Shown: one piece after another, positions 1 to 64,000 of the stretch
Layout of the letters: each line of letters begins with the position of its first letter
Position numbering within the stretch: position 1 is the first letter of the stretch
From: Candidatus Babeliales bacterium
Lineage (GTDB): Bacteria; Babelota; Babeliae; Babelales; JANWKD01
Assembly (NCBI GenBank): GCA_963762115.1
Contig: CAVXJH010000006.1
Location: 448,001 to 512,000 of the forward strand
Direction: 5' to 3'
DNA: 64,000 bases
Notes under the pieces: generated by a model
Seen by the model: only the letters and a program-made list of their open reading frames with translations
Database searches by the model: none
What the model was told of the DNA's origin: nothing
Position numbers and translations under genes: made by a program

Positions 1-21
1 AGCATTGGAGCATATGAAAGC

Positions 22-423
22 ATGATTTCTGGTATTGGCGTGGATGCTGTTGAAATTAAGCGATTTGCTCGTTGGCATACATTTTCTCAGAAGCAGTTAT
101 TAAAAATTTTTACGCCCCAAGAGCTTAAGTATTCTTTTGAGAATTCGCTTAAAACGGCAGAGCGTCTTGCAGTAAGATTTGCAGCTAAAGAAGCTTTTTA
201 TAAAGCTGGTTCAGGTATGCTTGAGCATAAATCTTTGTATTATAATGCTCGCCATGTTGGTGTTGAACGTGAAATTGATCAAAAGCCAGTTCTTGTAGTC
301 GATTGGCAGAGGCTTTTTACTGATAAAAAAGCATTATTATGTGCCCAAACTATAAAGGTACATGTTTCGTTAACCCATACTGAAGAAATTGCTATTGCAT
401 ATGTAATTTTGGAAAATGTATAA
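22..423 (+). CDS. acpS: holo-[acyl-carrier-protein] synthase
   Basis: GIGVDAVEIKRF, RFAAKEA and VSLTHT motifs typical of AcpS; 133 aa. Confidence 0.93.
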   Translation: MISGIGVDAVEIKRFARWHTFSQKQLLKIFTPQELKYSFENSLKTAERLAVRFAAKEAFYKAGSGMLEHKSLYYNARHVGVEREIDQKPVLVVDWQRLFTDKKALLCAQTIKVHVSLTHTEEIAIAYVILENV

Positions 424-450
424 GCAAGGCCATTGCAATAGTTTATTTAA

Positions 451-478
451 TTGACAATCGAAAAAAAGACGTTACAAT
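451..478 (+). promoter_or_regulatory. sigma70-type promoter for tRNA-Met
   Basis: TTGACA (451-456), 16-nt spacer, TACAAT (473-478), about 50 nt upstream of the tRNA. Confidence 0.7.
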
Positions 479-527
479 CAATAATAACTAAACTTTTCTT
501 AGAAATAAAAATTTATCAAAAATTTGA

Positions 528-604
<77 letters not shown>

Positions 605-614
605 ATTCCTCTTT

Positions 615-1553
615 TTATTTCCTTTTGTAAAGATAAAATCCCAATCCCAATAATAGAATTCCCAGAATGCTAATGACAGCCAAATAGGCTGGATTTTGTG
701 CATTTCGAGCAACAACCCAACTGCTATAACCTGCAAGAACAACAACAATGTAGCCAATGAGGCTAAAAATAGTGTTTTTGTAGCGCATGCCAAGCATAAG
801 TATGATAAAAGCAAAGAGCATATAATAAATAGTTAATAAAAATTGTGTGATATCAGTCCTGATTAACGTGTCATAGGCGCGAGAATATTCAATAAATGGT
901 TTCATGAAAAATGATGGCTGTCCCGAAACACGATCAAAGTAAAGAATTATTGTTGTTGCGCCCTCTATAAAAAAGGTTATTACCATAGCTATGCCAAGGC
1001 TCTTGGGAAGAAATCTTTGTTCTTTATCTGAGAGATGTTTCTTGCGATAATGCACGACAAAAAATAGAAATAGTAATGAAACAAGAATGCTTATAATGAG
1101 ACTATGTAAAGTGATAGCGGTTTGAGGATGGAGAAGATGATTACACTTATATGAAATGATAATAAAGCATAGTGTGCTGATGTAAGAGAGATATCCCAAA
1201 ATTCGCATTGCTTTACTTTGGGCAATGATGCCAAAGGCTATCAATCCTGTAGCATAAGCAAGTGGTATACTTTGATAGAGCGGTGCATGCCATGAGATTC
1301 TCAATAACCAATAGCCAATGCCCATTGAAAAAATAGTTAATGCTATGATGGGTGCATGTTTTAACCAAGAAGTATATTGACTATTTTTTGGTTGAATTTT
1401 TGATTGCTCATTACCAACTAATGAACTGTGAAATTCATACGTGGGGTTATTTAATTTTTGTTCAAGTACATTGATGTGCTTCTCTTGTTGAGAAAGTTGT
1501 TCTTTTAATTTTTGTAATTGACTTAAAATTTTTTGTTCAAATGAATTTTTCAT
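615..1553 (-). CDS. polytopic membrane protein with N-terminal coiled coil (DUF2339-like architecture)
   Basis: Heptad-like N-terminus then about 8 hydrophobic segments; start set at ATG 1553 after AAGGGG SD. Confidence 0.6.
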   Translation of the reverse strand: MKNSFEQKILSQLQKLKEQLSQQEKHINVLEQKLNNPTYEFHSSLVGNEQSKIQPKNSQYTSWLKHAPIIALTIFSMGIGYWLLRISWHAPLYQSIPLAYATGLIAFGIIAQSKAMRILGYLSYISTLCFIIISYKCNHLLHPQTAITLHSLIISILVSLLFLFFVVHYRKKHLSDKEQRFLPKSLGIAMVITFFIEGATTIILYFDRVSGQPSFFMKPFIEYSRAYDTLIRTDITQFLLTIYYMLFAFIILMLGMRYKNTIFSLIGYIVVVLAGYSSWVVARNAQNPAYLAVISILGILLLGLGFYLYKRK

Positions 1554-1688
1554 AAAAATTATCCCCTTTATGAACAAATAGCATGCATAGTACTCTCTTT
1601 TTTTTATCTATGCTACAATTAATGGTACGCTTTTAGCTTACTTAAAAGCAAGGATATACTTCTTCTTAACGAATGATTATAGGCATAT

Positions 1689-2420
1689 ATGTTGCTTCAT
1701 AAAAATCCATTATTTTCAATTTATTTTGGTGATGGCAGAGAAAAATTTGTACCTGCCCATTTTGCCAATAGTAATTCCTCTCAAGAAATTTTAACAAAAG
1801 CTCCCTTTGATCGATTAAAAAAAATGATGAAAATAGAAAATTTAGTTTTCTTGCATCAAGTGCATGGGGTTCATGGTGTTATGATTATGTCTTCTGAGCA
1901 GCTTAAGGATTCAAAATCATTTAGTAATGATGGTGATTATTTAATAACGGCATTACCAAAAATTGGTTTGGGTGTTGTGACGGCAGATTGTTTACCTATT
2001 GTTATTTATGATAATTTCAATCAAATAATTGCTAATGTTCATGCTGGTTGGCGTGGCACCGTTGAGCGCGTTGTTGTTGTTGCTGTTGAGCAGATGATTT
2101 CATTCTATGGTTCTGAATTGAGAAATTTGCAATTTTTTTTTGGACCATCGGCAAAAGCATGTTGTTATGAAGTTAAAGAAGATATGATGCCGTATCTTGA
2201 AAAATTTTCATATGTGTCTGAAATTTTACAAAAACATGATGATCGTTATACCTTAGATGTTCCCTTATTGAATCGATTGCAATTAGAAGAACTGGGTATA
2301 AAAAAAGATGCAATACATTTGAGTTATAATGTATGCACAATGTGCCATCTTTCATTTTGTTCGTATCGGCGATTAAAAAATAATGAACGTCAAATGACTG
2401 TTGTGGTGTTGAATGGGTGA
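1689..2420 (+). CDS. pgeF: PgeF/YfiH family (laccase-domain purine nucleoside phosphorylase / peptidoglycan editing factor)
   Basis: HQVHG, TADCLP, HAGWRG, GPSAxxCCYEV and SYRR motifs. Confidence 0.92.
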   Translation: MLLHKNPLFSIYFGDGREKFVPAHFANSNSSQEILTKAPFDRLKKMMKIENLVFLHQVHGVHGVMIMSSEQLKDSKSFSNDGDYLITALPKIGLGVVTADCLPIVIYDNFNQIIANVHAGWRGTVERVVVVAVEQMISFYGSELRNLQFFFGPSAKACCYEVKEDMMPYLEKFSYVSEILQKHDDRYTLDVPLLNRLQLEELGIKKDAIHLSYNVCTMCHLSFCSYRRLKNNERQMTVVVLNG

Positions 2421-3039
2421 CTTAATGATGTATCAATCTAAAATAGACTATGCAGCATACATTCATGATCAAATAATAAAATTAGTTCCTGAGCTTGTAG
2501 CCCAAGAGTGTTCAATCCTTGATTTTGGCTGTGGCGATGGTTTTTTAACTAACTTTATGCAAAACACTTTTTTTAAGGCACATGTTGTTGGCATCGATAG
2601 TAATAAAAGTTTAGTAGAAAAAGCAGCAATTGAATTTCCTACGATTACCTTTCAACATGTACAAGATAAAAAATTACCCTTTGCTGATAACAGTTTTGAT
2701 CTGATTTATGCTGTTGATGTTTTTCATCACCTACATACATCAGATCATGTTTTTTATGTTTCAGAATTAATGCGTGTGTTAAAGCATGGCGGTAGATTTA
2801 TACTTTTTGAAGTTAATCCGTATAATCTGTTTGCTTATATTCAATTTAAAAAAAATCCATTAGAAAAAAACAGCATGTTGCTTATGCCAACCTATGCCTC
2901 TCAATTATTTTCTTCTTATACTTGCTCAAGTATAGTTAAATATTACTTTCTATCTCAGTTGTTGCCTTTGCGGTTAAAGGAATATATGTGGCATCTTCCT
3001 TTTGGATCGGTATATTCTGTGCTGGTGCATAAGAAGTAA
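2413..3039 (+). CDS. class I SAM-dependent methyltransferase
   Basis: ILDFGCGDG motif I, FADNSFDLI, RVLKHGG; paralog of 3057-3758 and 5006-5713. Confidence 0.88.
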   Translation: MGDLMMYQSKIDYAAYIHDQIIKLVPELVAQECSILDFGCGDGFLTNFMQNTFFKAHVVGIDSNKSLVEKAAIEFPTITFQHVQDKKLPFADNSFDLIYAVDVFHHLHTSDHVFYVSELMRVLKHGGRFILFEVNPYNLFAYIQFKKNPLEKNSMLLMPTYASQLFSSYTCSSIVKYYFLSQLLPLRLKEYMWHLPFGSVYSVLVHKK

Positions 3040-3056
3040 TAGTTGTTGATGTTGCT

Positions 3057-3758
3057 CTATTTTCTTTCAACAATAATTGCGTAAAGACCTCCAAGAAAAA
3101 AATGTGTTAAATATTTTTCAAAAGGCCGTAGAAAACGCAAAAAGTGTGGAAAGAAAAAATAATATTTACGAGTAATCTTATCGCCTGGTTTGCAATATTT
3201 TTTTAATAAATGGTAACCATAAGAAGGTATGAGCATTTTTGCATTCACTTCAACAGGGCTGCGTCGGAATATAAATTGGGTTACCGGATTATAAGGGTTT
3301 AATTCAAAAAGAACAAAGGTGCCATTCGGCTTTAGTGTACGAAAAATTTCTTTCATATAACCATCATGATTTTTAAATGGTATGTGATGGAAAGCACCAA
3401 CTGCTAAACTTAAATCAAAAGAATTATCTGCAAATTCAAGATCAGGTTTATCATCATAATTAATACCAAAATGCATATTGGGATAGAGTTCTTGTGCGAT
3501 TTTTATACTTTCTGGCGAAGGGTCAACGCCATATATTTCTGCTTGGGGGAAATATTGATTAACGTATGATGTCATAAGGCCATCGCCACAACCAAAATCA
3601 AAAATTTTTTTGGCTGTTTTAGCGCGCTGGGGAATCCATTCTTGTAATTTTATCGCTTTAAATTCAGCCATGAAGGCGCTTGATTCGCCAACTAGACCCA
3701 TTTCTTTGTCATGATTCTTGCGAAAATCTTTTATATAGCAATCAAATTCTGCTTTCAT
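3057..3758 (-). CDS. class I SAM-dependent methyltransferase
   Basis: FDFGCGDG, AFHHIP, RTLKPNG, ELNPYNP. Confidence 0.9.
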   Translation of the reverse strand: MKAEFDCYIKDFRKNHDKEMGLVGESSAFMAEFKAIKLQEWIPQRAKTAKKIFDFGCGDGLMTSYVNQYFPQAEIYGVDPSPESIKIAQELYPNMHFGINYDDKPDLEFADNSFDLSLAVGAFHHIPFKNHDGYMKEIFRTLKPNGTFVLFELNPYNPVTQFIFRRSPVEVNAKMLIPSYGYHLLKKYCKPGDKITRKYYFFFPHFLRFLRPFEKYLTHFFLGGLYAIIVERK

Positions 3759-3831
3759 TGTTACTACCTTTTTTTTTGAGTTACCTACTGATTTACCTTA
3801 AAATTCTTTTATTTTTTTCACAAGAAGATAT

Positions 3832-4860
3832 TTATATATTCATTTCTTTTTGATTATTCCCTTGTTTAATTGATGGCGTAGGAAAAATATTTTCTTCATC
3901 AACTGTTTTATTATGTGCCGCTTCAGTGGTTATGATATTAACCATTTCATCAACAATATAGAGAGGTCTGTTTTTTTGTTGTTCATGAATACGTCCAATA
4001 TATTCACCAATAAGCCAAAGCAGGAGAAACTGGACTCCCATGAAAATATAAATGATCGTTGTGAGCCATTTAAAAAGTGGATAATAGGTATTAAGCAACA
4101 GAACATCAAGGCTGATGTAAGCAAACATCATGCATCCGGTGGTGATTACAAAGAGACCAGCATAAGCGGCAAGTTTCAAGGGAAAAAGTGAAAAACCAGT
4201 TAAACCATCGAAAGCAAGTTTGAACATCTTTTTCCAAGTATATCCTGATTGTCCTGCATGGCGATTTGGGCGATCAAAATCAACAAAAGTATGTTTAAAT
4301 CCTGTCCAGGCAACCATGCCGCGTAAATAACGAGCTTTCTCGCGACATTCTTTTAAAGTGTGTAATACTTTTTTATCAATGAGTCGATAATCACCCACAT
4401 TGCGTGGAATTTTGACATCGGAGATTGAATCTAAAAAACGATAATAGAGCAATGCGGTAAATTTTTTAAGGAAACTATCGATTCTATTAGCTCTTCGTGC
4501 ATATACAATTGAGAATCCATCTTCCCAAGCTTTTATCATATCAATAAGAAGATGTGGGGGATCTTGTAAATCTGCGTCCATAGTTATTATTGCGTCACCT
4601 GATGCATGATCATAACCTGCCGTTAGCGCCATTTGATGACCAAAATTTCTGCTAAATTCTAATGCTTTAATGTGGTGATCATGTGTTGCTAAATCAGCGA
4701 TAATTGACCATGAATTATCCTTGCTTCCATCATTGATAAAAATGAGTTCATAATCGTAATTATCAAATTGATTCAGAATTTCTGTTACTGTTTTATGCAA
4801 TAGTGCTAAGGTACCTTCTTCATTAAAAATTGGTACAATAATTGATAATTTTTTTTTCAT
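3832..4860 (-). CDS. GT2 polyprenol-phosphate glycosyltransferase (GtrB/DPM1-like)
   Basis: SIIVPIFNEE, INDGSKD, FSRNFGHQ, MDADLQDPP, 2 C-terminal TM helices, GEYIGRI...RPLYIV. Confidence 0.92.
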   Translation of the reverse strand: MKKKLSIIVPIFNEEGTLALLHKTVTEILNQFDNYDYELIFINDGSKDNSWSIIADLATHDHHIKALEFSRNFGHQMALTAGYDHASGDAIITMDADLQDPPHLLIDMIKAWEDGFSIVYARRANRIDSFLKKFTALLYYRFLDSISDVKIPRNVGDYRLIDKKVLHTLKECREKARYLRGMVAWTGFKHTFVDFDRPNRHAGQSGYTWKKMFKLAFDGLTGFSLFPLKLAAYAGLFVITTGCMMFAYISLDVLLLNTYYPLFKWLTTIIYIFMGVQFLLLWLIGEYIGRIHEQQKNRPLYIVDEMVNIITTEAAHNKTVDEENIFPTPSIKQGNNQKEMNI

Positions 4861-5005
4861 TACGTAAACCACCTTTTAAATTAATAGAAAATATTATGAA
4901 TACATGCTCATACTATCAAATTTTCAAAAGAGCTAAAGTAGACAGTCAAACTAATTATGCTAGAGTATTCACAATCAAATGTATAAAAAAAGAGGGAATG
5001 ATAAA

Positions 5006-5713
5006 ATGAATGCCGAATTTGATTGTTATATAAAGAATTATAGAAAAAATTTAGATAATTCTTTGGCTTTGTCTGGTGAATCAAGCACTTATTTTGCTCA
5101 GTATAAAGCAAAAAAATTAAAAGAATGGTTGTTGTCTCGAGCAAATCGATCTCAAACTATCTTAGATTTTGGGTGTGGTGATGGGATGATGACAGCATTT
5201 GTTGCGGAGGAATTTCCTTTGGCAACAGTCTTTGGAGTTGATCCTTCATCTGATAGTATTAAAGAAGCGCAAGAACAATTTCCAAAGATTAAATTTGCAC
5301 TAAATTATGATGAAAAGCCAGATCTCGATTTTCAAGATAATCAGTTTGATATTGTATTTGCAGCAGGTGCATTTCATCATATTCCTTTTGAGCGGCATCA
5401 CGGATATCTCAAAGAAATCTTTCGTGTTTTAAAGCCTGATGGTTGTTTTGTTATATTTGAATTGAATCCGTTCAATCCTTTAACGGTTCGTACGTTCAAA
5501 AATAATGTTATTGATCAAAATGCAACAATGCTTAAACCAAAATTTACACAAAAACTAGTCAAAAGTTGTGCGCCACATGGTAATATTATTGTTAAATTTT
5601 ATTGTTTTTATCCTCGTATTTTAAAATATTTGCGCTGGACTGAGCGCTTCATGACAATGATTCCATTTGGTGCGCTTTATGCTGTTATTGCACAGGGAAA
5701 AGCAAAAAAATAA
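5006..5713 (+). CDS. class I SAM-dependent methyltransferase
   Basis: LDFGCGDG; close paralog of 3057-3758 (both begin MxAEFDCYIK); start set at ATG 5006. Confidence 0.9.
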   Translation: MNAEFDCYIKNYRKNLDNSLALSGESSTYFAQYKAKKLKEWLLSRANRSQTILDFGCGDGMMTAFVAEEFPLATVFGVDPSSDSIKEAQEQFPKIKFALNYDEKPDLDFQDNQFDIVFAAGAFHHIPFERHHGYLKEIFRVLKPDGCFVIFELNPFNPLTVRTFKNNVIDQNATMLKPKFTQKLVKSCAPHGNIIVKFYCFYPRILKYLRWTERFMTMIPFGALYAVIAQGKAKK

Positions 5714-5728
5714 GGAAAGTTTTTTGAT

Positions 5729-6940
5729 ATGAAAATTCTTGATGCTCGTTTTATGGTGCTTCAATATTTGCTCAATGCCTATGATAAAATTAGTGTTCCT
5801 TTGATTGGTTATGATGGTACGAGATTTCTACCAATGTCAGGAACAGCACAATCATGGACAGGTTGTTTTGATGATATTGGCATCTATGTTTTAATTCCAA
5901 AATTAGTTAGATTACTTGATGTTTCATTGCAACAAGGTATAGATATATTTTTTTATAGTTTACAATATGTACCTTTTTTATTAGCTTTTATTGGATTTTT
6001 TTTATTATATACATCATGGATGGCACGTTTTGCTTGTGCAGGGTCATTGGCATTTTTGTTATATTCTATTACTAATGTACCTATCACTGATGTATATCTT
6101 GCTTATTCTGCTGCCCCTCTTAGTGTAATACCGCTATTTCTTTATTTTTTAAAAAATAAATTTTATAAAGCTTTATTATGTTTTATTGTATTGAGTGGTA
6201 TAGTATTAGGTTTTTTGCATTATGTTCGTTCCTATGCGGGGTTATGCGTAGTTGGCTTCATGGTTATTATCTTGCTTTGTAATGATGTATTCAATATACG
6301 TCGAACAGCATTACTTTTAACTACGTTGTTTATAAGTCTTTTGATTCCTTATGGTTATTTTTCTTATTTAGTTCACGAATATACAACGTATTCATCTGAA
6401 CATTTTGACGCATGCGATGTTACCAGTTGCCATGCATTTTGGACAACTCTTTATGCCGGGTTCGGTTTTTTGAAATATCTTAATATTGATAATATTTCTT
6501 TTGAAGATTCATTTGTTGTTGATAAGATTCAACAAAAGGAACCTAACCTTTCTTTTTTACAAATGCCAGAATTTGAAAAGGCAGTAAAACAAGAAGTGAT
6601 TGATTTGTTTATACATCAACGTTTTTTTGTGATTGTTACCTTATTTGCTAAATTAGGTGTTCTCTTTTTTTATTTATTAAAATATGCAAATTTGGGTTTA
6701 TTAGCATTATTTTTTGTTCGCATCGCCTGGTGGCAAGAATTAGCATGGTTTTTTTGTCTTGGATTAAGTGCTCTTTTTCCATTAATGACATTACCTCAAG
6801 GCAATTATACTTTGTCCTTTATTGCGTGTTGTACTTTGTTTGGCATAGTTAATTTGGGCAATTTACTTGAAAATTTTTCTGTAGGTATTTTTCTGCGAAG
6901 GATTTTTTATAAGACTTTGAGAACTGCGGCTTTATCTTAA
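5729..6940 (+). CDS. polytopic membrane protein, putative GT-C-fold glycosyltransferase (paralog family copy 1)
   Basis: About 10 TM segments; DDIGIYVLIPKL, DVY, HYVRSY and TLFAKLG motifs shared with 8980, 14581 and 15810 ORFs; adjacent to GtrB-like GT2. Confidence 0.65.
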   Translation: MKILDARFMVLQYLLNAYDKISVPLIGYDGTRFLPMSGTAQSWTGCFDDIGIYVLIPKLVRLLDVSLQQGIDIFFYSLQYVPFLLAFIGFFLLYTSWMARFACAGSLAFLLYSITNVPITDVYLAYSAAPLSVIPLFLYFLKNKFYKALLCFIVLSGIVLGFLHYVRSYAGLCVVGFMVIILLCNDVFNIRRTALLLTTLFISLLIPYGYFSYLVHEYTTYSSEHFDACDVTSCHAFWTTLYAGFGFLKYLNIDNISFEDSFVVDKIQQKEPNLSFLQMPEFEKAVKQEVIDLFIHQRFFVIVTLFAKLGVLFFYLLKYANLGLLALFFVRIAWWQELAWFFCLGLSALFPLMTLPQGNYTLSFIACCTLFGIVNLGNLLENFSVGIFLRRIFYKTLRTAALS

Positions 6941-7887
6941 AAAATTAATTTTTTTGGTGATTATATAAAGAGGTCGATCTTTTAGTTGATCATAAGTAAT
7001 ACCGATATTTCTGCCTATGAGCCAGATTAGAAAAAATTGAAAGCCAAGTGAAAGATAGAGTAAAAGATATATTATATTGAATAAAGAATAATAGGTATGA
7101 AAAGATATAATTTTTATACCTAAATATAATACAAAGCTTATTCCTGAAAGAAAGACAAAAATAAAAGCGAAGCAAGAAATTTTTAGTGGGAATAATGAAA
7201 AATTAGCAATACCATCGAAAGCAATTTTAAATAATTTTGTCCACGTATATTTTGTTGTTCCCGATAGGCGCATAGGCTGCATAAAGTCAACAATAGCATA
7301 TTCAAAGCCAGACCAGGCAATCATGCCGCGCAAATAGCGTGAATATTCTCTCATTGTTTTTATTTTTATTAAAACTTGTTTGTCTATGAGCCGAAAGTCA
7401 TTAATATTTCGTGGAATGTGTACATCAGCTATTGCATCTAAGATTCTATAGTAAATATTGGCGGTGAATTTTTTTAAGAAGGTATCATCTCTATTAATTC
7501 TTTTTGCATAGACAATACGTGCACCTTTTTCCCATTTTTTAATTAAAGAGGGAATAATATGCGGTGGATGTTGCATATCGGCATCCATGGTGATGATTGC
7601 ATCACCAGTTGCTACATCATAGCCGGCTGTGAGTGCGCGTTGATAGCCAAAATTACGACTAAAATTAATCGCTTTTATTGTTAATGCTTGTTTGGCAAGA
7701 TGTTGAATAATGATCCAGGAATTATCACTGCTACCATCGTTTACAAATATTATTTCATAATCATATATATCTATCATTAATTGCATACTACGTTTTATTT
7801 CAGTGTAAACAATAGGAATGTTTTCACTTTCATTGTAGACGGGTAAAATAATTGATATTTTTTTTTCTTAAAATAATTTGTATTCAT
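6932..7887 (-). pseudogene. GtrB/DPM1-like GT2, frameshifted in an A9 tract near its 5' end
   Basis: ATG 7887 reads MNTNYFKKKK; the conserved ISIILPVYNE...VNDGSSD...MDADMQHPP body is in another frame preceded by TAA; T9 at 7858-7866 on + strand; one extra A gives a 318-aa protein. Confidence 0.8.
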
Positions 7888-8036
7888 TATGGTAGCTTTA
7901 TATATTCTGATATTTTCTCTACAATATCCTGAAGGAAAAATTCTGTAAAATGATTTTGAAATTTAATAGATATATTTATTGTATTAAGGCAAAATTATGA
8001 TACATAAAAAAGTTGAGAGAAAAAAAGTAACTAGTA

Positions 8037-8969
8037 ATGAGAAAAAAAATTTCTATAGTTATTCCAATTTATAATGAAGAAAAAAATATTGTAGTTCTGT
8101 GCGATGAATTAATAAATATCACAAAAAAGATGTGCGCTTTCGATTTTGAAATAGTATTGATTAACGATGGCAGCAGTGATAATTCATGGCACAGTATTAA
8201 TGAGCTTGCTCTTCAAAATTCTCATATTAAAGGAATAAATTTAAGTAGAAATTTTGGTCATCAAATTGCTTTAAGTGCTGGCTATGATTTTGCCACCGGT
8301 GATGCAATTATCACTATGGATGCTGATATGCAACATCCACCCCACATAATTCCGACAATAATAGAAAAATGGCTTGAAGGATATGCAATTGTCTATGTTA
8401 AAAGCGTTATGCGCAATGACCGTTTTTTAAAAAAAATAACAGCACTTGTCTACTATAGAATATTACAGTCTATTGCAGAAGTTATCATTCCTCGTAATGT
8501 TGCCGATTTTCGATTAATTGACAGAAAGGTAGCAGATGCTCTGCGAAAATCAAAAGAGAAAACGCGATATTTGCGCGGTATGGTTGCTTGGACCGGCTTT
8601 AAACATACTATTGTGACATGTCAATTTTCTGATCGTTTATCCGGGGTGAGCGGTTATACTTGGAAAAAAATGATTAAATTGGCATTTGATGGCATTACAA
8701 GCTTTTCACACTTTCCCTTACAAATAATAGTTTTTGCAGCCAGTTTGATACTTTTTTCTGGTTTAATAATGGTGGGATATCTCATGTATACTATGCTTTG
8801 TGGCTATGCGAGTTATCCTCTTTTTAAATGGCTCATAGTCGTGGTGTATCTTGGTATGGGAATACAATTATTTTTAAGCTGTCTTCTGGGAGAATATATA
8901 AGTAGGATTTATGATCAACTCAAAGATCGTCCATTATATATTATTGCCCAAACATTCAACATTAAATAA
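8037..8969 (+). CDS. GT2 polyprenol-phosphate glycosyltransferase (GtrB/DPM1-like)
   Basis: SIVIPIYNEE, INDGSSD, SRNFGHQ, MDADMQHPP, C-terminal TM pair, RPLYII. Confidence 0.92.
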   Translation: MRKKISIVIPIYNEEKNIVVLCDELINITKKMCAFDFEIVLINDGSSDNSWHSINELALQNSHIKGINLSRNFGHQIALSAGYDFATGDAIITMDADMQHPPHIIPTIIEKWLEGYAIVYVKSVMRNDRFLKKITALVYYRILQSIAEVIIPRNVADFRLIDRKVADALRKSKEKTRYLRGMVAWTGFKHTIVTCQFSDRLSGVSGYTWKKMIKLAFDGITSFSHFPLQIIVFAASLILFSGLIMVGYLMYTMLCGYASYPLFKWLIVVVYLGMGIQLFLSCLLGEYISRIYDQLKDRPLYIIAQTFNIK

Positions 8970-8979
8970 AGGTTTTTTG

Positions 8980-10110
8980 ATGGATTATGCAAACGGTCGT
9001 TATGCTCACCTCGTTAACTGTCTGGCAGGTTATAAAAAAACTGGTGTTTCGCTTATTGAATATACTGGTAACAAATTAGTGCCAACTTTTGCAGCTGATG
9101 ATCTGGGAATCTATATTCTCATACCAAAGCTTGCATCAGTGTTAAATAGTACCATTGAAACGGCAATGAGTGTTTTTTTTAATGGTATTGCGATTGGTTC
9201 GTTTTTAATCGGTTTTGTTGGTTTTTGTTTTTTGTATAAATCCTGGCTAGCTCGTTTGGTGAGTTTTGTTTGTTTATTGATGGTGGTTATTTTTTCGTTA
9301 TTGAAAGTTGGTGATGTGTATTTGTTATATTCATCATGTGCTTTTGCCTTAGTGCCTTGGACTTTATATTTTGCTAACAATAAATCATATTTTCTCTTTT
9401 GTATTTTTAATATGTTTGCTGGTTATTATATAGGCACAGCGCATTATATTAGGGCATATTCATCGGTCCCAACATTAGTTTTTATGCTATTTTTGCTTGC
9501 GATTGTGCGGATTGAAATGGGAAAAAAAGTATTAATCACCTTAAGTTTATTGTTTGGTTTATCCGCTGCGATGTTTTATTTTTCTTCTGTTTATAATGAG
9601 TATGTGCAGTATTCTCAAAAAAATCTCCCCGAATGTACTATTGCAAAAAAAGGTCATGTTTTCTGGCATGCAGCATACTGTGGGCTTGGATTTTTGAGAT
9701 TTGCCAATAAAGATGATATAGAATGGAGCGATAGTTGTGGCGAGGCAAGAGCTTTATCAATAAATCCGCAAGCAACAATTGATAAAACCGATCTTTATGA
9801 ATCAATTTTGAAAAAAGAAGTATTTAAAATTATTAAAGAACAGCCCTTATTTGTTTTATTTACATTTTGGGCAAAATTGGGCATTTTGCTTTTTTATTTT
9901 TTTATTTTTGCTCATCTTGGCATTCTTGCAGCATGTATATATCATCTTCCGTGGTATATGTATGCTGCTTTTTTTTGTGCGTTAGCAATGAGTGCGTTGT
10001 TTCCATTACTGACTGTTCCGGTTTATTCCTATAGTTTAGGATTTATAGCATTTGCAGCATTGTTTGCAGTAGTAAGTATTAATAATTTTTTATATGTATA
10101 TAAGCAATAA
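8980..10110 (+). CDS. putative GT-C-fold membrane glycosyltransferase (paralog family copy 2)
   Basis: DDLGIYILIPKL, DVY, HYIRAYS, HVFWH, WAKLG; start set at ATG 8980 after AAAGG. Confidence 0.65.
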   Translation: MDYANGRYAHLVNCLAGYKKTGVSLIEYTGNKLVPTFAADDLGIYILIPKLASVLNSTIETAMSVFFNGIAIGSFLIGFVGFCFLYKSWLARLVSFVCLLMVVIFSLLKVGDVYLLYSSCAFALVPWTLYFANNKSYFLFCIFNMFAGYYIGTAHYIRAYSSVPTLVFMLFLLAIVRIEMGKKVLITLSLLFGLSAAMFYFSSVYNEYVQYSQKNLPECTIAKKGHVFWHAAYCGLGFLRFANKDDIEWSDSCGEARALSINPQATIDKTDLYESILKKEVFKIIKEQPLFVLFTFWAKLGILLFYFFIFAHLGILAACIYHLPWYMYAAFFCALAMSALFPLLTVPVYSYSLGFIAFAALFAVVSINNFLYVYKQ

Positions 10111-10192
10111 AAGATACTAGTAATGATTGATTAAATACAAAATAATATTTTAGTATTATGAAAAAATATGTTTAAAGACTTTGGGAGTATGA

Positions 10193-11602
10193 ATGAAAAA
10201 ATGTATAACTATTTTTTTTCTTTTTATAGGCATTACATCAACTATACAAGCAAATTTAGGTACTATTTTTGATACATTGATGGGAGCTAATACGAATCCA
10301 TATTTTCAAGCATGTATAACAAATAAAATTAAAGAACCATGGTTTCCTGATAGTAACTTTGCTTATTATTTTTCTCGTTCACTCTTTGAGAAATATTCTA
10401 TAGAAAATGGATTATCACAAATAAAATTGAAAATTCCCAAAATTATCCATCAAATTTGGTTAGGAGGTTTTGTGCCAGTGAAATATGTTGATTGGATAGC
10501 AACATGGCATGAGCATCATCCTGATTGGACAATTATAATGTGGATGGATGAAGATATACAAAATCTTAACTTAGTAAATAAAGATTTGTTTCTGACGGCA
10601 AAAAATTATGGAGAAAAGTCAGATATTCTTCGGTTGGAGCTTATTAATATGTTTGGGGGGTTATACGTTGATACTGATTATGAATGCTTGAAGCCATTAG
10701 ATGCGTTTCATTATTGTAATAGTTTTTATGTAAGCTCTGCGGGGATTGGTGAGTGTGGCGTTGGTATTGTTAATGCTTTAATAGGTGCTTCACCACGGCA
10801 TCCGCTCATTGGTAAATTGGTGCATTCTATGAAAGCAGCGGCACACATGCCTATGCTGAGTCAAAGAAGTGGGCCTATGTATTTTACCAAAATATTTTTT
10901 GAAAATGTTGAAGAATGTTCAAAAGATGTTGTTATGTATCCTGCTGACTATCTTGCGGCTCATGGTGGTATTTCATATGCTACTCATTGGTTTGATGCTA
11001 GTTGGTTAAATCCATCAGGATTAAATCAAAGGATACTTCATGATTCAAGATTAGAAAAAACGTTAACGCCATTATTTTTTAAAAAGAAATCTGGTGGCAA
11101 GTATCCTAGGATTTTCCCAAAATTATATTATGATATTTGGACTGGAATATTTGAACAACTTAAGAATCGTACTATTGTTGAATTAGGTGTAACGAATTTT
11201 ATCGTTGATTCTAGAATGGATCTGGGTGACCTGAAGTATATAGGCATTTCTCCCGTCAAATTTTTGGCCCTGCAACAACGACTATTTTATAATGATCATG
11301 CCAATCGGGTCTATTGGTGGAAAAATTGTTTGGTGGAAGGGATTCCTCAATGTGGATTATTAATTCTTGGTGATTGCATGGAATATCTTTCTTATGCAGA
11401 TTGTATGACTCTTTTACAAAAAGTTGCTTATTGTGATCCTGAGATTGTTATTATTGCTCATAATAGTGCTCAGAATAATAGTGATACCGAGCTTGGGCAA
11501 CAAAGATCACTTAATATGGGTCAGGCGCCATTTAATCTTCCTAATCCTGATAAGATAATTACTATAGAGAAAAAGACGTATGGTGTTTGGAGAAATTGTT
11601 AG
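10193..11602 (+). CDS. GT32 (OCH1/DXD-type) glycosyltransferase with signal peptide and C-terminal methyltransferase-like domain
   Basis: IPKIIHQIW, KSDILRLELI, GGLYVDTD motifs; N-terminal MKK-hydrophobic-IQA; C-terminal TIVELG...DCMEYL...LNMGQAPFNLP. Confidence 0.8.
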   Translation: MKKCITIFFLFIGITSTIQANLGTIFDTLMGANTNPYFQACITNKIKEPWFPDSNFAYYFSRSLFEKYSIENGLSQIKLKIPKIIHQIWLGGFVPVKYVDWIATWHEHHPDWTIIMWMDEDIQNLNLVNKDLFLTAKNYGEKSDILRLELINMFGGLYVDTDYECLKPLDAFHYCNSFYVSSAGIGECGVGIVNALIGASPRHPLIGKLVHSMKAAAHMPMLSQRSGPMYFTKIFFENVEECSKDVVMYPADYLAAHGGISYATHWFDASWLNPSGLNQRILHDSRLEKTLTPLFFKKKSGGKYPRIFPKLYYDIWTGIFEQLKNRTIVELGVTNFIVDSRMDLGDLKYIGISPVKFLALQQRLFYNDHANRVYWWKNCLVEGIPQCGLLILGDCMEYLSYADCMTLLQKVAYCDPEIVIIAHNSAQNNSDTELGQQRSLNMGQAPFNLPNPDKIITIEKKTYGVWRNC

Positions 11603-11617
11603 TAAAGGAAAAGTAAT

Positions 11618-12961
11618 TTAATGCACAGAAAATTGAAAGTTTTCTTTGGTTGAGACTTTCTTTTGTTGTATAAAAGCTTGGTAGAAAATTACGATGCCAA
11701 GTGCGGTTAACAATAATAAAATCGGTTCAAACATGAGGCGATATCGTCCACAGCCATCGTGCCCGGTGATAAAAGAAAAATATCCTATATAACTGCAAAA
11801 AAAGCTTAATAAAGCATATTTTTTTTGCAAGAATAAATATATTAGAGCAATGATAACAAATAAATATTGTAATAATAACCAAATAGCTTCACATAAAGCG
11901 ATCAAGCTAAGATAAGACGAGGTTGATCCAAAAGTAATGTATTTTTGCGCTCGTTCTAAAAAATTTCCTTGCATGTTGAAAAACGAGCAGGAACCCCCTT
12001 GTATTTCAGGATTAAACATAGACTTTAATTGTGTTGAATAAAGCCCAAAAAAAGTTCTCATCATAGCATTTGCCCAAGCAGAAAAAATAATAAATGGGCG
12101 TTCTCTCAGAATCATAAAAAATATATTTTTGCTGAGTTCGAGTTTTGCTTCATTGTTTTTACAAGAATCTATCTTTTGGATAATGTTTTCTCGTGTAATT
12201 GTGTCTAAGCGTGGCAAAATTCTTCGCGGCAAAAAATAGATAAAGATATTTTCGCTCACTAAATTTGTAACACAAAAGATTCCAAAAACTTTTTTATTAT
12301 ATGCCATATAATTGATAATAGGGAAATAAAAACATGAAAACATTAGAGTGAAAAGTATCATCTTGTGCTTTTTAGTTTTCGAAGGCATAAAGAAGAGTAT
12401 GCAACTGAGGGGAGTAATAAAATACAAAGCAACAGGTTTTACTATGACAGAACAACCTAACAAAAAAGCGGCTAGAGAGAGATTAGATTTGTTCTGTTGT
12501 TTAATAAATAAACAAAAAAAATAGAGAAATCCCACTAAAAATGTGGCAAGAAGTATTTCAGCAAGGATGAGCTGTGCATAAACCAAAAAACCTATATTGA
12601 ATGAAAATAAGAATAATACAAGATAAGCACTATTTTGATTAAAGAGTTGTAAGGCAAGGTTATAGAGCATAAAACTGCATAAAATGCCGAGCAGTATTTG
12701 AAAAATAAATAGTATGTTACTTTGATAAAATAGCGAGAAAATAATACCTAAAAACCAATGATAACCAATAGTATGACTTGGCATTGTATTGGGATATTCT
12801 GGATGGTACAGATTCCCAGTAGCTGCATAATATTGACCAATTAATTCATATTCTGATGAATCAACATCACGGTGGCCTTTAAGGGTGAGCTTATTGTATA
12901 ATATGCTTGAAAAACCAATAAAAAGAGTGAGGCAGCCAAGAATAAATATTATTTTTTTCAT
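11618..12961 (-). CDS. ArnT/PMT-like (GT-C) membrane glycosyltransferase
   Basis: DSSEY in first loop, ILAE, IVKP, GRYRL motifs; many TM helices. Confidence 0.75.
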   Translation of the reverse strand: MKKIIFILGCLTLFIGFSSILYNKLTLKGHRDVDSSEYELIGQYYAATGNLYHPEYPNTMPSHTIGYHWFLGIIFSLFYQSNILFIFQILLGILCSFMLYNLALQLFNQNSAYLVLFLFSFNIGFLVYAQLILAEILLATFLVGFLYFFCLFIKQQNKSNLSLAAFLLGCSVIVKPVALYFITPLSCILFFMPSKTKKHKMILFTLMFSCFYFPIINYMAYNKKVFGIFCVTNLVSENIFIYFLPRRILPRLDTITRENIIQKIDSCKNNEAKLELSKNIFFMILRERPFIIFSAWANAMMRTFFGLYSTQLKSMFNPEIQGGSCSFFNMQGNFLERAQKYITFGSTSSYLSLIALCEAIWLLLQYLFVIIALIYLFLQKKYALLSFFCSYIGYFSFITGHDGCGRYRLMFEPILLLLTALGIVIFYQAFIQQKKVSTKENFQFSVH

Positions 12962-12967
12962 AGTTAC

Positions 12968-14419
12968 TTAAGGTAATAATATTCGTGAAATAGATTTTAT
13001 TGCTTGATAGTTGCGATAAAGATTTTTTATTTTTACATATAAAAAATTAAGAGCATAGCCAACAAAAAAAGCAAATACCCAATAAAAAATAATTAAATAA
13101 CGAGCTTCCATATGAGATGGCAATTTACTAATACAAGAAAAGGCGATACATAAGGCAAAAACTACTGCTGAATGATGCCGATTTTGCCATGCTAAAAAAA
13201 TACCTAGCCAACCAAGTAAGAGGAAAAATTCTATATAATGTAGTTTTGCAATGGCATAATCAATGCATTTCATTAATAACGATAAAGGATGGGATAGGCA
13301 ATAAAATATTCTTTCTCGTAAAGAATGACAATGATCAAGTAGGTGATCAACATTATTTGTCCATAAGGGATTGAAAAAAAACAGAAGAGGAATGCGTTTT
13401 AAAATCATTGAAATATAACTGAACGGGTGTTTTTGTATTGCTTTTATAAAAAGCTCATGAGCTTTATCATTTATTTCAATAGTACCTTGTTTTAATTGGT
13501 AGTTTTTTTGCATATAAGATGCAAACCATTCATCATCCATAATGAATCCCCAGGGATTTTTGTATTCTCCAAGCCCTTCAATAAGATCTTGACCAGCAGG
13601 AGAAACAAGATAACGATTATAGGCAGTTTTATTATAAGCTATAAATGGTATCCAAAAAGCTAGTGCATTTAATAACCAAAAAAGAGAAATAATATATATA
13701 GGTTTCGATGATTTTTTCCGAAAAAATAATAATGCTAAAGTTATTGGGATTAAAGTGAAAAAAATAGTTGGTCGCATCCATTGGCACAATGCAAAAAAGA
13801 GGCTGTAGAATATACCTTTATTTAATGATAATGAGTTATGGTATGCAGCAATAATGCTGTAAAAAATAACTGCTAATCCATAATAGCCCCAAATATCACG
13901 CATAACTTGTACGTTAAGAAAGATAAGAGGGAAATAACAAAGAAATGCGCCGCAAACAAAAAGTGCGATCTGTCTTTGATGGAAAAGGAGCATTGCGCTT
14001 TCATATATTAAAATCATTAGTAAGGAAAAAAGTAACATTTGTAACATTTGCATATTTTGATACGTAAGTTTGTTAGTTAATTTCCATAATAAACCTAATA
14101 ATATGCCATATCCTATGGTATCATTTACTGATCGATATTCTGTGTCATCTGATACTGTCGAAGTGTTGAATTCTTCATAGGTAACGAGCTGTTCTTTTTC
14201 ATTGCACAATGTAGCAAAGTTTTGTATGCGTTCAGGGTTCACTTTAATACTATTATTGTTGTAAAGGTTGAAGGCAATTTCAGCATGGGGAGCAAGGAGT
14301 CCAGTAAAGAAAAAAGTTTTTTGATTAAATAAGAAAAAAAAGATGTTTAAAAGCAATGCCAAAGCAACAAAAAATATTTTATCAATTCTTGATTGTGATA
14401 GAGCAAAAGGATTCTTCAT
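12968..14419 (-). CDS. GT-C-like membrane glycosyltransferase
   Basis: Many TM helices; NDTIGY loop, WMRP and HMEARYL motifs typical of GT-C-fold proteins. Confidence 0.65.
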   Translation of the reverse strand: MKNPFALSQSRIDKIFFVALALLLNIFFFLFNQKTFFFTGLLAPHAEIAFNLYNNNSIKVNPERIQNFATLCNEKEQLVTYEEFNTSTVSDDTEYRSVNDTIGYGILLGLLWKLTNKLTYQNMQMLQMLLFSLLMILIYESAMLLFHQRQIALFVCGAFLCYFPLIFLNVQVMRDIWGYYGLAVIFYSIIAAYHNSLSLNKGIFYSLFFALCQWMRPTIFFTLIPITLALLFFRKKSSKPIYIISLFWLLNALAFWIPFIAYNKTAYNRYLVSPAGQDLIEGLGEYKNPWGFIMDDEWFASYMQKNYQLKQGTIEINDKAHELFIKAIQKHPFSYISMILKRIPLLFFFNPLWTNNVDHLLDHCHSLRERIFYCLSHPLSLLMKCIDYAIAKLHYIEFFLLLGWLGIFLAWQNRHHSAVVFALCIAFSCISKLPSHMEARYLIIFYWVFAFFVGYALNFLYVKIKNLYRNYQAIKSISRILLP

Positions 14420-14580
14420 TACATTCTCTCTAATTTAAAATTTTTATTTAATATTTAGCATAGAGCCATAAAAATAACAATTGGATGATTTAGGGGGAAG
14501 GAGTTTGTGAAGATTAAAGATATGTGCTATAAAGACAAACATTAAGGAAAAAAATTGAAGGATTGAGATGAAGGACTATT

Positions 14581-15771
14581 ATGATTTTGATGGAATGCAG
14601 ATATAATTTATTGCAACAGATTTTAGCTGCTTATGGTAAAACAAAAATCCCTTTATTTGAAACTACCAATTTCATTTATGATGATATTGGAATTTATATT
14701 TTAATTCCGAAGTTAGTTTATTTTTTTGGTTTAACCTTAGATCAGGGAATTAATTTATTTTTTTATTCACAAGTATATTCGGCATTCGCACTCGGGTTAA
14801 TGGGCTTTTTGCTTTTATACCGTTCTCTGGCAAATAATGTTATTACTATATTGATTTTTACTTTATTTTTAAGATTTGCAAGAAATTATGTAGCAGATGT
14901 TTATCTTGAATATTTAATTCCAACATTAGCAATAATCCCTTTGTTTTTATATTTTTGCACAAAAAAATATAATTCGCGTTTATTTCCGGCATTTATGTTT
15001 TTTTGTGGCATTTTAGTTGGTTTTTCTCATTATGTGCGTGCATATTCATCTTTGGGAGTATTGGGATTTGTTCTTTGTATGCTTTTTTTGAATGAATACA
15101 TAAGTATTAAGCGAAAGAGTGTTTTAATATTATTTTTGTTGTTGGGGTTAAGTCTTCCAATGTGCTATTTTATGTCTGCTATACACCATTATACAAATCA
15201 TATGAAACAACATTTATCAGAGTATGATAGTGAGCAAATGAGGCATCTAATATGGCATCCAATTTATTTAGGATTTAGTTTTTTAGGCTACAATAATAGC
15301 GATAAAATAGTTTGGGATGATTTTTTTGCTCATAAAAAAGTACAGGAATTAGCACCTGCAGTTACTATAAAGCAAACATATGAATATGAAAATGTTTTAA
15401 AAAATGAAATATTTCATATGATTAAAACTCAGCGAGAATTTGTTATTTGGACTTTGTTTGCAAAGTTAGGGATATTGTTTTGGTATCTTCTTTTATTTGC
15501 TAATATTGGTTTATTAGCATTTTTTTTCGTAGTAAATCGTTGGCGATTAACGCTATCTTTTTTTTGTGCTTTTATGCTTAGTAGTATTCATTCTATTCTT
15601 GTTTTGCCAATTTATTCTTATGCTTTAGGATTTATTACTTTCGCATTTTTATTTGGGATTATATATATTAATGAATTTTTAGTGCAACAAAATCTTAAAA
15701 AATTATTTTTTGGAAATAGTTATAATAAGATAGAAAATAATATTCAAACAATTTCTATATCGGTGCAATAA
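14581..15771 (+). CDS. putative GT-C-fold membrane glycosyltransferase (paralog family copy 3)
   Basis: YDDIGIYILIPKL, DVY, HYVRAYS, HLIWH, IVWDD, TLFAKLG. Confidence 0.65.
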   Translation: MILMECRYNLLQQILAAYGKTKIPLFETTNFIYDDIGIYILIPKLVYFFGLTLDQGINLFFYSQVYSAFALGLMGFLLLYRSLANNVITILIFTLFLRFARNYVADVYLEYLIPTLAIIPLFLYFCTKKYNSRLFPAFMFFCGILVGFSHYVRAYSSLGVLGFVLCMLFLNEYISIKRKSVLILFLLLGLSLPMCYFMSAIHHYTNHMKQHLSEYDSEQMRHLIWHPIYLGFSFLGYNNSDKIVWDDFFAHKKVQELAPAVTIKQTYEYENVLKNEIFHMIKTQREFVIWTLFAKLGILFWYLLLFANIGLLAFFFVVNRWRLTLSFFCAFMLSSIHSILVLPIYSYALGFITFAFLFGIIYINEFLVQQNLKKLFFGNSYNKIENNIQTISISVQ

Positions 15772-15809
15772 TTTGTTGTTTAATTGTGGTAACAAAGGGA
15801 TGAGTAGTT

Positions 15810-17003
15810 ATGGTTTTGATGGAGTGTCGGTATAATTTTTTACAAAAAATTGTTGCGGCGTTTGATAAGGTACAAGTTCCTTTGATTGGTTTTGATGGAA
15901 AGAATTTAATACCTTTTTTAACGTATGATGACATTGGTATTTATCTTTTGATTCCAAAATTAGTACGGTTGTTAAATATATCACTAGATCGAGCTATCGA
16001 TCTTTTTTTTTATAGTTCACTTGGAATATCATTTCTGTTGGGTTTATGTGGATTTTTTCTTTTATATAAATCTTTTATAAATAGATTTATCATCTGTTTA
16101 GCATTTGCTTGTATGTATACTTTTTTATTAGTACGAGGTATTTCTGATGTTTATATATTTTATCTAGTTTCTATTTTTTCTGTTATACCTCTTTTTTTAT
16201 ATTTTATTTTAAAAAATAATGAATCGAACATATTTAATTATTTTATGATCTTTGCAGGGGTTGTTATTAATTCTTCTAGCTATATTAGATCGTATTCTTC
16301 GCTGCCGGTGATAGGATTTATTTTTTGTATGATACTTTTGAATCAAAAAATTTTACCTCTAAAAAAAATTATACTTCTGAGTTGTATGATTCTAGGAATT
16401 TGTATAGCTACATTATATTTTAAGGTTAACTTATACAGATATCAAAATTTTGCAAAAAACAATTTTGCTGTGTTTGATCAGCTACAGACAAAACATGTTT
16501 TTTGGCATCAAGTTTATTTAGGATTTGGTCTATTGAAAATAGAAAATAAGGATAATATTATCTGGGATGATTCGTTTGGAGAAAAAAAGGTGAGAGAAAA
16601 AATGCCAGATATTTCTTTGATTCAAACATCTGAATATGAAAATATATTAAAAAATGAGGTATTTGAGCTTCTGAAGCATCAAAGAGGATTTGTTATTTGG
16701 ACGATATTTGCTAAATTGGGCATTTTGCTGTGGTATATTATTTTATTTTCTAATATAGGGTTTTTGGCATTTTTATTTCTTAATAGAAGATGGGATTTAG
16801 ATTTGTCTTTTTTTTGTGCTTTTGTTTTGAGTAGCATTACTCCAATATTAACTTTACCATATTATTGTTATGCCTTAGGATTTATTACAATTTCATTTCT
16901 TTTTGGTCTTTTTTATATCAATGAATTTTTTATGTATTATCAATTAAAATATGAAAAGAGAAATAAACAAAATAATGAAAAAAATATACCAGTTATTGTT
17001 TAG
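15810..17003 (+). CDS. putative GT-C-fold membrane glycosyltransferase (paralog family copy 4)
   Basis: YDDIGIYLLIPKL, DVY, YIRSYS, HVFWH, IIWDD, TIFAKLG; tandem duplicate of 14581-15771 (both begin MxLMECRYN). Confidence 0.65.
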   Translation: MVLMECRYNFLQKIVAAFDKVQVPLIGFDGKNLIPFLTYDDIGIYLLIPKLVRLLNISLDRAIDLFFYSSLGISFLLGLCGFFLLYKSFINRFIICLAFACMYTFLLVRGISDVYIFYLVSIFSVIPLFLYFILKNNESNIFNYFMIFAGVVINSSSYIRSYSSLPVIGFIFCMILLNQKILPLKKIILLSCMILGICIATLYFKVNLYRYQNFAKNNFAVFDQLQTKHVFWHQVYLGFGLLKIENKDNIIWDDSFGEKKVREKMPDISLIQTSEYENILKNEVFELLKHQRGFVIWTIFAKLGILLWYIILFSNIGFLAFLFLNRRWDLDLSFFCAFVLSSITPILTLPYYCYALGFITISFLFGLFYINEFFMYYQLKYEKRNKQNNEKNIPVIV

Positions 17004-17026
17004 TTTTAAAATGATTGTGGGAAAAA

Positions 17027-17968
17027 ATGAAGACAGGTTTTAAATTTTTTTTGTCTGTGTTGTTGTATTTATTAGTTTGTCAAACTTATTCTATTCAAAG
17101 ATATTATATAACAGGAAATGAATTTAAAAAATGTGCAGATTATATTGTTGAAAATCACGTGGCGCATTTTAATCCTAAAAATGTTCAAGAAAAAAGTATT
17201 ATTTTTGTTGATGCGTATTCTTTGCCTTATTTTTTTAAGCAAATTTTTCCATTAATAGAAAATTCCTTTTTTTTAATAACGCATAATGGCGATGGTTCTG
17301 CTCCTGGTGAATTTGTAAAATTTTTAAATGATCCTCGTATCATTATGTGGTTTGGTCAAAATTGTGATGTAATTCACCCTAAATTTTTTCCTATTCCAAT
17401 TGGCATTGCAAATTCTCACTGGCCACACGGAGATACAAGAATTTTTGATACTGTTTTGGATAGTTTAGAGATGAATTTAAGTAATAAAATTCATAAGCTT
17501 TATGTTAATTTCGGGTTAACAACAGATATATATAGATCTAAACACAATACAGTACCTTCATGTTATGATGCTGTACCGTTTAGAAAAAAATTATATGAAC
17601 AACTTAGAGAAAAATCATTTGTTTTTATTCCTGCACAAAATTTAATGGAACACTTTCAAAAACCTATAAAAGAATTTCTTATTGAGCTTTCGCAATATTT
17701 GTTTGTTTTAAGTCCTTTTGGAGGAGGATTGGATTGTTTAAGAACATGGGAAGCATTATTAGTTGGATCGATTCCTATTGTATATTCATCTACATTGAAT
17801 CCTTTGTATGAAGATTTGCCTGTAATTATTGTTACAAGCTGGGATGAAATTACGGAAGAATTTTTAGAAATGAAATATCAAGAGATAAAAGCTAAGAAGT
17901 ATAATAAAGAAAAATTATTTATGAATTATTGGAGAGATATGATCAAAGAATATAAGAATTTTAATTGA
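17027..17968 (+). CDS. exostosin/GT47-like glycosyltransferase with signal peptide
   Basis: LITHNGD, PIPIGIAN and LSPFGGGLDCLRTWEALLVGSIPIV (exostosin-like C-terminal signature). Confidence 0.65.
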   Translation: MKTGFKFFLSVLLYLLVCQTYSIQRYYITGNEFKKCADYIVENHVAHFNPKNVQEKSIIFVDAYSLPYFFKQIFPLIENSFFLITHNGDGSAPGEFVKFLNDPRIIMWFGQNCDVIHPKFFPIPIGIANSHWPHGDTRIFDTVLDSLEMNLSNKIHKLYVNFGLTTDIYRSKHNTVPSCYDAVPFRKKLYEQLREKSFVFIPAQNLMEHFQKPIKEFLIELSQYLFVLSPFGGGLDCLRTWEALLVGSIPIVYSSTLNPLYEDLPVIIVTSWDEITEEFLEMKYQEIKAKKYNKEKLFMNYWRDMIKEYKNFN

Positions 17969-17996
17969 TATAAAAATTATAAAAAAGAAAGGAATT

Positions 17997-18749
17997 ATGA
18001 AGATTAACTCACCTTATTGTTTTTTAACTTTTATTCTCATAGTTTTATATAGTAATGCAAAAACGCATCTTTCAGATGCTGATATTAATGCAATATATAA
18101 CACTTTTGTTAAACCTAATTATAGTAATGAATATAAAATGCGCTATAGTCCTTTGCCTTTACATAAAAATAATTTACCTTGGCGTTGGGAAGGAAAGGAT
18201 TTACCGCGAATTTTTGCGCTTTTAGAATTTGAGCGATTTATTGTTAAGAATAAAATTCATTGCAATAAAGGATTGGCTATAAATGGTTTAGATCCTGAGT
18301 GGAACTATTTACCGTATAAAAAAATTGTTCAAATTGAATACGCGGATAATCCTGAAAAATATGATCTACATACATTAAATTTGTCTCAAAAAGATTTTGA
18401 TTTTGTTATAGTGAATCAAACATTGGAACATGTTTATGATCCTATTAGATGTTTAGAAAATATATACAATCATATGGCTCCAGGTGGATTTTTGTATTTA
18501 AATGTTCCTGCAAATGGTATTCCACATGCCACTCCTTGGCATTATTACACAGGGTATACGCCTGTTGGGCTTGGCGCTATTGTTAAGGCTGCAGGATTTG
18601 AAATTTTAAGTATTGGTCAATGGGGAAATTTAGAATATCTTAAAAAAATGTTTGATACCAATTCTTGGCCAGATTATCTTCAGTTTACCAATCCGGGGTT
18701 AAATGATATGGATTGTCCTGTCATTGCTTGGATTTTTGCAGTTAAGTAG
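17997..18749 (+). CDS. methyltransferase-domain protein (type 11-like) with signal peptide
   Basis: FDFVIVNQTLEHVYDP...MAPGGFLYLNVP; glycine-rich motif I is degenerate. Confidence 0.7.
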   Translation: MKINSPYCFLTFILIVLYSNAKTHLSDADINAIYNTFVKPNYSNEYKMRYSPLPLHKNNLPWRWEGKDLPRIFALLEFERFIVKNKIHCNKGLAINGLDPEWNYLPYKKIVQIEYADNPEKYDLHTLNLSQKDFDFVIVNQTLEHVYDPIRCLENIYNHMAPGGFLYLNVPANGIPHATPWHYYTGYTPVGLGAIVKAAGFEILSIGQWGNLEYLKKMFDTNSWPDYLQFTNPGLNDMDCPVIAWIFAVK

Positions 18750-18799
18750 GATAAAATGATTATAAAGAATTTGATAGATATAAAAAATAGGAAAAAATA

Positions 18800-19498
18800 A
18801 TGAAGTTGTTAAAAAAATTATTTGTGTTCATTACTTTGCCCTTATGTGTTTATGCAACAGAAGCGCAATTGTTGGTTGAGCATGTTAAGCAAAGTATTGA
18901 AAATGCGAAAATAGAAAAATCAAAATTAACAGAAGATATTCTTAATATCGGTGGTAAAACATCATCAAGAGTAAAGCATTTGTTAAATAATGTATGTAGT
19001 TTGCCATCAGCAAGATATCTTGAAATTGGCGTATTTCAAGGATCAACTTTCATCTCAGCTCTTTATCAAAATACAAATACATTGTTTGATGCAATAGCAA
19101 TTGATAATTGGTCTGAATTTGGTTATCAAAAAACAGCTTTTACCGAAAATGCTTTGCAGTTTTTACCTCAGAATTCATATAGATTATATGAACAAGACTC
19201 ATTTAGTATCTATTTAGATACTATTTTTGAACAACCTATTGATATATATTTTTATGATGGAAATCATTCTCGAGAAGCTCAACGACAAGCTTTTACCTAT
19301 TATAATAATGTTTTTGCAGATGTTTTTATTGCTATTGTTGATGATTGGAATTGGGAGCAAGTTAAAACGCCTACAAAACAAGCATTTGAAGAATTAGGTT
19401 ATACCATACTCTTTGAAGAGGAATTGCCAGCTCGATATGTCGGAGACTTGGAAAATTGGTGGAATGGTATTTATATTGCAGTAATTCAAAAAAATTAA
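18800..19498 (+). CDS. class I SAM-dependent methyltransferase (Methyltransf_24-like) with signal peptide
   Basis: YLEIGVFQGST, AIDNW, FYDGNH, IVDDWNW. Confidence 0.8.
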   Translation: MKLLKKLFVFITLPLCVYATEAQLLVEHVKQSIENAKIEKSKLTEDILNIGGKTSSRVKHLLNNVCSLPSARYLEIGVFQGSTFISALYQNTNTLFDAIAIDNWSEFGYQKTAFTENALQFLPQNSYRLYEQDSFSIYLDTIFEQPIDIYFYDGNHSREAQRQAFTYYNNVFADVFIAIVDDWNWEQVKTPTKQAFEELGYTILFEEELPARYVGDLENWWNGIYIAVIQKN

Positions 19499-19503
19499 TT
19501 AGA

Positions 19504-20307
19504 TTAATATTTTTTTGTAAGATCAAGTGTCATGAAAAAGCCTGACTTATGCCAACCGAAGATACATGCTGCACTATATGCAAACCACTGAATTGGCTTT
19601 GGTTTGTAATATAATAAATCGTGCTTAGTCACCGTGGCTTTTATTTCGTTAATATGTACGGGGTATTTTTTTAAAATATCCCGTATTTCTTTTTGCGTAT
19701 AAGCTTTTGTTCCCAAGCTCTCTTGATCATAAAAAAGCACATCGCTGAAACTGCGGAATGGTTTTCCGCTTAATAACCCGCATAAGAGATAGCGATAAAA
19801 AGCAAATAATGATCTTCGATTATAGATCATAATTTTAATCGAGCCGCCGGGCTTGGCAACGCGAATTATTTCTTCAAGACATTTGATGGTATCAGGTGAA
19901 TGATGAATGACGCCCCATGAATAAACAAGCTCAAATGTATTGTCTTGATAGGGTAAATGTTCAGCATCAGCAACATGTAATTCTTGTGATTGTAGATTAT
20001 ACAAGTTTAAACGATGAGTAACATTGGTAATTGCCTCTTGCGTTAAATCTATACCATGTGCTTGTGCACCTGCTTTGACCCATTGCAAAAAATCAGTGCC
20101 AGCACCAACACCAACTTCTAATATTTTTTTTCCATGAAAGCGAGTAAATTGAGCAAAAGAAAAAATTTCTGGCTCAAGTGAGTATCTAATTTTTTCTATT
20201 TCTTCAAAGTATTCTCGAGTAAATTTTTCTTTTTTAATAAATTCAGTCCCACAACTTGCTTGATTCCAATAATTATGAACTTCTTGTTTGAGATTTTCTT
20301 TATGCAT
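19504..20307 (-). CDS. class I SAM-dependent methyltransferase
   Basis: ILEVGVGAGTD, DAEHLPY, YSWGVIHHSPD, RVAKPGG. Confidence 0.9.
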   Translation of the reverse strand: MHKENLKQEVHNYWNQASCGTEFIKKEKFTREYFEEIEKIRYSLEPEIFSFAQFTRFHGKKILEVGVGAGTDFLQWVKAGAQAHGIDLTQEAITNVTHRLNLYNLQSQELHVADAEHLPYQDNTFELVYSWGVIHHSPDTIKCLEEIIRVAKPGGSIKIMIYNRRSLFAFYRYLLCGLLSGKPFRSFSDVLFYDQESLGTKAYTQKEIRDILKKYPVHINEIKATVTKHDLLYYKPKPIQWFAYSAACIFGWHKSGFFMTLDLTKKY

Positions 20308-23083
20308 AACGCTCTCTTTTTATTTCCTTAAAGGCTATATTCTTTTTAAGTATGAATTGTTGAATGTTTTGCGTATGTTGATTCCACGTATAATTTTCGA
20401 GTGCCTTTTTGCGGGCATTTGTTCTCATTTTTTGTAAATCACTCTCCGATAGATTGCTCAATAAGCATGCTGCTTGTATAAAGTGTTCGACATTTTCAGG
20501 ATGCATCATAAACCCTATTTCATGGTTAACGGTAATAGCATTGTTAAAATTTTCTATTTTAAATGCAGGATTAATTATTTCAGAAAGTTGTTCTAAATCT
20601 GAAGCAATAATTGGTTTTCCCATACTTAAATATTCAAAAATTTTGGTAGGAGAGCCAAAGAATCGTGTTCCATCGGCATTTGGTTGTGTTGGTGATAAAA
20701 AAGCATCACAAGCAGCTAAAAATTCTTTTGCCTTATGATGGGGAATTGCTCCAGTAAACGTTACATTATCAAGAGTTATATGTTGTTTTTGCAATTCTAT
20801 TTCTAAGTATTTTTTTAATACGCCATCACCAATAAGCATAAAGTGTGCGTGGGGTTCCTGTTTTATTACTTCAGGGATCACTTGCGCTAAGAGTTCGATG
20901 CCATGCCAGTAAGAAAAAGTGCCAATAAAGCCAAAAACGAATTTATCTTCAAGACCATATTGTTTGTGGAGTGCCGTTCTTTGTCGAACAAGATTTTCTG
21001 GGTTAAATTGTTCAGTATCAACACCATTTGGATTAACGAGAATTTTATGCGCATTAATATTTCTTAGTATAAGTTCATCTTTAAGTGCTTGAGAAACAAC
21101 AACAATGTAATCGGCAGAATGTAAGTTTATATATTCAATAATCTTTGCCAAACCCATTAAATGCAGCCATTGTTTTTCTGCCCAAATGCGAAAGACCCAG
21201 ACTTCAGAGCCGTTGTATTCTAAAATTAAAGGAATTTTTTTTAATCTGCTGAGTAAAACACCGGTAAAATTAAGTAGACTGTATCGTTGATAAATGGCAT
21301 TAATTTTTTCGCATTTAAATAATTTTTTTATTTGTAGAGCAAAAAAGAAGGTTGAAAAAAAACAATCAAGATGCCATCGTAAATAGCCCAATTTCCAACG
21401 CATAAAACAAAAAATAGGCCATACTCGTAATGGTATAAAAGTAATATTCGGGGTCGTTTTTAAGATTGATTTCATTGCGGAAGATGCACACATGATCTTG
21501 CTTCCTGTATGCAAGAATCCATTAATTACACCAAGAGTATGAGTAATTGAGCCTCCAGTTTTGATTTCTTGTGAGCAAATATCGGTTCTTAAATAAAGAA
21601 TTGTACCAAATGAAGTTTTTGTATCTAATGTTCTTGAGCAAAAAATTTGAATAAAATTTTTTGTTTTTTGGGTAATTAAATTGGTAAGCCATTTTTTTTC
21701 ATCAGAGGTAATAATAGTGCTCATTAATAAAGCAAAAGGCCAACTTGTCAACAGTATAAATGAATAATACCAAGGAGCTGTATGGATGAATAATAGATTA
21801 AAAGTTATTATATACATAATAAAGAGAATGCATAAAGTAGCGATTTTTTTTGAATCGATAATTGTATGAGTGTATATTTTTGAGCACGTATAATAACTAA
21901 TTATTGCATAAAAAAGAAATGCTAAAGCATTTCCTGCTAAAATGCCAGGAAGGTTGTAACTACATAAAAAAAATAGTGTGCTCGTTTGTACGCAAAGCGC
22001 GATTAATGAGAGAATTGGTACATAAAAAGTTTTTAATGCTAATCCAAATCCAGTTTGTACTATGCGTGCAATTTCAAGAATTATAAGAGGAAGAAAAAAA
22101 AGAGGGAGATAATTTATTAAGAAAAAATATTTATAAGGAAATGCGATGGCAATAGCGCAACGAGCAACAAAAATTGCTAGAAGACAGCAACTTGTTAGCA
22201 TAATGCAGAAATAAGTAATTAGTTTTGAGATTAAAAAGTTACCATTTTCTTCTTTTTGTGCATTATAAAAAATAACCGGCGAAGCATCAATCATGGCTAT
22301 TGAAACAATTTGAAAGATTCCACCAAATTTCCATAACAATGCATAAATGCCTAAAGCTTCATATCCTAAAAAATTTTGTATGCATAATCGATCTACTGAA
22401 GAAAATCCTGTATAAATAACACTATATGCCAAGAGTGGAATGCTATAGATAAGTTGTTCTTTAAAAATAGTTTTAGAGAATTTACAATTTTTTAAAAAAA
22501 GATGAAAAAAGATTGGCATAAAAATAAAAAATGACACTAAATTGGCATAAAAAAATGATTTAATGCCAAAATTATATATAACACCTATCAAAGTACCAAT
22601 AATTGCTAAGAAATTTTGACCACAAAATAATGCCAAATAAAGCCATAATTTCTCGGTAACCCTCAAAAATGAAAGCACCATTGAAAATAGGCCAAAAAAT
22701 GAAACACTAAAAATGGTGATAATAATATAATCCGAGGAAAGTGAAAAAATATTAAAATAGAGCGATCCAAATATTAAACATGGTGCCAGTAGTGCATTTA
22801 CAAGAACAAATAAGAAAGCATTTCCCATTGCCTGCTGTTGCTTTAACGGATCATCTTTATAGAGTAAAAAAAATCGAGTCATTGAAATTGCAGCACAAGA
22901 GACAAGTAATAAAGTCCCTTGAGAAAAAAATAATTGATAAAATTCCCAAATGCCAATTTCAGTGAGCGTAAGCCGTGATAAGAAATACGGGAAAAATAAA
23001 AAACTTACTATGCGTATGAATATTCCGCTTATGCTATAAATAAAGCTGTTATATGCACCACGTTTTACATAACTTAAGAGCAT
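20300..23083 (-). CDS. Wzx/MOP-type oligosaccharide flippase fused to GT4 glycosyltransferase
   Basis: N-terminal ~460 aa with 12-14 TM and flippase-like VDRL...LGIYALL; C-terminal PNGVDT, FIGTFSYWHG, SPTKIFEYLSMGKPII. Confidence 0.85.
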   Translation of the reverse strand: MLLSYVKRGAYNSFIYSISGIFIRIVSFLFFPYFLSRLTLTEIGIWEFYQLFFSQGTLLLVSCAAISMTRFFLLYKDDPLKQQQAMGNAFLFVLVNALLAPCLIFGSLYFNIFSLSSDYIIITIFSVSFFGLFSMVLSFLRVTEKLWLYLALFCGQNFLAIIGTLIGVIYNFGIKSFFYANLVSFFIFMPIFFHLFLKNCKFSKTIFKEQLIYSIPLLAYSVIYTGFSSVDRLCIQNFLGYEALGIYALLWKFGGIFQIVSIAMIDASPVIFYNAQKEENGNFLISKLITYFCIMLTSCCLLAIFVARCAIAIAFPYKYFFLINYLPLFFLPLIILEIARIVQTGFGLALKTFYVPILSLIALCVQTSTLFFLCSYNLPGILAGNALAFLFYAIISYYTCSKIYTHTIIDSKKIATLCILFIMYIITFNLLFIHTAPWYYSFILLTSWPFALLMSTIITSDEKKWLTNLITQKTKNFIQIFCSRTLDTKTSFGTILYLRTDICSQEIKTGGSITHTLGVINGFLHTGSKIMCASSAMKSILKTTPNITFIPLRVWPIFCFMRWKLGYLRWHLDCFFSTFFFALQIKKLFKCEKINAIYQRYSLLNFTGVLLSRLKKIPLILEYNGSEVWVFRIWAEKQWLHLMGLAKIIEYINLHSADYIVVVSQALKDELILRNINAHKILVNPNGVDTEQFNPENLVRQRTALHKQYGLEDKFVFGFIGTFSYWHGIELLAQVIPEVIKQEPHAHFMLIGDGVLKKYLEIELQKQHITLDNVTFTGAIPHHKAKEFLAACDAFLSPTQPNADGTRFFGSPTKIFEYLSMGKPIIASDLEQLSEIINPAFKIENFNNAITVNHEIGFMMHPENVEHFIQAACLLSNLSESDLQKMRTNARKKALENYTWNQHTQNIQQFILKKNIAFKEIKRERYA

Positions 23084-24345
23084 GCTGTTCCTTTATTTTT
23101 TGTTGCTAAAATAATCTTATCAACGTGGTGTTGCCAATCATGTTGTTCTGTAGCTTTTTTACGAGCACATTCACCCATTTTTAATTGATCCTGTTCTTGG
23201 AAATCAATCAACAAGCATGCTGCTTTGATGAAAGCGTTTTTATCGGTGGCGGGGATTGCAAAACCTACTTGATTAGTAATGTGGGCAGTATTCTCATCTA
23301 AGTTTTGTAAATTAAATGCCGGATAAATTAACTCACTAACTTGATCAAGATTGGAAGCGATAATAGGTTTCCCCATGCTCAGGTATTCAAAAATTTTTGT
23401 TGGTGATCCAAAAAATGGTGAACCATCGGGATTTGGTTGGGTTGGACATAAAAATGCATCACAGGCAGCCAAATATTCACGAGACTTGTGTTGAGGAATC
23501 AAACCTGTGCACGTAACATGGCCAGATTGTATGAATTCTCGCATGGCTGTATGAAAATAAGTAAATAACGGTCCATCGCCTATTAGGAGAAAGTGAACAT
23601 TTTTCTTTTGTGCTAGAATTTCAGGAATGATTGCTGCAAGCATTTCAATGCCATGCCACGCTGAAAATGTGCCAATGAAACCAAAAACAAAGGTATCTTG
23701 CATGTGTAATGTTTCACGAAGAGAGGTTCTCTCTTTTGTTAAGAGCGCAGGATTAAAGAGTTGTGTGTTAACGCCATTGGGATTTACTAATATTTTTGAT
23801 GCATTATAGCCGCGAGCAATAAGCTCATCTTTAAGTGGCTTTGAAACAACCACAATGAGATGGGCATAGTTTAAATTTATATGCTCAAAAAATTTAATGA
23901 GGGCTCTTAATGAAAGCCAATGCTTTTTTGTCCAAAACTTGTCAACCCAGATTTCCGAACCATTATATTCAAGAATACAATTTACTTTTTTGATACGACT
24001 TACTAAAACGCCCGTACAATTTAACAATGAATACCGTTGATAGATAAAATCTATTTTTTCTTGGCGTAGGTAGCGGATCGTTTGTAGGGTAAAGAAAAAA
24101 GATGATAGCAAGCAATTAATTTTCCAACGCAAAAAATGAACAAGGCTAGGATTTGCAAGAGTATATAATGCCGTTAATGGTAATTTTTGTAATGAATCAT
24201 GCATAAGGGAAGATGCACACAGCACTGAATAACCCAGCGATAAAAAGCCTTCAATGACTCCCAAGGTGTGTGCAACAGAACCGCCGGCAATAAGGGGTTT
24301 ATCGCAAATATCAGTGCGCAGGTAGAGTATTTTTTTTTGCATCAT
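23074..24345 (-). CDS. GT4 glycosyltransferase
   Basis: NPNGVNT, FIGTFSAWHG, SPTKIFEYLSMGKPIIAS; paralog of the GT4 half of 20300-23083. Confidence 0.9.
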   Translation of the reverse strand: MMQKKILYLRTDICDKPLIAGGSVAHTLGVIEGFLSLGYSVLCASSLMHDSLQKLPLTALYTLANPSLVHFLRWKINCLLSSFFFTLQTIRYLRQEKIDFIYQRYSLLNCTGVLVSRIKKVNCILEYNGSEIWVDKFWTKKHWLSLRALIKFFEHINLNYAHLIVVVSKPLKDELIARGYNASKILVNPNGVNTQLFNPALLTKERTSLRETLHMQDTFVFGFIGTFSAWHGIEMLAAIIPEILAQKKNVHFLLIGDGPLFTYFHTAMREFIQSGHVTCTGLIPQHKSREYLAACDAFLCPTQPNPDGSPFFGSPTKIFEYLSMGKPIIASNLDQVSELIYPAFNLQNLDENTAHITNQVGFAIPATDKNAFIKAACLLIDFQEQDQLKMGECARKKATEQHDWQHHVDKIILATKNKGTACS

Positions 24346-26306
24346 ATGAGTTCATTGGCAATAAGATTTTGTAATGTCCACAATTGCACCGAATATTCAA
24401 ATTCAGGTTTTTGATGGTGTTCAAACATCGTGGTGACGGTGTTAACATCCAAGAATTCATGCCACATTTTGTTTTTGCTGTGCAACATATCTTGGAAATA
24501 GGGTTTGAAATACGCACCCTCTTTGAACCATCGTTTGGTTGGCGCAGCAAAGCCCATTTTTTTGCGATAAATTGTATCATAGGGCAAAATGCCTTCGCAT
24601 GCTTTTTTGAGAATATATTTGGTTATGCCATTTTTATATTTTAATGATGCAGGAATTTGTAGTGCGAATTCAACTAAGCGATGATCAAGAAAGGGTACTC
24701 GTGCTTCAACGGATGTTGCCATGGTCATTTTATCAACACGCATGAGCAGCAATTCTGGTAAGCGATGTTTGAGTTCAAGATAGATCATCGATGTTAAAAA
24801 ATCAGCATCTTTATTGTGTCGTTTTAGTTGATTTAAATGATATTCAACAACGGCATAACTATTAAAAATTTGATTAAATTCTGGATATATTTTTTCCACC
24901 ATTTCATCGTGCATTGGTACTAATTGAGCAGGTTGTATGATATTTTTTTTCCAGGTTTCAGAAAATGCTGTTGCGCCGCTCCAGAAAAAGCTTTTTCCAT
25001 CTGCCCAATTTTTGATCATATCAAGGCGATTTTGTTTTTGTGGAAATAACGTTGAAAGGAGTTGATAAGCAGTTTGTTTGGCAAAAGCGGGAATGAATTT
25101 TTGTGAAGGCTTCCAATAGCGATTGTAATAATCAAGATAGGTTGCATAACTGGAGTAACCACAGAATAATTCATCTGAACCTTCGCCAACTTGCACCACA
25201 ACAACGCCGGCATCTCTGAGTAATTTCGAAACATAATACAACGGAATGCACACACAATCTGCTAATGGTTCATCTTGGTGATACACCATTTTTTCAAAAA
25301 ATTGAAAAGCATCTTTTTCTGAAATCACCAGTTCATGATGTTCAGTGTTAAATTGGCGAGCAATTTTGCGTGCCCATTGCACTTCACTATATTCAGGGCC
25401 GTCATCAAATGAGACATTAAATGTTTTAACTTGTGGGGTGAATTCTGACATGAGCGCAACATTTAAACTTGAATCGATGCCACCTGAAAGAAAAACGCCG
25501 TAAGGAACATCTGACATCATTTGTTGTTTCACTGAATCACGAAGCATTGTGCGTAGAGTATCAACGCAAAATTGTTCATTGTTTACTAATTTTTTGTCAT
25601 ACATAATTTCTGGTTGCAGCGGCGTATACCATTCATGGAAAGTATACTGTTTTTGTGCATCAATCTTGAGATAATGGGATGCAGGTAATTTATAAATGCC
25701 TTTATAGAGTGTCATTGGTGCTGGTGTAATCATGTAAGTTAGATAATGATACAGTGCTTGTGGATTAAGTTCTTTAGTGATCCAAGGTAATGGCCAGAGT
25801 GCTTTAATTTCTGAGGCAAAACTCAATATTTCGCCTTCTACTGAAAAATAAAGAGGCTTTATACCAAGGCGATCACGCACTAAATAAAATTCATGGGTGC
25901 GTTTATCAAAAATGATTATTGAAAACATGCCATTTAATTTTTGTAATGTTTTTTCAATGCCCCATTCTTTATAGGCATGCACAATAGTTTCAGTATCAGA
26001 ATTGGATGAATAACGATAGCCTAACGCTTCGAGTTCTTTGCGTAGTTCTGGATGATTATAAATTTCACCATTGCACATAACCACAACTGATTGTTCTTTA
26101 TCCATCATTGGTTGAAATCCAGCTTCAGAAAGATCAAGGATGCTCAAGCGGCGATGAAAAAAGCCAACGCCATGTTCATTGTCAGTCCAAATACGATAAC
26201 CATCTGGCCCACGATGAGCAACTTGTTGTTGCATGCGCTCCAAGAGTGATTGATCAGGAGTAAAAGAACGTTTTGAAAGGTTGATATAGCCACCAAGTCC
26301 ACACAT
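24342..26306 (-). CDS. asnB: asparagine synthase-type glutamine amidotransferase
   Basis: N-terminal MCG, HRGPD, HRRLSILDL, NGEIYN, DRLGIKPLY, LSGGIDSS, GEGSDELF, EARVPFLD. Confidence 0.92.
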   Translation of the reverse strand: MCGLGGYINLSKRSFTPDQSLLERMQQQVAHRGPDGYRIWTDNEHGVGFFHRRLSILDLSEAGFQPMMDKEQSVVVMCNGEIYNHPELRKELEALGYRYSSNSDTETIVHAYKEWGIEKTLQKLNGMFSIIIFDKRTHEFYLVRDRLGIKPLYFSVEGEILSFASEIKALWPLPWITKELNPQALYHYLTYMITPAPMTLYKGIYKLPASHYLKIDAQKQYTFHEWYTPLQPEIMYDKKLVNNEQFCVDTLRTMLRDSVKQQMMSDVPYGVFLSGGIDSSLNVALMSEFTPQVKTFNVSFDDGPEYSEVQWARKIARQFNTEHHELVISEKDAFQFFEKMVYHQDEPLADCVCIPLYYVSKLLRDAGVVVVQVGEGSDELFCGYSSYATYLDYYNRYWKPSQKFIPAFAKQTAYQLLSTLFPQKQNRLDMIKNWADGKSFFWSGATAFSETWKKNIIQPAQLVPMHDEMVEKIYPEFNQIFNSYAVVEYHLNQLKRHNKDADFLTSMIYLELKHRLPELLLMRVDKMTMATSVEARVPFLDHRLVEFALQIPASLKYKNGITKYILKKACEGILPYDTIYRKKMGFAAPTKRWFKEGAYFKPYFQDMLHSKNKMWHEFLDVNTVTTMFEHHQKPEFEYSVQLWTLQNLIANELI

Positions 26307-26512
26307 AGTTCACCTTTTTTTTAAATGTTATTGGTATGGTGTAATGATTGCATTGTTTTCTACCATAACAAGAAGGTTATACCATGTAATTTTAAAAAGA
26401 TGAAATGTTGTATTTTTTATGGGTAATGTAAATATGGTGTTGAGAAATATTAATTATACATGTTAGAAAAAAACAAGAGTGAAAATATCAAAAAAGAAGG
26501 TGAATAAGAGCC

Positions 26513-27334
26513 ATGGGATACAAAAGAGTAGTGAAAAAAATATTTGTATTAATACCTTTTTTAGTGCTGTTTTTTGTAAACGCACATGCACATCATATTG
26601 CTCTGATTTCTATTCCTAAATGCGGTACACATTTGCTAAAAAAACTTTTATTAAAAATGATTGATTCAGAGGCCTATATTGAACCCCAAAAGGTATTTTT
26701 ATATGATGAAACGAGTATTCAAGATTTTTTTTCGAAATCTGCATTATTGAGTTCTCATGCATTACATACTGAAGAAAATGTCGAAAAAATAGCTAATTTA
26801 GCTATTAAGAAAATATTTATTTATCGAGATCCTCGAGATCAAATTATTTCAGCTGCTTTTTGGATGAAAAAAAATCGTAATATATGGCGTTTATTTGAAA
26901 AAGCTCCCATGAGTAGGATTATTGATGAACTTATATATGGTGGTGGATCGATTTGGTCATATATATTTTCATGTCGAATCCCTTGGCAAGATTTATATGG
27001 AATAGCTTCATTTTATAATTATTATTTACCATGGCGATTTGAGCTGAATGTTTATACAACTACTTTTGAAAAGTTAGTGGGTCCACAAGGTGGCGGTAGT
27101 CAAGAATTGCAATATCAAGAAATTTTTGCGATTGCTAATTTTCTTGGTATATCCATAACTTTTGAAGAAGTTCAGGCTTTAGCAGCAGAGTTATTTGGGG
27201 GGACTCAAACATTTCGTGAAGGCAAGATTGGTTCATGGAAAAAATATTTTTCCCAAACCCATAAAGAAGCATTTAAGAATGTTGCTGGTCAGCTTCTCAT
27301 TGATTTGGGATATGAAAGAGACATAAATTGGTAA
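26513..27334 (+). CDS. PAPS-dependent sulfotransferase family protein with signal peptide
   Basis: 5'-PSB-like PKCGTHLL, 3'-PB-like YRDPRDQIIS, C-terminal FREGKIGSWK. Confidence 0.82.
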   Translation: MGYKRVVKKIFVLIPFLVLFFVNAHAHHIALISIPKCGTHLLKKLLLKMIDSEAYIEPQKVFLYDETSIQDFFSKSALLSSHALHTEENVEKIANLAIKKIFIYRDPRDQIISAAFWMKKNRNIWRLFEKAPMSRIIDELIYGGGSIWSYIFSCRIPWQDLYGIASFYNYYLPWRFELNVYTTTFEKLVGPQGGGSQELQYQEIFAIANFLGISITFEEVQALAAELFGGTQTFREGKIGSWKKYFSQTHKEAFKNVAGQLLIDLGYERDINW

Positions 27335-27350
27335 TATTGCCAAAATAAAT

Positions 27351-28763
27351 TTATCGCAATTTAAATTTTCTAAAGGCAACAAATGACATGAGCAATAATG
27401 AAAAGCCATTTCTAAAGCGACTAATTTGTGTGCTGCCATAGGTGCGATTTTTATAATGCACGGGAACATCAATGATTTTTAGATTTTGTTTTGCAGCACC
27501 AAATAACAAATCAAAATCGCCAAAAGGATCAAAGTTGCCAAAAAATGCACGATTATGCCAAATATTTTCATACTCTTTTTTGAACAATACTTTTGTGCCG
27601 CATAAAGTATCTTTTATTGGTTGCCCCAGAAGCCATGAAAATCCAAGGCCAAAACAGTAATTTGCAAAAAGATTAAGTGGTCGCATTGCTTCAGATTCCA
27701 TGCCATAGACTAAGCGTGAACCATTGATAAATTCACCTTTATTTTCAATAAGTGCTTTATAAAATTTTGGTAGCTCTTCTGGCGGTGCCGTTAAATCGGC
27801 ATCTTGTATCATGAGAATATCGCCATGCGCTTGTGCAAAACCTAAATGCACGGCATTTCCTTTACCTTTTCCGTCTTGCACAAAATAACGAATATTTTTT
27901 TCAGGATATACTTGTTGTACGCGTTTAATTTCTTCCAACGTGTTATCTTTTGAATTGCCTTCAACAAAAATAATCTCCGTGAATTTTCCCATAACGGGAC
28001 ATCGTTGCACGGCAGGTTCAATATTACCGTGTTCATTTTTACAAGGAATAATCACGGAAACAGAATATGATTCATCAGTTGCTAGAGGATATAAAGGGCG
28101 TGCAACAAGCCATTGCGTCAAGCACAAGGCATTAATGAAGGGAAGTGAAGCAATATAGGTGTTGATAAACCAAGAGAATAAGGGAATATAGCACGGAATA
28201 AGGATATGGCTTTCATGACGAACAACTTCAAAATTGGCTAAATGGAGAAAATTTTTAACATCAATAAGTGATAACCAATTTTTCAGTTGCGTTGAGCGAC
28301 GTAATTTTAATTTTTGTGTTAACCATAAAATTGGTTCCCAAGCACATGAATAAAAATCAAGAACAATACGTGTGCCAGAATGACAAAATTTGTGCAATGA
28401 TTCAAAAAGCATTTGCACATCATCAGTTTCCATAATTGCCGATGAAAGCATAATATAATCGAATTTTTGAGCGCTTGAAATATCATTAATCGATGTTGAA
28501 AAAAATTGATAGTTGGTGTGAGTTTGTTGTGCTTCGGTGATGCATTGGGCGTCATCATCAATGCCAACGCCTGTTTTTGGATTTAATTTTGAAAGAATAA
28601 AGCCATTTTTACAGCTTACCTGCAGAATGGCTTTCTCTTTTGGAATAAAGAAGGCGTATAATTTTGCAATATAATGGTGATAATACCAATTTTTTTTTAG
28701 CCAATAATCATACGATTTTTTTTCTTGGGTTAACGATATTTCTATTGTTTTCATGCTACTCAC
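27351..28763 (-). CDS. methyltransferase-like domain fused to GT2 glycosyltransferase
   Basis: N-terminal Rossmann-like ILQVSCKNG...VGIDD; C-terminal SVIIPCKNE, EGNSKD, QDADLT, DTLCGTK. Confidence 0.82.
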   Translation of the reverse strand: MSSMKTIEISLTQEKKSYDYWLKKNWYYHHYIAKLYAFFIPKEKAILQVSCKNGFILSKLNPKTGVGIDDDAQCITEAQQTHTNYQFFSTSINDISSAQKFDYIMLSSAIMETDDVQMLFESLHKFCHSGTRIVLDFYSCAWEPILWLTQKLKLRRSTQLKNWLSLIDVKNFLHLANFEVVRHESHILIPCYIPLFSWFINTYIASLPFINALCLTQWLVARPLYPLATDESYSVSVIIPCKNEHGNIEPAVQRCPVMGKFTEIIFVEGNSKDNTLEEIKRVQQVYPEKNIRYFVQDGKGKGNAVHLGFAQAHGDILMIQDADLTAPPEELPKFYKALIENKGEFINGSRLVYGMESEAMRPLNLFANYCFGLGFSWLLGQPIKDTLCGTKVLFKKEYENIWHNRAFFGNFDPFGDFDLLFGAAKQNLKIIDVPVHYKNRTYGSTQISRFRNGFSLLLMSFVAFRKFKLR

Positions 28764-28843
28764 ACGGTATAAAAAGATTATTTTTTACTTTTAACAGTAA
28801 TGCAGTTTTAGCGTGAGAGCAAGATTAAGATTGTTTTTTATTA

Positions 28844-29395
28844 TTAATCTTCTCCATATGAACTCCAAATATAGCCTAAAAAAGATCTTAATACGGTAAG
28901 ATGTCGTTCTACATAATCTTTGGGATTATTTATGCAATTACGAGATTCTTCTATAAGTTCTTCAGATGTTTTTTCTATGGTGTTAATCATAAGATTTTTG
29001 CTTTTTATTATGCACATCGTGCAGCAATTATCATCTTCTTCTTGAAAATTATTTTCTTCTTGAACGTTATTGTAGGTACTTTTACATAGAGGACAATTTA
29101 CAAATTTATAGTGTTGAAGCTTGGCAAAACAAGCAACATCTAATCCATGTTGACAGGGAAGTATGACAATTGCTTTTGTTTCTAATTTTTCATAACATAT
29201 GACGCATTTTTCTTTTTGCATGTCTTTGAAGGTTAAATCAGAGAAGTTCTTTTTCGTGTCTTTTGTTTCGACAAGATCAGAACTATCAGTTTTTCCAGCA
29301 TTGGGCCGTTGCATAAGTTGTTGTTCCATAGTAAAAATTGTACTGCTCGTACAAAACAAAAACAAACTTAGAGAAAAATTGGTATGTTTTATCAT
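28844..29395 (-). CDS. secreted RING-finger protein (putative E3 ligase effector)
   Basis: CVIC-x13-CQH-x2-D-x2-C-x10-CPLC; N-terminal hydrophobic signal. Confidence 0.72.
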   Translation of the reverse strand: MIKHTNFSLSLFLFCTSSTIFTMEQQLMQRPNAGKTDSSDLVETKDTKKNFSDLTFKDMQKEKCVICYEKLETKAIVILPCQHGLDVACFAKLQHYKFVNCPLCKSTYNNVQEENNFQEEDDNCCTMCIIKSKNLMINTIEKTSEELIEESRNCINNPKDYVERHLTVLRSFLGYIWSSYGED

Positions 29396-29518
29396 AAAAA
29401 ACCTTTCTTTTTGCGTAATGAAATGAAATTATTTATCATGGAACTTAGCGTATCCATTATTTTCTTTGGGGTATGCTTATTAATGCCATCATTCTTACTT
29501 GCAGGAAACTTTAAAATT

Positions 29519-32146
29519 ATGTCAGCACACAAACAAGTTTATAAAAAAATATTAGATAATGGTTTAACTATTTTAGTAAGACCCAATCATATCATTCCTA
29601 AGACTTCTCTTCAACTTTGGTATAACGTTGGATCTAAAGATGAGAAAACGGGAGAAAGGGGAATTGCTCATCTCATTGAGCACATGATCTTTAAGGGAAC
29701 TGATACGTTGTCAGAATCTGACATTAATATGATTACTCACAAGCTTTCAGGATCATGCAATGCTTTTACTTCGTATGATTATACCGGTTATTTGTTTGAT
29801 TTTCCGAGTCATCATTGGCATGAAGGTCTCACGATTATGGCAGATTGTATGCGTAATTGTACCTTTAAACAAGAATTCTTAAATTCAGAAATGAAGGCAG
29901 TTGTTCAAGAGTTAAAAATGTACCGCGATAATTATATATCGTCATTAATTCAACAGATGATTTCATCGATCTTTGGTGATCATCCTTATCATTATCCGGT
30001 GATTGGTTTTAAACAAGATTTATGGAATTTGAAACGTGATGCATTAGTATCTTTTTATCAAAAACACTATATTCCCAATAATGCTACATTGGTTGTTGTG
30101 GGGGATGTTAACCCTGATGAAGTTTTTGACTTTGCTCAAACAGTCTTTGGACCAATTGAACCAAATTGGGATTATAAAAAAGAAGAATTTTATCATGGTA
30201 CTGATATAGAAAATACTTCGATTACCTTATATCGTGATGTGAGTAATCCTACGATTGCTTGGGCATTTACTGTTCCTGGCGCTCGCGCCGGCTACGATTA
30301 TGTATATGATGTGCTTTCGCTTGTGCTTGGCTCGGGAAAAGCATCACGTTTGCATAAAAAATTACAAGATGAGTTGCAATTGGTTACGAGCATTGAAACC
30401 TTCATCTATGATTTTTTTGATTATGGTTTATTTTATTGCATGTTTCAGCCTAAAGATCAAAGGGTAATTGAACAAATTAAAACAATTATCTTTGAAGAAA
30501 TTGAGGCAATTATTGCCAATGGTTTGAGTGAACAAGAATTAATGCGAGCGACCAAGCAAGTTCAGAATGATTATTTATCAGTGTTGGAAAATAATCAAAA
30601 ACAAGCGTATACGATTGGTGAATCATTCTTGGCAACGGGCAATGATGAATATTTAACGACGTATTTAGAATATCCTTTTGAGCAGATAGAACCGACTATT
30701 AAGAAAATTCTTTCAGAATATTTCCGTGATTGTTTGATGCATACGGGTATGTTGTTGCCATTAAAGGAAACAGATAAAGATATATGGCGTTTATCTCAAG
30801 ATCGTTCAGATCAAGAAGATGCACGGATCTTATCGGGCATCACTCGTGAAGCTGAAGTTGAAGAAGGCAGCCGTGTGCATGATGTTGCTGTTGTGCCGGC
30901 GCCAATTTTTCATTTTCCAAAACCATCAAAATTTGTGTTGCCAAATGGTTTGACGGTTGTTTCATATCATAATCCCACCGTTGCAAAGATCGAGGTGCTT
31001 TTTGAATTTAAAGCGAAGCATTACAATGATCCTGAGTCATTAGAAGGATTAAGCACATTTTTGAATGCTATGTTGCTTGAGGGAACGAATACTTTGACGG
31101 CTGAAGAATTAGCGGATGCTATAGAGACGCGTGGTATGACTTTTGAATCAAGGCCGGGCTTCGCTGCTATGAGTATGTTGAGCGATGATTTTGAACGTGG
31201 ATTAGCTTTAATGCGCGAAATTTTGACCGAGGCTAATTTTCCTGAACAAGCAATCGAAAAAGTTCGTCATCAAATGAAAATTGAACTTAAAAACTTTTGG
31301 GATAATCCAACACAGTTTGTTTCCTATCTTGCGCGCAAAGAAATCTATAAAAATCATCCCTACAGTAAGTTGTCTTTGGGAACAGAAGAAAGTGTTAATA
31401 CAATTTCACGAGATGATTTAGTGAAGGTTTATCCTCATTATTTTTCACCGCAGGGTGCAGTATTGTCAATCGTTGGCGATTTAACAGGTTATGACTTAGA
31501 GGCGATACTAACAAAAATATTTGCGTCTTGGCAGTCTGAACCGGCACAAAAACCAGTATTTCCTGCTTTAGCACCTCTTGTTCCTCATGAAATTTTGTAT
31601 CCCATGAATCGAGATCAAATTGTTCTGGCATTCTCTGGTCAATCAGTGGCGAGAAATAACCCCCATTTTGATGCTTTGTTAATTTTTGATCAAATTTTTA
31701 CCGGGGGCAGTTTAGGCTCCATGAGCTCAAGGCTTTTTGAGTTACGGGAACGATCAGGGTTATTTTACACCATAGGCGGGTCTTTATTGAGTAATGCCGA
31801 TGATCAGCCTGGTATGGTATTCATCAGAACTATAGTCTCTCAGGATCGTCTACAAGAAGCGGAAGCAGCCATAAAAAAGGTAATTAATACTTCAATAACC
31901 AGTATCACTGAAGAAGAATTTCAACAAGCTAAAGATGCCTTAGCTCATTCATTAGTTGATAATTTTGAAACGAATAAGAGTATTGCAGCTAGTTTTCTCT
32001 TTTTGGAACGCTTTAAACTTCCTCAGGATTATTTTGACACAAGAGCCCAATTATTGGCCGGAATAACCATTCCAATGGTGCAGCAAGCAGTGAGCGCTAT
32101 TCTTGACACCAATAAAATGGTGACAATAAAAATTGGTCGAGTATAA
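29519..32146 (+). CDS. M16 family zinc peptidase (PqqL/insulinase-like, two-halves fusion)
   Basis: HLIEH (HxxEH), NAFTSYDYT, LRERSGLFYT; start set at ATG 29519. Confidence 0.92.
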   Translation: MSAHKQVYKKILDNGLTILVRPNHIIPKTSLQLWYNVGSKDEKTGERGIAHLIEHMIFKGTDTLSESDINMITHKLSGSCNAFTSYDYTGYLFDFPSHHWHEGLTIMADCMRNCTFKQEFLNSEMKAVVQELKMYRDNYISSLIQQMISSIFGDHPYHYPVIGFKQDLWNLKRDALVSFYQKHYIPNNATLVVVGDVNPDEVFDFAQTVFGPIEPNWDYKKEEFYHGTDIENTSITLYRDVSNPTIAWAFTVPGARAGYDYVYDVLSLVLGSGKASRLHKKLQDELQLVTSIETFIYDFFDYGLFYCMFQPKDQRVIEQIKTIIFEEIEAIIANGLSEQELMRATKQVQNDYLSVLENNQKQAYTIGESFLATGNDEYLTTYLEYPFEQIEPTIKKILSEYFRDCLMHTGMLLPLKETDKDIWRLSQDRSDQEDARILSGITREAEVEEGSRVHDVAVVPAPIFHFPKPSKFVLPNGLTVVSYHNPTVAKIEVLFEFKAKHYNDPESLEGLSTFLNAMLLEGTNTLTAEELADAIETRGMTFESRPGFAAMSMLSDDFERGLALMREILTEANFPEQAIEKVRHQMKIELKNFWDNPTQFVSYLARKEIYKNHPYSKLSLGTEESVNTISRDDLVKVYPHYFSPQGAVLSIVGDLTGYDLEAILTKIFASWQSEPAQKPVFPALAPLVPHEILYPMNRDQIVLAFSGQSVARNNPHFDALLIFDQIFTGGSLGSMSSRLFELRERSGLFYTIGGSLLSNADDQPGMVFIRTIVSQDRLQEAEAAIKKVINTSITSITEEEFQQAKDALAHSLVDNFETNKSIAASFLFLERFKLPQDYFDTRAQLLAGITIPMVQQAVSAILDTNKMVTIKIGRV

Positions 32147-32162
32147 AAAACTGTTGTTTTAA

Positions 32163-32190
32163 TTGCTTTTTGTGTTGTTTTTTTTATAAT
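32163..32190 (+). promoter_or_regulatory. putative sigma70 promoter for efp-nusB
   Basis: TTGCTT (32163-32168), 16 nt, TATAAT (32185-32190). Confidence 0.5.
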
Positions 32191-32272
32191 TATAAGACAC
32201 GGTCCTTAGTAATAAGGATCGTGCTTTATTGAAAAACAGTTGATATTTTTTTTGGTTAGAAAGGTAATACTT

Positions 32273-32839
32273 GTGATTTCGACTTCTGATTTTAGAAAAG
32301 GGTCTAAAATATTATTCCGTGGTGCACCCTATGCGGTTGTTGACTTTCAATGGGTCAAGCCAGGAAAAGGTGGGGCCTTTATTCGTACCAAAATGAAAAA
32401 TATGATGACTGGCCTTGTCCATGAAGAAACGTTTAGATCTGGTGAGAAATTAGAAGAACCTGATTTGGAATATCGCGATATGCAATATCTCTATCAAGAA
32501 GGTGATTTATACCACTTTTTAGATCAAGAGAGTTATGAACAGGTTTCATTCAATAAAGATCAATTATCTGATGTTGAAAACTTCTTAAAAGAGCAAGAAG
32601 TATATACGGTTCTTAATTTTGACGGTAAACCGATTGCGGTAACTCCCACTCTTTTCATGGAATTAAAAGTTGTTGAAACAATGCCAGGTGTTCGTGGTGA
32701 CACGGCGCAAGGTGGCGCAACAAAACCTGCAACCTTGGAAACAGGCCTTGTTGTACTAGTTCCTTTGTTTGTTAATGAAGGCGATGTTGTCAAAATTGAT
32801 ACTCGTGATTCTAGTTACATTGAGCGAGTAAAGAAATAA
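32273..32839 (+). CDS. efp: elongation factor P
   Basis: VKPGKGGAF, PGVRGDT, KPATLETG, VPLFV, IDTR; GTG start 32273 after GAAAGG. Confidence 0.97.
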   Translation: MISTSDFRKGSKILFRGAPYAVVDFQWVKPGKGGAFIRTKMKNMMTGLVHEETFRSGEKLEEPDLEYRDMQYLYQEGDLYHFLDQESYEQVSFNKDQLSDVENFLKEQEVYTVLNFDGKPIAVTPTLFMELKVVETMPGVRGDTAQGGATKPATLETGLVVLVPLFVNEGDVVKIDTRDSSYIERVKK

Positions 32840-32867
32840 ACCATAATTGATTTGTTAGGAGCCTTCC

Positions 32868-33380
32868 TTGTCTACATATTTAGGGATTGAAAATAAAGAA
32901 GAAGAGGGTATGGTGAAAGCTGATTTGTCAGATCGTTTATACACTGACTTATCAAGGCGCGAGAAGCGATCATTAATATTTCATCTTTTATATGCTGCAG
33001 AAGCTTTTGATTATCAAAGTTCTTTGGAATCAATCGTTGATAATTTTAATCGGGGTTTTGGGCTTGATATTCCTTTTGAGAGCGATGTTTTTGCTGATGC
33101 ACAAGCAATTATCGAAAATCGCGATAACTTAGACGAAGAATGTAAGCCTTTGTTGAGTAATTGGCGATTTGAGCGTATTGGTATGTGTACAAAACTTATT
33201 TTGCGCTATGCTTTGTGGGAGTTACAATCAACTGATACTAACCCAACGATCATTATTAATGAAGCTGTTGAGTTGGCAAAGTGTTTTGCCGAGAAGGATG
33301 CCTATAAATTTGTTAATGGTATTCTTGATGAAGCATTGAAAAAATTTGGTAAAACTATTCCTGAAGAAATTACTCATTAA
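32868..33380 (+). CDS. nusB: transcription antitermination factor NusB
   Basis: WRFERI, ILRYALWEL, IINEAVELAK, FVNGILD. Confidence 0.93.
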   Translation: MSTYLGIENKEEEGMVKADLSDRLYTDLSRREKRSLIFHLLYAAEAFDYQSSLESIVDNFNRGFGLDIPFESDVFADAQAIIENRDNLDEECKPLLSNWRFERIGMCTKLILRYALWELQSTDTNPTIIINEAVELAKCFAEKDAYKFVNGILDEALKKFGKTIPEEITH

Positions 33381-33392
33381 TTGTTGTAAATA

Positions 33393-33425
33393 AAGCCATA
33401 TTGATCAATATGGCTTATTTTTTTT
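33393..33425 (+). terminator. intrinsic terminator after nusB
   Basis: Perfect palindrome AAGCCATATTGA/TCAATATGGCTT (33393-33416) followed by A and T8. Confidence 0.75.
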
Positions 33426-33530
33426 ACCTATCTATTTAGCATTACTCTCTAGGTAAGTATTGCCTATTTTTATTTGTATTTGTTATTCTGTTTATAGAAT
33501 TATTATTTTTGTTTTACAAGGGGTAATTTT

Positions 33531-34079
33531 ATGAATTTCAAGCGAATAATAGGTATCAGTTTTTGTTGTGGTTTGGCCATGGTGCTTTATGGGTTGGCAA
33601 GGTATCAAATGGATTATGCAGATGAGCCTGTTGTTGGCGATGGTAAAGATGTCATTCATATTCTTGCTAATCAAAAAGATTTATCAACCTTAGCCGATCT
33701 TATAAAAAAAGCTGGTTTGCATCCGATTTTAGAAAAAGCTGAATCTGTTACTCTTGTTGCACCTACCAATGACGCGTTTAATCGGTTGCGTGATATGTTG
33801 GGTGAAGATGCTTACAATCGAATTATTCATGATAAAAAGCAACTACAAAAACTTTTAAGTCATCATATCATTCCTAATAAAGAATCAACTGATGAAATGA
33901 GTACTGAAGACAAAATAAATACGCTTGAAGGTACATCTATTGGAATACATACATCATCTCAAGGAACATTGCGACTTAATGGTCGAGCATCAATCATTCC
34001 GCAAAGTTCTAATATTGATGCCAGCAATGCATTTATTCATAGTATTGATGAAGTGATTATGCCTGATACGCTTGAGTGA
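33531..34079 (+). CDS. fasciclin (FAS1) domain protein, exported
   Basis: STLADLIKKAGL, TLVAPTNDAF, ASNAFIHSIDEVIMP; N-terminal hydrophobic segment. Confidence 0.9.
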   Translation: MNFKRIIGISFCCGLAMVLYGLARYQMDYADEPVVGDGKDVIHILANQKDLSTLADLIKKAGLHPILEKAESVTLVAPTNDAFNRLRDMLGEDAYNRIIHDKKQLQKLLSHHIIPNKESTDEMSTEDKINTLEGTSIGIHTSSQGTLRLNGRASIIPQSSNIDASNAFIHSIDEVIMPDTLE

Positions 34080-34939
34080 TCAGAGGCATTGTTGTTGCTT
34101 GAATTTTTTTTATTATCGAGTGAATGAGTAACTTCAAGTTTTGTTATTTGCTCAGGGCTGATGGTAAGAATTTTTTTTGCGGCGTTTAAAAAAGCGTTTT
34201 CACTGCCGGTAACATAGTAGTGAAGATTAGGTAGTATGCTACTGTTGTTGCAAGCATTTAAAATAAACTGCTGCAGTATGAGTTCATTTGCGCTGATAAG
34301 ATTAAGTGTATTATGGGTTAATCGCCTAATGATATTTTTAATAACGTCATAATGAGTTGATCCTAAAATGAGTGTATCAATTTTTGTATCTAACAAGGGT
34401 TGAATATAGCTTAAAACTAAGGTATCAAGTTCTTCACCTTGATGAGTGCCAAATTCAATAGCAGAAGCCAAAAGTGGGCAAGCTTGTTCAAAAACAGCTG
34501 CTTCGAGGTTGTGGCTAAGAATACTTTTTTTATGCTCGCCACTATTAATCGTAGCTTGTGTAGCAATAATACCTATTTTATTATTTTTAGTGCGCTGTGC
34601 CGCTTCTTGTGACACTAAATCAACGACTCCTACAATATTTTTATTTTTAAATGTTTTTTGCAAATGTTTAAGTGCAAGAGCTGTTGCGGTATGACAAGAA
34701 ATTATAATAGTTGTTACACCTTGCTCAAGTAAAAAATGTACAATACGCTCACTATATTCTTTTATTTCTGCTAATGATTTGTTGCCATAAGGCATGTTGG
34801 CAGTGTCAGCAATATACATGCATTGTGCGATGGGTAGTGAAATAAATTGCTGAAGCACCGTAAGTCCGCCAATGCCGGAATCAAAAAAGCCTATAACACT
34901 TGAAGAATCAAGTATAATTTTTTTATTTTTTATCTTCAT
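34037..34939 (-). CDS. murI: glutamate racemase homolog (second catalytic Cys replaced by Ser)
   Basis: GFFDSGIGGLTV, PYGNK, SCHTAT, IATQATI, LGSTHY; start set at ATG 34939. Confidence 0.85.
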   Translation of the reverse strand: MKIKNKKIILDSSSVIGFFDSGIGGLTVLQQFISLPIAQCMYIADTANMPYGNKSLAEIKEYSERIVHFLLEQGVTTIIISCHTATALALKHLQKTFKNKNIVGVVDLVSQEAAQRTKNNKIGIIATQATINSGEHKKSILSHNLEAAVFEQACPLLASAIEFGTHQGEELDTLVLSYIQPLLDTKIDTLILGSTHYDVIKNIIRRLTHNTLNLISANELILQQFILNACNNSSILPNLHYYVTGSENAFLNAAKKILTISPEQITKLEVTHSLDNKKNSSNNNASDHSSVSGIITSSIL

Positions 34940-35717
34940 GATTGTTTCTTCCTTGGAGTGCAAGACAATAGTGTTGAGTAAGATAAAAATCTTCTTCAAG
35001 AAGTTCTGCTCGGTGATATTCAATGCAATATTCTGGATTTTTATTGTTAAAAAAAGCAATATTCCCGGGTTTTGTAAAATCAAAAGCGGGTAAACATTTA
35101 GGTATTTTGGGTAGCCATTGAGCAATCAAAAAGTGATGAATGGTGTCATGATTTGGTTGCATACTGTTAATGGTCACTGAAATATTGGCAATACGATCAT
35201 GGGCTGGATAAACACGTTGAAATGTGCCAAGAACCGTTTGAACAAAATCTGAATATGAGAAAAAATGATAAAAGTTATTAATTATGTCCATAGCGGGAAA
35301 GTAACTTTCAGGATCAACGGGAGTGCCGAAGGCAAAAAAAGCATTTATTTTGTGGAGAGTGTTTTTTGTTAATAGTTGTGAAGCAAGAATACCTACATTT
35401 GAACCGTGACTATGGGCGATTATATTAATTTCATGAGTAGGTGGAAAACTTTGTATCAAATTTGCAAGTCCTTGTGCGGCATATTCTCTACTTTTGTGGT
35501 TATTTTTACCAGACCAATAATAGGTCATCACTGATGTTGTTTGTGCGTCAACAGATTTTTTTAGGCTTTCAAAAAAATCTCCACCTTGTGAATGCCAACC
35601 ATATTCACTCGACCAGGTGCCGGGAACAATGATATAGACAGTTTGTACTGTATAACAAAGTGGAGAAAAAAAGAGAATGAATAAAAGAAAAATGGTATTT
35701 TGATGCATCATTTCCAA
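34923..35717 (-). CDS. secreted alpha/beta-hydrolase fold protein
   Basis: IIVPGTW, WSG, AHSHGSN nucleophile elbow, FGTP, D..Q; signal peptide. Confidence 0.75.
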   Translation of the reverse strand: MEMMHQNTIFLLFILFFSPLCYTVQTVYIIVPGTWSSEYGWHSQGGDFFESLKKSVDAQTTSVMTYYWSGKNNHKSREYAAQGLANLIQSFPPTHEINIIAHSHGSNVGILASQLLTKNTLHKINAFFAFGTPVDPESYFPAMDIINNFYHFFSYSDFVQTVLGTFQRVYPAHDRIANISVTINSMQPNHDTIHHFLIAQWLPKIPKCLPAFDFTKPGNIAFFNNKNPEYCIEYHRAELLEEDFYLTQHYCLALQGRNNHEDKK

Positions 35718-35782
35718 TAATAATTATTTTAAGATAGGTATTTTAAAATAATTATATCGAAAAAAAAATATTTTAAAAAATT

Positions 35783-35995
35783 CTATTTTTTTTCAAGTTT
35801 TTTTAATGTTTCTAGCTCAAAAGTATCAGTGATTCCTTGGCTATTATTGCTATTCTTTTTTTGTCGACTTTCCCATGCAGCTTGTTCTTTTGCGAGCCTT
35901 ATAAGAAAAGGGGTTTTTTCTTTGTTTGTATGCATTGCTTGAGCATCAACGATAAGAAAAATAATTCCCATGAGAAAAATAGAATGAATTTTCAT
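35783..35995 (-). CDS. small secreted hypothetical protein
   Basis: MK-hydrophobic-AQA|M signal peptide; AAGG SD upstream. Confidence 0.55.
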   Translation of the reverse strand: MKIHSIFLMGIIFLIVDAQAMHTNKEKTPFLIRLAKEQAAWESRQKKNSNNSQGITDTFELETLKKLEKK

Positions 35996-36086
35996 TGTTT
36001 TACCTTTAGTTTTTTATTTTATTTCAACAATTATGATTGTAATAAAAAATGAAACAAATGAAAATAGATGTAGAGAATTAGAAAAT

Positions 36087-36117
36087 AAAAAAAGGAGCAG
36101 ATTTCTCTGCTCCTTTT
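36087..36117 (-). terminator. intrinsic terminator after rpsA-ndk
   Basis: AAAAGGAGCAGA-4nt-TCTGCTCCTTTT inverted repeat with T7 on the minus strand. Confidence 0.85.
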
Positions 36118-36144
36118 AAAATGCTTTATAAAAAAAGTATTTTT

Positions 36145-36555
36145 TTATGCAAGTTCTGGAAAGAACTGTTTAATTTCAATGACTGCTGTTTCAGGTGCAT
36201 CAGAACCGTGAGCAACATTAAAATCAAGTGACTTGCCATATAATTTACGAATAGTTCCTTCAGCTGCTTTTAATGGGTCAGTTGCACCCATTACATCACG
36301 CCATGCTTTAATAGCATTGTCTTTTTTCAAAACAAGAACTATTGCAGGTCCAGCAATGATGTTATTTACCAAGCCACTAAAGAATGGTTTTTCTTTGTGA
36401 ATTGAGTAAAAAGTTTCAGCTTGATCTTTTGTTAATTGTACTTTACGCATGCCAATAATTTCAAAACCGTTATCTTCAATAAAGCTAATAACTGCGCCAC
36501 TGTTTTTTTCAGCAACGGCATGAGGTTTAATAATGGCAAATGTTTTTTCTATCAT
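36145..36555 (-). CDS. ndk: nucleoside diphosphate kinase
   Basis: TFAIIKP, WRDVMGATDP, GTIR, NVAHGSD. Confidence 0.97.
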   Translation of the reverse strand: MIEKTFAIIKPHAVAEKNSGAVISFIEDNGFEIIGMRKVQLTKDQAETFYSIHKEKPFFSGLVNNIIAGPAIVLVLKKDNAIKAWRDVMGATDPLKAAEGTIRKLYGKSLDFNVAHGSDAPETAVIEIKQFFPELA

Positions 36556-36557
36556 GA

Positions 36558-38420
36558 TTACCTTTCATTGCCTGATGATTGATCATTTGAACCTTTACGA
36601 GCTGCAAGCTTTTCAAGTTCAATTTGAAGCAATGATTTTGGTTTTGATCCTGGTGATTGTTGCTGAGGAGCTTGCTGTTGGTATTGTTCAGATGAACGTT
36701 TTTCTTTTTTAGGAGCTCTTTCAGTTGGCTGTGAAGGCATAGCTTCTTTTTTAGCTTTTTTCTCTTTAACGTCTTCGTCATCAGTTAATTTAAGACTTAA
36801 GCCAAGCTTGTGCTCTTCTCTGCTCACTTTAATAACTCTGAAAGAATATTTTTGTCCTACGTTCAATATTTCATTAACATTTTCAACGTTTTGTTTTGAA
36901 AGTTCAGAAATATGCACGAGGCCTTCAATACCAATTGGCAATTTAATGAATGCGCCAAAGTTAGTAATCTTTGAAACTTCGCCTTCAATGATTTTGCCTA
37001 CTGGGTATTCTTGTTCAATCATTTCCCAAGGATTTGGTTGAAGTTGTTTGATGCCCAATGAAATTCGTTTATTCGCTTCATCAATTGCTAGAACAACTGC
37101 TTCAACATCTTCACCTTTTTTATAAATATCGCTTGGATGAGTAACATGTTCTGTCCATGATAAGTCAGAAATATGTACTAAGCCATCAATACCAGGTATT
37201 AGCTGAACAAAAACACCAAAATCAGTGATATTGCTGATGCTGCCTTTGATCTTTTGACCAATCTTAAATTGTTCACCGATTGCTTGCCATGGATTTTTTT
37301 GAAGTTGTTTGATACTGAGTGACATTCTTCTATTTTCTTTATCCATAGAAACAATAAGCACTTCAATAACTTCGCCAACTTTGAAATGTTTATGTAAGTC
37401 ATGAATTCTATCGGTCCATGAAATTTCGGAAATATGAACGAGTCCTTCAACACCTTTTTGAATTTCAATAAAGAGGCCATAGTCGGTGATGCTGGAAATT
37501 TTGCCTTTGATTTTTGAACCAATGACGAAATCATCGCTAATATTTGCCCATGGATTGTCGGTTAATTGTTTCATGCCAAGTGAAATTTTTTCATTGTTAG
37601 GATCGAATGAAAGTACTTTGACAGAAATTTTGTCACCAATCTTCAACAATTCGCTTGGATGTGAAATACGTCCCCATGTCATATCGGTAATGTGAAGAAG
37701 ACCATCAACGCCGCCAATATCAATGAATGCGCCATAATTAGTGATATTCTTAACGATACCTTGAATGACTTGATCAACAGTAAGGCCATCAAGTACCTTC
37801 TTGCGGGATTCTTGGCGTTGATCATTAAGGAATTTACGGCGTGAAATGATTACATTACCACGTTTTTGGTTAATTTTTATAATGTAGGCAGTAATGGTTT
37901 GATTTACATATTGATCAAAATCATTTACGCGTTGTACGTCAACTTGTGATCCTGGAAGGAACGCAGGTACGCCGATATCAACACTAAGTCCACCGCGAAC
38001 CTTATGGGTAACAATACCTTCAACAGGTTTGTTTTCTTCAAATAGTTTGCTGATTGAATCCCAAGCACGTAATGCTTTAGCTTTTTCATATGAAAGGCTT
38101 AAGTTGCCTTCTATATTTTCAATTTCATCAAGGATGACTTCAATTTCACAATTTGGTGTTAATTTCTTAAATTCGTGTTCTGTAAACTCATAATGAGGAA
38201 TTTGGCCAAAAGATTTGTAGCCAATATCAACCAAGACGCCATCAGAATCAGCTCTTATTACTTTGCCGATAACGATTTTACCAGGTTTGAAGAGATCGAC
38301 AATGCCTTCATAGAGGGAGGCAAGTTCGTTATGTTGCTCTTGGTTTAACTGAAGCGCTTCATCAAGCGACTCCTGTTTAACATGAGCAAATTGATTACTT
38401 CGTATTATTTCTTTTGACAT
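36558..38420 (-). CDS. rpsA: 30S ribosomal protein S1
   Basis: Six S1 repeats (AFLPGSQV, GGVDGLLHITD, EGLVHISEI...); start set at ATG 38420 after AAGGAG. Confidence 0.96.
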   Translation of the reverse strand: MSKEIIRSNQFAHVKQESLDEALQLNQEQHNELASLYEGIVDLFKPGKIVIGKVIRADSDGVLVDIGYKSFGQIPHYEFTEHEFKKLTPNCEIEVILDEIENIEGNLSLSYEKAKALRAWDSISKLFEENKPVEGIVTHKVRGGLSVDIGVPAFLPGSQVDVQRVNDFDQYVNQTITAYIIKINQKRGNVIISRRKFLNDQRQESRKKVLDGLTVDQVIQGIVKNITNYGAFIDIGGVDGLLHITDMTWGRISHPSELLKIGDKISVKVLSFDPNNEKISLGMKQLTDNPWANISDDFVIGSKIKGKISSITDYGLFIEIQKGVEGLVHISEISWTDRIHDLHKHFKVGEVIEVLIVSMDKENRRMSLSIKQLQKNPWQAIGEQFKIGQKIKGSISNITDFGVFVQLIPGIDGLVHISDLSWTEHVTHPSDIYKKGEDVEAVVLAIDEANKRISLGIKQLQPNPWEMIEQEYPVGKIIEGEVSKITNFGAFIKLPIGIEGLVHISELSKQNVENVNEILNVGQKYSFRVIKVSREEHKLGLSLKLTDDEDVKEKKAKKEAMPSQPTERAPKKEKRSSEQYQQQAPQQQSPGSKPKSLLQIELEKLAARKGSNDQSSGNER

Positions 38421-38593
38421 GTAAAAGATACTCCTTGGAGTAGTGTGGTTAAAGGGGTTAAACAATTCAAATATTAATTAGAAATAGGGTATCATTAAAT
38501 TGCTTAATTGGCAAATTTAACAATAGCTAACTTTGAATTATTTGCACTTTACAAGATTTATTTTTGATTGATTTATAAACACTATAAGAATAA

Positions 38594-39493
38594 TTAATTT
38601 CCCCTTTTGTCGCCAGAATTGTCATATCTTTCTAGTAATTTAATAACTTTTGTAATAAAATTTTGAAAATTTGATGGTGGTTCGTCTAATTCTCGAATTA
38701 TTTTATGGGTGTAATGCAAAGGGCCAGAGGGAATAAATTTTGCATTTCCACAATTAAAATGATCATAGGCAGGACAGAAACAAACTGGCAAGGGGATACC
38801 TTTATTGATGATAGCTCCCTTTTTTAGTAAAAATTTTAATCTTGATAGTCTTTTCTTAAAATCTTTATTTCTTTCAATAAGAGATTCGATGATATTATTT
38901 GGTAATGATATTTTTTTGCTCAATAAAAAAGATACAGGTTCAGTTGAATCGAGATATTCACAAGCATTTTTCATGAGTTGTTCAGAAGATACAATGTCGG
39001 TATATTCTATGTTTGGGCCCCAAAAAGATCTTTTTGCCGAACTTCCTTCTACTATTTTTTTGTATTCTTGATCAAAAAACTTTAAAACGGTTTTATCTTT
39101 TTCATTGAGGTATTCATGCATAAGCATAGCATGTACTATCGTGGCTTTTTCATACAATTTTAATGTTTCATCTTTATTGTTTTTAAGATTGTTGGTTGCG
39201 ATATAGAGTTGTAGTTCTAGTAAATCATGTGCAGGAAATTGTTGAATGGTTTTTGATAGAGAATATATGTCTTGGCATGAAATATGTATTTTAAAAAGTT
39301 CTAATGAAAGTTCACTTGGCAATACAACATTTTCTAATTTTTCCATTGATTCGCTGTTTTTATTTTTTGAAAAACTTTTTATACATAATTCTGTTAAGCG
39401 AAGAGGTTGTTTTAATTCATTCATCGGATAACAATTAAAATTATGGGATATCCCAAAAAGCAAAAGAAAATAAAGATGATTATTTTTTAACAT
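38594..39493 (-). CDS. secreted hypothetical protein with degenerate ankyrin-like segments
   Basis: Signal peptide ending CYP|M; FLLKKGAIIN and GPLHY...VIKLLE resemble ankyrin consensus fragments. Confidence 0.55.
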   Translation of the reverse strand: MLKNNHLYFLLLFGISHNFNCYPMNELKQPLRLTELCIKSFSKNKNSESMEKLENVVLPSELSLELFKIHISCQDIYSLSKTIQQFPAHDLLELQLYIATNNLKNNKDETLKLYEKATIVHAMLMHEYLNEKDKTVLKFFDQEYKKIVEGSSAKRSFWGPNIEYTDIVSSEQLMKNACEYLDSTEPVSFLLSKKISLPNNIIESLIERNKDFKKRLSRLKFLLKKGAIINKGIPLPVCFCPAYDHFNCGNAKFIPSGPLHYTHKIIRELDEPPSNFQNFITKVIKLLERYDNSGDKRGN

Positions 39494-39505
39494 AGTTATA
39501 CTTTC

Positions 39506-40678
39506 TTATTTTGAAATAGTTAGTTTTTTTAAAATTTTATTAAGAATAATGATTAATCCTCCATCGCTCATGACATTTGCTGCTGTTCCGAAACTATCCT
39601 GCAATAAATATAGTGTGTGGATGATTCCCTCCATAGCAGGATCAAATCCTAAAATAGAACGTAAGAGGGGTAATATTACAATAATACCTCCTCCTGGGAC
39701 TCCAGAAATGGCAAACATGGCCATGCAAAAATAAAAGATAAACCAAGAAAATGAGAGTAGCGATGGCAAAGATCCTGTGAAAATTAACATAGTCATTAAA
39801 GCAAACATGGGCACCGTGATAGCATCGCCCGTAAGATGAAAATTGGCCATAATTGGCACTGAAAGATCAACTAATGCATTATCATTAACATTTTTTTTAG
39901 TAACATTTAAGGTAACTGGTATAGAGGCAACACTTGACATAGTGCTAAAGGCAGTGAAGTAACTTGGTAAAGCATTTTTGAGTGCATGAAAACATTTGTT
40001 ATACGAAAAACCTGAACCAATAAAATAGAGCAAGGTTATATATAAAAATTGTAGCAATAGTATGATAACAAAAATTTTACCATATTGAGTAAAGAGGGCA
40101 GCAAATGATCCTTCATAGTGGAGTTGCAGCATAAACCCTACAACATACAGAGGGACACAGGGGATAAATATTTTTACAAGAAATTGCTCTAATAGTCTCT
40201 TGCAATAGTTAATTGATTTTTCAACGGTGCTATTGTGTAGGTAAGAAAAAAAACAACCGGTCACGAGCGCTGCGAGCATTGCATTTTGCGCGCAAAAGGG
40301 TAACGGTATGCTTAATGAAAAATATGGTTGTAATATTTTTGTGGTAGTTTCAAAATTTTGTATGGGTTCTTGGTGAAGAAACCCTAAAACTCCATTACCA
40401 ATAAGTGTGGCAAGAAAGCTTGCAAAAAGATTAGAGAGTACGATAGCTAATACTATAATGCTTAACACGAATGGAACGCTTTTTCTTTTGAAAGAAAAAA
40501 TGGCCGCAACGATAAAAATGAAAACCATAAAAGGAACAAGGGCTGCCAATAATTCTTTGAAAAGCAAACTAAAGGTATAAAAAGCTCGTATGCAAAATAA
40601 TGGTAGAATATTGCCAAAAATGATAATGCCACATGCAATTAATAATAATTGTACAGGCAAAGAAACTTTACTGTTCAT
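39506..40678 (-). CDS. dicarboxylate/amino acid:cation symporter (DAACS/SDF, SstT-like)
   Basis: AFSTMSSVASIPVT, NFHLTGD, ISGVPGGG, DSFGTAANVMSD motifs. Confidence 0.9.
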   Translation of the reverse strand: MNSKVSLPVQLLLIACGIIIFGNILPLFCIRAFYTFSLLFKELLAALVPFMVFIFIVAAIFSFKRKSVPFVLSIIVLAIVLSNLFASFLATLIGNGVLGFLHQEPIQNFETTTKILQPYFSLSIPLPFCAQNAMLAALVTGCFFSYLHNSTVEKSINYCKRLLEQFLVKIFIPCVPLYVVGFMLQLHYEGSFAALFTQYGKIFVIILLLQFLYITLLYFIGSGFSYNKCFHALKNALPSYFTAFSTMSSVASIPVTLNVTKKNVNDNALVDLSVPIMANFHLTGDAITVPMFALMTMLIFTGSLPSLLSFSWFIFYFCMAMFAISGVPGGGIIVILPLLRSILGFDPAMEGIIHTLYLLQDSFGTAANVMSDGGLIIILNKILKKLTISK

Positions 40679-40820
40679 AAAGATCTTTCTTTATTTAAAA
40701 TATGTATAACAAATCTTATCAGCAACAAAATTATTTGATTAAAGGTAATAATCTTCTCAAGTTGTTGATGAATGAACTTAGTATTAAAAAAATGATTGTG
40801 GGGAAAATATATATACTGCC

Positions 40821-40961
40821 TTAGGCAGTTGTAGTTGTAGTTTTTGATGTTGCTTTAGTTGTTAAAGCAAAGAATGCAGAAAAAATAGAAGTATTGATTA
40901 CTTCTTGATTGCGAAAAATCGGTAGAGAGAATTGGGCGTTATCTAGTTTAAAGCAACGCAT
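40821..40961 (-). CDS. Thr-rich leader peptide (46 aa, not in ORF track)
   Basis: AAGGAG SD then ATG: MRCFKLDNAQFSLPIFRNQEVINTSIFSAFFALTTKATSKTTTTTA*; lies between a promoter and the symporter. Confidence 0.7.
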   Translation of the reverse strand: MRCFKLDNAQFSLPIFRNQEVINTSIFSAFFALTTKATSKTTTTTA

Positions 40962-41003
40962 TGCAAACTCCTTATGTTTTGCAAAAAAAATACATTTATT
41001 AAA

Positions 41004-41032
41004 ATTATATTGTTTCTACAAAAATAAGTCAA
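41004..41032 (-). promoter_or_regulatory. sigma70 promoter for leader peptide/symporter
   Basis: Minus strand TTGACT (41032-41027), 17 nt, TATAAT (41009-41004). Confidence 0.8.
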
Positions 41033-41064
41033 TTCTTTTTTGTTATATTTCTAAATGGAAATTA

Positions 41065-42894
41065 TTAAAGATCTGTATCCTGTTGATGTTCTTGTGCTTG
41101 TTTTTCCCATAGGCGAGCATAAAGAGCATTATTTTTGAGAAGTTCCCTGTGTGAGCCTTGCTCAACAATGGAACCATGTTCAAGGACAATGATGCTATCG
41201 GCATGGGTGACGGTTGAAAGACGATGAGCAATAATGAGCGTTGTTGATCCAGATGATATTTCTTCAAGATTTTTCTGTATTTCTTGTTCGGTTCTTGTAT
41301 CAAGAGCAGAAGTTGCTTCATCAAAAATATAAATTACGGGGTGATGAAGGAGGACCCGTGCAATTGCTACACGTTGTTTTTCACCGCCTGATAATTTTAA
41401 TCCACGTTCGCCAACCATGGTATTGAGGCCATCAGGTAATTTTTTAATAAAATTTTCTAAATGAGACAAACGAACTGCTTTTTCAACTTCTTCTTTTGTG
41501 GCAGATGGTTTGCCATAGGCAATGTTATAATATAATGAATTATTGAAAAGTACCGTATCTTGAGGAACGATACCCATAATTTTTTGGAGAGCTTCTTGTT
41601 TGATTGCACGAATATCATAATCATTAATGAGAATGCTTCCTTGGGTAATATCGTAAAATCTGAATAATAAGCGCGCAATGGTTGATTTTCCTGAACCAGT
41701 TGGTCCAACAATGGCAACGGTGTGTCCAGCGGGGACAACAAATGAGACATCTTTTAGGATAGGTCTTCTGGAATCATACCCAAAAAATACATGATTAAAG
41801 GTGATGGTGGCAGTGTCAATTTTTGGATTTAATGCGTTGGGTGCATCAGTGATTTCTGGTTTTAATTGTAATAAATTAAAAACCGCTTCCATATCAGTCA
41901 AGCCTTTACGAATTTTTCGCAATACGTAACCAAACCAACTTAAAGGGGTTACAAATTGAAGAAGGTAGCCATTTACTAAAATAAAATCACTCACATTCAT
42001 AGTGCCTTTAATGACATTGTTCCCAGTCATCCAGGTTAATGTTATTAACCCTATTCCTAGAACCACTCCTTGGCCTAGATGCACTAATTCTGTGGTAACG
42101 TGATATGCCGTTGTTGTATCTTCGCGTTCTTTAAGAATGCGATTTGTTTGATCATATTCAAATCGTTGATTGCAAAAATATTTGACTGTTTCAAAGTTGA
42201 GTAAACTATCAACAACGCGAGCTCCGGCATTGAGATTCTTCTCATTAGAAATTCTTTGTGCATTTGTTGACCATTCCATGCTAATGGAACTGAAAATTAT
42301 ATAACTGACTAAAATTGAAAAAAGAGTTAGGCCATACATTGCACCATATAAATACCATAAAATGGTGACTGCTACCAAAATTTCAGTAACAGTAGGAATG
42401 ATTGAAAGAAAAATACCTGAAAAAATATCAGGAAATCCATCTTGAGCTTTTTCAATGGCACTCGTAATTGCGCCAGTTTTTCGCTCTAGATGAAATCGTA
42501 ATGATAATACATGAAAATGATTAAATAATTTTAAACTGAGCAATCTAATGCCATGTTCCATAACCCGAAACATTACTAATTCTCTCATTTGCACCGTTAT
42601 CTGACTAAGCATCCATAAAACACCGTATGCTAAAAGAAAAAATTGGGTGACATACATTGAGTCTTTTGGTGTTTCAAAAAGAGAAATTAATTTTTTTAAA
42701 ACCAAAGGAATGCTTAAATTAAGTGCTATGCTTATAAAAATAAACAGAATAGAAATACCAATGCGCATGCGTAGGCGCCAATCTGAAATCCACAAATAAG
42801 GCAGCAATTGAAAAATAACTTTGTAGGGGCTCACTTTTTTTTTGTGATGAGCAGCTGAAGGCGCGGCGATATCCTTCTCATCTATTTTTTTCAT
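41065..42894 (-). CDS. ABC exporter, ATM1/ABCB7 (HMT) type, fused permease-ATPase
   Basis: LRFHLERKTG, DSLLNFETVKYF, GPTGSGKST, VGERGLKLSGGEKQR, DEATSALD. Confidence 0.92.
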   Translation of the reverse strand: MKKIDEKDIAAPSAAHHKKKVSPYKVIFQLLPYLWISDWRLRMRIGISILFIFISIALNLSIPLVLKKLISLFETPKDSMYVTQFFLLAYGVLWMLSQITVQMRELVMFRVMEHGIRLLSLKLFNHFHVLSLRFHLERKTGAITSAIEKAQDGFPDIFSGIFLSIIPTVTEILVAVTILWYLYGAMYGLTLFSILVSYIIFSSISMEWSTNAQRISNEKNLNAGARVVDSLLNFETVKYFCNQRFEYDQTNRILKEREDTTTAYHVTTELVHLGQGVVLGIGLITLTWMTGNNVIKGTMNVSDFILVNGYLLQFVTPLSWFGYVLRKIRKGLTDMEAVFNLLQLKPEITDAPNALNPKIDTATITFNHVFFGYDSRRPILKDVSFVVPAGHTVAIVGPTGSGKSTIARLLFRFYDITQGSILINDYDIRAIKQEALQKIMGIVPQDTVLFNNSLYYNIAYGKPSATKEEVEKAVRLSHLENFIKKLPDGLNTMVGERGLKLSGGEKQRVAIARVLLHHPVIYIFDEATSALDTRTEQEIQKNLEEISSGSTTLIIAHRLSTVTHADSIIVLEHGSIVEQGSHRELLKNNALYARLWEKQAQEHQQDTDL

Positions 42895-42927
42895 GGCTCA
42901 TCCTATTTTTAGTAAGTTAGTATATCA

Positions 42928-43899
42928 TTATTTTTGCTTTTTTGATGAATAAATTTCAAGAGTTTTGTTTTCAAGCGCGATTGTAACGCATAAAGTTGCA
43001 AAGGTGATCTCTTTATACGCGACCGTATCAGAAAAAGCAGTAATTATTATTTCTTTGGTTGGAGAAGTAGTTTTTGTGTGTAGGCGGTTTATGAGAGTTT
43101 TATTTTTTTCAAGTGCGCGTCTCATAAAGCCGTAAGAGCGTAATAATTTTTTATCAGCCGTTCCCTGCCAATTTGGCATATAAAAATTTTTAATGGTGCA
43201 CAGTTGGCAGATTTTTTCCACACATTCAAAGGTCATTATACTTGGTTGCAAAATAATTAAATTGCGCATGTTTGTGGTGCCAAAATGTTGATTGAGCGTT
43301 GGTAGTAACGTGAATTCTATCCAAGATGGGGTCGAGATTTTTCTGCCAAGAACTCCTGGATCAATAAGGGTTATTGTTTTGTCTTTTTTTATCACGGTGA
43401 TGATGCCGCCATTGCATGGTATTTCAAGATAAGGTTGCTGGGTAAAATTGGGTTGATGTTTTAAAAATACGCTGATTAGTAATAACAAAATAAATAAAGC
43501 AGCGCTGTTTAAAAGTGTTGCCGCAATTCTCTTATAATAAAGAATTCCTAAAGCGCTGATTGGTATTATCATGAGCAATAAAGATGAAGGCTTAGCAAAG
43601 CTGATAAGCCATGAAGGACTTCCGAAGTTGATGAGCCAAAGCCATAATGCCGTTATTTTTTCAAGTACATAAATGAACCATGTATTGGGAATATACAATA
43701 GTTCTAAAAAAAAGATGTTTGCAGAAATAAAGAGAAATGCCATTAAGAATGGCAAAAAAACTAGATTGCCAATTGGTGAAGCTAGAGAAAGAGGTAATCC
43801 CCAAGCAATGAGTATTGGCATAGAAATGAGCGTTAAAAAGAGTTGTATTTGAACAAAGTTCAACAACCAATGTAAGATTGATTGAGTAGTAATTTTCAA
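42928..43899 (-). CDS. ComEC/Rec2-like membrane protein (C-terminal part with degenerate MBL-like domain)
   Basis: QLFLTLISMPIL...SLASPIGNLVFLP resembles the ComEC competence domain; later TLIDPG but no HxHxDH. Confidence 0.5.
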   Translation of the reverse strand: MKITTQSILHWLLNFVQIQLFLTLISMPILIAWGLPLSLASPIGNLVFLPFLMAFLFISANIFFLELLYIPNTWFIYVLEKITALWLWLINFGSPSWLISFAKPSSLLLMIIPISALGILYYKRIAATLLNSAALFILLLLISVFLKHQPNFTQQPYLEIPCNGGIITVIKKDKTITLIDPGVLGRKISTPSWIEFTLLPTLNQHFGTTNMRNLIILQPSIMTFECVEKICQLCTIKNFYMPNWQGTADKKLLRSYGFMRRALEKNKTLINRLHTKTTSPTKEIIITAFSDTVAYKEITFATLCVTIALENKTLEIYSSKKQK

Positions 43900-43984
43900 G
43901 ATGGCTTACGAGTGAAATAATTTTTTTGAAACTTTAAATGGTATAAGTAGAGTATAGCAGTATTGTTTCTTTTTGTCTAAAACA

Positions 43985-45751
43985 CTAAAGATTATTTTCT
44001 TTTTTCTTTCTTTTTAAGCGAGAGCGTATAGGCTGTGGTAAGGCGGTAAAGAGCGCTTTGGTTTGTTCTGACGCATTAATATATTGTTCAATTTTTAATT
44101 CTCTATTGTTTTCTGTAATGCAGACGCAGCCATGAAGAAATGCAATGTGTTGTGCAGAAAGGTTGTGTAGGCTTTTTTTTAGATTTTCATTAATAATAGT
44201 ATGTTCTATGAAGCCTTGTTTATGGCGGGCTGCTAATACTTTGCTGTCCAGGGAAAATGTGACTGGAAATGAACAACCAGGTAAGATTTTTATAAGTTTT
44301 CCAGATTGAGAGTTAAGTATTATAATTTTATTTTTTCGTGTTGATTCTAGGGTTAACATTGAGCCATCGGGTGATATAAGCAAATGATCAATAGAGCACT
44401 TTTTTATGGGTATGATTTTATAGAGCTTTCGTTTTTTTATGTTCCAAAAACAAAGTTCATGAAGCATTTTTTTCGTTTTATTACTTTTTCTTTTTGAAAG
44501 GGAATAGAGTCTTTTTTTATCAGGAGATAAACATAAACTGGTAATCTCTCGCCGTTTAGTATGTTCTGAAGTAAAGAAATATTTTTTTACTTTGTCTTTA
44601 GTAACATTATATGTATGTATTCCTTTTCCTTGAAGAGCGAGATAAAATATTTTATTGTCTTGATCATAGGCAAATGCATGCAATTTAGTAGTGAATAATG
44701 GCATTTGTCCGTGTATAAAGGTGATTTGCTTTTTTTCATCATCATGGAGTGAATACATTTTTATATCGTTTGTCCCTATTAAAAAAAGTAAATTTTCTGA
44801 AGGTGCGTATCTGATGGATGATGTGGAAGAATGTTTTGTTTGTGTTGATCCTAAGAGAGCACTTGTCTCTAAATCGTATGCGTGTAATGATTGATTTGCA
44901 AAAAGACAAAATAATCTTTTTGTTGTTGGGCACATCCAAGAGCTATATAAATAATGATGCGTGCCAACGGGTATATCTCTTATAGCTTTATCATGCCAAA
45001 ATTTGATTGTGGAGCTGTTTGTAGGTGATTTAAATAATAAGTTATCTTGACCTGACCAATAATACCAATAATGATCGTTTTTTTCTTCCATTCTATGAAG
45101 AGTGCATTTTTGATCGAGTGTTTTCAGGAAAGATTCTATTTTAGGCGAATAAGCTATAAGTTTATTACCCAAATAGACTGAGAGATGTTGTGTATTGCAA
45201 GTATCAAGTAATGCCAATGCAGATATGATTTTATTTTTTTGTACAAGCCGTATTGTTTTTTCTGCTATATGTTCTAAACATGTTTCAAAAAGTAAGGGGA
45301 ATGCAAGAAAATCGGCTGTTTGTAATAATTCGGAAAACGTGTATGTAGATCGTTTGCTTTCTTTAAAAAATTCTTTTAGCTGACATTTTTGATGATCTTC
45401 GTTTTGTTCATTTTTTGTTATGGCTAATAATAAAGCTATTTTTTCAGCTGTTTTGAATTGTTTTTTTGAAATGTGTGATGTCGATAGACTGAGAGCAGAA
45501 TCTTGATCAAAGCTATATTGATTATGTAAAGTGCCTATATATTGAAGTTGCGGGAGATTCCATTGTGATGAATATATAATTTCTTCCTGATCATTTTCGA
45601 GATTTACCGTAATTGGCAAAATATTGTTTGCATCGCTAGAATCATCATGAATAAAATTTAATGTTTTTTGAACTGATTCCATTGCATGAGAAGATCGTGT
45701 TAATAAAAATAAGAAGAAGGCATAAAAAAGATGTCTTTTTGTTCGAATCAT
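43985..45751 (-). CDS. secreted Skp1/BTB-like + WD40 beta-propeller protein (array copy 4)
   Basis: SHA|ME signal; LLQTADFLAFPLLFETC; WD-like ITSLCLSPD...FWNI, ISPDGSML, FSLDSKVLA. Confidence 0.72.
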   Translation of the reverse strand: MIRTKRHLFYAFFLFLLTRSSHAMESVQKTLNFIHDDSSDANNILPITVNLENDQEEIIYSSQWNLPQLQYIGTLHNQYSFDQDSALSLSTSHISKKQFKTAEKIALLLAITKNEQNEDHQKCQLKEFFKESKRSTYTFSELLQTADFLAFPLLFETCLEHIAEKTIRLVQKNKIISALALLDTCNTQHLSVYLGNKLIAYSPKIESFLKTLDQKCTLHRMEEKNDHYWYYWSGQDNLLFKSPTNSSTIKFWHDKAIRDIPVGTHHYLYSSWMCPTTKRLFCLFANQSLHAYDLETSALLGSTQTKHSSTSSIRYAPSENLLFLIGTNDIKMYSLHDDEKKQITFIHGQMPLFTTKLHAFAYDQDNKIFYLALQGKGIHTYNVTKDKVKKYFFTSEHTKRREITSLCLSPDKKRLYSLSKRKSNKTKKMLHELCFWNIKKRKLYKIIPIKKCSIDHLLISPDGSMLTLESTRKNKIIILNSQSGKLIKILPGCSFPVTFSLDSKVLAARHKQGFIEHTIINENLKKSLHNLSAQHIAFLHGCVCITENNRELKIEQYINASEQTKALFTALPQPIRSRLKRKKKENNL

Positions 45752-45752
45752 T

Positions 45753-47498
45753 TTAATGTTGCCTATTTTTACCTATTAAATATGATCGTATCGATGCGGG
45801 CAATTCATCAAATAATGTACGAGTTTTTTCCGATATATTAATACATTTTTTAAATATATCACCATTTTTGTTTTCTAATATGCGAGCACAAGCATACACT
45901 AATGCAAGGTGAGGTGCTGGAAAATTATGTAAATGCTTTTTAAGACTTTCATCAGTTAGAACATGTTCTATAACGCCCTTTGCGCATCGTGTAGCTAAGG
46001 TTTTGCCATCTTGAGAAAAGGCAACAGGGTAAAAGCCTTGTTTAAATATTTTTATCATATGGCCAGATTGAGCATCAAATAAAGTAACCGGTTTTTTTTG
46101 GTCACATGCTAAAGAGAGCAATGTTCCATCAGGTGATAGAAGTAATTGATACGTATGGTTAGGTTGATAATTTTTTAAAGAAATTACTTTGGTTGGTGTA
46201 CCTTTTTCTATATTCCAAAAACGAAGTACTCCAACAGTGCATGAGTCGTTGTTATTTTTTTTTGAAAGTGAGAAAAGCGTTTTCTTGTCTTTTGATAAGC
46301 ATAAAGCCGTAAAATTGATGCTTTTGCATGAAAAGAATTGTTTTAAAGCACCATTTTCAATAGTGTATTGAAGAATTCCATTGTCTTTAAGCGCGAGATA
46401 AAAGATGAGATTATCTTCATCAAAGGCAAAACCATTGATCTCGTTAGTTGTTGTTAATGCATAGTGGTTTGAATGGATTAGTTTGCCTTCGTTAAGATGA
46501 TAACTGTAGATCACCTTGTTCTGTATAAAACATAAAATATTTTTTGATGGAGAATAGGAGAGTGATTTTGTTCCCGGTGTTGCATTTTTGCCAGCCAAAA
46601 ACGTTCCAGTTTTTAGGTCATAAAGTTGAATGGCGCCCTCAAATAAACAAAATAATTTATTTGACATAGGGCAAATATAAGACGCTTTCAGTGGAGTCCT
46701 GCTTACGGTGGAAATGGTATGCATGGTATGATCATGCCAAAAACTTATGTTTTCATGATCGAGTGATCTCAATACTAAAGAATTTGATCTATAGGGAAGA
46801 AGAAAAGAGTTTTCTCTTGGATGAAGTACCTGTTCCTGGGTTAAAGCAATAAGTAGACGACGGATTTCTGGGGAGCAATGTAATATTTGATTTCCAAGGT
46901 ATGTTAAAACATGATGATTGTCTATGTTTTCAAGTAATAAAAGTGCTTTTTGAAGCTTATTTTTTTTTATAAGATTTTTTATAGTTTGGGTTATTCTTTC
47001 TAAGCACAATTCAAAAAGCAATGGACAATCAAGAAAATCGCTGCTCTTTAAAAGATCTACAAAAATATTTATTTGTTTATTTGTTTTTTGAAGACATTCT
47101 TTTAATTGATTCTTTTGTTCTTCGCTTTGTTTTTCTTTATTTTCTTGTTCTAAACTTGCCAAGAGCATTGTTACTTTTTCAATTGTTTTTAACTGTTTTT
47201 TTGAAATGTGTGATTCTTGCAGACTCAAAGGAGCGTCAGGTTCAAACTCATATTGACTGCGCAGGTTGCCGACATAACCAAGTTGTGAGAGATTCCATTG
47301 CGATGAATAGACAATTTCCTGACGATTATTTTCGAGATTTATGGTAATGGGAATGGCTGTATCATCATGCACCAGAGCAGGCATTTTTCGATTGGATTTT
47401 TTTGTTAATTCCATTGCATGAGAATTTTGTAGTGCTAAAAATAAGAAGAGGGTAGAAAAAAGATACATTTTTGTTGTAATCATATTAATGTTTTTCAT
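45753..47498 (-). CDS. secreted Skp1/BTB-like + WD40 protein (array copy 3)
   Basis: SHA|ME; LLKSSDFLDCPLLFELC; LCLSKD...FWNI, LSPDGTLL, FSQDGKTLA. Confidence 0.72.
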   Translation of the reverse strand: MKNINMITTKMYLFSTLFLFLALQNSHAMELTKKSNRKMPALVHDDTAIPITINLENNRQEIVYSSQWNLSQLGYVGNLRSQYEFEPDAPLSLQESHISKKQLKTIEKVTMLLASLEQENKEKQSEEQKNQLKECLQKTNKQINIFVDLLKSSDFLDCPLLFELCLERITQTIKNLIKKNKLQKALLLLENIDNHHVLTYLGNQILHCSPEIRRLLIALTQEQVLHPRENSFLLPYRSNSLVLRSLDHENISFWHDHTMHTISTVSRTPLKASYICPMSNKLFCLFEGAIQLYDLKTGTFLAGKNATPGTKSLSYSPSKNILCFIQNKVIYSYHLNEGKLIHSNHYALTTTNEINGFAFDEDNLIFYLALKDNGILQYTIENGALKQFFSCKSINFTALCLSKDKKTLFSLSKKNNNDSCTVGVLRFWNIEKGTPTKVISLKNYQPNHTYQLLLSPDGTLLSLACDQKKPVTLFDAQSGHMIKIFKQGFYPVAFSQDGKTLATRCAKGVIEHVLTDESLKKHLHNFPAPHLALVYACARILENKNGDIFKKCINISEKTRTLFDELPASIRSYLIGKNRQH

Positions 47499-47716
47499 TT
47501 TTATTATTTGTAGCTACCTTCTTGTCGGAATTGGTTTATTTTTGTTATACCAGATTTGATTTCCTCTGGTAATTCATCAAAGAGCCTTTGGCTTTTTTCT
47601 GATAATTCAATTGGTTGATTGTTGAGTGCTCTTTGTGCGCAATAATCAAGTACGGCAATATGTTCTGTCGGAAGTCTGTGTAGTTTTTTATAGAGTTCTT
47701 CGTTGTAGAGATTGTT
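47454..47716. repeat. direct repeat copy A (spans gene junction)
   Basis: Near-identical to 49193-49455 (offset 1739). Confidence 0.85.
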
Positions 47717-49237
47717 TAATATAACGCCGCCGAATCCTTTTGCCGCTAATGTTTTTCCATCTGGTGCAAAATCAATATAATATTGCGAGTTATTCAAAAA
47801 AATTTTTATACAATAGCCATCTTGCGTATCAATCAATTGTATGGGGCTAGGATTTGCAAAAGATACTGCCAACATGGTGCCATCAGGCGATAATCTTAAA
47901 TGCCTTATTGGAGGGGGCATTCCATGGTATTGAATAGCTGGGTTGCATTCTATTGTTTTAAAAATTGTTTTTTTATCGATATTCCAAAAAGATATTTGTG
48001 CCTGTTCATTGCCGGAAAATAATGTTTTTCTGTCTTTTGAAAGGCAAAGTGATGTAGTCGCAAAGTTACTAAGAAATGTTTTTGATAGGCGAGGTTTATC
48101 AATTTCTAATATATCAATGCTTCCTACACAGCCTAAAAAGAGACAATTTTTTTTTGGATCGGCCGCTACTGCTCGTATATTTTTAGTATGAGTATATTCT
48201 TCCAAGATAGCAGTTAATTCTTCAGAATTTTCAGTGGTTTCATTTGGAAGATTCCATATTGAAATTTTATTTTCACCAAATATACATAAGGCTTTTTTTT
48301 CAGGTATATGCAATAAATGAGGAATTACTCTTGTTGTTTTAATGATATTCTTATGACATGGGAATTTTTCATTACAATCAAAGGTCCAAAGTAAACTATA
48401 AGGATACTGACAATAATGTATTTTGTTTTCATCGGAGAAAATTATTGATACTATTGATGTCTGAGAAGGTGTTATTTGGTATGAATCTGTATCATTAAGT
48501 AGAAGTTTTACTAGTCCTGTATTTTGAATGCAGGCTAATGATTTTCCTTCTGGAGAATAACATAATGATATTGTTTCGCCTCTAAGTTCAATTTTTTTAA
48601 ATGTGTCAGAAATGCAAGCAAGTAGTTGCTTTAAATGACGAGAATTATTTAAAAAATGATTGCCAATGGCCATTGAAAGCTCAGGAACTGTTATGCTTTC
48701 TAATAATGCTACAGCTTGGTCACTTTTATCATCTAATGATAATGATTTTGCGCGTTGATAAAGTTGATGTGCGCATGCATCAAGCAAGGGTGAGCAACTA
48801 AGAAAGTTTGCACCATTCATCAGTTCAATAGTTGCATGATCAGATTGTTTGGCATGGGTCAAACATTTTTTAAGCTGGTTTTTTTGTTTTTTTACTTGTT
48901 TTTTCGGATCTTCTTGCTCCAAAATTGCAAGAAGCATTGCTGATTTTTCAATGGTTTTTAATTGTTTTTTTGAAATTTGTGATTCTTGTAGATTCAAAGG
49001 AGCACCAGGTTCAAATTCATATTGATTATACAAGGTGCCGACATAATCAAGTTGTGAGAGATTCCATTGCGATGAATATACAATTTCTTCGCGATCATTT
49101 TCGAGATTTACCGTAATTGGCAAGAAGCCATCGTCTTGTTCTTTTTCTTCCATTGCATGAGATTGTTGAATTACTGAAAATAAGAAGAGAGCAGAAAAAA
49201 GATATATTTTTGTTGTAATGATATTAATGTTTTTCAT
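47504..49237 (-). CDS. secreted Skp1/BTB-like + WD40 protein (array copy 2)
   Basis: SHA|ME; LMNGANFLSCSPLLDAC; YSPEGKSLA, ISIWN, ISFWN, FAPDGKTLA. Confidence 0.72.
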   Translation of the reverse strand: MKNINIITTKIYLFSALFLFSVIQQSHAMEEKEQDDGFLPITVNLENDREEIVYSSQWNLSQLDYVGTLYNQYEFEPGAPLNLQESQISKKQLKTIEKSAMLLAILEQEDPKKQVKKQKNQLKKCLTHAKQSDHATIELMNGANFLSCSPLLDACAHQLYQRAKSLSLDDKSDQAVALLESITVPELSMAIGNHFLNNSRHLKQLLACISDTFKKIELRGETISLCYSPEGKSLACIQNTGLVKLLLNDTDSYQITPSQTSIVSIIFSDENKIHYCQYPYSLLWTFDCNEKFPCHKNIIKTTRVIPHLLHIPEKKALCIFGENKISIWNLPNETTENSEELTAILEEYTHTKNIRAVAADPKKNCLFLGCVGSIDILEIDKPRLSKTFLSNFATTSLCLSKDRKTLFSGNEQAQISFWNIDKKTIFKTIECNPAIQYHGMPPPIRHLRLSPDGTMLAVSFANPSPIQLIDTQDGYCIKIFLNNSQYYIDFAPDGKTLAAKGFGGVILNNLYNEELYKKLHRLPTEHIAVLDYCAQRALNNQPIELSEKSQRLFDELPEEIKSGITKINQFRQEGSYK

Positions 49238-49455
49238 TTTTATTATTTGTAGCTACCTTCTTGTCGAAATTGGTTTATTTTTGTTATACCAGATTTGATT
49301 TCCTCTGGTAATTCATCAAAGAGCCTTTGGCTTTTTTCTGATAATTCAATTGATTGATTATTGAGTGCTTTTTGTGCGCAATAATCAAGTACGGCAATGT
49401 GCTCTGCCGGAAGTCTGTGTAGTTTTTTATAGAGTTCTTCGTTGTAGAGATTGTT
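49193..49455. repeat. direct repeat copy B (spans gene junction)
   Basis: Near-identical to 47454-47716. Confidence 0.85.
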
Positions 49456-51000
49456 GAATAGAATTGTGTTGCAAAGCCCCTGAGTTGCTAATGTTTTTCC
49501 ACTTGGTGAAAAATCAATGCAATCTTTTGCGTAGTTCCAAAAAATTTTTATACAATAACCATCTTGGGTATCAAACAATTGTATCGGGCTAGGATTTGCA
49601 AAAGATACTGCCAACATGGTGCCATCGGGCGATAATTTTAATTGTGTTATTCGAGGGGGCATTCCATAGTATGGGATGACTTGTTTACAGTCTATTTTAT
49701 TGAAGGTGATTTGGTCATCAATATTCCAAAAAGATATTTGTGCCCGATTATTGCCAGAAAATAATGTTTTTCTATCTTTTGAAAGGCAAAGAGCAGTAAT
49801 CACAGAATGACTAAGAAATACTTTTTCAATATGAGGGTCATCAATTTTTAATACATCAATGCTTCCTGCGCAGCCTAAAAATAAACAATTTCTTTTTGGG
49901 TCTGCCACCACTGCATTAATGTTTTTAGTATGAGTATATTCTTCCAAGATAGCAGTTAATTCATCAGAATTTTCAGCGGTTTCATTTAGAAGATTCCATA
50001 TTGAAATTTTATTTTCGCCAAATATGCATACAGCTTTTTTTTCAGGTATATGCAATAAATTATGAGGTATGCGTGATGTTTTTATTGTATTGCCGCTGCA
50101 AATAGATTTTTTATCACAATCAATGGTCCGTAAAAGACGATGAGGATATTGACAATAATGTATAACATTCTCATCAGAAAAAATCATTGATAAAGAGCGA
50201 GATATTGGCTTTTTTATTAAATCGGTAAGCGTAGTATCTTCTAAAACTGTTATTTGTATACCATTGGTGTTGCAAGTGCATGCTAATGATTCTCCCTTTG
50301 GGGGATAACATAATGATATTATTTCGCCTCCAAGTTCAATTTTTTTAGATGTATCAGAAATGCAGACAAGCAATTGTTTTAAATGGCGAGAATGATCTAA
50401 AAAATGATTTCCTACGCCTACTGAAAGTTCAGAAACGGTTATATTTTCTAATAATGCAATAGCCTGGTCACTTTTATCTTCTAATGATAATGATTTTGCA
50501 CGTTGATAAACTTGATGTGCGCATGCATCAAGCAAGAGAGGGCAACTGAAGAAATTTGCATCATTCATAAGTTCAATATACGTTTGCTCAGATTGTTTGG
50601 CATCGGTCAAATATTTTTTAAGCTGTTTTTTTTGTTTTTTTGGACCTTCTTGCTCCAGGCTAGCAAGAAGCATTGCTGATTCTTCAATGGTTTGTAACTG
50701 TTGTTTTGAAATTTGAGATTCTTGCAAAGTAATGGCAGAGTTTTGATCAAAAGTATATTGATCATGTAAGATGCCAACATAACGAAGTTGTGGAAGACTC
50801 CATGGTGATGAGTAGACAACTTCTTGACGATCATTTTCTAGATTTACGGTAATGGGAATGGCAGTATCATCATGCACAAGGTTAGGCATTTTTCGATTGG
50901 ATTTTTTTGTTAATTCCATTGCATGAGAATTTTGTAGCGCTGAGAATAAGAAGAGAGCAGAAAAAAGATATATTTTTGTTATCATGGATGATGCTTTCAT
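49243..51000 (-). CDS. secreted Skp1/BTB-like + WD40 protein (array copy 1)
   Basis: SHA|ME; LMNDANFFSCPLLLDAC; ISIWN, ISFWN, LSPDGTML, FSPSGKTLA. Confidence 0.72.
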   Translation of the reverse strand: MKASSMITKIYLFSALFLFSALQNSHAMELTKKSNRKMPNLVHDDTAIPITVNLENDRQEVVYSSPWSLPQLRYVGILHDQYTFDQNSAITLQESQISKQQLQTIEESAMLLASLEQEGPKKQKKQLKKYLTDAKQSEQTYIELMNDANFFSCPLLLDACAHQVYQRAKSLSLEDKSDQAIALLENITVSELSVGVGNHFLDHSRHLKQLLVCISDTSKKIELGGEIISLCYPPKGESLACTCNTNGIQITVLEDTTLTDLIKKPISRSLSMIFSDENVIHYCQYPHRLLRTIDCDKKSICSGNTIKTSRIPHNLLHIPEKKAVCIFGENKISIWNLLNETAENSDELTAILEEYTHTKNINAVVADPKRNCLFLGCAGSIDVLKIDDPHIEKVFLSHSVITALCLSKDRKTLFSGNNRAQISFWNIDDQITFNKIDCKQVIPYYGMPPRITQLKLSPDGTMLAVSFANPSPIQLFDTQDGYCIKIFWNYAKDCIDFSPSGKTLATQGLCNTILFNNLYNEELYKKLHRLPAEHIAVLDYCAQKALNNQSIELSEKSQRLFDELPEEIKSGITKINQFRQEGSYK

Positions 51001-51136
51001 TACAAAGATGTTTTTATTGGCTTTATGCTCTCAGATTTTTATGAAAAGTCAATTTTATATTTGTATGTTTGCAGTTGTTTTAGCAGCTTGTTACGCTATT
51101 GAAAATATTTTTTTGCTTATCTTTTGGAGAGTAGCT

Positions 51137-52999
51137 ATGAATAATGTACAAGCATTTTTAGAACACAGTGCTTATAATATGCGTGTTTCAACATTAAAAA
51201 TGACAACGCAAGCTGGATCAGGTCATCCAACATCTGCATTGTCAGCTGCAGATTTAGTTGCAGCACTTTTTTTTTATGCCATGCATTTTGATCCTCAAAA
51301 TCCACAGAATCCTAATAATGATCGTTTTATTCTTTCAAAAGGTCATGCATCACCTATTTTATATGCCGTATGGAAAGAATTGGGTGTTTTATCTGAACAA
51401 GATTTGATGACGTATCGTCAGTTTGATTCTTGTCTTGAAGGGCATCCGACGCCACATTTTACACGTTCTGAAGCAGCAACCGGTTCATTGGGTCAAGGTC
51501 TTTCAATTGGTGTTGGCATGGCTTTGAGTGCGCGCATTGATCAACGCGACTTTTATACGTATGTCATGCTTGGTGATAGTGAAGTTGCTGAAGGTTCAAT
51601 TTGGGAAGCGGCGGAATTAGCATCATTTTATAAGTTGGATCATCTTATTGCTATTTTGGATTGTAATCGACTTGGGCAAACAACCGAAACGATGGAAGGT
51701 CATGATGTAGGCATTTTTGTTGAACGTTTTGCTGCTTTTGGTTGGCATACTTTGGTGGTTAATGGGCATGATATACATGATATAGTTATTGCGTTCGATG
51801 AAGCAAAAAAGATGTGCGATAAGCCAATTATTATTATTGCAAAAACGCTCAAAGGGTTTGGTGTTGAAAAGGCTGAAAATAAAAATGGTTTTCATGGTAA
51901 AGCATTTAGTAAAGAAGAACTTCCTTTAATTTTGCAAAATATGCAAGAACGGTTTTCTGATGCAGCCAAAAAAACTAATTATGCGTGGGAACCACAATTG
52001 CCAATACAAAAAAACAAAAAAAATGATGGAAAAGAAGGCTTAAAATTTAATATTCCGACGTTTGAGTCGGATAAAAAAATTTCAACGCGAAAAGCATATG
52101 GTTTAGCATTAGCAGAACTTGGCGCATGTATGGCAGAAGTAGTAAGTCTTGATGCTGAAGTTAAGAATTCGACGTATGCTGAATTCTTTGCCGAAAAATT
52201 TCCTGATCGATTTATACAATCATTTATAGCTGAGCAAAATATGATTGGCATGGCTGTAGGATTGGCTGCACGAGGAAAAGTTCCTTTTGCTTCAACATTT
52301 GCTGTTTTTTTTACACGAGCATTTGATCAAATTCGTATGGCAGCAATTGGTCGTGCACCATTGCGACTTGTTGGTTCGCATGCAGGTGTTTCAATTGGCC
52401 AAGATGGCCCATCGCAGATGGGGTTGGAAGATATTGCTATGATGCGCACTATTCCTCATTCAGTTGTTTTGTATCCTTGCGATGCGGTGAGCACCGTTAA
52501 ATTAGTTGAGCTTATGGCAAATCGTTCAACGGGAATTTCCTATTTGCGCACAACACGTGCAGAAACGCCACAACTTTATGATGCCAATGAAATATTTGAA
52601 ATTGGTGGCTGCAAAATTCTTAAACAAAGTGATCATGATGTTGCTTGTATTATAGCAGCGGGTATCACGCTATTTGAAGCGCTCAAAGCGTATGAACAAT
52701 TACAAAAAGAGGGTATCGCTATTGCTATTATTGATCTGTATTCCATAAAACCATTAGATAGTGAAACACTTTTGAGCGTTGCGCAAAAAGCGGGAAAAAA
52801 TATCATTACGGTGGAAGATCATTATCGTGAGGGTGGATTAGGCGAGGCGGTTGTGTATGCTCTACACAATCAAGATGTACAAATTAAGTGTTTGGCTGTT
52901 GATAAGCTTCCTCGCTCTGGAAAGCCTGAAGAGTTACTTGCTTATGAAGGTATTGATGCTGCTGCAATTATTAAATCAGTTCAGAAGTTTTTAAAGTAA
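51137..52999 (+). CDS. tkt: transketolase (single-chain, animal-TKT-like type)
   Basis: GSGHPTS, DRFILSKGHA, GSLGQG, GDSE-x-EGSIWE ThDP motif, SHAGVSIGQDGPSQM; start set at ATG 51137 after GGAG. Confidence 0.95.
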   Translation: MNNVQAFLEHSAYNMRVSTLKMTTQAGSGHPTSALSAADLVAALFFYAMHFDPQNPQNPNNDRFILSKGHASPILYAVWKELGVLSEQDLMTYRQFDSCLEGHPTPHFTRSEAATGSLGQGLSIGVGMALSARIDQRDFYTYVMLGDSEVAEGSIWEAAELASFYKLDHLIAILDCNRLGQTTETMEGHDVGIFVERFAAFGWHTLVVNGHDIHDIVIAFDEAKKMCDKPIIIIAKTLKGFGVEKAENKNGFHGKAFSKEELPLILQNMQERFSDAAKKTNYAWEPQLPIQKNKKNDGKEGLKFNIPTFESDKKISTRKAYGLALAELGACMAEVVSLDAEVKNSTYAEFFAEKFPDRFIQSFIAEQNMIGMAVGLAARGKVPFASTFAVFFTRAFDQIRMAAIGRAPLRLVGSHAGVSIGQDGPSQMGLEDIAMMRTIPHSVVLYPCDAVSTVKLVELMANRSTGISYLRTTRAETPQLYDANEIFEIGGCKILKQSDHDVACIIAAGITLFEALKAYEQLQKEGIAIAIIDLYSIKPLDSETLLSVAQKAGKNIITVEDHYREGGLGEAVVYALHNQDVQIKCLAVDKLPRSGKPEELLAYEGIDAAAIIKSVQKFLK

Positions 53000-53189
53000 T
53001 ACATTGTTTAAATTGATATTTTATTTTGATTGTCATACATATTGAGTATTAAATAAAAAACTTGTGCGAAGTGGCATATGTTGCCCCTCTACTATAAAGC
53101 ACTTTTTTGTGTTATATTGAAAGTGTTTTATAGTATATTATGTTCAAAAAAATCAATGATAGAAATTATTTTTTTGAATAAGAGGTTGT

Positions 53190-56100
53190 ATGCATAATCG
53201 TTTCTCGTCAATTTTTTCATGGTCTTTTCTGAGTGTTTTTCTAGTAGCGCTTTCTCTTTTTTCTGATGTCTTTTGTATGTCTGGTGAGTTGAGCAAAGAG
53301 CGTCAAGAATGGCTTATCAAAACATCTCAACAGGCTCCTGAATATATAAAAATTATGAATCAAGGAGTTGAGGAGTCAGCTCAAATTGTAGCAGAGGCTT
53401 TGATTACTAGTCAAAAACCAAAAAAAAAGATAGATGAACTAAATGGTTTTTCTGTTAAAGCTGCCGTGCAAATTGCTTCAACGGTACAGTTAATGTCTCA
53501 AGATAATTCTGCAAAATTTGATTTTCGATGGCATCAAAAAAAGAGCGGACCCATAGCTACCATCGCCTTATTGAATGATCCTAAATTGCAAGGAGTTCTT
53601 CAAAAAAATTATCCTGGAAAAAAATTAAATGCTTTAAAGAAGAAATATAAAAAAAATGAAAAGGTGCCAGTTTGTGCTCGATGGCAGCCTATGCAATTAC
53701 CTAAAGATATTTCTGAAAAAGATTTTTGGAATCCTTCACAAGAATTTGGTGAGCAAGAAGATTTTGATTGTTCTTTGCGAAGATTGGGTATCGAAGCATG
53801 CACAGAAGATCCAGAAGCCATTAAAAAACAAAATGAAAAGTATGCTAAAAAAGAAGAAAATTTAAAGCCTTTAAAAGAAGCTGCTCTTGTATGGGAGAGA
53901 CAAGATGATAAAAGTGATGATGGCAAGAAGGTAAAACTTCAAGTAAATGATAAAGATGAGTCTGAGCAAAAAGCATGGCAGCAATTTTCATATAGTTTTA
54001 TGAGGGTTCTTCATCGTCACAATCAAGCTTTAGTTAACGCAGCTTTTTATGAGCGAAAAGAAGATGTGTCGAATATGCTTCATAGTTTATATCAAGCACA
54101 GGCTATAAAAAATGCTTTATTTGCTTTGCCAAACTATCATGAAGCTAAAGATAAGCAATCAAAAATATATTCCAATATAGTGCATCCTGGATTGTCCGAA
54201 GATTTATACACCGTGCATAGTTTTTTGGCAGATAAAAAAGAGGCTCAATTAGTTGTTGAGAGGCCATTGTCAAAAAAAGAGTGGATTGTTTTTGGGTGTA
54301 AGTTGGGCAAAGCTGTTTTAAATAATCCTTCAACAATAAAAGCATTATTAAAGCAAGATTCTTTGCATGAAGTGTTAGATAGTGAGGTAATGAAACGCTA
54401 TGTTGCAGGCTCACGGATACATACGTTTTTGGAGAAAAGTGGTAAGTGGGTAGATTTTTTTGACAATCATACTCGTTTAAAAGCTATGATTACCCCATTT
54501 GGTAGATATTTTATTAGGCCAACGCTAAAAGGGATTCTTTCTTTTACAAAGCATCGATTAGAAAGTAAAAAAGAAGAAAATAAACACACAATTCCTGTTT
54601 TGCAAAATACCTTAGATGCTTATGTGCTGGCTTTAAAGGATGAATATCAAAGAGCAAAAAAGATGATTGGCAATGATTCTGAAAATGTTCTTGTAGATGA
54701 ATATATGCAATTGCTTTTTAAGCAAGCCCAATTGCATTGTAAACAACATCAAATTATTCCATTCCCAAAAGAAGAAGTAGAAGAATTAAAAAAAAGTGTT
54801 ACATGGTTTGCTTCTGACGAGTTATTAAAAATGTTATCAGAAGAAGAAAAAAAGGAGCAAAGAGACTTTCTTGATTGTATTAATTTTTGGTTGCAATTTT
54901 ATGATGAAAAGATAAAACAATCTGGGTCATTAGGTGTTGTTTCTTTAGACGGTGCCACCAAAGAATATAATAAAAGTAAAAAAGATTTATTGGCTATAAG
55001 TTGTCAGATGCCGGTCATTGACAAGCCTATTAAAAAATCTCGTTGGAAGTTGCCTGTACCTGATGATTTATCGGTAGTTAAAGAAGTTGAAAAATTAGAG
55101 CAAAAAGCACAAAAGGATCAGGCAGAAGTTAGGCAAAAAAAACAAAAAGCAGTAGGGCAAAAATATTTTTCTTTACAACAATCTAAGGCATATCATACCC
55201 CAGAAGATTTTTTGGTTCCTAATAATCATATTGATCAAGAATTACGGGCATTTATTAAAGAACATTCAGATCAATATCGTTCTTTTTTTGATACTCATCA
55301 TCAATTATTAACTTTATTAAAGATTTCAACAGAAACATTTTTGAATATTTTTATAAAAGCTACATTAAATAAAGAATCTGAAGCAATTAGATTGCATAGA
55401 GATAATCTAGGGGATCAACTTGTAGAGCTGTTGCTTGAACAAAGACATATAGAAGAAGAACAAGAAAATTTAGAAAAAAAACGTGCCCATTTTTTTAATA
55501 GTTATTTTGCAAAAGGGGCACGACAAGCAAGAAGCTTCTTTAATTATTTCTATTCATTTATAAAAGATCACTATATACAGTGGCGTTTGAAGAAAACTAC
55601 TGTTACAAAAGATAGCATTAATAATAATTTGAAAGTGCTTAGAGCAGAAATTAAAAAGTTGAAGGGGACTCAAGAGTATATGGCATTTGATCAAATGTAC
55701 CGTTCAAGAATACATCAGCCATATATTACCGATCCACTTTTAGAGAAAAAAATAAAAACGTTAGTACGAGTTATAGACCCATTGTTTGAATATGCATTAT
55801 CTCCTGAAAAGCGATCGAAGAAACAATCATTAGATGAATTTATTGCCAAAAGGCAGCATAGAAAGCCTTTTTTAGTTAAATCACTTCCAATATATGATGA
55901 TGTGGCTCATGTGGCGGTGCCAAGACAAGGAGGAGCTGAATGTGCAATCCATGCTTTATTGAATGGGTTTGCATTATGTGAAAATGATATTAATTTTACT
56001 GAAAAACATTTAGGTGAATGTAGATTATTAGTGAAAAAAATTCGGCTTGCTTCAAAGATAAAATTGAAATTGCTAAAGAAAAATAAAAAAGGTTTTTCCA

Positions 56101-57008
56101 AAGATGGAAAAGTAGTTTTGCCTCTTGATGATGAATTAGCTATTGATCAAATAGTGTATCAAATACGCGATGATGATCCTCGTTTGAAAAAATATACTAG
56201 TGATTGGCTTGAGCCAGTGGAAACTACAAGATTGAATCGGTTGCTATTAGAAAGATTGCATTTACAAAAAAATGAAGTTGTTTTTATTACGGATTTATCA
56301 TGTTATTTAGATGGTGGAAAAACTATAAATCTTCAAGAAGCACGTAAGATTAGAAATATTCAAGCCGCTTTACAAGGTCATGGAAATTATAAATGTTCGA
56401 TTCAACTTAATAATTTTGTAAGTCATGAACGAACCTGTGGTGATAATGGTCATTATGTAACGCTTTATATCGAAAAAAATGGTTTAGAGATTATCTATAA
56501 AATGGCAAATTCATATCCTGAAATTTCATCGGAACAAATTTTTAATAATTTTATGAAGGTTATTCATACGCTTGATTTTCAAAATGTTGTAAAAGAAGAA
56601 AACGAAGAAAAAGTAGCGGATTTGTTAAGTCGTTTAGATTTTAAAAAAGTATTTATTGATAAAAGATTAAATCAAAATACAGCTCAAGCAAGTAAAAATG
56701 GTATTGAACAAAATAAGCGAAATATATGTTCAAAGAATGATCTTGGAGATGATTCATTGGTTGATTGGATCTTAGAGGGCGTGCGAAATAGTATTCTTTT
56801 AACTAAAGGAAAAGCTTTGTGGACGAATTCAGGGTTCAAGGATACAAGAGCAATACTATTAGATACTCTTGATGCACTTGAGTCTGCTCAAAGTAAGGTT
56901 GTAAAAGTTTATAAGGACTCATCAGAAGTTCCGCAGATGGTTATCTTAACTAATGAGCAAAAAGAATTTATAGCCGAAGTAAGACGTGCTTTTGCAATGG
57001 AAAATTAA
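53190..57008 (+). CDS. large secreted coiled-coil protein with candidate C-terminal cysteine-protease domain
   Basis: 1272-aa ORF, GAGG SD, signal peptide ending VFC|M; RQGGAECAIHAL...GHYVTL...ANS. Confidence 0.7.
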   Translation: MHNRFSSIFSWSFLSVFLVALSLFSDVFCMSGELSKERQEWLIKTSQQAPEYIKIMNQGVEESAQIVAEALITSQKPKKKIDELNGFSVKAAVQIASTVQLMSQDNSAKFDFRWHQKKSGPIATIALLNDPKLQGVLQKNYPGKKLNALKKKYKKNEKVPVCARWQPMQLPKDISEKDFWNPSQEFGEQEDFDCSLRRLGIEACTEDPEAIKKQNEKYAKKEENLKPLKEAALVWERQDDKSDDGKKVKLQVNDKDESEQKAWQQFSYSFMRVLHRHNQALVNAAFYERKEDVSNMLHSLYQAQAIKNALFALPNYHEAKDKQSKIYSNIVHPGLSEDLYTVHSFLADKKEAQLVVERPLSKKEWIVFGCKLGKAVLNNPSTIKALLKQDSLHEVLDSEVMKRYVAGSRIHTFLEKSGKWVDFFDNHTRLKAMITPFGRYFIRPTLKGILSFTKHRLESKKEENKHTIPVLQNTLDAYVLALKDEYQRAKKMIGNDSENVLVDEYMQLLFKQAQLHCKQHQIIPFPKEEVEELKKSVTWFASDELLKMLSEEEKKEQRDFLDCINFWLQFYDEKIKQSGSLGVVSLDGATKEYNKSKKDLLAISCQMPVIDKPIKKSRWKLPVPDDLSVVKEVEKLEQKAQKDQAEVRQKKQKAVGQKYFSLQQSKAYHTPEDFLVPNNHIDQELRAFIKEHSDQYRSFFDTHHQLLTLLKISTETFLNIFIKATLNKESEAIRLHRDNLGDQLVELLLEQRHIEEEQENLEKKRAHFFNSYFAKGARQARSFFNYFYSFIKDHYIQWRLKKTTVTKDSINNNLKVLRAEIKKLKGTQEYMAFDQMYRSRIHQPYITDPLLEKKIKTLVRVIDPLFEYALSPEKRSKKQSLDEFIAKRQHRKPFLVKSLPIYDDVAHVAVPRQGGAECAIHALLNGFALCENDINFTEKHLGECRLLVKKIRLASKIKLKLLKKNKKGFSKDGKVVLPLDDELAIDQIVYQIRDDDPRLKKYTSDWLEPVETTRLNRLLLERLHLQKNEVVFITDLSCYLDGGKTINLQEARKIRNIQAALQGHGNYKCSIQLNNFVSHERTCGDNGHYVTLYIEKNGLEIIYKMANSYPEISSEQIFNNFMKVIHTLDFQNVVKEENEEKVADLLSRLDFKKVFIDKRLNQNTAQASKNGIEQNKRNICSKNDLGDDSLVDWILEGVRNSILLTKGKALWTNSGFKDTRAILLDTLDALESAQSKVVKVYKDSSEVPQMVILTNEQKEFIAEVRRAFAMEN

Positions 57009-57012
57009 TTAT

Positions 57013-57924
57013 TCATTTTGTTTTAACAAAAAGTAATTGTGGCTTCTCATCAATATCATTATCATGCCAATTTTTGATTGTATGTAACATGTCAGGTAGA
57101 CATTTTAAAAACTTGTGAAAAAGAAAATCAATGTGCATTAATCCTTTTCCATCTAATTTAATCTCAATTTGCCGAACTTTTGTGCAATGATCAGGAAAGC
57201 AGCGTCCTGAAAAAAAGGTGAGCGGTTTGAGCATTTTATGTTTCTTGCGCCAATAATGAAATCCTTGCGGATCCAATACTTGAATGCTATCAGAACGAGA
57301 ATAGAATGAATAAATCGTGGTAAATAAATCATCATGGGCATAGCAGGCTGTTTGCTCTTGAATTGGGCATGCCAGTAAAATAAGTTCATCAATGCAAAGT
57401 TTGTTATTATAATCTTTAATTTTTGCCATATTAAGAGCAACATTGCCGCCATGACTGTGCGTTATAATTCTGATAGAGGGTTTTTGGTGGTACGTTTCTT
57501 CATATTCTTTTATAAGAATTTGTATCGCTTGATACAATTCTCGCGCAGCTTTAATACGTGCTTTAAAATTTAATTTCCCTGACCAGCCAAAAAAATAAAA
57601 GGTTTCGAATGAAAATAGGTCTGGTGCATGCGTGTGTAATAATTCAGCAATAGAGCGGAGATGATATTTTTTTTCAAATTTTTTTGCAGGATTAAGGCCT
57701 GGCAAACAATAAAAGAAGTTATGAAAAAAGTATTTTGAAAAAAAGGCTCTTGTGCCATGAACCCAAATGGTTATTGAAGGGGGTGCTTGAGGAACACTGC
57801 ATGCGTCATGTGTTTTTTGTCGGTCATTGAGATGGAGATACGAGCACTTTTCAAGATTAAGAGAACGGCAACTAGCCACCACAATAAAAAAAAGAAGAAT
57901 GAAATAATAGTGATTCCTGTTCAT
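57013..57924 (-). CDS. alpha/beta-hydrolase fold lipoprotein
   Basis: Lipobox-like VVAS|C, WVHGT, GWSG, THSHGGN, LACP, DSIQ; distant paralog of 34923-35717. Confidence 0.75.
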   Translation of the reverse strand: MNRNHYYFILLFFIVVASCRSLNLEKCSYLHLNDRQKTHDACSVPQAPPSITIWVHGTRAFFSKYFFHNFFYCLPGLNPAKKFEKKYHLRSIAELLHTHAPDLFSFETFYFFGWSGKLNFKARIKAARELYQAIQILIKEYEETYHQKPSIRIITHSHGGNVALNMAKIKDYNNKLCIDELILLACPIQEQTACYAHDDLFTTIYSFYSRSDSIQVLDPQGFHYWRKKHKMLKPLTFFSGRCFPDHCTKVRQIEIKLDGKGLMHIDFLFHKFLKCLPDMLHTIKNWHDNDIDEKPQLLFVKTK

Positions 57925-57998
57925 GTCTTTTTCTATTTTTATTTTATACTTATGAATGTATAACAAAAATAGAAAAAATTGAGACGATTGTCGAATGG

Positions 57999-58268
57999 TT
58001 ATTTTGGCTTTATTGCTTTTCGCGCAAAAGCTTTTGTTTGTTCATTTCTTTGGGTTGTGCAGTGCTTGCAATCTTTTTTGCAGCGTAGTGGGTGAATATG
58101 AGAATAATCATCATACAAGTTAGCTATGTACACTTGAGAATAGCGTTCTGGAGATCCTGTAATGGGTAAATCTTGTTCATTCATGAGTGTCATATAACTC
58201 ATGGCTCGTATTTTGGTTGTACAAAAAGCTACAAGACATATACACAATGCATTAACTATTATATTCAT
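57999..58268 (-). CDS. small secreted hypothetical protein
   Basis: Signal peptide ending IRA|M; ATGA overlap with upstream gene; C-terminal H/C cluster (HPLRCKKDCKHC). Confidence 0.55.
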   Translation of the reverse strand: MNIIVNALCICLVAFCTTKIRAMSYMTLMNEQDLPITGSPERYSQVYIANLYDDYSHIHPLRCKKDCKHCTTQRNEQTKAFARKAIKPK

Positions 58269-58690
58269 TTGATTGCCTTTTCTATGCTAACTTTTGCTGT
58301 TGATATTCCTGGTGCAATCACAATATTGAGTGCTTCATGCTTAATAAAAAAGCTATAGAATTGTTCATTGGGGATTGTTATATCCAAGGTGTTGGCATAC
58401 GAGTGTTTGAGCACATCAACAACTTTTACTTTGGATGGTTGCCCGGGTTGTCTAAAGCCACCAACTGCCTGTTTATCAAACCAATAAAATTCGGGTATTT
58501 CTATTTTTTGCTCAGAATTAGCGTTAATGAGTAAGCCAAAGCTGCCGGCATTTGCTTGGGTGTTGACATAGCAATTAATGATAACAGGGACGTTCATATT
58601 GTTTGTTATGGTAAGAATTGGCGGTAATGCATAGGCATTATTGCAGATAAGTGCTAGCACAGTAATGGTCATTATTTTTTTTATATTCAT
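58265..58690 (-). CDS. secreted beta-rich hypothetical protein
   Basis: Signal peptide ending AYA; AAGGG SD; LTITNN strand similar to IVINNN in 63399-63746. Confidence 0.65.
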   Translation of the reverse strand: MNIKKIMTITVLALICNNAYALPPILTITNNMNVPVIINCYVNTQANAGSFGLLINANSEQKIEIPEFYWFDKQAVGGFRQPGQPSKVKVVDVLKHSYANTLDITIPNEQFYSFFIKHEALNIVIAPGISTAKVSIEKAIK

Positions 58691-58939
58691 TTTTTTCCCT
58701 TTAATACTTATTTAATAAAGGTTTCTTTTGTAAAAATCATATCTTTCTTGTGTTATAAGTGTAGCACTATCATTTAAATAAAATCAATAATTGAAATAAA
58801 AAGCAAATAAAAACAATAAAAATCTGTTGGCGAGAGAAGGTTTATTGAAAAATGCACATAGAATGTTTGATGAATTTGTGGTATACTATTGATGAATAAT
58901 AAATACATTTAAATATTACTATTTTTGCTTGCGTGTCTT

Positions 58940-59383
58940 ATGAATTATCTTTCTCTTATCTGGCTTTTATTAGCGTTTATTTTTCTTATCTTTGAACTGG
59001 GTCACCCTAGTTTGTTTTTGTATCTTTCTTTTTTTTGTGGATCGCTATTAGCATTTTGCGCATCATTTTTATCGTATTCTTTGTTTCACCAATTGATGTT
59101 TATGGTGATGGGTACTGCTATTTCTTTGATTATATTGGGTTATTTTTTGCGAAGAACAAAGCAATTAAATCTTAATAATGAACCAAAAACAAATATGTAC
59201 GCTCTACAAGGAAAGCGTGGGTATGTATTAAAGGAAATTACTCTAATAAGCATGGGTGAGGTAAAAATTGGAGCAGAGCGTTGGTCAGCACGATCGCTCC
59301 ATCAAGACGTTATTTCTGTAGGAGCATTAGTTGAAGTCGTGCAGGTAAGCGGCTGCCATTGCGTGGTAAAAATAATAAAATAA
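58940..59383 (+). CDS. NfeD-like (YbbJ) membrane protein
   Basis: WLLLA..FEL, GEVKIGAERWSARS, VEVVQVSG; directly upstream of SPFH gene. Confidence 0.88.
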   Translation: MNYLSLIWLLLAFIFLIFELGHPSLFLYLSFFCGSLLAFCASFLSYSLFHQLMFMVMGTAISLIILGYFLRRTKQLNLNNEPKTNMYALQGKRGYVLKEITLISMGEVKIGAERWSARSLHQDVISVGALVEVVQVSGCHCVVKIIK

Positions 59384-59406
59384 CTCTATTTTGTTGAAAG
59401 GTTTGT

Positions 59407-60393
59407 ATGGTTTTAGAACTAAGTATGGCGTTGGTTTTCGCGCTTATTTTTTTAGTTGTTGTATTGTTAAAATCGGTTTATTTAGTTAAACAAGCAGAAA
59501 CAGTCATTATTGAACGTTTTGGCCGGTATGATCGAACATTAACGGCGGGTATTCATTTGGTTATTCCTTTTATGGAAGCCCCTCGTATGGTGCATTGGAC
59601 CTATGTGAGTTCAGAAGGTGATGGAAAACGTTATTATCGTTTTACTAAATCAACCAATCGTATTGATTTGCGTGAAGCTGTTTATGATTTTCCCAAGCAA
59701 AATGTTATCACCAAGGATAATGTGACTATGGAAATTAATGCTTTGCTGTATTATCAAATTACTGATCCTAAAGCAGCAGTCTATGAAGTGGCAAATCTTT
59801 CTGAAGCAATAGAAAAGTTAACACAAACGACTTTGCGCAATGTTATTGGTGCAATGGATCTGGATGCGTCGTTGGTTTCTCGTGATTTAATTAATGAAAA
59901 ATTACGGCTTATTTTAGATGAAGCAACTGATAAATGGGGCGTAAAAATAAACAGAGTTGAATTGCAAGAAGTTAATCCGCCGCATGATATTCGTATTGCA
60001 ATGGAAAAACAAATGCGTGCTGAGCGTGATCGAAGAGCAATTATTTTAGAATTTGAAGGTAAAAAACGGGCTGCTATTTTGGATGCAGAAGGCGAGCGTG
60101 AAGCAGATATTTTACGAGCTGAAGGACAATCGCAATCAAACATCATAACAGCTCAAGGTGAAGCCGAAGCTCGTTTGAAAATTGCACAGTCTGAAGCAAC
60201 AGCGATTGCTATGATTCAAGCATCAGTGCCAAATGGTGATCCATTACCTTATATGGTTGCAATGCATTATATTAAAGCGTTGCCTGAAATGACCAAAGGT
60301 AAAGATAACAAAATGATCGTTGTTCCTTATGAAGCAACATCATTGGTTGGTAGTCTTGCGACGGTAAAAAAGATTTTTGAGTCAGCGCAATAA
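59407..60393 (+). CDS. SPFH/stomatin (QmcA-like) protein
   Basis: IERFGRY, QNVITKDNV, TTLRNVIG, WGVKINRVEL, MEKQMRAERDRRA. Confidence 0.95.
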   Translation: MVLELSMALVFALIFLVVVLLKSVYLVKQAETVIIERFGRYDRTLTAGIHLVIPFMEAPRMVHWTYVSSEGDGKRYYRFTKSTNRIDLREAVYDFPKQNVITKDNVTMEINALLYYQITDPKAAVYEVANLSEAIEKLTQTTLRNVIGAMDLDASLVSRDLINEKLRLILDEATDKWGVKINRVELQEVNPPHDIRIAMEKQMRAERDRRAIILEFEGKKRAAILDAEGEREADILRAEGQSQSNIITAQGEAEARLKIAQSEATAIAMIQASVPNGDPLPYMVAMHYIKALPEMTKGKDNKMIVVPYEATSLVGSLATVKKIFESAQ

Positions 60394-60524
60394 CTATTTT
60401 TTGGTGCAACAGGGACAACAGCCCTTTGTGCATTTTTCTTTTATAGTTGTTTTACAATTGTTGCAGTTACATGAATGATTTTTTTCTTTATTATTTTTAG
60501 AGAACATAATCTTTTTCCTTAAGT

Positions 60525-60566
60525 AAAAAACTAGAGAGGATAGAAGTAATTCTATCCTCTCTTTTC
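60525..60566. terminator. probable bidirectional intrinsic terminator
   Basis: 13-bp inverted repeat AGAGAGGATAGAA-GTAA-TTCTATCCTCTCT (60533-60562) between convergent genes, T-tracts on both strands. Confidence 0.75.
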
Positions 60567-60570
60567 TTAT

Positions 60571-60789
60571 TTATTTCTTTTCCCAGGTGTTGCCTTTGCT
60601 CTTCCAGTCACCTTGTTCTTGTTCTTTGTTCAAAGATTCTGGTTTTGCATGTTTGCCAGCTTTACCGTGTTCAACTTTTGAACCATGTTCAGCTTTATTA
60701 TGACCTGTTTGACCGTGTTTTGTATGCTCTGCTTTGCCATGTTTTGCGTGATCAGCTTGTTGGCCTTGTTTTTTGTTTTCTTTTGACAT
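60571..60789 (-). CDS. small His/Lys/Gly-rich hydrophilic repeat protein
   Basis: AAGGAG SD, terminator immediately downstream, KHG/xEH repeats. Confidence 0.75.
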   Translation of the reverse strand: MSKENKKQGQQADHAKHGKAEHTKHGQTGHNKAEHGSKVEHGKAGKHAKPESLNKEQEQGDWKSKGNTWEKK

Positions 60790-61395
60790 GATGAAACTCC
60801 TTTATATGGGTTTTATTTTTAAGCCTGTTCTTTATTGAGAACCTACTTATCCTACACATGTTTCAGGATACAATAATTTCAAATAGAAAATCAATGATTA
60901 ATTTTAACACTCCCTGTTTTCAGCTGTTTTTCGTGTGATTATTACTCATTGTCAATAAGGCTTTGTTTGAATTGTTTTTTGGAGCAAAACTTTGTTCCCA
61001 TAAAGGTTCAATAATGGCCATAAGGCATAAGAGTGTGCTTTTTAAAATCACTTTAAGTATGTTCATATTTTATCTCCCCGATAAAAAAGCTTTTTGTATC
61101 TGGTTTAGGCTCATGAAAAAACTTTTTGATGTGGTCATGATGATGGAAAAATTAAAGAATGATGGCAGCTGTAATAAAGGGAAAGGGGATTCTTAAGTTT
61201 GCAATAAAAAAAGGAGATTTTGTTGTTTGAATCGCTGAAAAAATTGATGAGTTAAAAATAGTGTAAAGACAATGCATGATTATAGGTAATCTGTGCAACC
61301 AGAGATGCATGCGTTTCATAGGGAACTCCTTTAATAAAGATATACTATTCGCTTGATAGTGTAATGACAGGATTACTATGAATGCAAGAATTTGA

Positions 61396-63288
61396 TTATA
61401 TTTTGATAGAAGTATTTGTTTGCAGTGATTCCCATTCTTGCATACATAAAGCAAGTTGTTCTTGGTGTTTTTTTAACGTTTTTTCAGTTTCAATATAGGC
61501 GGGTGTGCCATAGATTAGATGAGTAAAACTTTCTTGCGTTTGGGCAATTTTTTCTTCAGATTGTTCGATTCTGCGCTCTAAAGATCGCATTTTCTTGTTA
61601 CGCTCAAAGCTCTCTTTGGTGACAGGTTCACTGTTAATAAGGGGAGTTTGGGCATCTTTTTTTGCAATTTTTTCTTGTTGTTCTTTTTTAATGAGGTTTT
61701 TATGATACAAATACGTTTCATAATTACCTTCATATTTAAAAGCGCCATGAGGTGTTAATTCAATAATTTGTGTTGCAAGTTGATTAATAAAATCATGATC
61801 ATGAGATACGAAAAAGACGGTTCCTGGATATTCTTTTAACGCTTTTAATAAGACTTCTTTTGAGGGTATATCAAGATGGTTGGTTGGTTCATCAAGGAGT
61901 AAGAAGTTTGCATTTTGTAAAAGAACTTTAATCATACCAACTTTATTTTTTTCTCCGCCACTTAAAACTTTAACTTTTTTATCAACATCATCATTGGAAA
62001 AAAGGAAGGAGCCTAAAAAATTACGGATTATTTGTGTCGAGGCGTTTTGACCAGAAGATTCAATATTTTCAAGAATTGATCGATTTAAATCAAGAGCAGC
62101 TGCTTGTTCTTGCTCAAATATTGCGGTTTTAACTTTGTAGCCAAATGAAATTGAACCTTGTTGTAAGGGATATTTACCCGTTATAAGATTAAATAAGGTG
62201 GTTTTACCAACACCATTTGCTGCGACAAGTGCAACTTTACTGCCACGCTCGATGTGTAAATCGATGTTTTTGAAAATCGATTTTTTATCGAAGGTAAATG
62301 ATAGAGACTTTGCTTCAAGGACAACTGCGCCTGATGGTTGTAAGGGTGGGAATTTAAAATGAATGTTTTTGGGCGAAGGTGGTAAGGTGATACGCTCAAT
62401 TTTATCAAGAGCTTTCATCATACTTTGCGCCATCCGGGCTTTGCTTGCCTTGGCACGAAAACGATCAATTGTTTCTTGTTTTGATTTAATTTCTTTTTGT
62501 TGCTGATTAAATGCTTGCTCTAATACTGCTGCATCACGCTCTTTTTGCTCTTCATAATCTGAATAGTTGCCGGTATACATTTTTGCGTTGCCAAGTTCAA
62601 GTTCAAAAATATTGGTGCAAAGTTGATTCAAAAAATAGCGTTCATGGCAAACAAGGAGAAAGCCAAAAGGTGCTTTTTTGAGAAATTGTAAAAACCAATC
62701 TTTAGCAACAATATCAAGATGGTTTGTTGGTTCATCAAAAAGATAGAAATCTGCTTTTTGTAATAAGAGTTTGGCAAGAACAATACGCATTTTCCATCCA
62801 ACGCTCAAATTGGCAACTGGTTGATCAAATTTTTCTTGGGGGAATCCAAGTCCCATAAGCATTTCTTTTGTTTCTGATAAGGCTTTTGCAGGGTTATAGT
62901 CTGCTAAAATCGTTTGAAGCTCCGCATAGGCCTCAAGATAAAAACTATTATCAGGATTTTCATCCAATTGTTTTTCTATAAGGGCAGTTTTTTCTAGTAA
63001 AGCGTGCAACTCAGTAAAGGCAGTAAAAGTCTCTTCAACAATTGTCTTTTCAGATGCAAGTACAACTTCTTGTGGTAAATAGGCCACTTTTTTGTTTTTT
63101 GCAATAGAAATTGCGGGGCAACTCGCAGGATTAACGATTGCCTGTGCAATAAGAGCGAGCAGGGTTGATTTTCCTGCGCCATTGCGACCAACCAAGCCAA
63201 TACGTTGGTTTTGATTGATTGTACAGGACATGCCGGCATAAAGGCTTCGTGCGCCAAAATTGAGAGAGAGATTGTTAATTGTAATCAT
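61396..63288 (-). CDS. ABC-F family ATPase (EttA/Uup/YbiT-like)
   Basis: Two ABC domains (GRNGAGKST, DEPTNHLD; ANGVGKTT, LSGGEK, DEPTNHLD), no TM, C-terminal coiled coil. Confidence 0.93.
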   Translation of the reverse strand: MITINNLSLNFGARSLYAGMSCTINQNQRIGLVGRNGAGKSTLLALIAQAIVNPASCPAISIAKNKKVAYLPQEVVLASEKTIVEETFTAFTELHALLEKTALIEKQLDENPDNSFYLEAYAELQTILADYNPAKALSETKEMLMGLGFPQEKFDQPVANLSVGWKMRIVLAKLLLQKADFYLFDEPTNHLDIVAKDWFLQFLKKAPFGFLLVCHERYFLNQLCTNIFELELGNAKMYTGNYSDYEEQKERDAAVLEQAFNQQQKEIKSKQETIDRFRAKASKARMAQSMMKALDKIERITLPPSPKNIHFKFPPLQPSGAVVLEAKSLSFTFDKKSIFKNIDLHIERGSKVALVAANGVGKTTLFNLITGKYPLQQGSISFGYKVKTAIFEQEQAAALDLNRSILENIESSGQNASTQIIRNFLGSFLFSNDDVDKKVKVLSGGEKNKVGMIKVLLQNANFLLLDEPTNHLDIPSKEVLLKALKEYPGTVFFVSHDHDFINQLATQIIELTPHGAFKYEGNYETYLYHKNLIKKEQQEKIAKKDAQTPLINSEPVTKESFERNKKMRSLERRIEQSEEKIAQTQESFTHLIYGTPAYIETEKTLKKHQEQLALCMQEWESLQTNTSIKI

Positions 63289-63398
63289 AATACCAATAAG
63301 AGTTGTATTTTTTAATTAAAAAAAAGAAATATTTAATCTGCTGTATAATTATATCATTTTTACGCATTAAGCACATCTTTTTAGATTTTCTGGATGTA

Positions 63399-63746
63399 TT
63401 ATATAATTTCTACTGATTCATCTTTTAAAAAGCGTATTTCTTTTTTGCCTTTTTCTAGATATAAGCATTTTCTTTTCTGATGAGCGATTAGATAGGCAAT
63501 AGCGCTATATTTTTTGTTTGATTTTTTATCCGTTATTTTTAGGGCGGCAATATCAATATTTTTATTGTCTTCAATTATAATTGTTTCCCAGCAAATTTTT
63601 TGAGGGCCGGAAAACCCAGGGTCAGTTCTTTGGTAATAAAGAGTGATGGGTGATCCGCTGTTATTATTGATAACTATTTGTTGATAACGTACACTATACA
63701 GTGATAATGGTAAACAGAGTAGCATGGTAATAATCGGCGTTTTCAT
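63399..63746 (-). CDS. small secreted hypothetical protein
   Basis: AAGGAG SD, signal peptide MKTPIITMLLCLPLSLYS. Confidence 0.6.
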   Translation of the reverse strand: MKTPIITMLLCLPLSLYSVRYQQIVINNNSGSPITLYYQRTDPGFSGPQKICWETIIIEDNKNIDIAALKITDKKSNKKYSAIAYLIAHQKRKCLYLEKGKKEIRFLKDESVEII

Positions 63747-63774
63747 GAGGCTCCTTTTTTTAGGGTTTTTTGAT

Positions 63775-64000
63775 ATGAAGTATACTAAAATTTCATTTTT
63801 GTTGTTTGTTTTTGTGAATGTTTCTCAAGCAATGGATACATCTCCCCTTTGGGAATCAGTGAGGAAAGATGCGCTTTCATGTGCACAAAATGCCTATAAT
63901 GACTTACAAAGTAACTATAGAAAAGATCGCACTTTAGCGGCTAATCAGCTTTTATTACAAATATGTAGTGCAAACTATATAGATGGGATTTCTCCCTTGA
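63775..64000 (+). CDS. secreted hypothetical protein (5' part, runs off window)
   Basis: ATG 63775 open to the window end: MKYTKISFLLFVFVNVSQA|MDTSPLWE... Confidence 0.6.
   Translation, partial: MKYTKISFLLFVFVNVSQAMDTSPLWESVRKDALSCAQNAYNDLQSNYRKDRTLAANQLLLQICSANYIDGISPL

Follow-up and report, generated by a model that had tools for sequence, protein, structure and literature searches.

A small open reading frame (ORF) that ends in a run of threonine codons and carries a hairpin at its stop codon precedes an amino-acid importer gene in Candidatus Babeliales bacterium, and the same arrangement recurs before related importers and before thrS genes. We conclude that this threonine leader element is real and conserved, and that it is unannotated in Rfam. 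Because codon-run leaders are well established as sensors and because of the link to thrS, we are highly confident that the leader senses charged tRNA-Thr. With moderate confidence we propose that it acts by Rho-dependent termination, which would hold the importer off until threonine is scarce. A threonine-sensing attenuator had been put forward for this locus before, and its recurrence among homologs together with the thrS link supports that reading. The window analyzed here is a stretch of 64,000 nucleotides; the genome comprises 1.53 Mb at 34% GC, is 95% complete and belongs to the Babeliales, which we take to be an order of protist parasites. The locus has the following parts (window coordinates).

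41065..42894, minus strand: ABC exporter, the upstream neighbour, ending 33 nt before the promoter-like site (context)
41004..41032, minus strand: predicted sigma-70-type promoter-like site TTGACT-N17-TATAAT, 11 of 12 consensus bases
40968..40973, minus strand: Shine-Dalgarno sequence (SD) AAGGAG of the leader ORF, 6 nt upstream of its ATG, read from the sequence
40821..40961, minus strand: leader ORF of 46 codons, without a Pfam match
40850..40905, minus strand: two inverted repeats within the ORF (40887-40905 and 40850-40870), within chance
40824..40862, minus strand: sensor codon run, the last 13 codons with 8 Thr and 1 Ser; the RNA is C-rich and G-poor
40815..40829, minus strand: conserved 6-bp hairpin; the last Thr and Ala codons form the 5' arm and the loop holds the stop codon
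40765..40814, minus strand: unstructured, U-rich stretch with more C than G, by composition a candidate Rho loading site
40679..40764, minus strand: distal spacer with local hairpins, one covering the ribosome-binding site of the transporter
39506..40678, minus strand: DAACS/SDF amino-acid symporter gene, 390 aa, PF00375 at 153 bits

The promoter, SD, 46-codon ORF, three inverted repeats and 142-nt spacer of the original prediction were all recovered at their predicted minus-strand positions. TTGACT-N17-TATAAT scores highest among 11 promoter-like sites within 39000-42000, and it is the single minus-strand site in the gap 40676-41064. A proximal start site for the transporter had been named as evidence against an attenuator; the scan found no promoter-like site for the importer gene within the 142 nt that separate it from the leader ORF. 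A low-structure stretch with more C than G adjoins the leader ORF: the first two 30-nt blocks of the spacer contain 7 C to 3 G and 6 C to 1 G, and its first 40 nt have an unpaired probability of 0.85, the spacer being open for the first 40-50 nt. Elsewhere in the window (43985-47498, minus strand) lie two tandem 580-aa ORFs that look paralogous, have signal-like starts and are typical of the expanded families of this lineage.

All nine threonine codons of the leader ORF are ACA or ACT, which has a chance of 0.02 at genome codon use, and eight threonines in 13 codons correspond to a binomial P of about 2e-8 per site at the intergenic ACN frequency. Applied to the whole genome, a custom ORF caller listed 2,417 distinct small ORFs that lie between genes and no more than 400 nt from one; six of these have at least five threonines in 12 codons, and the leader ORF is the sole one with eight. 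The structures within the leader fared unequally. Three hairpins had been described, of which the one at the stop codon beats chance, just 8 of 500 synonymous recodings being equally stable, and covaries among homologs, whereas 82 of 500 recodings match the stability of the ORF body including the two hairpins further upstream (40887-40905 and 40850-40870). These two are not shared by the homologs and were set aside as no better than chance. Rfam returned no leader or riboswitch family, either at the gathering score for the window and 14 loci or at an E-value of 5 for eight loci, in agreement with the earlier view of the element as unannotated.

For the comparison across importers we assembled 181 distinct DAACS genes, 174 of them with at least 300 nt of upstream sequence; the alphaproteobacterial sample comprises 60 loci and 60 further regions, from 135 and 51 listed matches. 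The full layout consists of a Thr/Ser run, a GC hairpin that begins at the last Thr/Ser codon and overlaps the stop, and a G-poor spacer. It was found upstream of 5 of the 45 Babeliales homologs (L001, L014, L040, L045 and L046) and 42 of the 129 others, mostly alphaproteobacterial ones; as the homologs are related these counts exaggerate the independent evidence, and the set was in part adjusted by eye. Starting from 48 leaders flagged by a Thr/Ser rule, we dropped five (L004, L029, the second gene of L121, L180 and L186) and added four (L113, L116, L119 and L123). The conserved Thr-run ORF expected among orthologs does recur in two distant groups, but it is missing before 40 of the 45 Babeliales genes.

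Selection by structure leads to the same amino acid. ORFs chosen purely by a stop hairpin and a following stretch with more C than G (38 in 36 regions) contain 26% threonine in their last 12 codons compared with 4.8% in 1,040 other ORF ends, a 5.4-fold enrichment, while serine reaches 13% and is enriched 1.6-fold. When one rule of at least four copies was applied to the 174 upstream regions, threonine was found 30 times, leucine 18 times, serine 15 times and every other amino acid at most four times. Inspection of the other DAACS clades revealed no alternative amino-acid leader among the output listed. In a quick tree the leader carriers occur in both deep branches, interspersed with leader-less clades, and the Babeliales copies L045 and L046 cluster with alphaproteobacterial ones; these being quick trees only, we claim no donor, transfer direction or order of events.

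Several of these loci show peculiarities of their own. In the alphaproteobacterial L094 (425-1264, plus strand) a type I methionyl aminopeptidase ORF of 279 aa ends in the Thr run and stem; at L095, whose importer is near-identical, the leader stands alone with 15 codons, and the join in L094 may be a real fusion or a mis-assembly. The spacer of one Thr leader contains a long palindromic element (L045:1198-1370) that lengthens it to 344 nt; the element matches Wolbachia sRNA 46 weakly, below the gathering score, and L094 contains a similar-looking insert. The importer behind the Thr leader of L014/L291 (genome G057) is split over two reading frames at a stretch of N, probably an assembly gap. 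In G007 (L007) a GC-richer, hairpin-ended non-coding leader without a Thr ORF lies about 300 nt before the start of the DAACS ortholog. Rfam offered no family for it at the gathering score and no fitting one at an E-value of 5, and it could be an undescribed RNA element.

The stem statistics rest on 42 elements, 15 of 57 having been excluded as without a stem under the pattern of the script. The stem is GC-rich and 5-7 bp long, its 5' arm being made of the last Thr/Ser codon and a following Ala or Gly codon. Of the 42 elements, 21 plus 2 have the stop in the loop and 16 plus 3 have it at the end of the 3' arm; the stem of the window has a U-A pair where 35 of the 42 show C-G. Covariation of a hairpin before homologous DAACS genes had been proposed as a check, and this stem does covary: in a model-fitted alignment, which favours the structure and contains related sequences, 81.6% of cells are paired and 28 cells are changed on both sides, with 0 of 500 shuffles as high. 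An alignment by MAFFT only, in which differing loop lengths fall out of register, has 73.8% of cells paired and 1-2 of 500 shuffles as high. A covariance model was built from 30 elements and searched against 439 kb from 100 sources; at E below 1 it returned 43 matches, 14 of them outside the training set, and all 43 fall at loci or places where the leader was or could be seen.

Around the stem G is scarce, with 9% in the 30 nt ahead of it and, in the 20 nt past it, 4% next to 21% C and 47% U; the excess of C over G also served to select many of the homologs and is therefore no independent test there. The spacer measures 53-145 nt in 41 of the 42 elements. In none of the 42 does UUU follow the stem directly, and 35 have at most four U in 8 nt, which agrees with the original prediction that a strong U-tailed terminator is lacking. 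Two pairings were tried and rejected: as an antiterminator, the 3' arm, once freed, shows no more pairing with the spacer than with shuffled versions of it (1 of 41 above z 2), and an anti-SD inside the spacer is equally unsupported (0 of 41 above z 2; p 0.97). With neither a U-tract nor an antiterminator, the element fails to qualify for the classical terminator/antiterminator family; judged by its sequence, it appears to work like a codon-run attenuator outside that family.

The thrS genes provide a second link to threonine. A model trained exclusively on DAACS elements matched in 6 of 151 genomes of the Babeliales order, among them at the window locus, at L045 and in the thrS upstream regions of G033 and G165. 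The two weaker matches, in G046 and G023 (E 0.02-0.04), were discarded as a plain terminator-like stem and a frame without a fitting downstream gene. The full layout stands before 10 of 73 thrS genes by eye (L231, L232, L265, L267, L269, L272, L273, L277, L286 and L305), with two more doubtful; a loose rule flagged 22, and L286, just below this rule, was counted by eye. The 73 regions are the 30 top-scoring ones, 40 picked ones biased to families f1, f12, f17 and f19, that of the window genome itself and two model matches, and most thrS genes examined are without the element. The exact 15-nt stem of the window precedes thrS in G001, of the same genus, and in G003, of the same family. In G057 the leader, the DAACS gene and thrS follow one another in one run, as they do in G257 with one gene between importer and thrS. 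Upstream of the window genome's own thrS we found no Thr leader.

The organization of the thrS region was compared with L265 and L291 included. In both G001 and G057, a divergent conserved gene and thrS flank the leader; in G057 the importer is also found between them. In the window genome (G000:C3:351488-360758) a gene of 1,924 aa occupies that place and thrS is leader-less, while leader and importer are found elsewhere. The comparison suggests that leader and importer moved as a unit. As to the need for threonine, thrC did not exceed its cut-off and homoserine dehydrogenase was not found in the 95%-complete window genome, so that the organism is likely a threonine auxotroph, as had been anticipated; in five of five other carriers thrC and homoserine dehydrogenase were likewise not found.

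The importer itself lies above the gathering score of PF00375 and resembles the GltPh, EAAT and ASCT structures. It had been described as SstT-like, an identity that has to be given up: against the SstT model NF010151 it reaches 50 bits where the cut-off is 308, which makes it a member of a separate DAACS subfamily and not SstT proper. What it has in common with SstT is the DAACS/SDF family and a predicted Thr/Ser substrate; it differs in that its subfamily is a separate one, present in Babeliales and two alphaproteobacterial orders. An arginine in TM8 is tied to acidic substrates in the DAACS family. Aligned with EAAT1, the importer has Gly at the position of this arginine, which argues against an acidic substrate, and we predict that it carries threonine and possibly serine. 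Among named records, 17 of the 31 closest matches are Babeliales or Dependentiae. A homolog is present in 43 of 261 genomes of the Babeliales order, and by profile search the subfamily occurs in two alphaproteobacterial orders, in 61 of 62 genomes of one and 21 of 23 of the other; one of these orders includes a Holosporales record. A metagenome search returned one locus, without upstream DNA.

In the mechanism that we favour, the leader ORF would be translated from its own SD. When Thr-tRNA is ample, the ribosome would traverse the run, stop within the hairpin and depart, and the exposed C-rich, G-poor Thr codons would form a Rho loading track together with the refolded hairpin and the spacer with its excess of C over G. 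Rho would then end transcription ahead of the importer gene or early within it. When Thr-tRNA is scarce, the ribosome would stall on the run and cover the upstream half of the track and the 5' arm; polymerase would then reach the importer gene, where translation would shield the mRNA. Serine codons would be a weaker second input. On sequence grounds, Rho appears to fit the base composition before and after the stem, the lengths of the spacers and the open start of the window spacer. Set against this, an AT-rich spacer is poor in G for unrelated reasons as well, and any run of Thr codons is bound to be rich in C. The rho gene lies over its cut-off in the window genome and in four of five other carriers; in G319, which carries the element, Rho was not found.

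The same sensor could have a different output. If the codons before the Thr run paired with the ribosome-binding site of the importer, a stalled ribosome would free it, and any effect of Rho would be mere polarity, as in mycobacterial poly-Cys leaders; the accessible text of 10.1101/834739 offers a precedent for such a translational output. Across 36 elements, cognate leader-SD pairing is stronger than that of mismatched loci (-9.8 versus -8.3 kcal/mol, permutation p 5e-5, inflated because kin share sequence), while two control windows gave p 0.29 and 0.97, and in about 12 alphaproteobacterial loci the helices lie approximately 20-30 nt before the stem. With the Thr codons blocked, SD opening becomes cheaper by more than 1 kcal/mol in 9 of 35 elements and costlier in three (Wilcoxon p 0.006), but the shift stays below 1 kcal/mol in the other 23. 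In the window element the duplex is weak (-6.6 kcal/mol, rank 21 of 36) and SD opening costs 5.6-6.1 kcal/mol at every ribosome position. Folding the window leader with and without a stalled ribosome, as the original prediction had proposed, accordingly gave no alternative fold and unchanged SD opening. Translational output also leaves the conservation of the stem and of the G-poor spacer unexplained. Alternatively, the hairpin might be a weak intrinsic terminator, aided by NusA/NusG, whose 5' arm is covered by the stalled ribosome. The 5-7 bp GC-rich stem is followed by an A/U-rich tail with a U fraction of 0.5-0.8 at positions 5-8 past the stem, and a consensus scan calls the stop-codon hairpin of the window terminator-like where 0.0 are expected in shuffles. 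Against this speak the scarcity of U directly after the 42 stems, described above, and a consideration of timing: polymerase would probably clear the tail before any ribosome reaches the in-stem stop, and a ribosome coupled to it and moving fast would block the stem as well, leaving no switch. Leader-SD pairing is significant across the homologs and speaks for a translational output in many of them, but it is not predicted for the window element; we therefore regard Rho-dependent termination as the probable output, translational gating as rather unlikely and intrinsic termination as improbable. Rho and SD gating can coexist through polarity.

Two further explanations dispense with the codon sensor altogether. 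The leader could encode a TnaC-like arrest peptide that responds, inside the ribosome tunnel, to free threonine or some other ligand; an ORF of 46 aa is long, and its stop adjoins a stretch with more C than G as in tnaC, to go by the accessible portion of PMC12360218. Yet the homologous peptides vary from about 15 to 48 aa and share nothing beyond the Thr/Ser run and those residues that the stem dictates, and BLASTP aligns nothing between the window peptide and that of L231, so that an N-terminal likeness of the two was dismissed as apparent only. We consider an arrest peptide very improbable. The idea of a chance small ORF in an AT-rich spacer, or of a decayed and functionless leader, draws on the close relatives G001-G004, the four other genomes of the family, in which this query found no importer copy and which therefore offer no near ortholog of the exact locus. 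It has to face a threonine density unique in the genome, a leader whose promoter, SD and stem are all intact, and the fact that thrS of G001 and G003 is preceded by the identical stem; in our view it is hardly credible.

Similar leaders with other codons occur in the same genome. An SD-led ORF of 49 codons with an Ile-rich end and its stop in a hairpin (G000:C3:24017-24166, minus strand; L058/L306) sits 119 nt before a BrnQ-family carrier; SD-led leaders rich in Met, Ile or Val also stand before BrnQ homologs at L307, L309, L317, L319, L322, L329 and L330, in a scan of 30 loci by a strict rule, 14 of which were scanned again by a looser one. At G000:C3:225316-225459 (plus strand; L050) a 47-codon ORF with eight Ile in 12 codons precedes a 305-aa unknown ORF and ileS, and an Ile-rich leader with a stop hairpin was found before ileS in two of five genomes checked (G001 and G257). 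A 50-codon ORF ending in five Tyr, with its stop in the loop of a 13-bp hairpin (G000:C3:291409-291561, plus strand; L049), precedes two genes of the DIT1/PvcA family, whose enzymes presumably use tyrosine; this leader was not seen before four DIT1/PvcA homolog matches in three other genomes. A Met-rich ORF of 32 codons with the same Ala-stop hairpin (G000:C3:276785-276883, minus strand; L059) precedes a SAM hydroxide adenosyltransferase, a cupin and an EamA carrier. Two cases are uncertain, each before a gene without a Pfam match: an SD-led, Phe-rich small ORF of 50 aa (G000:C3:286174-286326, minus strand) and an SD-led ORF of 27 aa that has a hairpin and a single Trp late in its sequence (G000:C3:278597-278680, plus strand). 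By their codons, each Thr, Ile, Met and Tyr leader of the window genome thus appears to precede a fitting gene. Its Thr, Ile and Met leaders have a common Ala-stop stem, and in G257 the Thr and Ile leaders (L040 and L337) end in identical codons and stem, apparently a genome-specific end module beneath differing sensor codons.

In the classical thrL attenuator of enterobacterial thr operons, a leader with Thr codons reads charged tRNA. The element described here resembles it in the short leader ORF whose Thr-codon run serves as charged-tRNA sensor, but it is without the U-tailed terminator, the conserved antiterminator and an Rfam match; it combines Thr with Ser where thrL combines Thr with Ile, and it stands before genes of import and tRNA charging, not of synthesis. 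The general scheme of leader attenuators is set out in the accessible text of PMC10272879. Leaders before thrS and before importers are already in print. According to the accessible parts of PMC8079986, Streptomyces lividans has thrL before thrS and metL before the MetNIQ importer, and thrL is like our element in its target, a single hairpin and no U-rich tail, its termination mode being left open there, while metL is like it in standing upstream of an amino-acid importer. The S. lividans leaders differ in being leaderless transcripts of Actinobacteria with two Thr codons, whereas the Babeliales element, compared by layout, is SD-led, contains up to 8 Thr, has a stem that covaries and is anchored at the last Thr codon, and targets DAACS genes. 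A His leader before the lysQ permease is cited in an excerpt of PMC4833913.

Attenuators in which a leader ORF gates Rho include tnaC, speFL, cruR, mgtL and corL (PMC12360218, in part), and actinobacterial Cys leaders are predicted to use Rho (PMC1262725, in part). As far as these texts go, they share with our element a leader ORF beside a pyrimidine-rich, G-poor stretch and no intrinsic terminator. They describe tnaC, speFL and cruR as stalling through the peptide, and mgtL and corL as swapping large alternative folds; the element here has one small conserved stem, and a run of hungry codons would provide its input. Mycobacterial poly-Cys leaders and the LEU element (10.1101/834739 and PMC1262725, both in part) are alike in the pairing of leader RNA with the SD, seen in a subset of our homologs. 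In these systems the sensor codons pair with the SD, compared with the codons preceding the run in our case, and weakly so in the window element. In Chlamydia, Trp codons within a full-length protein act as sensor, as an excerpt of PMC7755916 reports. In our literature search, Thr leaders upstream of DAACS genes did not turn up, nor did leader attenuators from Babeliales or Holosporales; earlier listing in attenuator surveys is possible in either case.

A wider reading can be offered tentatively: genome-reduced, host-dependent bacteria of two phyla might share a minimal, portable attenuator made of a hungry-codon run, a stem welded to the stop and a Rho track, without an alternative fold. Babeliales would reuse it genome-wide with Thr, Ile, Met and Tyr codons and it would move between thrS and importers, and in one alphaproteobacterial record it would be grafted onto the end of a methionine aminopeptidase, a housekeeping protein turned leader.

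For a DAACS subfamily that has no name so far, the leader points to a likely substrate, and the same codon reading annotates other carriers, e.g. Ile, Met or Val for BrnQ-like ones. How terminator-less leaders act is left open in the accessible texts of PMC1262725 and PMC8079986, and about 55 natural variants of a 90-nt element make this action testable in Escherichia coli. For the organism itself the implications would go further. Bacteria that depend obligately on a host are generally considered to retain little regulation. If our reading is true, the element would provide them with a protein-free gauge of the host's threonine supply that tunes both uptake and tRNA charging.
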